This document shows, piece by piece, positions 1-32,000 of a stretch of DNA of 32,000 nucleotides (positions within the stretch are counted from its first letter, which is position 1; each line of letters opens with the position of its first letter). A model generated the notes under the pieces. That model was not told the origin of the DNA. It searched no databases and worked only from the letters and a program-made list of their open reading frames with translations. The DNA lies in assembly GCA_964354495.1 (NCBI GenBank), contig CAYHAA010000006.1, positions 30,001 to 62,000 of the forward strand, read 5' to 3'. A program made the translations under genes and the position numbers. Origin of the DNA: an uncultured archaeon. GTDB taxonomy: Archaea > Asgardarchaeota > Thorarchaeia > Thorarchaeales > Thorarchaeaceae.

Positions 1-216
1 GGCGGGGTCATGAAGTGGGACTTCACAATAACAGATCCTAATGATAAGAACAGAATCTATGCTCAGATTAAGAAGGGTGACAAGTGGAGAGATATTTTCG
101 CTCCAGCCTTCAATTTCAAGGACCGTTATGTGATTCACGTCGGAGATCCGATGGCTCCAAGAATGATGCTGCTCGCCTATGCAGTTATCATCGATAATGT
201 CTATCATGATAATTAG
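1..216 (+). CDS. C-terminal part of a LURP-one-like/scramblase (tubby C-like) family protein; 5' end outside window
   Basis: Frame is open from base 1 (GGVMKWDFTITD...). Pattern WDFTI.D...AQIKK.......F..KDRYVIHV......MLLAYAVIID with a terminal hydrophobic helix is typical of the family. Recognised by eye. Confidence 0.6.
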   Translation, partial: GGVMKWDFTITDPNDKNRIYAQIKKGDKWRDIFAPAFNFKDRYVIHVGDPMAPRMMLLAYAVIIDNVYHDN

Positions 217-268
217 AAAAGCTACGACGAAAACTCTATAATACGTTTAGAAGTAACGTGCAGTTCGT

Positions 269-375
269 GCCCCAGTGGCTTAGAGGCTATAGTATCTCTG
301 CTTGCTCACAGGTACGGCAAAAGCGGCTGACTTGTAATCAGCAGGTCGCGCGTTCAATTCGCGCCTGGGGCTCCA
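269..375 (+). tRNA. tRNA-Thr(UGU) with an approximately 31-nt non-canonical D-arm intron and encoded CCA
   Basis: Acceptor GCCCCAG (269-275)/CTGGGGC (365-371); anticodon arm GCTGA-CT-TGT-AA-TCAGC; T-arm GCGCG-TTCAATT-CGCGC; CCA at 373-375. Extra hairpin-forming sequence at about 291-321 in the D-arm. Confidence 0.92.
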
Positions 376-421
376 CTCTTTCTTAGGCCAGACCGATTAA
401 TGCCTGTAATACAGTTGCTAT

Positions 422-664
422 TCAAATGTATTGAATTCCCACGATCCAATAGATAATGAGAGAGATAATCAGACCAACAATTGCTACAGCCAGAAAGGAC
501 ATTTTCTTAGTTTTATGGCGGAACTTGTACATACCACCAAGAATCCCGATTGCACCCCCAATGATTCCGAGCAGTTGTAAGGTGACCTCAGCAACGCGCC
601 ATTGATTTCTTACTGCCTTTCTCTTGTCCCACCACATTGCTAGAAATGCCACAGCGTTGATCAT
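422..664 (-). CDS. DUF1294 family small membrane protein; true start probably upstream (candidate CTG at 712)
   Basis: Motifs INAVAFLAMWWDKRKA, WRVAEVTL, GGAIG, KFRHKTKK. The frame stays open without ATG/GTG/TTG up to the pgk stop at 719. Confidence 0.85.
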   Translation of the reverse strand: MINAVAFLAMWWDKRKAVRNQWRVAEVTLQLLGIIGGAIGILGGMYKFRHKTKKMSFLAVAIVGLIISLIIYWIVGIQYI

Positions 665-718
665 TACTAGATAGAGAAGGGGAAACCAGTAGATTATTTC
701 TGCGAGCTGCAGCGGTAC

Positions 719-1921
719 TCACATCCTTCTTGCAGCCTCTTCGAGTGCTGATATCAACTCCAATTTCTTACCAGTGAGGAAATTGATTGTAGCTCCACCG
801 CCTGTACTGATATGGGTGATTTTGTCATCAAGATGCATCTTTTTCGCTATTGCACCCATGTGGCCACCGCCTACTACTGTGATACCCTTGCAGTCTGCAA
901 TCGCCTTCAGGACTTTCATAGTGCCTTTGGCGAAAATCTCTTTCTCAAAATACCCCATGGGACCGTTTGCAAAGACGACCGCAGATTTTCTGATGATAGT
1001 AGCATACTTTTCTGCGCTCTTTGTGCCGATGTCCAAGAAAGGATTCCCTTTCATCTCAGTGAAATCGCAATCGACTCTCTTGCCCGTGTCTACAGCAGCA
1101 TCTTGAGGAAGAATAAGTCTGTCACCATGGTTAGCTAGCAGTTCTCGAGCTGTTCCTACAGCAGCGTCGAATCCTTTGATTGGTTTGGAGTAAGTTTCCG
1201 GTACTTTACCAGCTGCAATCAAGAATAGAGTACCAATGAGTCCTCCAAGAAGTGCATTATCGACACGGCCTGTTCCCAAGAGCTTACTGAGCGTAGATAC
1301 CTTATCTTCTACCTTGCTCCCGCCTAGAACTAGAGTCCAGGGGTGTTTGTCGGTGCTTGTTGCGGCGGTCAATGTGCGAATCTCTTTCTCCACTAACCTT
1401 CCTGCAACAGATGGCAATACTGTGGTAAATCCAACTATTGATGCTTGAGATCTATGAGCGGCGCCAAATGCATCATTGACAAAGACGTCAAAGAGTGGAT
1501 ACAGCTCCTGTACTATCTGTTCCTTAGCGACTTCATTTGGGGGAGCCTTCTTCAGTTCACCGTCAAAGTATCGTACATTCTGAAGTACAAGTATCTCTCC
1601 AATCTTGACGCGGTTAATCGCTTTCTTTGCCTTTTGGCCGAATACGTCATCGACGAATGTAGCGTTGAATCCTAATTTCCTAAGAAACTCAGTGTGTTGC
1701 TCCAATGAGGTAAAATCATCACTACCAGGACTTCCTTGGTGAGCCATCAAGACTACCTTGCTCTTGGAGAGTTCATCCAATGTTTCACGTACCGCCTCAA
1801 TTCGTGAGAAATCTGTGATTTTCTTTGTTTCCGGATCTACTGAGCAGTTCAAATCAACGCGAAGTAGAACTCGTTTGCCAATATAGTCAACATCATCCAA
1901 CGTCTTGAAACTGATAGACAC
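719..1921 (-). CDS. pgk: Phosphoglycerate kinase
   Basis: Motifs RVDLN, MAHQG, FVNDAFGAAHR, LGGSKVEDK, ANGPMGYFE, VVGGGH, HISTGGGA; 400 aa. Confidence 0.98.
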   Translation of the reverse strand: MSISFKTLDDVDYIGKRVLLRVDLNCSVDPETKKITDFSRIEAVRETLDELSKSKVVLMAHQGSPGSDDFTSLEQHTEFLRKLGFNATFVDDVFGQKAKKAINRVKIGEILVLQNVRYFDGELKKAPPNEVAKEQIVQELYPLFDVFVNDAFGAAHRSQASIVGFTTVLPSVAGRLVEKEIRTLTAATSTDKHPWTLVLGGSKVEDKVSTLSKLLGTGRVDNALLGGLIGTLFLIAAGKVPETYSKPIKGFDAAVGTARELLANHGDRLILPQDAAVDTGKRVDCDFTEMKGNPFLDIGTKSAEKYATIIRKSAVVFANGPMGYFEKEIFAKGTMKVLKAIADCKGITVVGGGHMGAIAKKMHLDDKITHISTGGGATINFLTGKKLELISALEEAARRM

Positions 1922-1994
1922 GTCCCATCACCGATTTTTGGACGAGGAAGCTTCCGAATAAAGAACTTGTTGGAAAGAACAAGTCGTTCAGCGA

Positions 1995-2306
1995 CTAGAG
2001 CTGGCCGGTCATTATTGTCATGGCGAATGACTCTAGCAAGGATTCGTGTGGATAATGAATAGGCATGAAGTATCGGGTGCCCTGTTTTAGTGTAATGACC
2101 AGATCCTTGTCAGAACAGACTCTCACCAGTACTATCATTGCATCAAGTGTCCAATTCGTGATATCAACTGCACCAGACCAGGACATATCACGAATCATTC
2201 TCTCAAAGTAGGCACGATTTTGATGATTCACAACTCTGCCTAATGCCTCAATTCTAGTCTGTCTATTGTCAGTATTGGCTTCGGTGTACTGTGAATCTGG
2301 TATCAT
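1995..2306 (-). CDS. Hypothetical protein (103 aa)
   Basis: Fills the gap upstream of pgk on the same strand with protein-like composition; no family recognised. Confidence 0.6.
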   Translation of the reverse strand: MIPDSQYTEANTDNRQTRIEALGRVVNHQNRAYFERMIRDMSWSGAVDITNWTLDAMIVLVRVCSDKDLVITLKQGTRYFMPIHYPHESLLESFAMTIMTGQL

Positions 2307-2350
2307 GCAGTGAGATCGGAATCGATGCTATTAAACACCGACAAGTTCTG

Positions 2351-2560
2351 CTATGCACTGTAATACTCCAGTTCGCATGCTACTTCAGAGGTTTTTGACC
2401 GCCAATATACTGCCCATTGGTGGTTCTTTGTCTTGGATAGGAACACACGACTATTCTCTTTCATCTCCCGAGCAAGAGTTATTGCATCTAATATGTTCTC
2501 ACGGACACCTGCCAGTCTGTATACGCGCCCGCCTACTAGCTTCCACTTCTCGTCTGTCAT
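2351..2560 (-). CDS. Small hypothetical protein (69 aa)
   Basis: Co-oriented with neighbours, with an alternating beta/alpha-like pattern (YRL...AITLAREMK...VFLSKT..WAVYWR); no family recognised. Confidence 0.6.
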   Translation of the reverse strand: MTDEKWKLVGGRVYRLAGVRENILDAITLAREMKENSRVFLSKTKNHQWAVYWRSKTSEVACELEYYSA

Positions 2561-2626
2561 ATTGTTCAGTGTTATTCATTCTTTATAATCCCGTAATCCA
2601 ATGAAGACGATAGAACGCAGAAAGAG

Positions 2627-2763
2627 TGCCGCAGGAGGGCTTCGATCCCTCGACTTCGAGATTTCTCATCTCGTAGCGCTTTTTCTCATTGACCCCAGTC
2701 GTTTCATGGATGACTCCACGAAGATTATGAGTCTCGCGCCCCGCCAGTCTAGGCTACTGCGGC
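2627..2763 (-). tRNA. tRNA-Met(CAU), probably elongator, with a 63-nt canonical 37/38 intron (2663-2725)
   Basis: Reverse complement GCCGCAG...CGAGA-CT-CAT-A|intron|A-TCTCG...GAGGG-ATCGAAG-CCCTC-CTGCGGC-A. BHB with central helix CTCA/TGAG and 3-nt bulges TAA and AAA. Elongator versus Ile2 identity is inferred from the acceptor stem. Confidence 0.92.
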
Positions 2764-2858
2764 ATTTCTACGGATGGGTATTGAGAGTGTCGTACCACCC
2801 GTTCGGAGGTCAGCCATAGGTCTATCTATTAAAGTTAACTTTCAATCGGTGTAGAACA

Positions 2859-4739
2859 TCAAGTGCCAAGTTGTTTCTTGACCTCAGCTGTAAGGATTTC
2901 CTTCGCGATTTTCCCATCGACCTTGCCACCTAATTCCTTCATGACTATGCCCATGAGACCTCCAATGGAGCGCTGACCCTGCGCCCTAACGAAATCCTGT
3001 CGGTCGTTAACAATCTTCCGTATGGTTTCTCGGATTACAATGTTATTTGCCATAGATAGACCGGTGGCAGCCAGCACTTCCTCAATGTTCTGATTCGGAT
3101 TGTGAGCAAGATGAGTCAGCACAGCGGGGATGGCTTCGGACGATACATCCTTCTTATCAACAAGCCTGAATAAGTCAATGAAGTGGCGGTCCAGCAGATT
3201 CTCTGTAGGAATCTGATCTCTATGAAGACTGATCACTGTATTCTCTAGAGTTGCAGCAATAAGCGTGGGCGAAACCTTTGTTTCACGAACCGCCTGTTCA
3301 AAGACATCAAGATTCACTGAACGAGTGATTTGGTATGCAAGATCAGGACTCAGCCCATATTCCTTGATGAATCGTTTCTCCTTGTTCTCAATTTTTTCGG
3401 GCATGTTCATTCTGATTCGCTTAAGGCGAGATTCTGTAATCTTTACCGGTCTCACATCAGTTTCTGGATACATGCGTGATGAACCGGGCCTAGGACGTGC
3501 ATACTTCGAGGCTCCATTTGGAAGTGGGGTTCGAGTTTCTGTGGGAATACCCAACACGGCTTCTCTAGCACGATTGATAACAGCCCCCAGCGCATCATTG
3601 CATCGTGCCTCTGAAGAAGCGACCATGACAACGGCATCCTGCTCCTCAGCCTTCAATAGCATTCGAACCTGTGATACGTCACTGTCTGTGATTCCGTACT
3701 TGGGAAGCTCGTCAGTGTGGAATATTCCTCCTACACTGCCCCAGAACTTGGCATAATCAGAGAACTCCGTGCCAAGACGACGTTCTGGTTGTATTTCAAT
3801 ACCAATCAGCCCGGCGAACTTAGGAAGCCTAGCAGCATAGACAACGCCACCAGTTTCGAGAGCATTTCTAATCACTTTTGACTGACTATTCACAAAAACC
3901 TTTGTGACATCAACAAACAGGTTCTTGATATCATCAGGTTTAACATTCCTAGCTCGTAGTGCATCCCGGATTTCAAGTAATCTTTCTTGCCTCAGAGTTT
4001 CAAGCTCTACGAGTGTGGATATCATGTTGAGTTGTTGCAGGCCCTTGATTTCTGTGATTGCACCACCGCTGATTGAGATGTTCACATCTTGACGAATCGT
4101 TCCCAAGCCCCGCTTTACTCGCCCGCTGGATCTCAAGAGAAGTCCAAGTGCAAGAGCAACATCTTGTGCCTCAGTGGGTGTCCGAATGTCCGGGGCAGTC
4201 GCTATCTCAATCAGGGGAATCCCAAGGCGATCGAGCCTGTACACACGTATGTTATTCTCATCGTCATCAGCAATTTTTCTTGCGGCATCCTCTTCGAGGC
4301 AGATTGTCTGAATTCCTATTGTCTTCCCAGCAACGTCGACCTGGCCGCCATTAGCGATTATTGCAGTGCGCTGAAATCCCGTAGTATTAGAACCGTCTAT
4401 GACGATTTTCCTCATTGGATGAATCTCATCAACAGGACTAGAGTGTAAGAAATTCGCCATCATCAGACAGATGTCGATAGGTTCTTCGCTTAATTCGTGA
4501 GGTGGTTCCTCATCTGCCTCTACTAGGCAGGTTGTGTCGCTGTAGTACTCGTAACAGAATCGCCTATGTTTTTGATATTCGAAAAGCGCCGCAGGATCTA
4601 CTGTTCCCATCTCACTTTGTGTAGGACGAAGTCGTCTGATGAACTTTCCATCGGGTTCATCATCACGAACAATGGTGGCACAGTGACAATAGAGCTTTCT
4701 TGTAGTATCTAGTTGTTGATGGAGCTCGAGACCTACCAT
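2859..4739 (-). CDS. gatE: Glutamyl-tRNA(Gln) amidotransferase subunit E; start possibly CTG at 4775
   Basis: Motifs VGLELHQQL, RRLRPTQSE, RKIVIDGSNTTGFQRT, CLEED, LDRLGIPLIEIAT, IRQDVNISI, RMYPETD; adjacent to gatD. Confidence 0.97.
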   Translation of the reverse strand: MVGLELHQQLDTTRKLYCHCATIVRDDEPDGKFIRRLRPTQSEMGTVDPAALFEYQKHRRFCYEYYSDTTCLVEADEEPPHELSEEPIDICLMMANFLHSSPVDEIHPMRKIVIDGSNTTGFQRTAIIANGGQVDVAGKTIGIQTICLEEDAARKIADDDENNIRVYRLDRLGIPLIEIATAPDIRTPTEAQDVALALGLLLRSSGRVKRGLGTIRQDVNISISGGAITEIKGLQQLNMISTLVELETLRQERLLEIRDALRARNVKPDDIKNLFVDVTKVFVNSQSKVIRNALETGGVVYAARLPKFAGLIGIEIQPERRLGTEFSDYAKFWGSVGGIFHTDELPKYGITDSDVSQVRMLLKAEEQDAVVMVASSEARCNDALGAVINRAREAVLGIPTETRTPLPNGASKYARPRPGSSRMYPETDVRPVKITESRLKRIRMNMPEKIENKEKRFIKEYGLSPDLAYQITRSVNLDVFEQAVRETKVSPTLIAATLENTVISLHRDQIPTENLLDRHFIDLFRLVDKKDVSSEAIPAVLTHLAHNPNQNIEEVLAATGLSMANNIVIRETIRKIVNDRQDFVRAQGQRSIGGLMGIVMKELGGKVDGKIAKEILTAEVKKQLGT

Positions 4740-4771
4740 AAGACCTAATCCTAGATACTTGTCACTGTCTG

Positions 4772-6175
4772 TCAGCTCATACTCCCCCCAAAGCGTGTTA
4801 TGTACTCTGACTCTTCACTGCGCATGTCAATCTCACCAGCAATGGGTGTCAGGAGAAGACTCTTAGCGGCATTGCCGTCCTTACTATTGGCAAGGGACCA
4901 CATGAGTTTTACAAGAGCAGTTTCTGGTAGCATGTCCTCGCAGGGAATGACTCCTGCTGCAAGCAGTTCAACTCCCGAACGATAGACGTTCAGATCGGTG
5001 CGTCCAAAGATGCACTGACTTGTCATTGCCACGACAACACCTGCATCTATCGCCCTCTTGACTGAGGGTTGTAGACTATCTGGTGCATGCCCAAGACCAG
5101 TCCCTTCAATTATGATACCTCTATAGCCGGTATCAATCAGGTGATCTAGAAGACTGTGTTCAACCCCTGGGTATGTCTTTACCAGCGCCACTTTTTCCTC
5201 GAATTTGGGCTTTAGTACAAGCTTGCGCTCCAGTTCGCGCCTTAGTAATGGAGGATTCAGTTCCACTATTTCTGTTTCAGTGACTCTAAAGAGCGGGCGA
5301 TTATTTACAGATTGAAAGGCATCGCGTCGACTTGTATGTAACTTGCGAACCCTCGTTCCTCTGTGGGCATGAAGATAGCTGTCTCCAATTTCCGCATGCA
5401 TAAGGACCATGACCTCAGCAGCATTGGCCCTTGCAGCGAGAGTGACTGCTCCTGTAAGATTCATTGCAGAATCTGAGGAGGGTCGATCTGAAGACCGTTG
5501 AGACCCCACAAGGACAACAGGAACAGGAAGATTTCGGAGAGCAAAGGAGAGGGCTGCTGCCGTGAACCCAAGTGTGTCAGTTCCGTGAGCTATCACAACT
5601 CCATCGGCCCCAGACTTTATCTCTAAGGCTATGGCGCGTGCAATCTTCGTCCAATCCGTGGGCCGAATATTCTCAGAGAGCACACTCATGAGGACCTTAG
5701 CATGAACATTGGCATAGTCTTGGAGTTCGGGAACAGTATCATAGAGATCTTGTGCGGTCAAGGCTGGGTTGACTGCTCCAGTACGATAATCGACCTTGCT
5801 GGCGATTGTGCCGCCAGTACTCAGAATAGAGACGCGAGATAACGCCTTAGTTTCGATTTTTCTTTCTGTCGGGGCAGCTTGTCTTCCTGCTCCAGACTTG
5901 ATTCGATGTACGACCGTTTCTTGATTCATTCGTATACCGATATTATAGCCGCTAGTCAGTTTGATGACAACGTGTATTGAATCACTACCGACCTGACTTC
6001 GCGGCATGAGTACTCCTGTGTATTCAACCCCATCTTTCGTGACGCTTATTGTATCGCCGATTTGTATCTTGGAGCTAGAGAGTTTCTCCAGAACTAGACC
6101 ACTGTAACCCGAATCTTCAAGACTCAATGACTTCCTCACCTTCGAGCTGAAACTCAAACAGGATAGCTCGGTCAT
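4772..6175 (-). CDS. gatD: Glutamyl-tRNA(Gln) amidotransferase subunit D (asparaginase-like); N-terminal start uncertain
   Basis: Motifs KLTSGYNIG, STGGTIASKVDYRTGAV, HGTDT, GSQRSSDRPSSD, KLHTSRRDAF, EGTGLGH. Confidence 0.97.
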   Translation of the reverse strand: MTELSCLSFSSKVRKSLSLEDSGYSGLVLEKLSSSKIQIGDTISVTKDGVEYTGVLMPRSQVGSDSIHVVIKLTSGYNIGIRMNQETVVHRIKSGAGRQAAPTERKIETKALSRVSILSTGGTIASKVDYRTGAVNPALTAQDLYDTVPELQDYANVHAKVLMSVLSENIRPTDWTKIARAIALEIKSGADGVVIAHGTDTLGFTAAALSFALRNLPVPVVLVGSQRSSDRPSSDSAMNLTGAVTLAARANAAEVMVLMHAEIGDSYLHAHRGTRVRKLHTSRRDAFQSVNNRPLFRVTETEIVELNPPLLRRELERKLVLKPKFEEKVALVKTYPGVEHSLLDHLIDTGYRGIIIEGTGLGHAPDSLQPSVKRAIDAGVVVAMTSQCIFGRTDLNVYRSGVELLAAGVIPCEDMLPETALVKLMWSLANSKDGNAAKSLLLTPIAGEIDMRSEESEYITRFGGSMS

Positions 6176-6201
6176 AAAGGCTTCGTCATAAATGATAGAA
6201 C

Positions 6202-6765
6202 CTACAGAATTCCAAAAATGATAAGCAGTCCGAATAGTATGAAGACTGTTCCGACTACTCTCTTCACAATTCTTAGGGGAATACGCTGAGCTACGTGAGT
6301 TCCAGCAAACGCACCAAGAGAATTGACAATTAGAAATCCAACGATGGCACCAGCAAAGATGATGATTGGAAACAGTGACTGGGCAGCCAAAGCAAGAATC
6401 GTAATCTGGCTCTTATCACCAAGCTCGGATAAGAGCACAAGAGAGAATATCCCGAAAAGTGTACCTGGATTATCACAGGCTTCGGGAACCTCAGAATTGG
6501 ATCTTGCAAGGGTAAAGATACCTAAAGATAGGAACATGACACCTGATACGTATGTAATAATCTCAATAGGGAGAGTAGCAGAAAGAATGAAGCCCAAGAC
6601 GACTGCTATTGCTGAGGAGGTAGCAAGTGCTGTCATAGTTGCAAGAAGCACCAGTCTAGGTCTGCGATACTGTGCACTAAGACAGATGGTGGTCAGCATG
6701 GTCTTGTCGCCAAGCTCCATCAATAGGACTAGTCCCAATGACGAGATGAGCGTTTGAACCGGCAT
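6202..6765 (-). CDS. TMEM165/GDT1 (UPF0016) family cation transporter
   Basis: Two E-L-G-D-K-[TS] motifs (MELGDKT, SELGDKS) in a hydrophobic protein. Confidence 0.93.
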   Translation of the reverse strand: MPVQTLISSLGLVLLMELGDKTMLTTICLSAQYRRPRLVLLATMTALATSSAIAVVLGFILSATLPIEIITYVSGVMFLSLGIFTLARSNSEVPEACDNPGTLFGIFSLVLLSELGDKSQITILALAAQSLFPIIIFAGAIVGFLIVNSLGAFAGTHVAQRIPLRIVKRVVGTVFILFGLLIIFGIL

Positions 6766-6830
6766 AGTATCAGCTGGTTTCCATGGTCTCCTTTTAGGAG
6801 TTGGTATATGGTTTCATGATTGAGATGGAG

Positions 6831-6949
6831 TGCGGGAGGCGAGGTTCGAACTCGCGGACTCCTACGAGAGCGGATGTCTTCTCAGCATGACCCCTTGTCT
6901 TCATGTGATCTTAAGTCCGCCGCCTTTGACCAGGCTTGGCTACTCCCGC
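6831..6949 (-). tRNA. tRNA-Leu(UAA) with a 34-nt canonical 37/38 intron (6876-6909)
   Basis: Reverse complement GCGGGAG...GCGGA-CT-TAA-G|intron|A-TCCGC, long variable arm, TTCGAAC loop, CTCCCGC-A. The intron folds into a hairpin with relaxed BHB geometry. Confidence 0.93.
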
Positions 6950-7022
6950 ACAAATGTGTGCCCAGTCTTTTTTGAGAGAATATTGGAGGTGCTCATGAAT
7001 TCTTTGATGATGTTTGAGATTG

Positions 7023-7133
7023 TGGTGGGCCGCGCCGGATTTGAACCAGCGACCTTCGATTCCGATGAGTCGGTGACTCGATTCGGATTCTCGGTGTAAA
7101 CGAGACATCATAGCCGGGCTAGACTAGCGGCCC
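7023..7133 (-). tRNA. tRNA-Val(UAC) with a 33-nt non-canonical intron at about 44/45 (7055-7087) and encoded CCA
   Basis: Reverse complement GGGCCGC...TCTCG-TT-TAC-AC-CGAGA-A|TCCGA..GAGTC.ACC.GACTC..TCGGA..AA|GGTC-GCTGG-TTCAAAT-CCGGC-GCGGCCC-A-CCA. Removing 33 nt gives a standard 75-nt tRNA. Confidence 0.92.
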
Positions 7134-7157
7134 CAAGAAGAGGCCTTGGGTGCTTCA

Positions 7158-7165
7158 GATAAAAA
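7158..7165 (-). promoter_or_regulatory. Probable TATA box (TTTTTATC) of the tRNA-Val gene
   Basis: Lies 25-32 nt upstream of the tRNA-Val 5' end, the usual archaeal spacing. Confidence 0.55.
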
Positions 7166-7350
7166 GTTGCTTACGTGCGGCACGCTGTGATGTAAACTTC
7201 TTGGTAAGAGTCGTCTAGGTTGGTACTCCCGAAACGTTCGAATTTCATCTCATGATTAGTTTCTATTACTTGTAATACACTGGCTTTTCTGTCCCCGAAT
7301 CTCACGGCTGCAACAAGGACCGTTCAGTCTGTACCAATCAGGCATCAAGT

Positions 7351-8118
7351 CTAGGCATTCATTTTTGCCCGTATCTCTTCGGGAATGAAAAGGTGCATTG
7401 GAACTCCTCGTAGCCTAGGACCAATGGCTGCAATGATACCTGATGCCCGTGTACTTCTCTTGCACCTTAGCGCAAACTCAAACTTGCCCAGCTCTTGGGT
7501 TTCATAGATGTCATCGATGTGACTTGACTTCTTCAGAGCATCATCAAGCATGACACGACTAGTGCCAAAGACTAGTAGGCGTTCGTGATCATCATGAAGC
7601 CATTCATCAAACCGATTCATGGTGCTCTCGGCAAATGTGGCTTCAAGCTTGGCTTCTTCTCTGTCTACATTTACTATCAGTACTTCAACTGGTAGATTGT
7701 CAACTAGTACGAGTGATTTGGCAAGTGCTCTCAAAGGCCTCGAGGTTTTGAATTGCTCACGAATCTGGTAGAGAGGGAGAAGTGCATCCACCAGCGTTTT
7801 GTTGTTCATGGCTGCGATATCTACATAGAGCCCGTATCCAACCTTCCCAACATCGACCAGTGACCCTTTGAATGTTTTCCCTTCTGTCACACGTTCCAAG
7901 GGAATGGATGTCCCATACTCCTTCGTGAGGTAGTTAATAGCAAATTCTGCATCCTGCCCGTCAATGCCTATGACTATATGGCCGCGTTTGTTAATTACAA
8001 ACCGCGCCAAACGGACATCAAGTTCCTTCATCAAACTCAGGATATTCGATTTGACTGTTTGAGCCATTCTGTTTTTGTATTGCCCATAGAGCCTTGTGAG
8101 CAGAACAATGGTCTTCAA
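7351..8118 (-). CDS. DUF2110 family protein (OB-fold-like), downstream of tfe
   Basis: Motifs DGQDAEFAINYL, G.LVDVGKVGYGLYVDI, LVDNLPVEV. This family commonly sits next to tfe in archaea. Confidence 0.8.
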   Translation of the reverse strand: MKTIVLLTRLYGQYKNRMAQTVKSNILSLMKELDVRLARFVINKRGHIVIGIDGQDAEFAINYLTKEYGTSIPLERVTEGKTFKGSLVDVGKVGYGLYVDIAAMNNKTLVDALLPLYQIREQFKTSRPLRALAKSLVLVDNLPVEVLIVNVDREEAKLEATFAESTMNRFDEWLHDDHERLLVFGTSRVMLDDALKKSSHIDDIYETQELGKFEFALRCKRSTRASGIIAAIGPRLRGVPMHLFIPEEIRAKMNA

Positions 8119-8197
8119 TTGGTAGCCTCTTTGTATTTGAAGTACTAGCTACTGGCGGGCCGTTCTTGTAGAAAAAGGGGTTGGTGTGACGTACATT

Positions 8198-8719
8198 CTA
8201 GGAGGACGCTTCCAAATCTGCCCTAAGTTCCTCGACTCGTTTTCGCAGGAATGATATTGCCTTGGCGTTATCGACATACTCAAGCTGTCCATTGCAGGTT
8301 GGACATCGAAACGAGAGATTCATAGCCTCCTCGAATGGAACTGGTGAGGAGTCCCGATTTACACATGAGTATAGATCGTTATTGGATTCATGTTCAAGTC
8401 TCTGCTCGAGTAGATTGAGTACCATGCGTTTCTTTCTATTGACCAGAGCTTGGGCCTTCTTTGGATCTATCCTCCAGTAGTATAGGAACCATCCTGTATT
8501 GACATCACGGATTCTGCGATAGGATGCAAGGTGATTATCATGCAGCTTATATAAGATTCTCCGAACAATATTCAGCTTGAGGTCAGTCTTGGTCGCGATT
8601 TCTTCATCAGTTGTTTCTTCTGTATTTACTAGGACCATAGAAACATCAACGCCCTCTTTTCCTGCAATCTCTTCAACGACAAGACGGAAGAGGTCGTGAT
8701 TGAAGTCAGCATGTACCAT
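8198..8719 (-). CDS. tfe: Transcription initiation factor E alpha
   Basis: Motifs TDEEIATKTDLKLNIVRRILYKL and GWFLYYW; Zn-ribbon region with FEEAMNLSFRCPTCNG; SD GGGTGA upstream. Confidence 0.96.
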   Translation of the reverse strand: MVHADFNHDLFRLVVEEIAGKEGVDVSMVLVNTEETTDEEIATKTDLKLNIVRRILYKLHDNHLASYRRIRDVNTGWFLYYWRIDPKKAQALVNRKKRMVLNLLEQRLEHESNNDLYSCVNRDSSPVPFEEAMNLSFRCPTCNGQLEYVDNAKAISFLRKRVEELRADLEASS

Positions 8720-8902
8720 ATGATGTAATCACCCAAGCATGTAATGATCGGCTAGTCTACAGAACTCTTTTTACATATCACAACGAAGATGGCTGTTGCT
8801 AGAATGTTCTATTAGTATATACTACTACACTCTATTTAAGACCTCTTCTTGGGAATCAGTCGATTTGATTATGATATCGGTGTTCAGTGCGTTTCGCGCT
8901 AC

Positions 8903-9505
8903 TTACGCAGTGGTATCTCGACGTGATTTCTGAGAAACTTTCCGCTTGACAACAACTCTGTCACCAAGTGTCGGTCCAGCCTCAGTCTTAGCTGTACTTG
9001 TCTTGATTGGGACTGTTCCAAGTGGTTCTAGTAGTGAGATATCTAGTTCCCGTTCCAGACCTCTGATTGTCTTTTCGGTGGGCTTTTGACGTCCAGCCTC
9101 AATCGCCTTCAGTGTCGATATGCTCTCTCCCACCCTCTGCGCCAACTCATCCTGGCTTATTCCCTTCTTTTGACGAGCTGCCAGAATTGTCTTTGCGTAG
9201 TCTTCAATCAATTCCATATCTTCAAGGCGTACTCCTATCGATGGGCTCTTCGGTTTCGGCCTAGGTTTTATTGTGGATATGGATTGTGGGAGTGATGATG
9301 GCAGCGGTGATGAGTGTCGGCCTGGATCCTCAAGCCAAGATGATTGTTGTTTCGGTAGTGAAGAAACACGTTGAGTGGAAGACTCGCTGGATTGCTGCCC
9401 GAACCTAGCTGCACATTGAGGGCACAGAAGCATTGATGCACCTTCAATCACTACGTTTCTACCTTGGCCCTTCATTCCTCGGCCACATAATTCACAACTT
9501 GGCAC
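8903..9505 (-). CDS. mbf1: Archaeal multiprotein bridging factor 1 (Zn-ribbon plus HTH); likely GTG start at 9505
   Basis: N-terminal CELCG...LCPQC, then ELIEDYAKTILAARQKKGISQDELA HTH and GPTLGD. Adjacent to pan, a common archaeal pairing. Confidence 0.93.
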   Translation of the reverse strand: MPSCELCGRGMKGQGRNVVIEGASMLLCPQCAARFGQQSSESSTQRVSSLPKQQSSWLEDPGRHSSPLPSSLPQSISTIKPRPKPKSPSIGVRLEDMELIEDYAKTILAARQKKGISQDELAQRVGESISTLKAIEAGRQKPTEKTIRGLERELDISLLEPLGTVPIKTSTAKTEAGPTLGDRVVVKRKVSQKSRRDTTA

Positions 9506-9624
9506 TTCGGATTCCCTCGCATATAGGTGTTCTTCAATTGAGGTGATAAAGATTATCGATAGTACAAACTCAACATTCCTAGAATCAAAAGGACTCCCCC
9601 AAAGCAAGCCTTAAAGCCTCATCA

Positions 9625-10854
9625 GTGGATGACGTCCTGAGGTACCACTTCTTGCCAGAAACTACTGACGCCAATGATGAAGTTAGTGTTGATGATTCGG
9701 CTTATTCACAGAGTTATACAAGACACTTGGAAAGACGCCTTCGTGCCTTGGAAACCGAGAAACAAATCTTGCAGGCAGAGCGTAGTCGACTAGAGAAAGA
9801 AACTCAGACACTTAGAACTGAACTTGAAAAGCTTAGACAGTCCCCGCTCATTACCGCATCAATTGTTGATCTCCTTGAGGATGGGCGAGCTATTGTGAAG
9901 AGCTCAACTGGACCCAACTTCGTTGTGCATGTGGCATCTTCAATTCCGGCAGAGAAGCTGCAGCCAGGTGCAATGGTAGCGCTCAATCAGAGATCCTTTG
10001 CAATCACTGAAGAACTGCCACCGTCACGAGACCCGATCATTCAGGCAATGGAGATAGAAGAGGCACCCGATGTTTCATATACGGATATTGGCGGTCTCAG
10101 GGAGCAGCTTCAAGAAATTAGAGAAACCGTCGAGCTCCCATTACTCGAACCTGAGTTGTTCAAAAAAGTTGGTATTGAGCCACCAAGAGGAGTGCTATTG
10201 ACGGGTCTTCCTGGTACAGGTAAGACTCTGTGTGCTAGAGCTGTTGCGCATGAAACAAAAGCTACCTTCATTCGTGTTATCGGATCCGAATTGGTCCAGA
10301 AGTTCATTGGTGAAGGAGCACGACTCGTTCGTGAGATTTTCATGATGGCAAAAGAGAAAGCTCCTGCAATCATCTTCGTCGATGAACTCGACGCAGTAGG
10401 TTCTCATAGGCTTGATATTGCAACATCAGGAGATAGAGAAGTGCAGAGAACACTGATGCAACTTCTTAGTGAACTAGATGGATTCGAAGCAAGGGGGGAT
10501 GTTGCCGTTCTGGGAGCCACGAATAGACCTGATATCCTAGACCCAGCCCTCCTACGCCCGGGGCGATTTGATAGAATCATCGAGTTTCCACTGCCTGACG
10601 AAGGTAGTAGAAGTGAGATATTTAAGATTCATACCCGTGGTATGAATATTGAGGGTAATGTAGACTTTGATAGACTCTTGGCAGTAACAAAAGACAGAAC
10701 TGGAGCGGACATAAAGAGTATCTGCACCGAGGCAGGTATGTTTGCGATTCGAGAAAAGAGGACCTGTGTCACCCAAAAGGACTTCCAAATGGCAATCACA
10801 AAAATCCACGATCGTGGCGGAAGCAGTAATGCTCCAAGTAGTATGTACTGCTAG
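9625..10854 (+). CDS. pan: Proteasome-activating nucleotidase
   Basis: Coiled coil, OB domain ([11 protein letters not shown]), Walker A GLPGTGKT, Walker [30 protein letters not shown]-terminal HbYX motif (MYC). Confidence 0.97.
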
Positions 10855-10885
10855 TCATTGACTCTAATGGCCATCGTGAGCTATA

Positions 10886-11713
10886 ATGAGATACAGAGAG
10901 TTTCTCAGATTTCGACTAAGGGATATTGTACCGGATGATGTAATCTTGCCTGCAGGATTTCATGTTGTAGGATATGTTGCCCTAGTTCGTCTAAATTCGG
11001 AACTCATGAAATATGCCTCTTCCCTGGGCGAGGCAACACTGGACTATGACCATCGGCTGAGATCAGTAGCCGTCCGAACAGGGCCCACAGAAGGTATCGA
11101 ACGCAAGCCGGCCTATACAGTAGTTGCTGGAAGTAATGATACCACCACAATACATACTGAGAACGGAGTCCATTTCAAACTCGATCCCATTCGTGTGACT
11201 TTTTCAGGTGGTAACAAAGGAGAACGAATTGGCATGTCAAGGCGTGTCGAGGCAGGAGAGTGCGTTGTTGACATGTTCTCGTGCGTTGGCCAGTTCGCTC
11301 TCCATATTGCAAAAAGAAACGAAGTTGACGTCATTGCTATAGAAATCAACCCTGAGGCGTACGGATTTCTTGTTGAGAACATCAAGATGAATGAATTGGA
11401 GCACAAGGTTTCTGCTGTACTGGGAAACTGTCGAGTGCTGCACCCAACTCATGTTGCCAATCGTATCATTATGGGATACTTGCATAATACAGAAGAGTTT
11501 CTGCCACACGCTCTTGATACATTAGTAGAGAAGGGCGGAATTATTCACATGCACAAGGCTGCTTCAGAGAGGTCGTTACATGACTCTATTACAGGTATTA
11601 CAATGATATGCAGGGAGAGAGGGTTCGTATCCGATATAGAAGTGCGAAAGATCAAGAACTACTCACCAAGTGTTAGTCATCTGGTCTTCGACATCTCTGT
11701 CAGCCCGAAGTAG
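10886..11713 (+). CDS. taw2: Trm5/TYW2 family class I SAM-dependent tRNA-modifying enzyme, most like Taw2 (aminocarboxypropyltransferase)
   Basis: Motifs HTENGVHFKLD, FSGGNKGER, VVDMFSCVGQF, AIEINP, ANRIIMGY, GIIHMH; 275 aa without the Trm5 D1 domain. Confidence 0.78.
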   Translation: MRYREFLRFRLRDIVPDDVILPAGFHVVGYVALVRLNSELMKYASSLGEATLDYDHRLRSVAVRTGPTEGIERKPAYTVVAGSNDTTTIHTENGVHFKLDPIRVTFSGGNKGERIGMSRRVEAGECVVDMFSCVGQFALHIAKRNEVDVIAIEINPEAYGFLVENIKMNELEHKVSAVLGNCRVLHPTHVANRIIMGYLHNTEEFLPHALDTLVEKGGIIHMHKAASERSLHDSITGITMICRERGFVSDIEVRKIKNYSPSVSHLVFDISVSPK

Positions 11714-11814
11714 TCTGAAAAGCGTAATCATTTTATCTATGGACGTAGGGCAACACACATGTGGCGGTATGGTAACCAATCTTCCGCTACTCTGACCTTT
11801 CAGTAGGTGATCCT

Positions 11815-12210
11815 ATGGGATTTCGAGGTATGTCTCCAAAGCAAATGGAACGAATGATGAGAAAGATGGGCATCGAACAGAAGGACCTCGAAGGCGTCAA
11901 GGAAGTGCTAATTCGTTTTGCAGATAAAGAGTGGGTGATTTCCAGCCCTCAAGTATCAATGATTAAACAAGCCAATGCAGAAACTTTTCAAATTGCAGGA
12001 TCGAAAAAAGAACGCGCTCTTTCAGAAGGAAATACTACTGGAGCAGCAATCGCAGCTGAGAAGACTGCACCGAAGAAAAAGATTGAAATTCCTATTGAAG
12101 ATGCCGCACTTGTTGCCGGACAGACAGGTGTTGATATCGAAACTGCAAGACAGACACTGATAGAAACTGAGGGTGACTTGGCAGCTGCAATTCTAAAACT
12201 TCGTCATTGA
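11815..12210 (+). CDS. nac: Nascent polypeptide-associated complex protein
   Basis: Motifs MSPKQMERMMRKMGI and VKEVLI; C-terminal UBA-like segment EDAALVAGQTGV...GDLAAAIL; SD AGGTGA. Confidence 0.95.
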   Translation: MGFRGMSPKQMERMMRKMGIEQKDLEGVKEVLIRFADKEWVISSPQVSMIKQANAETFQIAGSKKERALSEGNTTGAAIAAEKTAPKKKIEIPIEDAALVAGQTGVDIETARQTLIETEGDLAAAILKLRH

Positions 12211-12242
12211 AAGAGAGATATTGTAATAATAGTAATACAATA

Positions 12243-12884
12243 TCATTTCGATTCTTCTTCAGCAGTAATCCAATCTCGGACCATCTTAAGGCGTACGAAG
12301 TCCTCTCGTTCCCGCTCTTCAAGTGCAAGTTTCACAAAGCGGACTGTTGCGTCAAGTCTTGGAATGACAACAGTTTCGAGTGCGGACACACGTCTTTTTG
12401 TTCTTTCAATCTCAAGTGCTAATCGCTTTACTGTTGATTCAATCTCGGCAAGACGGACTATTGCTTTGAGAGCGTCTTTGAATTTTTCACCCATGACATC
12501 GAATTTTGCACTGGAGTCTGATAGTGAATAGGGAATCTCAGGACTACGTTGTTCGACAGAGAGCACTGGAACTCTGACACCCATCATCGATCTTGTGGAT
12601 ATATTGAGATTAGCTTCAAACTTGCTAGCATAGGCAAACTCTATCACTCTACTCGGACCCATAATCATCTTTGCTTGTGTCAGGGCCGAGAAAGCATCAG
12701 ATAGAGTCGAGTCCACTTTCTCTCTGGCTTCCTTGATTTCCGCTATGGCGTTGAAGAACTCCATGATTAAAGAGTCACGTTTTTCGCGAAGGAGATCATG
12801 ACCTCGTTGAGCGAGTCTCATTCGATTCTTAAGAGCTAGAAGCTCCATGCGAGTGGTCTTTGTACCTGGGAGAATCGCGCTCAT
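12243..12884 (-). CDS. atpD: A/V-type ATP synthase subunit D (stand-alone)
   Basis: Motifs TRMELLALK, RGHDLLREKRDSL, MMGVRVP, EIERTKRRVSALETVVIP. Confidence 0.96.
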   Translation of the reverse strand: MSAILPGTKTTRMELLALKNRMRLAQRGHDLLREKRDSLIMEFFNAIAEIKEAREKVDSTLSDAFSALTQAKMIMGPSRVIEFAYASKFEANLNISTRSMMGVRVPVLSVEQRSPEIPYSLSDSSAKFDVMGEKFKDALKAIVRLAEIESTVKRLALEIERTKRRVSALETVVIPRLDATVRFVKLALEEREREDFVRLKMVRDWITAEEESK

Positions 12885-12917
12885 CTATTTCACTCCGAGG
12901 TGATAATCGAATGATTC

Positions 12918-13196
12918 CTAGTAGAATGTGAATGCAAGGGCACTAACGATAATTCCGACAGTACAGATTATGAGCCAATCTCTTAGGTATTTCTGTACTA
13001 GCTTGGGTTTGTCGTCGATTTGCCCCGTGGTAATGAAGGTCACGATAGAAATGAACATGAACGCAAATGGAAGAGGCGCCGTCGCGTTGCTCAAACTGAC
13101 GTCAGTGATCATGATGATTACCATAAGACCTCCGAAGATCAGGGTTGATATTATCATCAGAGAATTCATGATATGTTTGATTCGTTCAACGTCCAT
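12918..13196 (-). CDS. Small membrane protein (about 3 TM segments), unknown function
   Basis: Three hydrophobic stretches. Start chosen at the ATG of MDVERIKH; the ORF track extends to 13238. Confidence 0.7.
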   Translation of the reverse strand: MDVERIKHIMNSLMIISTLIFGGLMVIIMITDVSLSNATAPLPFAFMFISIVTFITTGQIDDKPKLVQKYLRDWLIICTVGIIVSALAFTFY

Positions 13197-13335
13197 CTCA
13201 GATTGACAGCTCCTAACGAGGATTAATGACCAAAACACTGGTCACATTACAGGCCAATTCGTTCTATTCAAAAAGCTTGTGTATCGCTTTTAGTGTTTGA
13301 CACCAAGAGAGAGTTCTGAATGTTTTACCACACGC

Positions 13336-13342
13336 TTTATAT
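13336..13342 (+). promoter_or_regulatory. Candidate TATA box (TTTATAT) for the ATPase-RHH operon
   Basis: Matches the archaeal TATA consensus and lies 77 nt before the ATG at 13419. Confidence 0.45.
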
Positions 13343-13418
13343 CATTGAACAGCTTTGGAAAATTGTATTACATGAACTACTTGTGATACGAACGCTCCAA
13401 ATAGTAGAGGTTCACACA

Positions 13419-14399
13419 ATGACAATTGCCATTCATGAGAGCGCGCTGATTCGGCACTTCAATACCCGCAAGGAGGTCCTACGAGCATGGGAAGAGAGAA
13501 TTGGAGCAAGGTTCTCACCGTTTCGCGGCTTCAAGATGCCTGACAGTCGTCTCTACATAGAAGATAACAACTTCCTGGATTCTATTGTCGATTTGATTAT
13601 CACAAACGAGAGGCATGTTTTCATTAGGGGTCCAGTAGGATCAGGCAAGAGCACGTTGATGCTTCTGGCATTGAGAGACCTACCCACATTAGCAGACCGT
13701 AAAGGCAACAGGTTTGTCACTGGGTATGTAGGCATGACGGGGCTATATGAGAAACAAATGGCTGCTGCGATTGCTGATTCTCTTCGGGTGAAGTACAAAC
13801 GATCTTGGGAGTCTAGCCAAATAGTTGATGCTGTTGGTAAAGAGAGTCTGAGAAGGTACATCGAGGAGAATAGTCGTACAGCTCTCTTCATAGAAGACGT
13901 TGCAGATAATCAGGAGGCCGCATTTCATAAGCTTCGGTTCCTTGCAGACCTGCCTACTCAAGAGATGGTTGAGGCCTATGGAGAAACAAGAACTCTTGAT
14001 GAGCCAATTGTCACCTTGGTCATGTCTGGGACAATGATATACTGGAATGCAATGCTTTCGTTTCTGCCACAGATTGCAGATCGAACGGAGCCTCTAGACG
14101 TACCTCCACTTAATAATGCAAAAGCGAGGGAATTCATTGGACGCAGAATCGCTTATGCACAGGGGCACATTGATAGTTTCGATCCAGATAATTATGAAAT
14201 TCACCCATTTAGTGACGACGCGATTAACGTCATCAATACTGCGGCAAAAGGAAATCCACGCGATATTAGGATGTTAGCAAGAGGATGTCAGCAAGTAGCT
14301 GCTGAGAATCTTCGTAAGAACAACGATCCAACAGTCAACAAGGAAATTGCAGAGCTTGTCTCTGAAGCTTATGCAACCATTCTCAAGGAGGTTCAATGA
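13419..14399 (+). CDS. ExeA/GspA-type AAA+ ATPase (COG3267-like)
   Basis: Walker A GPVGSGKST, Walker B-like ALFIEDVAD, LRFLAD, LVMSGT, QIADR, LDVPPLN..AREFIGRRI, lid FSDDAINVI..AAKGNPRDI. Start at 13419 preferred over 13320. Confidence 0.8.
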   Translation: MTIAIHESALIRHFNTRKEVLRAWEERIGARFSPFRGFKMPDSRLYIEDNNFLDSIVDLIITNERHVFIRGPVGSGKSTLMLLALRDLPTLADRKGNRFVTGYVGMTGLYEKQMAAAIADSLRVKYKRSWESSQIVDAVGKESLRRYIEENSRTALFIEDVADNQEAAFHKLRFLADLPTQEMVEAYGETRTLDEPIVTLVMSGTMIYWNAMLSFLPQIADRTEPLDVPPLNNAKAREFIGRRIAYAQGHIDSFDPDNYEIHPFSDDAINVINTAAKGNPRDIRMLARGCQQVAAENLRKNNDPTVNKEIAELVSEAYATILKEVQ

Positions 14400-14400
14400 T

Positions 14401-14709
14401 ATGAGTCTACTCGGAAAGTATAGACGTGAAGAGGCTGAGAAAGACGAAGAAGGTCAGACCACAAAACCTGTTCCACAGAAACCACTTAGCACTCCAGTGA
14501 AGAGTGCTGAGATTATCTCTGCTGTCCCTAACAGAGATCGTAGGAGCCCAATTGTATCTTTCTCAATTCCAACTGATCTTCGAGCTTGCCTGAAAGTTAT
14601 CCGGAAAACGAAGGCAATCAATCTCAGTATGTGGGTAGAGCAGCAACTTCGTGAAGCTATTATGCATCAGTTCCCTGAGATAGCCAAGAAGTATCTTGAA
14701 CAGCGTTAG
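14401..14709 (+). CDS. Small protein with a disordered N-terminal tail and a predicted C-terminal ribbon-helix-helix DNA-binding domain
   Basis: Strong SD AAGGAGGT (14385-14392); ATG is 1 nt after the ATPase stop. P/K/E/S-rich tail, then IVSFSIP (strand), TDLRACLKVIRKTK (helix), LSMWVEQQLREAI (helix). Confidence 0.7.
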   Translation: MSLLGKYRREEAEKDEEGQTTKPVPQKPLSTPVKSAEIISAVPNRDRRSPIVSFSIPTDLRACLKVIRKTKAINLSMWVEQQLREAIMHQFPEIAKKYLEQR

Positions 14710-14885
14710 AGTGGGAAATCGTAATATTAGTATTACAAGAAATGCTAAGGGAATGTAATAGCTGTTGAGGACTTAGATGAACCTGGGCGTCTTGTTGTAC
14801 AAGAATACATACTGCGACTCAGTACAGACAGATGATGATACCCTAACACATGTCTGGCCCTACGGAATCGGCCCGCAATGAACAG

Positions 14886-16280
14886 TCATTTCAGATGATG
14901 ATGATACTTGGCATAGTCAGCAACTCTGGCCATACAGAGCACTGCAAGAGCAGGATCATCGAAACACGGGATTCTATTCATCTCGAGTAAGTCCTTTCCG
15001 GGTTTTCCCACATCTCCAGCTAGCCAGACTCCAACAACCGGTTTCTCCTTTGTGGACATATGTACAGCTTCGAGAGTTCCAGCGGCGTGCTCTGTCTGTG
15101 TCATTCCCGCAAATGTCGGTACTCCGCAGATAACAAGTAACATGTCTACATTTGAATCTTTTAGAAGAAGCTCGGTGGCAAATCGGTATTCTCTCCTTCC
15201 ACCACTAGCAACAACATCTACTGGATTGTCTGAGAATGCCATAGACGGAAGAAGCTGCCGAAGCTCCTGTCGTGTTTCTTCCTCAAGTGTCGCGATTGGC
15301 AAGCCGAATTCCGATGCTGCATCGGTTGCTAAGACTCCAGCTCCTCCTGTATTACTAATAATACCTATATTACAACCGTTCGGCAATGGCTGATAGTCAA
15401 AGAGCTTGCAGATTTCAAACAGTGTATCTAGTGTAGGAGCTGTTACACATCCTGCCTGGCGAATCATTCCTTCAAATACTCTTGTTGAACCTGCGAGCGA
15501 TCCTGTGTGTGATAATGCCGCGCGACTGCCAGCCTCACTCTTACCACCCTTTAGTATGACAACAGGCTTTTCGTGCGCAGCTCTCTGCAGTGACTCGAAG
15601 ATCTCTCTTCCTCTAGTTACTCCTTCAATATATGCAGCGATTACGGTCGATTTGGAATCCTGTCGGAAGTAATCTAAGATTTCAACAAATCCTATATCAG
15701 CCGCGTTGCCAATGCTTGCAAACTTACTCATTCCAATTCTCTTCGCCTTAGTAGTATACATACTCAAGCCTCCAAGAGCTCCACTCTGGGACACGAAGGC
15801 AATGTTACCCCGCTCGGGCATCACTGTGAAGGTTCCATTGAATAGGTCAGTGTTGGAAATGCCAACGCAGTTCGGCCCTATGATCCGTACGCCTGCATCT
15901 CTAGCAGCTCTAATCATAGCATTCTCTATCTCTGCACCCTTAGGTCCGCTCTCACTAAAACCACCAGAGATAATCACTGCATTCCTGGCTCCAGCATTAT
16001 GTATCTCCAGCATCAGAGATGGACAATATTTTGCTGCCACTGCCACAATGACAAGGTCAACTGGTTGTGGTATGTCCGCGAGACTCGGATACGCCTTCAC
16101 ACCTAACACTTGTTCTTTACCATGAGTTATAGGAAATACACTGATCTCAGAGGACAAGAGATTCATCAAAATGGAGTTGCCTAGCTTCCTGTGATTAGAA
16201 GATGCACCCACCAGTGCAACGCTTTTTGGATTGAAGAATGGGTCGATACGTTCGAATAGTTCGACCTGCGAACTCAGCAT
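14886..16280 (-). CDS. acdA: ADP-forming acyl-CoA synthetase (acetate-CoA ligase) alpha subunit
   Basis: Motifs FNPKSVALVGAS, IISGGFSE, IIGPNCVG, FVSQSGALG, SIGNAADI, KGGKSEAGSRAALSHTGSLAG, SNTGGAGVLATD, DNPVDV. Confidence 0.93.
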   Translation of the reverse strand: MLSSQVELFERIDPFFNPKSVALVGASSNHRKLGNSILMNLLSSEISVFPITHGKEQVLGVKAYPSLADIPQPVDLVIVAVAAKYCPSLMLEIHNAGARNAVIISGGFSESGPKGAEIENAMIRAARDAGVRIIGPNCVGISNTDLFNGTFTVMPERGNIAFVSQSGALGGLSMYTTKAKRIGMSKFASIGNAADIGFVEILDYFRQDSKSTVIAAYIEGVTRGREIFESLQRAAHEKPVVILKGGKSEAGSRAALSHTGSLAGSTRVFEGMIRQAGCVTAPTLDTLFEICKLFDYQPLPNGCNIGIISNTGGAGVLATDAASEFGLPIATLEEETRQELRQLLPSMAFSDNPVDVVASGGRREYRFATELLLKDSNVDMLLVICGVPTFAGMTQTEHAAGTLEAVHMSTKEKPVVGVWLAGDVGKPGKDLLEMNRIPCFDDPALAVLCMARVADYAKYHHHLK

Positions 16281-16341
16281 ACCATGAGGCGAGAGAAGAA
16301 TTCGTTTTATGTCTGTCGTGTTGCCCTAAATACATGTAATA

Positions 16342-17583
16342 TTAGTAATACAACTGCTCGTTCTTCTTTAACTCTGTCAAAAGACGTTTCAATCGTCCTT
16401 TGTGTTCACAAGTTGATGCTTCAAGAGCGTCTGCAACTATTGATCTGGTTTCAGGGCACTTCTTTCCAACGCTCAGAATTGCATTCATTGTTGTCTTGAC
16501 TGTTTCCCGCTTCTTACTCTTGCAGAGTAGTTCTATCAGAACACATGCTGTTGATTCGTGGTATAGATTACCGAGCGCAGTAATAGCTATAGTTGCTATT
16601 CGATCGTCTTTTAGAAACGCAAGCCCTTCAAGTAACTGAAGTGACTCTATCGTACGAACTCTGACATGCATGTGAATCAGATTGATTGTGCGTCTGTAGT
16701 TTTCGCTTGATGGGTCCTTGGTATAGATATCGAGTGCGTCCTGAAGCATGAACCTCAATGTAGCAAATGAATGTCTGCTTGAGAGGATGCATAGTCCATC
16801 ACTGTCCTGTCGAATGATATAGTCGTGCAAATCACGATATGCCACGTTGGAGGGATGGGGCGCTTGTTTCTGTATTGCCGCATATTGATCAACGTCGCTG
16901 ATAGCAATTGGAAATTGTATTACAGTTAATAGCTCTTCTAGCTTATCCGAGTCAATGGTGTATCCCTTGATTCCATACTCTGATAGAATCTGGCGGCTGG
17001 TTTCGCAGTACCAAAGTGGGACAATGTTGACTTCACTATGCTTCCTCTCCAAGGTCAATCCTTGAACTGCCTCTCGATTTATGTACTCAAGCAGTTGAGA
17101 AAGATCTTCTGGGATTTGAACATCAAAGTCATTTGAACTGAAGAAGAGGGTATCACCTGCTTCGATTTGCTCTCTAGCGACCGACTCGATATATTCACGT
17201 AATGAGAGAGAGGCTTCTATTAGGGACGGTTCCTTCTTCATCCGAATAAGAAGTCCGTCGGTATTTGTGTTGATGGGTTCAAGCCCTCGGCATCCCAGTA
17301 GAGAGAATAACATCTCTCTGTACTTCAGGTCTTCGACCTTGGTCTTGTCCACTCCTGCACCTACAGGAAGAGAGTAGCTGAACTCTTGAGCCCTCATGAA
17401 AAATTCCAAAGCGTCCGGCCATCCTCTATCTTGCTCGATGTGAGAGAGCAGATCAAGCAGGTCGCGGTCTCTTCGCTCACCGACAGCATCAGCTAGCAAT
17501 TGCACAATGTGCTGTTCTTCCGACTGCTTAGCACGTTCTTTGGCGGCCTTCAGGATTGCCGCACGGTTATCATCATCTGCCAA
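16342..17583 (-). CDS. Hypothetical helical protein with C-terminal HEAT/ARM-like repeats (TTG start)
   Basis: 413-aa ORF. C-terminal helices DDRIATIAITALGNL, TACVLIELL, ETVKTTMNAILSVG resemble HEAT repeats. Confidence 0.75.
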   Translation of the reverse strand: MADDDNRAAILKAAKERAKQSEEQHIVQLLADAVGERRDRDLLDLLSHIEQDRGWPDALEFFMRAQEFSYSLPVGAGVDKTKVEDLKYREMLFSLLGCRGLEPINTNTDGLLIRMKKEPSLIEASLSLREYIESVAREQIEAGDTLFFSSNDFDVQIPEDLSQLLEYINREAVQGLTLERKHSEVNIVPLWYCETSRQILSEYGIKGYTIDSDKLEELLTVIQFPIAISDVDQYAAIQKQAPHPSNVAYRDLHDYIIRQDSDGLCILSSRHSFATLRFMLQDALDIYTKDPSSENYRRTINLIHMHVRVRTIESLQLLEGLAFLKDDRIATIAITALGNLYHESTACVLIELLCKSKKRETVKTTMNAILSVGKKCPETRSIVADALEASTCEHKGRLKRLLTELKKNEQLYY

Positions 17584-18090
17584 AGAGGAACCTCATGGAC
17601 GCTATGTAGTGGATATATGCGAGTCATTTGTTTCTCTCTTGCTATAAGTCTAGGTGTGCTGTTCTGTAACATGCTCTGTATTTGTTGTATTACAAGTATT
17701 AGTCTGCCATTGAACGGTGATGGAGGTGACCTGCGGTGCGTCATGTGAACCAACTTCATTTGGATACTCCCGTTCTAAGAGTAGAACTATGTAGTAATTG
17801 TGACAGGTCTAGTATGAGTGTGTCGTGACAATGGAAGATACGCTGGTGTCATTGGATCACAATCTCTCTGACATCTCAGGCACTTTCAGTGTCATCTCTA
17901 TCTCCTCAAGAACTTCCAGGATGACTCAATTGTAGCTTGAATGCACTGTGTTAGACTGTGATTTCGCACATCGGTCGTGCTTCTGTGTGCGACACGCTCG
18001 AGCCATTTCTTTTTCGTACTGGGTCTATGAAGAGTCTATCTTAGTGTGATAAGTGTGCAATGTGTCTGATACAGAATCCGGTCCAATAGA

Positions 18091-18639
18091 CTACTCATTC
18101 AATCTTCTTCGCGAGATGTCCGTCTTCAAGGCAAGCGATGATGAGAGCTCATCCAGAATGGATATGATTGTGCGTTCGGTCACTTTGATACTCTCCAAGT
18201 CCTCTTTAGTTAGCTCTGACTTTCCAGCAAGAATCTCGCGTATTCTTCTATAGTCACCTATGCGTGATGCAACCTCTTCAAAGGGACGAAATATTGTAAG
18301 CTCAAATAGCCCAAGATATGTAAGAAGTAACATTGTATAGAAACAGCTGGTTATGTTCTTCCGAGCTTGTTTTAGTGTCCTATTGAAGGCGCCCCGTGAT
18401 ACGCCTTTCGTCCTTGTTCCAGTCCGAGAACGGATTGATGCTTTGTCTTCATATGTAATGTGTGTTCCATAGCCATCCTCCACCACAAGGTCGATTAGGA
18501 GCGTTTCAAGCTGGGTTTCACTAAGAACAGATCCTGCCTGGAGTTTCTTGAAAATCGGTTCTTGGAGTACTTGCCTAGCTCCTGATGTCAGTTCTCTCAT
18601 ACTCTTCCTATTAGACTCCAGGTCAGTTTCTTTATCCAT
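18091..18639 (-). CDS. Uncharacterised archaeal HTH-like protein
   Basis: 182 aa with SD GGAGA. LSETQLETLLID...YEDKASIR...VSRGAFNRTLKQARKNI looks like a helix-turn-helix followed by a hydrophobic helix (YTMLLLTYLGLF). Confidence 0.75.
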   Translation of the reverse strand: MDKETDLESNRKSMRELTSGARQVLQEPIFKKLQAGSVLSETQLETLLIDLVVEDGYGTHITYEDKASIRSRTGTRTKGVSRGAFNRTLKQARKNITSCFYTMLLLTYLGLFELTIFRPFEEVASRIGDYRRIREILAGKSELTKEDLESIKVTERTIISILDELSSSLALKTDISRRRLNE

Positions 18640-18835
18640 TGTGTAATTTCTCCATCATGTTGATGCATCGATTGTGTCAAAACGTCTGGAATGACCCCTC
18701 AGACTGGCTTTCAGGCGTTTCCTCACAGGGAAGATTGGTTCTGTTGTGCGGATACAAAATCGTATACAGAAGCTCGGGCTCTTAAATATCATCCTGCTCA
18801 TTTAGTCATAGTTGTAATACATACAATACAACACA

Positions 18836-19246
18836 TTAACGATGAGATAAGGTCCATTCTGACTTTGAATTCATCTCAACAAACCCAAGAATAAGATTAC
18901 CGCGGACTTCATCAAACTTGTATATGCCGAAGATGTGTCGACCTGAGTTATCAATCCATTCTATTCTGCCTTGAAGTAGATAGCGCTGAAAGAGGATACG
19001 GCAGTGTTTCCGAATTGAGGCGAATAGATTCTTGTACCTCCTCCGCTGTGATGGTCGAATGCCCCATCTAGACATTATGAACCGGTTCGTAAGATTGTTG
19101 CTTGAGATGAGAGTTGATTTCCTTGATTTCATTTCGCTGTTTGTATCTAGAAGGGTGTTCTTCAGGCAGTCTGGTATTGCTGCCAAGACGGATATGGTTG
19201 CCTCTGGATCACGGATCGCTGTTGTAATATGGATACTAGTGGTCAA
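18836..19246 (-). CDS. Hypothetical basic protein (136 aa, TTG start)
   Basis: Fills the gap upstream of the HTH gene. Contains the Arg-rich segment RWGIRPSQRRRYKNLF; no family recognised. Confidence 0.55.
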   Translation of the reverse strand: MTTSIHITTAIRDPEATISVLAAIPDCLKNTLLDTNSEMKSRKSTLISSNNLTNRFIMSRWGIRPSQRRRYKNLFASIRKHCRILFQRYLLQGRIEWIDNSGRHIFGIYKFDEVRGNLILGFVEMNSKSEWTLSHR

Positions 19247-19415
19247 GGCCTATCATGTACTAGTGCCAGCCCTACCTTAAGAGGACATATAGGAAATTGT
19301 TTCAGATATGGTAGTAGTTGTAACAGATTGGTATGCCCATAGCTATTCATCTCAAGATATTGTCACTTCACTGGATTAATATCCCATGTACAGTCCACAG
19401 CCGAAAGGAGTAATG

Positions 19416-21794
19416 ATGGTGAATACCAGAGCAACTATTCATGTGACAGGAATTGTTCAAGGAGTAGGATTCAGACCTTTTGTCTATCGCATAGCAGAAT
19501 CCTTGTTGCTTCTGGGGTATGTGCTGAACCTCGGTGACGCAGGCGTTGAGATTATAGTTGAGGGCGATGAGAAGCGTATCAAGAAACTCATCAAGAGCAT
19601 CAGAAGTGATTCACCCTCGATATCACGCATTGATACATTGGAGGTGGAGTGGAGTACTCCGCAGGGTTCATTCAGGGACTTCCAGATTCACAAGTCTTCA
19701 GTCACTCGAAATGAAGATGCGATTCCAATATTGCCGCCGGATATTGCGATATGTAACGATTGTGTGAACGATCTGTCTAATCCGAACTCTCGCTGGTACC
19801 TCTATCCATTCACATCGTGTGCGGCTTGTGGACCCAGATTCTCAACTATTACGGACCTGCCGTACGACAGGCCCAACACTACAATGGCAGACTTTCCCCT
19901 GTGTAATACCTGCAATACGGGTTATATGGAACCACTCGACCGTCGGTATCATGCTCAGACTACAGCCTGTGGACTTTGTGGCCCCAAATATCGATTGATT
20001 GATAGTAGAAGGAAGCAGATAGCAGGTACGGACTCTATCGAAGCTGCCGCGCGGTTGCTTGCTGATGGGGCTGTTATTGCTATTCAAGGAATATCGGGAA
20101 CTCATATTGCGACGAAAACGAGTGACTATAGACCAATAGAAACTCTAAGGCTGAGGAAGAAGAGATCTCAACGTCCCTTTGCGATTATGGTCAGAGACTT
20201 GGCTACGCTCAAGCGGCTAGCTCCAATCAGTGAGCTCGAGGAGAGAATCCTCACATCCTGGAGAAGACCTATTGTACTTCTTTCAAAAGTATCTGATGAT
20301 TCGCCGCAATATCGCAGTGTATTACGAGTGATACCGAAGGAGTCCCTAGACTTCATTTCACCTGGATTGAACACCGTTGGCGTCATGCTACCCTATAGTC
20401 CAATGCACCATCTTCTCTTCAAATATATTGATGAATCAGCTCTGGTCATGACCAGCGCCAATCCTAGAGGATTGCCTATGTACATTGAGCCCGACATCAT
20501 CATGGATAGTCTTGGCGAAATTGCTGATTATTTCCTAGTACACAATAGAAGAATACACCAGCGCTCAGATGACTCGGTAGTCAAACTAGTAGATGACACA
20601 AGCCCGGTCTTCATAAGACGCGCAAGAGGATATGTACCAGAACCACTTCTTTTTGATGGCCCATGGAAAACACTCAAAATCATTGGCGTAGGCCCAGAAG
20701 AGAAGGCGACTGGTTCCATTTCAAAGTCATGTCGGATTTACATGACACAGCACATTGGTGACACCAATCAAATTGAGAACATCGATTTTCTATCTGAGGC
20801 AATTGATCATGTATTGCATCTGTTAAATGTCAATAGACCAGATGCCGTTTCATGTGATCTACATCCGGAGTTCCTGAGTACGGATTTAGCAGAACGGATG
20901 GCTGCTGAGTATGAAACTCCGCTTTTTCGTGTGAACCACCACCACGCACATCTTGCCTCCTTAATGGTTGATGGATTGATACCCTGTGATAGTCGTATTG
21001 TTTGTATTACAGCAGATGGGTTCGGCTTTGGACTAGATGGTAATGCATGGGGCGGCGAGATTCTTGTCGGAGATTACAGCAATTCAGTTCGACGAGGGGG
21101 ACTGAAGGCTCAAGAGTACACTGGAGGAAACCTATCAGCTACATATGCGGCTAGATCGCTGATTGGAATAGTGGGTGATGATTTAGAGAGGGATAGACTT
21201 CTTGAAATCTTGGGTCCATCGCTTGTTGCTCCAAACACTCAAGTTTCAGAAAGTGTTGTGGATACTTTACTTCAGGCTGGGAATAACAGACTAAATACCG
21301 TAAGGAGCACAAGCGCTGGTAGGTTCCTCGATGCGGTAGCGCTCGCACTCGGAATCTCTTCTGAGAATTCATACGATGGAGAATGTCCAATGAAATTGGA
21401 GGCTGCTGCTCGGCACACTGACCTTCGAATTGATTCGGATATTATGAATTCGGACTATGGTCCAGTATTGGATACAACCCATTCATTGTTAGAGATACTT
21501 GATATGAGAAAAAAAGGTGTAAGTAGAGCTGAGTTGGCCTATGCTGCCCAGTGGCATCTGGGTGAGAATCTAGCAAGGATTGCATGTGATGTGGCAATTG
21601 ATCGGGAGATACTACATGTTGGATTCTCTGGTGGCGTCGCACTCAACCGCATAGTGACTGCTTCGATTCAGAATCAGGTTCGTCAATACAGACTAGTTCC
21701 CCTATTCCATTCCCTAGTGCCGCCTGGTGACGAAGGAGTATCAGTAGGCCAAGTAGCAGCAGCAGCCGCCAGACTCGTCAATCAGGGCGGCTAA
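19416..21794 (+). CDS. hypF: [NiFe]-hydrogenase maturation carbamoyltransferase HypF
   Basis: Acylphosphatase domain GIVQGVGFRPFVY; Zn fingers CNDC, CAACGPRF, CNTC, HAQTTACGLCGP; TSAN, DLHP, HHHAH, DGFGFG..WGGE, SGGVALN, PPGDEGVSVGQ. Start placed after SD AAGGAG (alternatives 19386, 19413). Confidence 0.97.
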   Translation: MVNTRATIHVTGIVQGVGFRPFVYRIAESLLLLGYVLNLGDAGVEIIVEGDEKRIKKLIKSIRSDSPSISRIDTLEVEWSTPQGSFRDFQIHKSSVTRNEDAIPILPPDIAICNDCVNDLSNPNSRWYLYPFTSCAACGPRFSTITDLPYDRPNTTMADFPLCNTCNTGYMEPLDRRYHAQTTACGLCGPKYRLIDSRRKQIAGTDSIEAAARLLADGAVIAIQGISGTHIATKTSDYRPIETLRLRKKRSQRPFAIMVRDLATLKRLAPISELEERILTSWRRPIVLLSKVSDDSPQYRSVLRVIPKESLDFISPGLNTVGVMLPYSPMHHLLFKYIDESALVMTSANPRGLPMYIEPDIIMDSLGEIADYFLVHNRRIHQRSDDSVVKLVDDTSPVFIRRARGYVPEPLLFDGPWKTLKIIGVGPEEKATGSISKSCRIYMTQHIGDTNQIENIDFLSEAIDHVLHLLNVNRPDAVSCDLHPEFLSTDLAERMAAEYETPLFRVNHHHAHLASLMVDGLIPCDSRIVCITADGFGFGLDGNAWGGEILVGDYSNSVRRGGLKAQEYTGGNLSATYAARSLIGIVGDDLERDRLLEILGPSLVAPNTQVSESVVDTLLQAGNNRLNTVRSTSAGRFLDAVALALGISSENSYDGECPMKLEAAARHTDLRIDSDIMNSDYGPVLDTTHSLLEILDMRKKGVSRAELAYAAQWHLGENLARIACDVAIDREILHVGFSGGVALNRIVTASIQNQVRQYRLVPLFHSLVPPGDEGVSVGQVAAAAARLVNQGG

Positions 21795-21811
21795 TACTAG
21801 TGATACGAGTA

Positions 21812-22426
21812 TCACATGCATGATTTGATTTTATTGAAACCAGCCTCAGCGGCTTGTACATTGACCTTCTCAAATTTCTCAGGAAATGATTCTCGGATAG
21901 CACGCAAGGCACACTCCTTGGTGATGGGAACAATACCAGTGCCGATGATTGCTCCAAACATCACCATGTTGAGAGCATAGGAACTTCCTGAATTCTGAGC
22001 AATGTCCATTGCATCAAAATCTATGATGTGCTTTGTGAATCCCCTGATTGATTTGAGGATTGATTCGTGTGTGGGATATTCTGTTGTTCCCATAGAAACA
22101 GCAACGGGGTATTGAACATGTGAGCTCATCAGCACGTACCCGTTCTTCTTTATCAGATGAATCTCTCTCAATGTTTCTACTGGTTCAAAGCCTACGAGTA
22201 GATCCGCAGCCCCTGAGTCAATAATCGGACCCATTACATCTGTACCAATCCTCACTGTGCAAACAACATGACCACCACGTTGAGCCATCCCATGGATTTC
22301 TCCAACTCTTACATTGAGTTGCTCAGCTAGGGCCGCCTTTGCAAGTATCTCTGCAAGAGTTAGAACACCTTGGCCTCCCACCCCAGTGATTGCGATGTTT
22401 ATTGTATTACAATTATTAGCACTCAT
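21812..22426 (-). CDS. iorB: Indolepyruvate:ferredoxin oxidoreductase beta subunit
   Basis: Motifs GVGGQGVL, EIHGMAQRGGHV, ADLLVGFEPVE, NMVMFGA. Confidence 0.95.
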   Translation of the reverse strand: MSANNCNTINIAITGVGGQGVLTLAEILAKAALAEQLNVRVGEIHGMAQRGGHVVCTVRIGTDVMGPIIDSGAADLLVGFEPVETLREIHLIKKNGYVLMSSHVQYPVAVSMGTTEYPTHESILKSIRGFTKHIIDFDAMDIAQNSGSSYALNMVMFGAIIGTGIVPITKECALRAIRESFPEKFEKVNVQAAEAGFNKIKSCM

Positions 22427-24319
22427 CTATTTCTCCTCCCTCTTGATTGCACCCTGAGGACATACTGCAGTACAGGTGCCGCAGAGATTGCATAGATTCT
22501 CGTCAATGACAGCTTTTTCTGTTTCGGGGTCCATGTACATCGCTGGACAGGATAGGCGGCTGAGACAACGCTTGCATGCAGTACAGGTTTCGGATTCAAC
22601 ATAATACTTGGGTAATGGAACTCCTTCGCGGCGACGATCAGCTGCTGTTAAGAGTGCACACGGTTCTTTTGAAATGAGTACTGCTGGGCTGTGATTATCC
22701 CTAGCCCATTTTACCATCTCTCTAATTTCACCAACAAGGCCAGCTATGGACTCAAAAGGATGAATCGTCTTGACGTAGTTGACGCCAAGACCTTTACAGA
22801 CTTTTTCAATGTCTATCACTGGAACCTTTTTCTGCATGCCTGTGATTCCTGTGCCTGGATGCGGCTGCTGACCGGTCATCGCTGTCGTTCGATTGTCTAG
22901 TACCACCAGACAGATTCGATGTTGATTGTACACTGCATCGATTATCCCAGGCAATCCCGATGCAAAGAAAGTACTGTCACCTATTGTTGCTACCACATCC
23001 TGATCGGTGACCTCAGTGAGTCCACATGCCGTAGTTATTGATGAACCCATATCGAATAAGATGTCTGCAGTTTCGAGAGGAGGCGCAATGCTCAGTGTAT
23101 AGCATCCGATATCTGAAGGATAGATAGCTTTTCCTCTTGTTGCTGTTCGGATTGCGTAGTAGGTCGCTCGATGAGGACAGCCTGCACATAGAAGAGGCGG
23201 TCTTGGGGGAATGCCCAGAATCCCTTGAGATTTCTTATCAATGTCTTGCCAGTTAATAGGTGTATTACAATTCGTGAGTCTAGATAATGCCTCCATGACG
23301 ACTCGAGGACTGTATTCTCCCACCTTGGAAAAGTATCCTTGTTCTTTTCCAAGAATCTCGACTTTGATACTGTTGAGCTGAGCCAATCGTCGAGCGTGGG
23401 TTTCAATGAACGGTTCGAGCTCTTCCACAATAATGACTCTTCTATGGCGACCTAGAAACTCTGTGAGCTTTTTTTGTGGGATTGGATGAGTGATCCCGAG
23501 TTTCAAGACTTCTGCAGGAATGCCCATCTGAGTAAGGGACTCTTTGACATAGTTATAGGACACAGCACATGTGATGATTCCAAGTTCTCCCTCTCCCTCC
23601 GCGAAATTCAGTGTGCTGGTTTCAGAGAATTCTCGAGCTCTCTCAATCTGACTAAGAAGCCATGGATGACGAGTTCTAGCTACAGAGGGTATCGGCACGA
23701 ACCTGAGTGGGTCTTTCTGAAATTGTACTTTGTGCGGGAGAACAGGTATTTCCCCGAACTCAATGGGTGCCCGCGTATGATTTACGCGTGTGGTCGTTCT
23801 AAAGAGCACAGGGAGCTCAAACATTTCGGAGAATTTGAATGCATCAAGAAGCATCGATTTTGCCTCGATGGGATCGGAGGGTTCCATCATGGGCATATTA
23901 CCCATCAGCGCATAGTATCTGCTATCATTCTCGTTTTGCGAACTCCACATACTCGGATCATCTGCAACAACTATGACCATTCCAGCCCGAACTCCAACGT
24001 ATGCGAGTGTCAGAAAGGGATCAGCTGCTACATTCAAACCAGGACCCTTGCACACCATCATGGATCTGACTCCAGCTACTGCGGCGGCTCCAGCGACTTC
24101 TAGCGCGACCTTTTCATTTGTACTGAATTCAAAGTAGAAATTAGGAATGTGTGGTGCCATGAGAGTGAGGTTGTCGCCGATTTCGCTACTAGGTGTTCCT
24201 GGATAGAGAGCAACGACACGTACTCCTGCCTCCAAGACACCTCGCGCAATTGCCTCATTTGCTAGAAGTAGCATTTTCTTTCCGGGGTTGTTTTCGAGTA
24301 GTTCCTGAGACTTGGGCAA
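22427..24319 (-). CDS. iorA: Indolepyruvate:ferredoxin oxidoreductase alpha subunit (TTG start)
   Basis: Motifs NEAIARG, YPGTPSSE, NEKVALE, DDPSMWSSQNEND, LCAGCPHR, DIGCYTL, GDSTFF, LDNRTTAMTGQQP; C-terminal 2x[4Fe-4S] motifs. Confidence 0.96.
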   Translation of the reverse strand: MPKSQELLENNPGKKMLLLANEAIARGVLEAGVRVVALYPGTPSSEIGDNLTLMAPHIPNFYFEFSTNEKVALEVAGAAAVAGVRSMMVCKGPGLNVAADPFLTLAYVGVRAGMVIVVADDPSMWSSQNENDSRYYALMGNMPMMEPSDPIEAKSMLLDAFKFSEMFELPVLFRTTTRVNHTRAPIEFGEIPVLPHKVQFQKDPLRFVPIPSVARTRHPWLLSQIERAREFSETSTLNFAEGEGELGIITCAVSYNYVKESLTQMGIPAEVLKLGITHPIPQKKLTEFLGRHRRVIIVEELEPFIETHARRLAQLNSIKVEILGKEQGYFSKVGEYSPRVVMEALSRLTNCNTPINWQDIDKKSQGILGIPPRPPLLCAGCPHRATYYAIRTATRGKAIYPSDIGCYTLSIAPPLETADILFDMGSSITTACGLTEVTDQDVVATIGDSTFFASGLPGIIDAVYNQHRICLVVLDNRTTAMTGQQPHPGTGITGMQKKVPVIDIEKVCKGLGVNYVKTIHPFESIAGLVGEIREMVKWARDNHSPAVLISKEPCALLTAADRRREGVPLPKYYVESETCTACKRCLSRLSCPAMYMDPETEKAVIDENLCNLCGTCTAVCPQGAIKREEK

Positions 24320-24397
24320 TGCAAATCCTCCATCGTTGACCCTGATTGCAGTTTCAATAGGAGTGCTGTATCAGTCTTGCGGTAATGGAGAAATATA

Positions 24398-24409
24398 GAA
24401 CATGTGTTC
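24398..24409. promoter_or_regulatory. Palindromic GAAC-N4-GTTC site 1 (GAACATGTGTTC)
   Basis: One of four near-identical 12-bp palindromes between 24398 and 25037. Confidence 0.65.
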
Positions 24410-24433
24410 CAACGTTCGGTGCCAAAAGACTTC

Positions 24434-24445
24434 GAACACGTGTTC
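24434..24445. promoter_or_regulatory. Palindromic GAAC-N4-GTTC site 2 (GAACACGTGTTC, perfect palindrome)
   Basis: Read directly from the sequence. Confidence 0.65.
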
Positions 24446-24458
24446 CACTAGCTATATG

Positions 24459-24476
24459 ACCCTACCATTTCCACTC
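24459..24476 (-). other. ORB-like element, reverse orientation (GAGTGGAAATGGTAGGGT)
   Basis: 15/18 identical to the forward element at 24608-24625; the two flank an approximately 33% GC spacer. Confidence 0.55.
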
Positions 24477-24550
24477 GAGATAATCAAAGGGGCTATTATA
24501 CTTTTAGATAGCGATACGTTTAAATAGCTGTTTCGAAAGCTGATTCTTAT

Positions 24551-24605
24551 CTCCATTTTTATCATCATACAGTCAATCGCTGATCAGCACTCCATTTTTA
24601 TCATC
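24551..24605 (+). repeat. 16-bp direct repeat CTCCATTTTTATCATC x2 (24551-24566, 24590-24605)
   Basis: Exact repeat with 39-bp period. The second copy lies 2 nt before the forward ORB-like element. Confidence 0.85.
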
Positions 24606-24607
24606 TG

Positions 24608-24627
24608 GAGTGGAAACGGAGGGGTGT
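24608..24627 (+). other. ORB-like element (GAGTGGAAACGGAGGGGTGT)
   Basis: Has the GTGGAAAC..AGGGG core and G-string of archaeal origin recognition boxes. The last 16 bp are identical to 28773-28788. Confidence 0.65.
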
Positions 24628-24681
24628 TACCCCAATAGTCTTTTGACCTCATACAGAAATATATCCACATAAGAGTCACTC

Positions 24682-24693
24682 GAACACGTGTTC
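24682..24693. promoter_or_regulatory. Palindromic GAAC-N4-GTTC site 3 (GAACACGTGTTC)
   Basis: Read directly from the sequence. Confidence 0.65.
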
Positions 24694-24716
24694 TAGGACT
24701 CGGGTTACAATCCGCT

Positions 24717-25004
24717 TCAAACCTCTTTCACAACCTGATACACTCTAAGCTTGAGAATATCCTGGTACATTGAAAACAGACTATCGAATATGCTTCGATG
24801 CTCATCAGGAACAATGATCGCGGAATCTGCTACTGCCTCAGCTCCTGAACACTCATCTAAGAGACCTTGTTTGCGTTTTTCTCTTATTTCAGACTTAGTT
24901 CGCCAGGTATATGTATATCCATACAGTTCCTTAGTGAATGCTACTCGCCGTGCATTACTTTGCCTCGCATGCCTACAGTCATAAAGATAGAGATACGAAA
25001 CCAT
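24717..25004 (-). CDS. Small stand-alone protein with a Cas2/VapD-like N-terminal motif (95 aa)
   Basis: MVSYLYLYD (hydrophobic strand ending in YD, as in Cas2), RRVAFTKELYGY, GLLDE, SAIIVP. Fold assignment is by eye. Confidence 0.6.
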   Translation of the reverse strand: MVSYLYLYDCRHARQSNARRVAFTKELYGYTYTWRTKSEIREKRKQGLLDECSGAEAVADSAIIVPDEHRSIFDSLFSMYQDILKLRVYQVVKEV

Positions 25005-25025
25005 TTCAATCAGACCAGTGTCACA

Positions 25026-25037
25026 GAACACATGTTC
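25026..25037. promoter_or_regulatory. Palindromic GAAC-N4-GTTC site 4 (GAACACATGTTC)
   Basis: Begins 22 nt upstream of the ATG at 25004, within the divergent promoter region. Confidence 0.65.
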
Positions 25038-25158
25038 CGATTTTCAACTCGTGTAATACATGTAATTCATAGCATCTAGGGAAAAGGTTAAGCGTGAGTA
25101 GCTTGGCTCTCCGGTCCGAAGATAGCTTCGGGCATAGCTTGATTCAGAGGAATGCTGC

Positions 25159-26460
25159 ATGAATCGCATTGGTCTGCGTAAAGAAGAGAAGGCTTTTGAA
25201 TCCAGAGCTCCACTGATACCTGAACATGTCAAGTCTTTACGAGATCAACACAAGATCGACTTCATTGTAGAACCTAACAAACAACGTGCTTTCTCAGAAA
25301 ATGAATACAAGAAAGTCGGCGCAACCATCACCCCTCTGAAAGGAAGCGGTGCCCAAGTAGTTTTCGGAATCAAGGAGATGCCAATTGGTTTCTTCGAGAA
25401 AGATGTCGTTTATGTCTTCTTCAGCCACACAATCAAGGGGCAGGAACATAACATGCCCATGCTTCGAAATATACTTCAAGCAGGTGCAACCCTTGTTGAC
25501 TATGAACGCGTTGTGGATCAGAAGGGAAAACGTCTCATCTTCTTTGGTAACTGGGCAGGCATGGCCGGTATTTCAGATACATTCCATGTTCTTGGAGAGC
25601 GACTAAGAGTAGAAGGTATCAGTTCTAATCCGTTTACTGGAATGAAATCAACATTGAAACTGAAGAACCTGGAGGCAGTCATGGAAGAATTCAGGCTCTT
25701 GGGTAAACGAATTAATGATCAAGGACTTCCCAAAGAGCTCACGCCATTCGTTGTTGGATTTGCTGGATATGGTAATGTCTCTCAAGGAGCCCAAAAGATA
25801 TTCGATATCTTGCCTCATGAAGTAATAGAACCAGAGAAGCTCTCAACCCTTAAGCCAAAAGAGAATGTCTTGTACAAGTGCATCTTCAAGGAAGAGCATA
25901 TGGTTCAACCTAAGAGTCCATCAACAAAGTTCAATCTTCAAGACTACTACGACACAGGAAAAGCCAACTACATAGGCGTTTTCGAGAAGTACGTTCCCTA
26001 TCTCTCGATACTGATGAATTGTATCTACTGGACTGATAAGTATCCGACATTGGTGACCAAGGACTTCATTCGCAAACACTGGAATGAGGCCAATCGAAAG
26101 TTGCGTGTTATCGGTGACATCTCTTGTGATATTGATGGTGCAATTGAGTTCACAATGAGAAGCACAACACCTGGTAATCCAGCATTCACCTACATCATCA
26201 ATGAGGACCGTGCAGAACTTGGTGTGAAAGGCAATGGTCCAGTTGTCATGGCCGTTGACAACTTGCCATGTGAGCTTCCACGAGAATCATCAATGTCATT
26301 CAGTGGAACACTGATTCAATTCATCCCTGCATTCGCGACTGCTGACTTCACTGCATCCTCATTTGAGAAACTTAATCTGCCGAAAGAAATCAAGGATGCA
26401 GTCATCGCGTACCGAGGAAAACTAACGAAGAATTATGAATATCTTAAGGAATACCTATAG
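25159..26460 (+). CDS. Lysine-ketoglutarate reductase / saccharopine dehydrogenase (lysine-forming) domain protein, AASS N-terminal-like
   Basis: Motifs IGLRKE..FESRAPLIP, FFSHTIKGQ.HNM, DYERVVD..GKRLIFFG.WAG.AG, GYGNVSQGAQ, NCIYW, IGDISCD..GAIEFT, MAVDNLPCELPRESS. Confidence 0.9.
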   Translation: MNRIGLRKEEKAFESRAPLIPEHVKSLRDQHKIDFIVEPNKQRAFSENEYKKVGATITPLKGSGAQVVFGIKEMPIGFFEKDVVYVFFSHTIKGQEHNMPMLRNILQAGATLVDYERVVDQKGKRLIFFGNWAGMAGISDTFHVLGERLRVEGISSNPFTGMKSTLKLKNLEAVMEEFRLLGKRINDQGLPKELTPFVVGFAGYGNVSQGAQKIFDILPHEVIEPEKLSTLKPKENVLYKCIFKEEHMVQPKSPSTKFNLQDYYDTGKANYIGVFEKYVPYLSILMNCIYWTDKYPTLVTKDFIRKHWNEANRKLRVIGDISCDIDGAIEFTMRSTTPGNPAFTYIINEDRAELGVKGNGPVVMAVDNLPCELPRESSMSFSGTLIQFIPAFATADFTASSFEKLNLPKEIKDAVIAYRGKLTKNYEYLKEYL

Positions 26461-26474
26461 GAGGACAAAACCAA

Positions 26475-27785
26475 ATGAAGAAAGTGCTCTGTCTGGGTGC
26501 CGGACTCGTTGCTCGTCCATACATCCAATATCTTAGTGAGAATGGCTTTCATGTCTTTGTTGCCAGCAGAACAAAGAGCAAAGCTGAACACCTGATAGAT
26601 GGTTGTGAGAATGCAGAGGCTATTCCCTTCAACATAGCCACAGATGATGCTCTTCTTGAAGAGCTGACAACCAAAGCGGATCTCGTCTGTTCATTACTTC
26701 CATACATTCATCATGTCAAGGCAGCAAAGGTTGCAGTAAGACACAAGAAACACTTCTGTACGACATCCTACATCTCAGCCGAGATGAAGGCTCTAGACGA
26801 AGATGCCAAAAAAGCGGGAGTCCTACTTCTCAATGAGTGTGGCGTTGACCCTGGTATGGATCATATGACTGCCATGCAGATAATAGACCATGTTCATAAC
26901 AAAGGAGGCGAGATTAGGAGCTTCACATCATTCACTGGCGGTCTTCCAGCTCCTGATGATAATAACAATCCATATGGCTACAAACTATCATGGAGCCCTC
27001 GCGGAGTTCTTCTTGCTGGAAGGAATGATGCTCACTTTTTGCGAGATGGCAAGGAGGTCTTGATTCGTGGGGCAGACCTGTTCCAAAACTATGAGCTGAT
27101 GGAGGTGCCAGGAGCAGGCACTTTCGAGGCGTATCCAAATCGTGATAGTATGTCCTACATTGAGATTTACAATATACCTGAAACAAAGACGATGCTCCGT
27201 GGTACTCTTCGCAACATAGGCTGGTGTGAAACACTTGATAAGATAGCAGGCTTGGGTCTACTGGACCTAGAGGAAAGATCTCTAGCTAACACGACATATG
27301 CAGCCATGATGAGAGACCTAACATCAGCAGGTAACATCAAGACCGCAGTCGCCAAGTTCTGTGGGGTTGCAAAGAATCATCCAATCTTAAAACGCCTTGA
27401 ATGGCTTGGGCTGTTCGATGAAGTCATCATACCACCTGGTATCAACACAAGGCTTGATGCACTATGTCATCTCTTCGAACAGAAGCTACAATATGCACCC
27501 GGAGAACGCGATATGCTAGTGATGCACCACGAGTTCATAGCTGAGTATAAAGACAAGAAGCAGAAGATCACATCGACACTCATTGACTATGGAGTTCCCA
27601 ATGGCGACAGCTCTATGTCAAGAACAGTAGCACTACCGGTTGCTATTGCTAGCAGAATGATACTTGAAAGAAAGATCAAACTCACCGGAGTTCATCGCCC
27701 AGTCGTTGCCGCCCTGTACGACCCCATTCTTCAAGAGCTTGCGGGTCTAGGTATAGCCCTCGAAGAGCACGTATCTAATCTGTAA
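26475..27785 (+). CDS. Saccharopine dehydrogenase (glutamate-forming), Lys9/AASS C-terminal-like
   Basis: Motifs VLCLGAGLVARP, SLLPY..H, TTSYIS, NECGVDPGMDH, GGLPAP..NNNPYGYKLSWSPRG, YPNRDS, LRGTLR, SSMSRTVALP; SD GGAGG. Confidence 0.93.
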   Translation: MKKVLCLGAGLVARPYIQYLSENGFHVFVASRTKSKAEHLIDGCENAEAIPFNIATDDALLEELTTKADLVCSLLPYIHHVKAAKVAVRHKKHFCTTSYISAEMKALDEDAKKAGVLLLNECGVDPGMDHMTAMQIIDHVHNKGGEIRSFTSFTGGLPAPDDNNNPYGYKLSWSPRGVLLAGRNDAHFLRDGKEVLIRGADLFQNYELMEVPGAGTFEAYPNRDSMSYIEIYNIPETKTMLRGTLRNIGWCETLDKIAGLGLLDLEERSLANTTYAAMMRDLTSAGNIKTAVAKFCGVAKNHPILKRLEWLGLFDEVIIPPGINTRLDALCHLFEQKLQYAPGERDMLVMHHEFIAEYKDKKQKITSTLIDYGVPNGDSSMSRTVALPVAIASRMILERKIKLTGVHRPVVAALYDPILQELAGLGIALEEHVSNL

Positions 27786-27823
27786 CACGTTAGACTCTAG
27801 ACTGCAGAAGAGCTGATACATCA

Positions 27824-28465
27824 CTACTCACGAACTCGCATTTGTATGGCTGTCAGAATCTCTTCTGCTCTCTCTGTTTCTTTCTGAACCTCTTTCAGCT
27901 CAGTCTTCAGCCTGTATGTATATCCGGAACGGTTTCCATATCGTTCTAGGTGACCCTTACCGTTATTCCACATTCGTGCAAGATATGTCGAAGATGTACT
28001 CTTGGGCAAATCCTCACTGAATGAATCTTCATAGATCTCAGCAACATCCAACGATGAGAACTTGCCATGTTTGAAAGATGCATAGATGATGAGCTGCATC
28101 TTTTCATAGCTGCTCATAGAGTCAAAACTGCTTTCATCGTACCCCGTATCTGGCACTTCCCCAATGACCTCTTCAAAGCTGCAACCAGTACTGGTTTCTA
28201 AGAATACTTTGAACTTAGCAAACATTTCTTCTACACTGCCGCCCTTGACTTGAAAACTCGACTCTTCGCCCATAGTTTCATCGGATACTACTATCTTGAA
28301 ATCAAAGGGTGTTTCTGTCAGCGAGAGGATCTTACTGAATCTGTTGAGTGCCTCATTTGGATTCACATACTTGCACTGGAAGATTTCACGGAGACCTGGG
28401 GCAGAATAATATGTGAATTCATACACATAGTTCGTTCGGTCTCCATCACTCAATTCTATCACCAC
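27824..28465 (-). CDS. Uncharacterised protein with a C-terminal winged helix-turn-helix domain (GTG start)
   Basis: C-terminal segment SYEKMQLII..F..GKFSSLDVAEIYEDSFSEDLPKSTSSTYLARM...GHLERYG....YTYRL has a wHTH pattern. Confidence 0.75.
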   Translation of the reverse strand: MVIELSDGDRTNYVYEFTYYSAPGLREIFQCKYVNPNEALNRFSKILSLTETPFDFKIVVSDETMGEESSFQVKGGSVEEMFAKFKVFLETSTGCSFEEVIGEVPDTGYDESSFDSMSSYEKMQLIIYASFKHGKFSSLDVAEIYEDSFSEDLPKSTSSTYLARMWNNGKGHLERYGNRSGYTYRLKTELKEVQKETERAEEILTAIQMRVRE

Positions 28466-28908
28466 TTGAAGATACTATCTACTTCATTGATTCATTCACA
28501 GAATACTAGAGTGTCCGTCCAAATAAGTGTGAGTATGTGAATTGTACATACGGAGATAAGAGATACATACCGCGCCTGTTCAATTTCAGAACCCATCCAT
28601 CTCGTTTCTTGTGTGCTCACGTCCTTCTTCGTCTTTGAACTAGCAATAAAGGGTTATGAGCGCTCTATACGCGAAAATAAGGAAGTTGTCCAACCTTTTT
28701 ATCATTCACAGAATTATATGGCTTGTGAATGAAGTCATAAGGATTTCATATGTGCGATTACTTAGTTCCATAGGAAACGGAGGGGTGTGTCCATTCACAA
28801 TGATAAGAAGAGCTATTACTGCTTAGTTGAGTACAAAAAGCATACAAAACACCGATTTCCATAGTGGATTCACAATATTGGCGCCATTCACACGAATTCA
28901 TTGTGAAT
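28361..28908. repeat. Cluster of 10 ATTCACA/TGTGAAT heptads in direct and inverted orientation
   Basis: Forward copies start at 28361, 28494, 28704, 28793, 28868, 28886; reverse copies at 28412, 28536, 28724, 28902. Includes the perfect inverted repeat TCATTCACA-N13-TGTGAATGA (28702-28732). Confidence 0.8.
28765..28788 (+). other. ORB-like element (GTTCCATAGGAAACGGAGGGGTGT)
   Basis: Has the TTCCA..GGAA internal dyad plus G-string, close to the canonical archaeal ORB, and is followed by an approximately 33% GC stretch. Confidence 0.7.
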
Positions 28909-28935
28909 TAGTGTCAATGAGGTTAGTCTGTGAAG

Positions 28936-29934
28936 CTATATCGGCAACAAATAATCAGTTGAACTCTCTCCCAAAACAAGTTGCTGAAAGATATCTCCAG
29001 TTGTTGTGTCTGTCACTCTTTCTAAACGCCCTCTTGTTCTCACAGACATTCCTGCTGAAACCTGTTCAGTGAATCGTCCTCGAAAACTAATGAGTCTTCT
29101 TAGACTAGGGCAGTCAGATGACTCGACAATATAGGTACATGGTGTGAAGATGGAGTCATGATCATCCTCCACTCTGCAACGAACTTTGCAGGAACCCATC
29201 ATGTCATACAACATTTTTCCATAGAACTCATCGGTTTCATCATGGCGCTTAACCAGCCTAACGAAGAATTCGTATTTATCAAAGAGTCCCTGTAGGACTT
29301 TCTTGCTCTCGATTTTGCTAAGTATGTCATGATGTTGAGTCAAGTCACTCCATCTGAATCTTACATGTGCATTCAGAAGGTTTCCAGAATAGGGCCTGAT
29401 ACCCACAATTTTCCCATAGCCCTCAGACAGGATATCATAGAATTTCCGACACGCTGTACTCCCATAGACTACGAGATCGATATCCGATCTATCTGTTGCT
29501 ATGCCCAACAGTTGCGACCCTGTAATGCCAATGTCCGACCATGCTACTCCAGTCGTTTGTACTAGTCTTTCAGCAAGCATGACTGTTGCTTCCCCCAGTC
29601 TACTCAGAGTACCACAATTATTCTTCATCTGAGCCAGACCCTCGACTGGTCCGAGAATCGAAGCTATTTTCCGTTTCGGGACCGATTGAATGACTCTTCC
29701 GTGAACCTTGCTTAACCACAGACACTCCGAAAATCGGGAGTTCAAGTATTCATATCTCTCATTGAGATTATACAGCTTGCGATAATGTAGACTCGATTTG
29801 TTTGGACTATCTTCTGGCACATATCTCAAATATGCTATGATGCGATCCTGTGGGTGCACCACTCCCTTCACCTCAAAGATCAGATTCTCAGAAGTGATGA
29901 GAAAGTATCCCTCAACAGGATTCTCAGACGACAT
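28936..29934 (-). CDS. Archaeal predicted nucleotidyltransferase (COG1665-like, Pol-beta superfamily)
   Basis: Motifs FEVKGVVHPQDRIIAYLRYVP, IGITGSQLLG....SDIDLVVYG, FTPCTYIV, SFRGRFTEQ. Start chosen at MSSENP. Confidence 0.8.
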   Translation of the reverse strand: MSSENPVEGYFLITSENLIFEVKGVVHPQDRIIAYLRYVPEDSPNKSSLHYRKLYNLNERYEYLNSRFSECLWLSKVHGRVIQSVPKRKIASILGPVEGLAQMKNNCGTLSRLGEATVMLAERLVQTTGVAWSDIGITGSQLLGIATDRSDIDLVVYGSTACRKFYDILSEGYGKIVGIRPYSGNLLNAHVRFRWSDLTQHHDILSKIESKKVLQGLFDKYEFFVRLVKRHDETDEFYGKMLYDMMGSCKVRCRVEDDHDSIFTPCTYIVESSDCPSLRRLISFRGRFTEQVSAGMSVRTRGRLERVTDTTTGDIFQQLVLGESSTDYLLPI

Positions 29935-29995
29935 ATCTATCGTTTCCTGAAAGCATAGTATGGTATTAAAGCAGTTCACTCAATAGTCACTTCTC

Positions 29996-31210
29996 ATGGC
30001 AACCAAAATGGATGTCAGATTGGACTTTGGTGTCTATGATGAGATTCCCAGTTTCGCGTACTTCGACTCAGCAAGCACAACATTGGTTCCTAAGTCATCA
30101 GTGAATACAACTGCAGTTTTCCTTAGTTCGGTGGTAGTTTCTTCACGACGAGGTGCACATAGACTTGCTGTCAGGGGCAGCAATATCGTGGAAACCACCC
30201 GACAAACCTTATCTCGATTTCTGGAAACCGACCCTGCTTCGATTTCATTTCAGAAATCTATACCCTCTACAGTTGCATCTTTTGTTTATGGCTACAATTG
30301 GAAGGATAGCAAAAGGAACAAAATAGTCGTTGCCCAATCTGAGGAAAATTCTGTCTACGTATCTATGCTGCGTGCTGCAGAGGTACTACATCTAGATGTG
30401 GAAATCGCTCCAATAGAGAATGATGGTTCTGTATCGCTCAGTTTGCTTGACAGCTTGATTGATGGAAGGACGGGAATTGTTGCAGTTAGTCATGTTATTC
30501 CAGGAATCGGCACAAAGAATCCAATTTCAGAAGTTGCGGAAATCGTTCACTCGCATGATGCGCTCTTACTGACAGACTCGACACGGTCAATGGGAGTAGT
30601 AGAAGACTCCCCCGTTCATCTTGGAAGTGACGTTCTCATTTTCTCCGCAAACATCGGGCTAATGGGCCCACCAGGTTTGGCACTCCAATGGATCAATCCG
30701 TCTGTAGATAGGAATCATATACCAGGGATTCTTGGAGGGTCCACTGTTTCGAATGTTCATAATAAGGAGTACGAAGTTGCATTTCAGCCTGACAAATATG
30801 AACCGGACTATCTCAATGTTCCTGCAATCGCTGGACTTGATACTTCAATCAATTACCTAACTGAGCTTCGCTCAAACGGTCTGATTAGACATCTTGCTCG
30901 TCTTTCGAATCATATGAAAAAGCGTCTGCGCGAGATTGATGGCTTGACTCTGTATGGCGCACCCAAGAGTGGAACAACCATTTTCGGTTTCAATCTTGGC
31001 GACACCTCTCAGATCGGATGTCATGATATTGCATTATTCCTTGATGAGTCAAACATAGCAGTCAGAAGTGGCCTTGTCTGTGCACATCCTCTAATACAAT
31101 CGATGACACAGGATGGTCTCGTTCAAGTCTCTCTTCATGGGTACAACACAATTGATGATATCAATCATCTAGTTTCTACCCTAGACACGATCTCACAGCA
31201 ACTGCTGTGA
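29996..31210 (+). CDS. SufS/class V aminotransferase-fold protein lacking the PLP Schiff-base lysine
   Basis: Motifs YFDSASTT, VAVSHV..G...NP, GGSTV, YEP..LNVPAIAGL, AVRSGLVCAHP are present, but the S.HK motif reads FSANI. Confidence 0.85.
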   Translation: MATKMDVRLDFGVYDEIPSFAYFDSASTTLVPKSSVNTTAVFLSSVVVSSRRGAHRLAVRGSNIVETTRQTLSRFLETDPASISFQKSIPSTVASFVYGYNWKDSKRNKIVVAQSEENSVYVSMLRAAEVLHLDVEIAPIENDGSVSLSLLDSLIDGRTGIVAVSHVIPGIGTKNPISEVAEIVHSHDALLLTDSTRSMGVVEDSPVHLGSDVLIFSANIGLMGPPGLALQWINPSVDRNHIPGILGGSTVSNVHNKEYEVAFQPDKYEPDYLNVPAIAGLDTSINYLTELRSNGLIRHLARLSNHMKKRLREIDGLTLYGAPKSGTTIFGFNLGDTSQIGCHDIALFLDESNIAVRSGLVCAHPLIQSMTQDGLVQVSLHGYNTIDDINHLVSTLDTISQQLL

Positions 31211-31223
31211 TTCCATCATGGTT

Positions 31224-31472
31224 TCATGCGATAGAGAAAATGGGCGGAAAGAACACAAAGTATTGAACGGTAATTGCCAAGAGTATCCCGCCCAGAACCA
31301 ATCCCTTTCCTCTCTTCGTGTTCACATCAGTAAACCAGAGAATCGCACCTATGAGTACTACGATGAATGACGAGATGTTCCCGATGAAAATCAAAAAGTC
31401 CCATATCTCTGCAAAGTAAGATGCAACCAGATTTGCAAAGTCTACAAGGGGGCTCAGAATGTAGAGAAACAT
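31224..31472 (-). CDS. Small membrane protein (82 aa)
   Basis: Hydrophobic segments separated by TDVNTKRGKGLV; lies downstream of glmS on the same strand. Confidence 0.65.
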   Translation of the reverse strand: MFLYILSPLVDFANLVASYFAEIWDFLIFIGNISSFIVVLIGAILWFTDVNTKRGKGLVLGGILLAITVQYFVFFPPIFSIA

Positions 31473-31521
31473 TAGTGCATCCTCATACAGTAGTCTACTC
31501 CTCGTTGAGGATTTAAAGTCC

Positions 31522-32000
31522 TCAAAGCACTGTTACAGACTTGGCAAGGTTACGTGGTTTATCTGGATCATATCCCTTCTTCAATGCCATATAGTAGCTG
31601 AACAACTGAAGGGGTACTACAAAGATCATTGTGGAAAACTCTGCCTCAATTTGTTCGGGAATTGTGAAGACGTGATTCGAGAGACTCGCTAATTCCTTGT
31701 CATCCTTCGAAATCACAGACACTATAGACGCACCCCTCGCCTTCATCTCCATGATGTTACCAATCATTCTGCTACGTGTTTCATCATTTGGGGCAACAAA
31801 GATTACCGGATAGTCTTCTTGTACAAGAGCAATTGGACCATGCTTTGACTCACCTGCTGAATACGCTTCGGCATGATTGTAGGCGATTTCCTTGAGTTTC
31901 AGAGCTCCTTCTTCTGCGGTTGCTATCGAAACTCCTCTGCCCAAGAATAGTAAGCTTGGTCTATCGTACATCTGACCAGCTAGTCTTCTTGCCAATTCCT
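31522..32000 (-). CDS. glmS: Glutamine--fructose-6-phosphate transaminase, C-terminal SIS domain; 5' end outside window
   Basis: Motifs FLGRG, EGALKLKEIAYNHAEAYSAGESKHGPIAL, VPLQLFSYY, DKPRNLAKSVTV. Confidence 0.95.
   Translation of the reverse strand, partial: ELARRLAGQMYDRPSLLFLGRGVSIATAEEGALKLKEIAYNHAEAYSAGESKHGPIALVQEDYPVIFVAPNDETRSRMIGNIMEMKARGASIVSVISKDDKELASLSNHVFTIPEQIEAEFSTMIFVVPLQLFSYYMALKKGYDPDKPRNLAKSVTVL

Follow-up and report, generated by a model that had tools for sequence, protein, structure and literature searches.

At positions 24398–24693, the window (the whole 32,000-nt stretch of DNA analyzed) probably contains the core of an oriC1-type origin from which the chromosome of a Thorarchaeota (Asgard) archaeon replicates; this reading is assigned a probability of about 0.78 given its sequence elements and their conservation. 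We infer that monomers of an Orc1-1-type initiator, encoded 64 kb away, would bind this module's inverted pair of origin recognition boxes (ORBs), with the winged-helix domain contacting the TCCA-N-TGGA dyad and the outward G-string occupied by the AAA+/ISM domain. Once bound, the initiators would load MCM onto the AT-rich spacer of 131 bp, the spacer would melt, and the origin would fire, with replication then running in both directions. A third box (ORB3), a heptad array, the flanking 12-bp palindromes, orf104, and P0002 are probably parts of the same ancestral origin unit, in which the palindromes, the mid-spacer motif, the heptads, and the two gene products could have accessory roles. The features are listed in Table 1.

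Table 1. Features of the putative origin module and its neighborhood, in window coordinates.
Feature	Position	Strand	Description
iorA	22427–24274	minus	Indolepyruvate/2-oxoacid:ferredoxin oxidoreductase alpha subunit; Pfam POR_N, TPP_enzyme_C, Fer4
Palindrome P1	24398–24409		GAACATGTGTTC, one mismatch to GAACACGTGTTC; position kept in genus alignment
Palindrome P2	24434–24445		GAACACGTGTTC, core of TTGGAACACGTGTTCCAA; 14 nt left of ORB-L
ORB-L	24459–24481	minus	Left origin recognition box; matches published ORB consensus and P. furiosus ORBs
Spacer	24477–24607		Putative duplex unwinding element (DUE); 131 bp, 34% GC
TATA-like box	24518–24527	plus	Mid-spacer; GTTTAAATAG here, AAGTATAAATAG in most relatives
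ATCTCCATTTT	24549–24559	plus	11-nt mid-spacer motif; invariant in 16 genomes; part of direct-repeat copy 1
ORB-R	24603–24625	plus	Right-hand origin recognition box, GGAGTGGAAACGGAGGGGT in this genome; relatives have TTCCAGTGGAAATGAAGGGGT
Palindrome P3	24682–24693		GAACACGTGTTC, 56 nt right of ORB-R
orf104 (P0001)	24717–25031	minus	Small conserved protein, 104-aa ORF, origin-linked
Palindrome P4	25026–25037		GAACACATGTTC, one mismatch; at 5' end of orf104
P0002	27824–28465	minus	213 aa, family without assignment, origin-linked
Module 2	28466–28935		Conserved non-coding; eight intergenic ATTCACA heptads and third ORB
ORB3	28765–28789	plus	GTTCCATAGGAAACGGAGGGGTGTG; 16-nt core in common with ORB-R

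The inverted pair consists of GAGTGGAAATGGTAGGGT (24459–24476, minus) and GAGTGGAAACGGAGGGGT (24608–24625, plus). The initial annotation had reported these 18-mers as identical at 15 positions; this count was reproduced, and the arms even reach 30 nt (24459–24488 and 24596–24625, 80% complementarity). The resemblance to ORBs, noted at that stage, also holds against the literature. The published consensus is GTTCCAGTGGAAAC-AAA----GGGGG (PMC1868953), and the ORB1/2 oligonucleotides of P. furiosus have CATTTCCACTGGA followed by a C-run (PMC1904270). ORB-L, ORB-R, and ORB3 all carry the TCCA-N-TGGAAA dyad and the G-string of these references, and the match to the published consensus covers about 20 nt, G-string included. 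On the plus strand, ORB-L reads ACCC, N5, TTTCCACT, N, GA, and the ORBs of relatives conform to (G)TTCCAGTGGAAATGAAGGGGT. Scattering of the motif at many promoters, which would have spoken against an origin, was not seen: the ORB core with its G-string, searched as GTGGAAAY-N4-GGG on both strands, has exactly two copies in the 3.3-Mb genome, both at the ORB pair. Because this pattern is found nowhere else in the genome, the pair is not attributable to chance. Where the two arms vary, they do so independently of each other, with no compensatory change, and they would therefore act as two protein sites rather than as a hairpin.

The G-string of ORB-L points left and that of ORB-R points right, such that both point away from the spacer. 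This outward polarity had been noted initially, together with a suspicion that it departs from the textbook arrangement; the polarity was seen again, but the suspicion was not borne out. In Haloarcula hispanica oriC1, the inverted ORBs are bounded on their outer sides by CCCCCC on the left and GGGGGGGG on the right (PMC3936714), and the G-strings are likewise distal to the DUE in the orc1-adjacent origins of family f12. Outward-pointing G-strings are the standard arrangement.

Between the boxes, an AT-rich spacer of about 130 bp at roughly 33% GC with a 16-bp direct repeat had been described. The measured values (131 bp, 34% GC) agree, and the repeat, CTCCATTTTTATCATC, is exact at 24551–24566 and 24590–24605. 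Only 0.5% of 131-nt stretches of the genome are as low in GC as the spacer (genome median 48%), and the lowest-GC 100-nt stretch of the whole 32-kb window falls inside it. Across 16 genomes, the spacer is 127–133 nt long with a GC fraction of 0.26–0.39. The module thus has at least two inverted ORBs around an AT-rich unwinding element, and it also has short sequence-specific motifs conserved in the middle of the DUE, namely ATCTCCATTTT and the TATA-like box. The latter is kept in four Thorarchaeaceae genera and reads AAAGTATTTATAC in family f12; given this box, part of the spacer conservation could serve transcription. Of the three genomic occurrences of TCCATTTTTAT, two lie here.

Four GAACAYGTGTTC palindromes, missed by the initial annotation, bracket the ORB pair (P1–P4). 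P2 is invariant in eight genomes of the genus and is present as GAACAYGTGTTC in 16 genomes of four genera. Perfect 12-bp sites number nine in the genome, compared with about 0.2 expected by our own estimate from the 12-mer frequency.

The module is widely conserved. Inverted-pair patterns matched 33 of 87 genomes in the strict form and 47 of 85 in the symmetric form, with zero control matches and one locus per genome, except for two loci in G004. At least 47 of 85 Thorarchaeaceae genomes carry the module once and in a syntenic position. Within the family, almost no variation is seen in the ORBs, the 11-bp mid-spacer motif, the TATA-like box, or the flanking 12-bp palindromes, and at least nine genera retain both ORBs together with the spacer length, its AT-richness, and the internal motifs. 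In the genus alignment as well as in the 16-genome alignment, the non-coding module is conserved where its flanks diverge.

The genes on either side are also conserved. The left neighbor, iorA, which likely starts at the ATG at 24274 and not at the TTG at 24319, is retained in Thorarchaeaceae genera and in the L115 lineage. To the right, the 104-aa ORF is a real conserved gene that the initial annotation had missed; translation probably begins at Met10 (25004), for a product of about 95 aa. The orf104 product is 72–96% identical within the genus and has 160 Thorarchaeota homologs, mostly of 94–96 aa, and L115 has a homolog (hhalign probability 99.6, E 7e-24) next to its counterpart of the origin. 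A generic ferredoxin-like fold is predicted (pLDDT 89). Cas2 was considered and rejected as an identity for this protein: it gave the best geometric fit (TM about 0.5), but there was no Foldseek match at E ≤ 0.001 and VIA Z-scores were at background. P0002 is at least 79% identical across Thorarchaeota, and its C-terminal domain is homologous to P0244 and P0250, which are divergent neighbors of orc1-1 in other Asgard lineages. By eye only, the C-terminal 85 or so residues look like a winged helix; this assignment is drawn from the sequence pattern alone because the structure model is poor (pLDDT 51) and no Pfam match was found even at E ≤ 1. Atlas gave weak leads.

Module 2, which adjoins P0002, shows 70–93% identity over about 400–520 bp in five genomes of the genus, always about 4.2 kb from the first module. 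It is equivalent to the intergenic region between orc1-1 and the P0002-like gene in f12 and L115. Within it lies ORB3, a third full ORB that had previously been overlooked; 4.2 kb separates it from the pair on its left. Module 2 does not appear to be a duplicate of the first module, as only the 16-nt ORB core aligns (z = 2.7 vs. shuffles). Over the stretch of this contig rightward of the origin, C6:54.4–86 kb, 9-mers showed no enrichment.

For the initiator, the initial annotation had stated that no cdc6/orc1 gene lies nearby. This holds inside the window, but two such genes sit on the same contig beyond it. They are the only two Cdc6_C matches of the genome, 24 and 64 kb to the right of the ORB pair; the nearer one, at 78154–79359 of contig C6, is the second paralog, and the Orc1-1-type gene, at 118415–119662, is the one at 64 kb. 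Within this genus, the latter lies 63–76 kb from the module; in the single-contig relative G073, where the module is at about position 1,807,500, the two are 1.02 Mb apart. In phmmer searches against PDB, the Orc1-1-type protein scored 329 bits to Aeropyrum pernix ORC1 (2V1U) and 325 bits to Saccharolobus solfataricus Orc1-1 (2QBY_A), and both structures were solved on origin DNA. A cognate Orc1-1-type initiator is thus encoded in the genome, although it is adjacent to the homologous locus only in other Asgard lineages and not here. Adjacency of orc1/cdc6 is a usual rather than a strictly defining feature of origins. The region upstream of orc1-1 was rejected as an origin candidate, being short, not AT-rich, and equipped with a mini-ORB dyad that lacks a G-string; it is likely an autoregulatory operator.

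Homologous units in other Asgard archaea place the same elements next to orc1-1. In family f12, the order is ORB (minus), about 185 bp, ORB (plus), the P0002-like gene, an ORB, and orc1-1 (five genomes inspected), and the P0002-like gene and orc1-1 are neighbors in all 14 genomes that have both on one contig. The L115 contig has the order DP1, orc1-1, heptads with an ORB, P0250, the orf104 homolog, palindrome-ORB-DUE-ORB-palindrome, and iorA. A Ranarchaeia contig likewise pairs a P0002-like gene with orc1, with ORBs in between. The unit comprises iorA, palindrome-ORB-DUE-ORB-palindrome, the orf104 homolog, the P0002 homolog, and the heptad array with the third ORB. Since the homologous unit adjoins orc1-1 in two other Asgard lineages, Thorarchaeaceae would have retained the ancestral oriC1, whereas the initiator gene once linked to it was lost. 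Tentatively, Asgard archaea could share an origin cassette that goes beyond the classical ORB-DUE-ORB, in which the orf104 and P0002/P0244 families would act with Orc1-1 as accessory origin-recognition or licensing factors on the GAACAYGTGTTC palindromes and RTTMACA heptad arrays, with the Thorarchaeaceae initiator operating in trans from up to 1 Mb away; this is possible rather than probable.

Strand composition gives a mixed picture. In this genome, the module is where M-K disparity reaches its minimum and where the best orientation-controlled GC3 change point lies, and the flip there is the strongest of 2815 positions tested, with other genome loci nearly as strong. The local switch coincides with the module in two genera, and the local pattern recurs in G073. 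The switch corresponds to a cumulative GC-skew maximum, opposite to the bacterial origin rule, and is caused by a 30–40-kb block to the right of the module. The 2.58-Mb contig of G073, sampled in forty 20-kb stretches, has no two-replichore pattern, and skew therefore cannot locate an origin or terminus. Overall, skew is ambiguous and gives no independent proof of an origin. A switch in gene orientation was also considered as an origin signal and rejected, as it is unremarkable genome-wide within 40 kb on either side of the module. Finally, another conserved locus is present on contig C28, where a palindrome accompanies an AT-rich tract that has direct ORBs on a single side. Given this locus, the module need not be the only or main origin.

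These patterns bear on a different and rather unlikely explanation, in which the Orc1-binding sites of the module form a cluster that has ceased to fire or fires just as a dormant or secondary origin. The cluster could then be what is left of the ancestral oriC1, or could titrate the initiator or have a regulatory function; the main start would be elsewhere, such as on C28, or replication would be origin-independent. The initiator gene is gone from the locus, C28 provides another conserved ORB-bearing and AT-rich locus, and G073 lacks a replichore-scale skew centered on the module, all of which would fit. Precedents exist as well, as haloarchaea with dormant origins and with origin-less growth are known, and the ORB clusters of H. 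hispanica oriC2D titrate Cdc6 rather than fire (PMC3936714). However, a relic should decay, yet the conservation across at least nine genera extends to the ORBs, a spacer length of 127–133 nt, AT-richness, and internal motifs. Moreover, an inverted pair with a DUE is the geometry needed for MCM loading, not for titration, whereas the C28 locus has direct ORBs on just one side of its AT-rich tract.

A role of the region in transcriptional control, with the palindromes as operators, the TATA-like box as a promoter for iorAB, orf104, or a small RNA, and an incidental ORB likeness, is improbable. The spacer does contain a BRE/TATA-like element (AAAGTATAAATAG) with the invariant ATCTCCATTTT about 25 nt downstream, the 12-bp palindrome is found at seven other genome sites that are mostly intergenic, and one palindrome overlaps the 5' end of orf104. 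Nevertheless, an incidental likeness is hard to reconcile with boxes that fit the published consensus over some 20 nt including the G-string and are unique in the genome, or with the presence of the same elements beside orc1-1 in other lineages. RNAalifold yields just the inverted repeat and palindrome with no internal structure, and the arms show no compensatory change. A promoter within an origin would also be compatible with origin function. Least credible of all is a mobile element (MITE or IS ends) or a DNA/RNA hairpin or structured RNA: the 30-nt inverted arms with 80% complementarity and the strongly negative fold z-score of the alignment, which is driven by these arms, would suit it, but the module is single-copy without dispersed copies, keeps its place between iorA and orf104 from genus to genus, and has arms that vary without compensation around a loop of about 144 nt without conserved structure. 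No Rfam match at E ≤ 1 was obtained in 24200–29000, a search that an undescribed RNA could escape.

No known archaea are closer relatives of eukaryotes than the Asgard archaea, and replicator-initiator linkage is seen in most archaea. If the module is an oriC1-type origin, its separation from the initiator gene would indicate that this linkage is not obligatory. Given a sequence-defined origin and a named cognate initiator, origin recognition in an Asgard lineage becomes directly testable, and orf104 and P0002, as conserved origin-linked genes, are candidate accessory origin factors. In the searchable literature, no ORB-defined Asgard origin was found, prior ones having been guessed from GC skew. 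Earlier Asgard origins were named from cumulative GC skew in Odinarchaeum LCB_4 (PMC9246712) and in Atabeyarchaeia and Freyarchaeia (PMC11291895); the Odinarchaeum proposal also drew on a low M-K disparity at the putative origin (PMC9246712), and several Asgard classes are reported to lack signs of bidirectional replication (PMC11291895). Unlike these, the present module is defined by sequence elements and synteny, and the cumulative GC skew has a local maximum here, not a minimum.

Compared with haloarchaeal oriC1 of H. hispanica and Haloferax volcanii (PMC3936714; PMC1868953), the module has the ORB consensus in common but lacks the halophile-specific extended G-string and the inner G-rich inverted repeat; cdc6 is adjacent in the haloarchaea. 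In the Pyrococcus/Thermococcales oriC, a pair of ORB clusters surrounds cdc6, and the gene for PolD DP1 is adjacent (PMC1904270). It resembles the present locus in a near-identical ORB core (CATTTCCACTGGA plus G/C-run), in inverted long ORBs, and in a second ORB cluster a few kb off, and DP1 also lies beside orc1-1 in the Asgard L115 unit. It differs in that G-string and dyad are about 5 nt closer together at the present locus, which also lacks multiple mini-ORB arrays. Between the two ORB loci lie orf104, LKR, SDH, and P0002 in Thorarchaeaceae, whereas cdc6 occupies this position in Pyrococcus.

Sulfolobus/Saccharolobus oriC1 offers a further comparison, as it likewise has inverted ORBs around an AT-rich spacer of about 130 bp (PMC12141716). 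Its 130-bp ORB3-DUE-ORB2 region is bound by Orc1-1, and its ucm motif is bound by UBP (PMC12141716). The GAACAYGTGTTC palindromes, the heptad array, orf104, and P0002 are without a described Sulfolobus counterpart, and orc1-1 is immediately adjacent in Sulfolobus, whereas a distance of 64 kb separates it from the module here, and as much as 1 Mb does so in relatives. The mid-spacer ATCTCCATTTT and TATA-like box differ in sequence from ucm (PMC12141716), such that the analogy is one of position only. Nonetheless, Sulfolobus oriC1 and the Thorarchaeaceae module have in common a conserved motif inside the DUE, an extra ORB outside the pair, and an Orc1-1-type initiator.

The inverted pair of origin recognition boxes (ORBs) and the AT-rich spacer that lie between iorA and orf104 (module 1) are predicted to form an oriC1 of the canonical ORB type, found here in a new lineage and with its initiator gene unlinked. 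We put the probability of this reading, including the predicted binding and firing, at about 0.78. The two 18-mers recognized in the initial annotation are located as claimed, are identical at 15 of 18 positions, and belong to a longer inverted repeat with 30-nt arms (24459-24488 and 24596-24625; 80% complementarity). The AT-rich spacer (131 bp, 34% GC) and the 16-bp direct repeat CTCCATTTTTATCATC (exact copies at 24551 and 24590) were likewise confirmed, and GC content as low as that of the spacer occurs in 0.5% of the same-size windows across the whole genome. The surrounding intergenic region is bounded by the probable start of iorA (ATG, 24274) and the stop codon of the 104-codon ORF (24717). 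In the archaeal assembly searched (3.3 Mb, 51 contigs; the window is contig C6:30001-62000), the motif GTGGAAAY-N4-GGG occurs twice, both times at module 1. Dispersal of the motif to many promoters, which had been named as evidence against an origin, is thus not observed. The source is an Asgard archaeon, and near-identical homologs of a protein encoded nearby bear the name Candidatus Thorarchaeota.

Features of the two modules, the intervening genes, and related loci (window positions unless a contig is given)
Feature	Location	Strand	Context
Palindromes GAACAYGTGTTC, two copies	24398, 24434		left of ORB-L
ORB-L		minus	between 24434 palindrome and TATA-like box
TATA-like box	24518-24527		
ATCTCCATTTT	24549-24559		
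CTCCATTTTT, second copy			between ATCTCCATTTT and ORB-R
ORB-R		plus	between second CTCCATTTTT copy and 24682 palindrome
Third palindrome	24682		right of ORB-R
Fourth palindrome	25026		
Second palindrome type, GTAATACATGTAAT(T)	25052-25066		right of fourth palindrome
orf104		minus	between modules 1 and 2
AlaDH/PNT-fold (LKR-like) and saccharopine dehydrogenase genes, adjacent	25159-27785	plus	between orf104 and P0002 in Thorarchaeaceae
P0002 (213 aa, no known family)		minus	between modules 1 and 2
Module 2	28466-28935		
Full ORB of module 2	28765-28789	plus	
Gene for 347-aa protein	28936-29979	minus	
Mini-ORB dyads, one or two (TCCACTGGA, TCCATTGGA)	G000 C6:119663-119752 (locus L103); G073:C1:784513-784532		orc1-1 promoter
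Third conserved ORB-bearing locus (L096)	G000 C28:4960-5125		
Other TTGGAACACGTGTTCCAA-type palindromes	G000 C12:46724, C15:16533, C3:64583, C6:88968, C9:33565, C9:36430, C26:2193		

Module 1 is conserved among genomes of the same genus (66-82% identity by BLAST), and the conserved stretch is bounded exactly by the left and right palindromes. An alignment of eight genomes shows drift between the elements but no change in the ORBs, the palindromes, the TATA-like box, or TATCTCCATTTTTAT. A strict inverted-ORB pattern was found in 33 of the 87 genomes of the class (five genera), at a single locus per genome, and the controls gave no hits. A symmetric pattern was found in 47 of the 85 Thorarchaeaceae genomes (nine genera) and in only one of 314 other Asgard genomes. 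Across 16 genomes from four genera, the order of elements is identical, with a spacer of 127-133 nt and a spacer GC of 0.26-0.39. Module 1 is present twice, on separate contigs, in one assembly of the same genus (G004 C69:112962-113124 and C115:5760-5923), which may be a real duplication or two strains in one bin (stated contamination 6%). The inverted arms could in principle form a hairpin or belong to an RNA, but RNAalifold recovered no structure beyond the arms and the palindrome. Because variable positions in the two arms change independently in the 16-genome alignment (e.g., arm position 8 is C, T, or G on the left and invariably C on the right), and because an Rfam search of the region gave no match, the arms are better read as two predicted protein-binding sites.

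Genome-wide, the 12-mer palindrome occurs at nine perfect sites, for the most part intergenic; it is therefore not specific to the origin, yet four copies are clustered at the module. Several of the TTGGAACACGTGTTCCAA-type copies are flanked by convergent genes, an unusual setting for a promoter operator; this palindrome combines the half-sites of the ORB dyad (TGGAAC and GTTCCA) in everted order. GTAATACATGTAAT(T), a further conserved and putatively accessory motif, lies between the two left palindromes in most relatives (columns ~55-72 of alignment A1).

Module 2 is a second conserved non-coding region, always about 4.2 kb from module 1 and separated from it by four genes. In addition to its ORB, it has eight intergenic ATTCACA heptads. 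The heptad sequence varies by lineage (ATTCACA, GTTAACA, and GTKMACA), as would be expected if the heptads were recognized by a co-evolving adjacent DNA-binding protein. The true start of orf104 is probably Met10, since homologs are mostly 94-96 aa. Its predicted structure (pLDDT 89) is a ferredoxin-like beta-alpha-beta-beta-alpha-beta domain with no significant structural relatives, Cas2 being the closest on geometry alone. The origin roles proposed for P0002, the palindromes, and the heptads are hypotheses. Elsewhere in the window, Rfam identified three tRNA genes (286-372, 6831-6949, and 7026-7133) and ARAGORN detected none; two of the three are 108-119 nt long and thus intron-containing.

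Initiator genes are represented in the genome by two Cdc6_C matches. The initial annotation found no cdc6/orc1 nearby, which holds in that the closest gene is 24 kb from module 1 and the other 64 kb, but both are on the same contig. The more distant gene is of the Orc1-1 type (329 bits to Aeropyrum pernix ORC1, 2V1U; 325 bits to Sulfolobus solfataricus Orc1-1, 2QBY_A). The closer one is the other paralog (top match 1FNN, 195 bits; 2QBY_A, 154 bits) and lies 19-42 kb from the module in five genera, about 25 kb in most. The Orc1-1-type gene is 63-76 kb away in two genera and 1.02 Mb away in G073, a relative from another genus with one 2.58-Mb contig. The short region upstream of orc1-1 contains the TCCACTGGA dyad and neither a G-string nor an AT-rich tract in G000 (this genome) and G073; it is probably an autoregulatory operator. 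The locus on C28 begins with a GAACACGTGTTC palindrome and about 90 bp of AT-rich sequence (23-30% GC), followed by a GC clamp and then by the mini-ORB CCAGTGGAAAC and a G-string-bearing ORB in direct orientation. Located amid ordinary chromosomal genes, it is shared by 21 of the 27 genomes of the genus and may be a second origin.

The strongest evidence for regarding module 1 as oriC1 is its homology to origins adjacent to orc1-1 in other Asgard lineages. The single symmetric-pattern match outside Thorarchaeaceae, in G206 of family f12, has the order ORB (minus), AT-rich spacer, ORB (plus), a 160-aa gene (minus), intergenic DNA containing a single ORB plus eleven GTTAACA heptads, and orc1-1 (plus). 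The C-terminal ~85 residues of the 160-aa gene product are homologous to P0002. This layout was found in four further f12 genomes, and the P0002-like gene and the top-scoring orc1 are divergent neighbors in all 14 f12 genomes with both genes on one contig. A profile search of the P0002-like family yielded 343 representative proteins. Among three members inspected, two are oriented divergently from a neighboring Orc1/Cdc6 gene of 413-414 aa, and an ORB lies between the two genes (in one case, on a contig whose Orc1 cluster bears the name Candidatus Ranarchaeia, which is an Asgard class); no ORB was found on the contig of the third member (P0252). L115, the second contig with this divergent pairing and from another Asgard lineage, has the order PolD DP1, orc1-1 (379 bits to 2QBY_A), ATTCACA heptads with an ORB, a P0002-like gene, a gene for a 97-aa protein homologous to orf104 (hhalign probability 99.6, E 7e-24), palindrome, ORB (minus), about 130 bp of AT-rich sequence, ORB (plus), palindrome, iorA, and iorB. 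Taken together, these layouts indicate that the ancestral unit (iorBA, palindrome-ORB-DUE-ORB-palindrome, orf104, P0002, heptads with ORB, and orc1-1; DUE, duplex unwinding element) predates Thorarchaeaceae. In that family, two dehydrogenase genes appear to have been inserted between orf104 and P0002, and orc1-1 moved away. On L115, the orf104 and P0002 homologs are adjacent, with no AlaDH/PNT-fold or saccharopine dehydrogenase gene between them, as if the dehydrogenase pair had been added to the origin unit in Thorarchaeaceae. The position of orc1-1 in other Asgard lineages is held here by the gene for the 347-aa protein, which has only a faint nucleotidyltransferase match.

Strand composition is compatible with the origin reading and is not probative. 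On C6, the M-K disparity reaches its global minimum at 54,420, beside the module (54,459-54,625), and cumulative GC skew peaks at 51,633. With gene orientation controlled, the best change point of third-codon GC skew falls at 54-55 kb. The flip at the module ranks first among 2815 genome-wide positions, although other loci come close. Within a 400-kb interval of G073, the cumulative GC-skew maximum is 3 kb from the module, with a local M-K minimum there. The skew check proposed initially shows a local switch in both genomes; a two-replichore pattern was absent from forty samples over the whole G073 contig. Moreover, the signal derives from a 30-40-kb block right of the module, and its polarity runs counter to the bacterial rule for origins; for these reasons, the skew carries little weight. 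Within the block, GC skew is strongly negative and M-K disparity positive, with GC content slightly reduced; the block begins at the module in each of the two genera (24600-32000, continuing to G000 C6:~84000; G073:C1:1,807,000-1,847,000). Several Asgard classes are reported to show no skew signature of bidirectional replication (PMC11291895).

The literature searched contained skew-based guesses only and no ORB-defined origin for any Asgard archaeon. The euryarchaeal ORB consensus is GTTCCAGTGGAAAC-AAA----GGGGG (PMC1868953), and ORB oligonucleotides of Pyrococcus furiosus contain CATTTCCACTGGA followed by a C-run (PMC1904270). The ORB-R sequence in relatives, TTCCAGTGGAAATGAAGGGGT, fits both, in agreement with the likeness to the Orc1/Cdc6 recognition box noted initially; by sequence, ORB-R is an ORB of the classical kind, with only a short distance from dyad to G-string. 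The outward G-strings, initially suspected to depart from the textbook arrangement, do not set module 1 apart: Haloarcula hispanica oriC1, with an outer left run CCCCCC and an outer right run GGGGGGGG, has the same polarity. Finally, in Sulfolobus oriC1, a 130-bp ORB3-DUE-ORB2 unit, the middle of the DUE carries an essential sequence motif (PMC12141716), so conserved motifs within a DUE have precedent.

Follow-up and report, generated by a model that had tools for sequence, protein, structure and literature searches.

Introduction

At Sulfolobus oriC1, a non-ORB origin motif, ucm, is read by UBP, a small DNA-binding protein that is not an initiator and works together with Orc1-1 (Dhanaraju et al. 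2025, PMC12141716). UBP, an abundant nucleoid protein of 111 aa, has over 300 sites in the genome, and the paper does not describe its gene as linked to the origin (PMC12141716). WhiP, at Sulfolobus oriC3, is a Cdt1-like winged-helix initiator with two winged-helix domains that is encoded beside its presumed origin element and is described as defining an origin that lacks Orc1 ORBs (origin recognition boxes). PadR and BlaI/MecI/CopY repressors carry a winged helix and a C-terminal helix and bind a single dyad operator, which in BlaI, MecI and CopY contains TACA/TGTA dyads. At oriC2 of Haloarcula hispanica, a separate ORB-rich control region has been proposed to titrate Cdc6, so that ORBs lying apart from the ORB-DUE-ORB core control the origin and are not the initiation site (Wu et al. 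2013, PMC3936714). Helicobacter pylori has a bipartite origin, oriC1-dnaA-oriC2, in which initiator-binding sites flank a gene inside the origin locus (PMC3479198).

Here we describe a Thorarchaeal locus in which a winged-helix gene adjoins an array of heptads surrounding an ORB. Like the ucm/UBP system, it has a non-ORB motif and a small protein that is predicted to bind it alongside Orc1. UBP has hundreds of genomic sites including the origin, whereas the heptads form one cluster in a genome where their overall density is near background, and the gene lies inside the origin locus and encodes a winged helix with an extra N-terminal domain; the two proteins are set apart here by the published description of UBP. 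Unlike WhiP, the protein has a single winged helix and lies beside canonical ORBs and, in most lineages, orc1/cdc6. The Haloarcula control region consists of ORBs only and has no second protein, whereas the Thorarchaeal locus has one ORB within the predicted array of a different reader. The H. pylori arrangement differs in being bacterial, in using DnaA boxes and in enclosing the initiator gene, where the Thorarchaeal locus would enclose an accessory winged-helix protein. Compared with the PadR/BlaI-type repressors, which residues 108-213 resemble with a Z score of about 8, the protein has an extra N-terminal domain and a multi-site origin array in place of the single operator. No paper on this protein was found, and the literature searched contained no description of Asgard ORB sequences, origin architecture or origin-binding accessory factors.

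Results

A single heptad array lies upstream of the winged-helix gene

The window (the whole stretch of 32,000 nucleotides that was analysed) contains a 213-aa ORF on the minus strand (27824-28465) with a C-terminal winged helix and an upstream intergenic gap of 470 bp. A preliminary description had reported ten exact ATTCACA/TGTGAAT heptads at this gene, and an exact motif scan recovered all ten, in both orientations within 548 bp (starts at 28361, 28412, 28494, 28536, 28704, 28724, 28793, 28868, 28886 and 28902), together with the two inverted pairs listed there and the placement of heptads on both sides of an ORB at 28765. There are 650 heptads in the 3,295,382-bp genome (0.197 per kb), and from this density approximately 0.11 copies are expected by chance in 548 bp, in line with the earlier estimate of less than one. 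A genome-wide count of heptad clusters, which had also been proposed, showed that this array is the only 550-bp span with at least five heptads in the whole 3.3-Mb genome, which argues against a heptad regulon. The only second inverted heptad pair in the genome (C20:38126) lies within a zinc-ribbon coding sequence and was regarded as a chance occurrence.

Gene and array were found together in 30 of 30 orthologous Thorarchaeal loci. The ten heptads had been treated as one unit, of which the intergenic part stood: all eight intergenic heptads are kept in sequence and in distance from the start codon in the 30 loci, whereas the two intragenic heptads (28361-28367 and 28412-28418) occur in a minority of orthologues. 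The latter are shared by few close relatives only and overlie conserved codons (KYVNP and YEFTY), so that a coincidence of codon sequence is the likely explanation, and they probably do not belong to the functional array. The DNA between the heptads and the ORB varies freely in the 30 loci while the heptads and the ORB are invariant, and such invariant sites at fixed offsets amid free spacers are the pattern of protein-binding sites.

The heptads are dispersed, 16 to 170 bp apart, in mixed orientation. A TGTGAAT heptad at gene-strand offset -35 from the start codon (28494-28500, minus strand) is invariant in the 30-locus alignment and, from its position only, would lie at about the expected transcription start of the winged-helix gene. 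Also invariant is a 24-nt block, AATTCACATACTCACACTTATTTG (28520-28543, minus strand, which is the gene strand), in which a TATA-like CTTATTT comes after the heptad at -77 (28536-28542); judged by position only, it is likely to be the core promoter of the gene, with the heptads at -77 and -35 on either side. Further upstream, the inverted pair ATTCACA-N13-TGTGAAT (28704-28730; gene-strand offsets -265 and -245) has a conserved central ATA and lies within perfect 9-bp arms at 28702-28732. The heptad at 28793-28799 (minus strand, gene-strand offset -334, invariant in the 30-locus alignment) sits 7 nt past the ORB's G-string, and the two together make up a composite ORB-plus-heptad element. A distal cluster of three heptads (starts 28868, 28886 and 28902; 28868-28908) is conserved in the same alignment and holds the invariant block TGTGAATGGCGCC (gene strand, 28880-28892) and the second inverted pair, ATTCACA-N9-TGTGAAT (28886-28908). 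The heptad region is approximately 36-44% GC (approximately 43% in a variable 170-bp stretch within it) and contains no AT-rich unwinding element.

The protein is predicted to carry one winged helix and an unrelated N-terminal domain

The winged-helix gene is single copy in 38 of 43 family genomes, and its product shares 80-97% identity within the genus and 62-75% within the family. The 213-aa Thorarchaeal protein has no Pfam match; a distant homologue, P0133, passes the Penicillinase_R cutoff (28.1 bits versus 22.6), other homologues fall below it, and there are weak profile matches to Penicillinase_R, CopR and MecI, with PDB profile E values of 0.035 to 0.1. A profile search with the family alignment returned mostly Thorarchaeal proteins, all named 'hypothetical', and cluster look-ups gave 'hypothetical protein' names only, one of them from Jordarchaeia. 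Sub-threshold leads in the ESM Atlas (scores 0.86-0.89) were hypothetical proteins of 148-167 aa labelled Nitrososphaerota and Bathyarchaeota.

The predicted model (pLDDT 79.7) places a domain of two beta-beta-alpha units at the N-terminus (residues approximately 9-95), joined by a low-confidence linker of approximately 20 residues to a C-terminal part (108-213) made up of a PadR/BlaI-like winged helix (residues about 119-186) and a long helix. Residues 108-213 aligned to PadR-family structures with Z scores of 8.1 to 7.7. The best structural matches of the N-terminal domain were p19, ERH and the little fingers of Y-family polymerases (Z at most 6.2, Foldseek E at least 0.02), too weak for assignment to any of them. 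The preliminary description had suggested a structure comparison with WhiP and Cdt1, among others; this produced a PadR-type winged helix, but Cdt1 C-terminal domains (3a4c and 5meb) and ORC/Cdc6 winged helices matched level with PadR and MarR, a tie with generic winged helices, and homology to the winged helices of ORC, Cdc6 or Cdt1 is unproven. The two tandem winged-helix domains typical of WhiP and Cdt1-like proteins are absent from the model, and the protein contains no ATPase. On the predicted model it is not WhiP-like, as had been surmised, having one winged helix and an unrelated N-terminal domain.

The array lies near a canonical origin but is not an origin by itself

The solitary ORB, GTTCCATAGGAAACGGAGGGGTGT (28765-28787, plus strand), agrees with the archaeal ORB definition of a dyad, TCCA-N2-4-GGAAA, with a G-string a few bases on; its dyad points toward the gene and its G-string away, and it is kept at about -312 in 30 of 30 orthologous loci. 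The exact ORB core, GGAAACGGAGGGG, occurs only three times in the whole genome. A degenerate ORB-like element at 28856-28868 is no conserved partner of the solitary ORB, since relatives retain just a GAAA remnant of it. Motif matching placed two further ORBs at 24458-24479 (minus strand, degenerate G-string) and 24605-24627 (plus strand), giving a canonical oriC core (24458-24627) in which inverted ORBs direct their dyads at an AT-rich spacer of approximately 125 bp that carries a 16-bp direct repeat. The core is 4.2 kb from the heptad array; among 20 family loci, most have the ORB pair approximately 3.85-4.0 kb downstream of the start of the winged-helix gene. The combination of inverted ORBs and an AT-rich element that marks an oriC core is present and conserved at 24458-24627, whereas the array has one ORB and no AT-rich tract, and the array is not an origin by itself. 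The preliminary description had offered the locus as a candidate initiator/iteron unit; with a conserved canonical oriC 4.2 kb away, two Orc1/Cdc6 paralogues in the genome and no unwinding element at the array, a replicon of this kind in place of Cdc6 is not supported.

ORB architecture is the basis on which 24458-24627 and the ORB-pair loci of other Asgard archaea are predicted to be origins. GC skew on contig C6 tracks gene strand. Sparse skew sampling of the 2.76-Mb Atabeyarchaeia genome was noisy, and across a contiguous 400 kb of it the cumulative skew minimum lies approximately 85 kb from the locus, only loosely consistent with an origin there. If G001 is the published Odinarchaeum record, the skew-based origin guess of its authors is at position +1 and not at the 623-kb locus.

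Gene, array and ORBs recur across Asgard families

The same order, an ORB approximately 300 bp upstream, the heptad array, the winged-helix gene and an ORB pair, recurs in most of the other Asgard lineages sampled, including Odin-, Freya- and Atabeyarchaeia, suggesting that the gene belongs to an Asgard-wide family located within the origin locus of the chromosome. Distantly related homologues, 145-175 aa long (families f2, f6, f7, f8, f12, f13, f15, f19, f21 and f23), are each preceded within 550 bp by 3 to 10 TGTnAAn sites, where 0.1 to 0.3 are expected from the rest of each locus. The sites share a layout of distal pair, ORB-adjacent site, middle pair and promoter pair: the equivalent of the -35 heptad is at about -45 in other Asgard families, and f12 has a middle pair at about -260/-245 and a distal pair at about -423/-402. 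An ORB is found at -253 to -326 upstream of the homologues in f2, f6, f8, f12, f13, f15 and f19, the ORB-to-heptad spacing is again approximately 7 nt in f2 and f12, and f12, f3, f6 and f21 have the ORB pair at 0.6 to 1.5 kb downstream of the gene start. A cdc6 orthologue is directly adjacent in ten families, a set that includes complete Freyarchaeia and Atabeyarchaeia genomes and a probable Odinarchaeum genome (1.418 Mb), and in most families the array lies within the divergent intergenic region between cdc6 and the winged-helix gene. Three families, f5, f17 and f20, have homologues that show no clear heptads and have neither an ORB at -300 nor cdc6 next to them.

Heptad sequence varies from lineage to lineage (TGTGAAT, TGTGAAC, TGTTAAC or TGTGAAA, with TGT..AA constant), and every site in one genome switches together, which points to one co-evolving reader. 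The recognition helix of the winged-helix protein reads STxSTYL where the heptad is TGTGAAT, SVVSTYL or ATASTYL where it is TGTTAAC, and ATASQYLK/R with TGTGAAC only; this match is partial and not a clean code, with L082 as an exception, and is confounded by phylogeny. Based on linkage and co-variation, the protein most likely to bind the array of eight intergenic heptads is the winged-helix protein encoded next to it.

Discussion

The evidence leans, by a small degree, towards an accessory role for the winged-helix protein, which would read the heptads, regulate its own gene and work together with Orc1 at the origin locus. Rather than a new initiator, the gene probably encodes an accessory origin factor of Asgard archaea that has not been described before. 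The ancestral order would have been orc1/cdc6, ORB1 with the heptad array, the winged-helix gene, ORB2, an AT-rich unwinding element and ORB3. In Thorarchaeota, cdc6 would then have been relocated by approximately 60 kb, while lysine-metabolism genes and a 104-aa gene came between the winged-helix gene and the ORB pair. Each TGTGAAT may be read by one winged helix, and we conjecture that dimerisation through the N-terminal domain, together with the flexible linker, could bridge half-sites 16 to 42 bp apart. Binding at -77 and -35, around the TATA-like box of the gene itself, would cause autorepression, and the remaining sites, including the one 7 nt from the ORB1 G-string, could build a nucleoprotein complex of approximately 420 bp beside Orc1 at ORB1. 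Such a complex may modulate the occupancy of the nearby origin by Orc1, or helicase loading there, and, in most lineages, divergent cdc6 transcription as well.

The protein could instead be a transcription factor only, repressing itself and elsewhere also cdc6, with the upstream ORB serving as an Orc1 operator or as part of the neighbouring origin. The PadR/BlaI-type repressor fold, the heptads at -77 and -35 flanking the TATA-like block and the position of the array between divergent cdc6 and winged-helix genes in most families would all fit, and we consider this unlikely but deserving of serious weight. Autoregulation would not need eight fixed sites spread across 420 bp, one of them at a fixed 7 nt from an ORB, however; Thorarchaeota keep the full layout without a flanking cdc6, and the sole cluster of at least five heptads in the genome leaves no regulon to control.

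Another protein, either an Orc1/Cdc6 paralogue or the conserved 104-aa origin-locus protein, could be the reader and the winged-helix gene a mere neighbour. Binding by the winged-helix protein is itself a prediction, ten families have cdc6 linked to the array, and the 104-aa gene is found in the origin locus of several Asgard families, yet this reading is improbable. The winged-helix protein is favoured over Cdc6 because the Thorarchaeal heptads are still beside the winged-helix gene after the departure of cdc6, which now lies approximately 60 kb away (C6:118418-119674 in this genome) with no heptads upstream, and because family f9, which has a cdc6 orthologue, has neither the winged-helix gene nor such an array next to cdc6. 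With the one query used, the 104-aa gene was not found in the array-bearing loci of f12, f13, f15, f6 and f8, and in the window, where it and two lysine-metabolism genes separate the winged-helix gene from the ORB pair, it is flanked by a different repeat of its own, GAACAYRTGTTC.

The winged-helix protein might also be a centromere-binding protein, in the manner of parS/ParB, AspA or omega, and the array its centromere-like partition site close to the origin, since the array is unique, origin-proximal and of mixed orientation and adjoins the gene of its own DNA-binding protein. The centromere unit raised in the preliminary description is left without support, because no partition (ParA/SegA-type) ATPase gene was found among the immediate neighbours scanned, which encode LKR, SDH, a nucleotidyltransferase-like protein and a SufS-like protein. 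Omega/ParB-type sites are contiguous heptads with a ribbon-helix-helix protein and a ParA-type ATPase, whereas here the sites are dispersed, the protein is a winged helix and the partners across lineages are ORBs and cdc6, and we regard a partition role as very improbable.

Still less credible is an independent second origin in which, by analogy with WhiP and oriC3, the winged-helix protein would be the initiator and the heptads its iterons. An ORB is present and the gene adjoins a repeat array, as is usual for initiator genes, but the ORB is alone, with no inverted pair and no AT-rich unwinding element, the canonical origin is 4.2 kb away and directly downstream in other lineages, and a protein with a single winged helix and no ATPase is not WhiP/Cdt1-like. 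Plasmid iterons are tandem one-orientation repeats of approximately 17-22 bp with a Rep gene and an AT-rich region, and the 7-bp heptads, which the preliminary description had likened to iterons and to omega-type repeats, are neither tandem nor contiguous. A structured non-coding RNA in the conserved intergenic region is highly unlikely: the 470-bp gap is long and conserved and RNAalifold gives 31 paired columns, but Rfam gives no match, the conserved positions form short blocks separated by freely varying spacers, and the predicted pairs are the inverted heptads only, with an equal score on both strands.

Asgard archaea are the closest known prokaryotic relatives of eukaryotes. We assign a low probability to the idea that the protein is an Asgard-specific second origin factor, placed on the heptad array beside Orc1 and needed to license or restrain helicase loading; if true, such a factor would represent an archaeal step toward the multi-subunit, winged-helix-rich origin recognition machinery of eukaryotes. 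The locus provides a sequence-level model of an Asgard oriC, with three ORBs of which an inverted pair surrounds the DUE, a conserved and previously unnamed gene embedded in that predicted origin, and exact binding-site predictions that can be tested, and it improves origin annotation in Thorarchaeota, whose origin is not beside cdc6. If the winged-helix protein works with Orc1 as an accessory factor, this would be the second archaeal origin that needs a non-initiator DNA-binding protein, after UBP/ucm in Sulfolobus, and the first for which such a factor is encoded at the origin itself.

Heptads and a solitary ORB upstream of the winged-helix gene

The preliminary description reported ten exact ATTCACA/TGTGAAT heptads upstream of and within the gene for a 213-aa winged-helix protein (27824-28465, minus strand), and all ten are present at their places, from 28361 to 28908. 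The studied genome (3.30 Mb in 51 contigs, the window being positions 30001-62000 of contig C6), which the names of homologues assign to the Asgard lineage Thorarchaeota, contains 650 heptads, or 0.197 per kb, giving an expectation of ~0.11 for 548 bp, and clusters of at least five per 550 bp occur nowhere else in it. The inverted heptad pairs described at 28702-28732 and 28886-28908 are both real. A textbook origin recognition box (ORB1, GTTCCATAGGAAACGGAGGGGTGT) lies within the array at 28765-28787. Because this region has a single ORB, and no AT-rich tract was found in it, it does not qualify as an origin core and represents an outlying ORB that has an array of its own.

Of 43 genomes in the same GTDB family, 38 encode the winged-helix protein, each in a single copy; identity is 80-97% inside the genus and 62-75% over the whole family. 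In 30/30 orthologous loci the eight intergenic heptads hold constant offsets from the start codon (-443, -427, -409, -334, -265, -245, -77 and -35) and ORB1 lies at approximately -312, while the DNA separating these blocks is freely variable. The alignment of orthologous loci contains two invariant blocks, TGTGAATGGCGCC (28880-28892, gene strand) and AATTCACATACTCACACTTATTTG (28520-28543), the latter comprising a heptad directly upstream of a TATA-like element, with a further heptad ~42 bp downstream. Invariant blocks parted by variable spacers have the expected look of protein-binding sites, which they are predicted to be. The two intragenic heptads are taken as coincidences, because they recur in few close relatives only and overlap conserved codons.

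The putative origin core and other ORB loci

The exact ORB core GGAAACGGAGGGG has three copies in the genome, all intergenic, located in ORB1, at 24612 in the window and on contig C28. At 24458-24627, the dyads of two inverted ORBs (ORB2 and ORB3) face a ~125-bp AT-rich spacer, a predicted canonical ORB(-)/DUE/ORB(+) origin core (DUE, AT-rich unwinding element) that follows the pattern described for archaeal origins. Twenty family loci were retrieved with long flanks, and in most of them the distance from the winged-helix gene start downstream to the ORB pair is ~3.85 to 4.0 kb; the pair is accompanied by GAACAYRTGTTC palindromes whose positions are conserved across the Thorarchaeal family.

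Four of these palindromes (24398, 24434, 24682 and 25026; span 24398-25037) flank the oriC ORB pair and a 104-aa ORF (24717-25031, minus strand); only 12 exist in the whole genome, one of them at the start of this ORF, and they may be operator or origin sites of the 104-aa protein. The ORF had no Pfam match, yet its conservation (46-74% identity among 19 loci of the family) shows it to be a real gene, the second uncharacterised one of the origin locus. Families f2, f3, f7, f19 and f21 carry it in their origin locus as well, always adjoining ORBs. A third ORB locus, upstream of a small ORF at C28:4885-5157, comprises in order the palindrome GAACACGTGTTC (the same palindrome as near the oriC ORB pair), an AT-rich stretch of ~70 bp, a mini-ORB (CCAGTGGAAAC) and a full ORB (CTCCATCGGAAACGGAGGGGAT), and may serve as a second origin or as a promoter under Orc1 control. 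Elsewhere in the window, two tRNA matches at 6831-7133 span 108 and 119 nt, exceeding the 71-position model, and therefore probably contain introns.

Conservation of the locus across Asgard families

Relatives outside the Thorarchaeal family match the C-terminal half of the winged-helix protein only; these distant homologues are 145-175 aa long, form ~60 clusters at 50% identity, and were sampled as 56 loci drawn from 18 of the phylum's GTDB families. In f2, f6, f8, f12, f13, f15 and f19 the antisense strand carries an ORB 253-326 bp upstream of the gene, just as in Thorarchaeota; in f12, f3, f6 and f21 the gene start is followed 0.6 to 1.5 kb downstream by an inverted ORB pair. The immediate neighbour of the winged-helix gene in ten families (f2, f3, f6, f7, f8, f12, f13, f15, f19 and f21) is an orthologue of the cdc6 gene at C6:118418-119674, placed either divergently, with a common ORB-plus-heptad intergenic region, or in tandem downstream. 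This shared neighbourhood points to an ancestral order of cdc6, ORB1 with the array, winged-helix gene and ORB2-DUE-ORB3.

In Thorarchaeota, cdc6 lies ~60 kb from the winged-helix locus (the other paralogue 21 kb), and the winged-helix gene is parted from the ORB pair by LKR, SDH and the 104-aa gene. Only the Thorarchaeal family has the LKR-like and saccharopine dehydrogenase genes (25159-27785) in this position, apparently through an insertion into an origin locus that was ancestrally compact. A 475-aa ORF that adjoins cdc6 in Thorarchaeota (locus L001) also neighbours it in almost every other Asgard origin locus analysed (L053-L084) with 30-50% identity, and is another conserved member of the locus.

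Heptads follow the winged-helix gene

Upstream regions of the distant homologues contain 3 to 10 TGTnAAn sites, versus 0.1 to 0.3 expected from the rest of each locus. Their layout is that of Thorarchaeota, with a distal pair near -430/-405, a site ~7 nt past the ORB G-string, a pair near -260/-245, and a promoter-bracketing pair near -75/-45. The heptad word depends on lineage, being TGTGAAT in f1, f2, f6, f13 and f19, TGTGAAC in f21 and part of f12, TGTTAAC in f7 and part of f12, and TGTGAAA in f8 and f23; within one genome all sites switch together, which speaks for one reader co-evolving with them. The recognition helix partly tracks the heptad (STxSTYL with TGTGAAT; SVVSTYL or ATASTYL with TGTTAAC; ATASQYLK/R with TGTGAAC only), a pairing drawn from few lineages, with one exception and no clean code.

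In Thorarchaeota the array remained beside the winged-helix gene after cdc6 moved, and no heptads were found upstream of cdc6. Family f9 has cdc6 orthologues in 24/25 genomes; no winged-helix homologue was found in 40 of its genomes or in its cdc6 loci, and no heptad array lies upstream of cdc6. The location of the Thorarchaeal array and the absences in f9 set the winged-helix protein apart from Cdc6 as the predicted reader.

The region upstream of cdc6 in f9 (L149-L172) is very AT-rich and lacks a GGAAAY-N2-4-GGGG-type ORB; in this family the ORB consensus is a different one or the origin is placed elsewhere. Upstream of the Thorarchaeal orc1/cdc6 gene (C6:119675-119900, outside the window) are mini-ORB-like dyads (TTCCACTGGA, TTGGAAC and TATGGA), whereas a G-string ORB and heptads are absent; this region is probably a site of Orc1 autoregulation that remained when cdc6 parted from oriC.

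Proposed role of the winged-helix protein

Most likely, the winged-helix protein is an autoregulated accessory factor of the origin, which would bind the eight heptads between its own promoter and the far side of ORB1 and work with Orc1 on origin use; in most lineages it would also affect cdc6 expression. The main rival is a purely transcriptional role, in which expression alone would be controlled. The protein had no Pfam match, and profile matches to Penicillinase_R, CopR and MecI are marginal. In an AlphaFold model (mean pLDDT 79.7), residues 108-213 form a winged helix and a long C-terminal helix, for which PadR-family and related repressors are the best structural matches (Z ~8); the winged helices of ORC/Cdc6 and Cdt1 match at the same level, and the modelled fold therefore appears generic. 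The modelled N-terminal domain has two beta-beta-alpha units (one in short forms), gave no convincing match in a structure search, and is connected to the winged helix by a low-confidence linker that might conceivably suit the reading of half-sites at variable spacing.

Reading of the heptads by another protein is less likely. The 104-aa protein is an improbable candidate, because with this query its gene was not found in several array-bearing families and in the window it is flanked by a repeat other than the heptad. It is also less likely that the array is a centromere or an independent iteron origin. An RNA encoded by the conserved intergenic region is less likely too, as the few RNAalifold pairs are the inverted heptads only, scores are equal on both strands, and an Rfam search of the region was empty.

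All database names seen for the winged-helix family are 'hypothetical protein', and the papers searched contain no account of the ORBs or origin architecture of Asgard archaea, or of this protein. The nearest precedents are UBP/ucm at Sulfolobus oriC1 (PMC12141716) and the separate ORB-rich control region of Haloarcula oriC2 (PMC3936714). WhiP is a further precedent as the product of an origin-adjacent winged-helix gene. The present case is set apart from these three by its fold or domain make-up, by its single genomic target, and by the embedding of the gene between ORBs. The locus can be read as a putative archaeal origin that carries an accessory motif together with its predicted reader.
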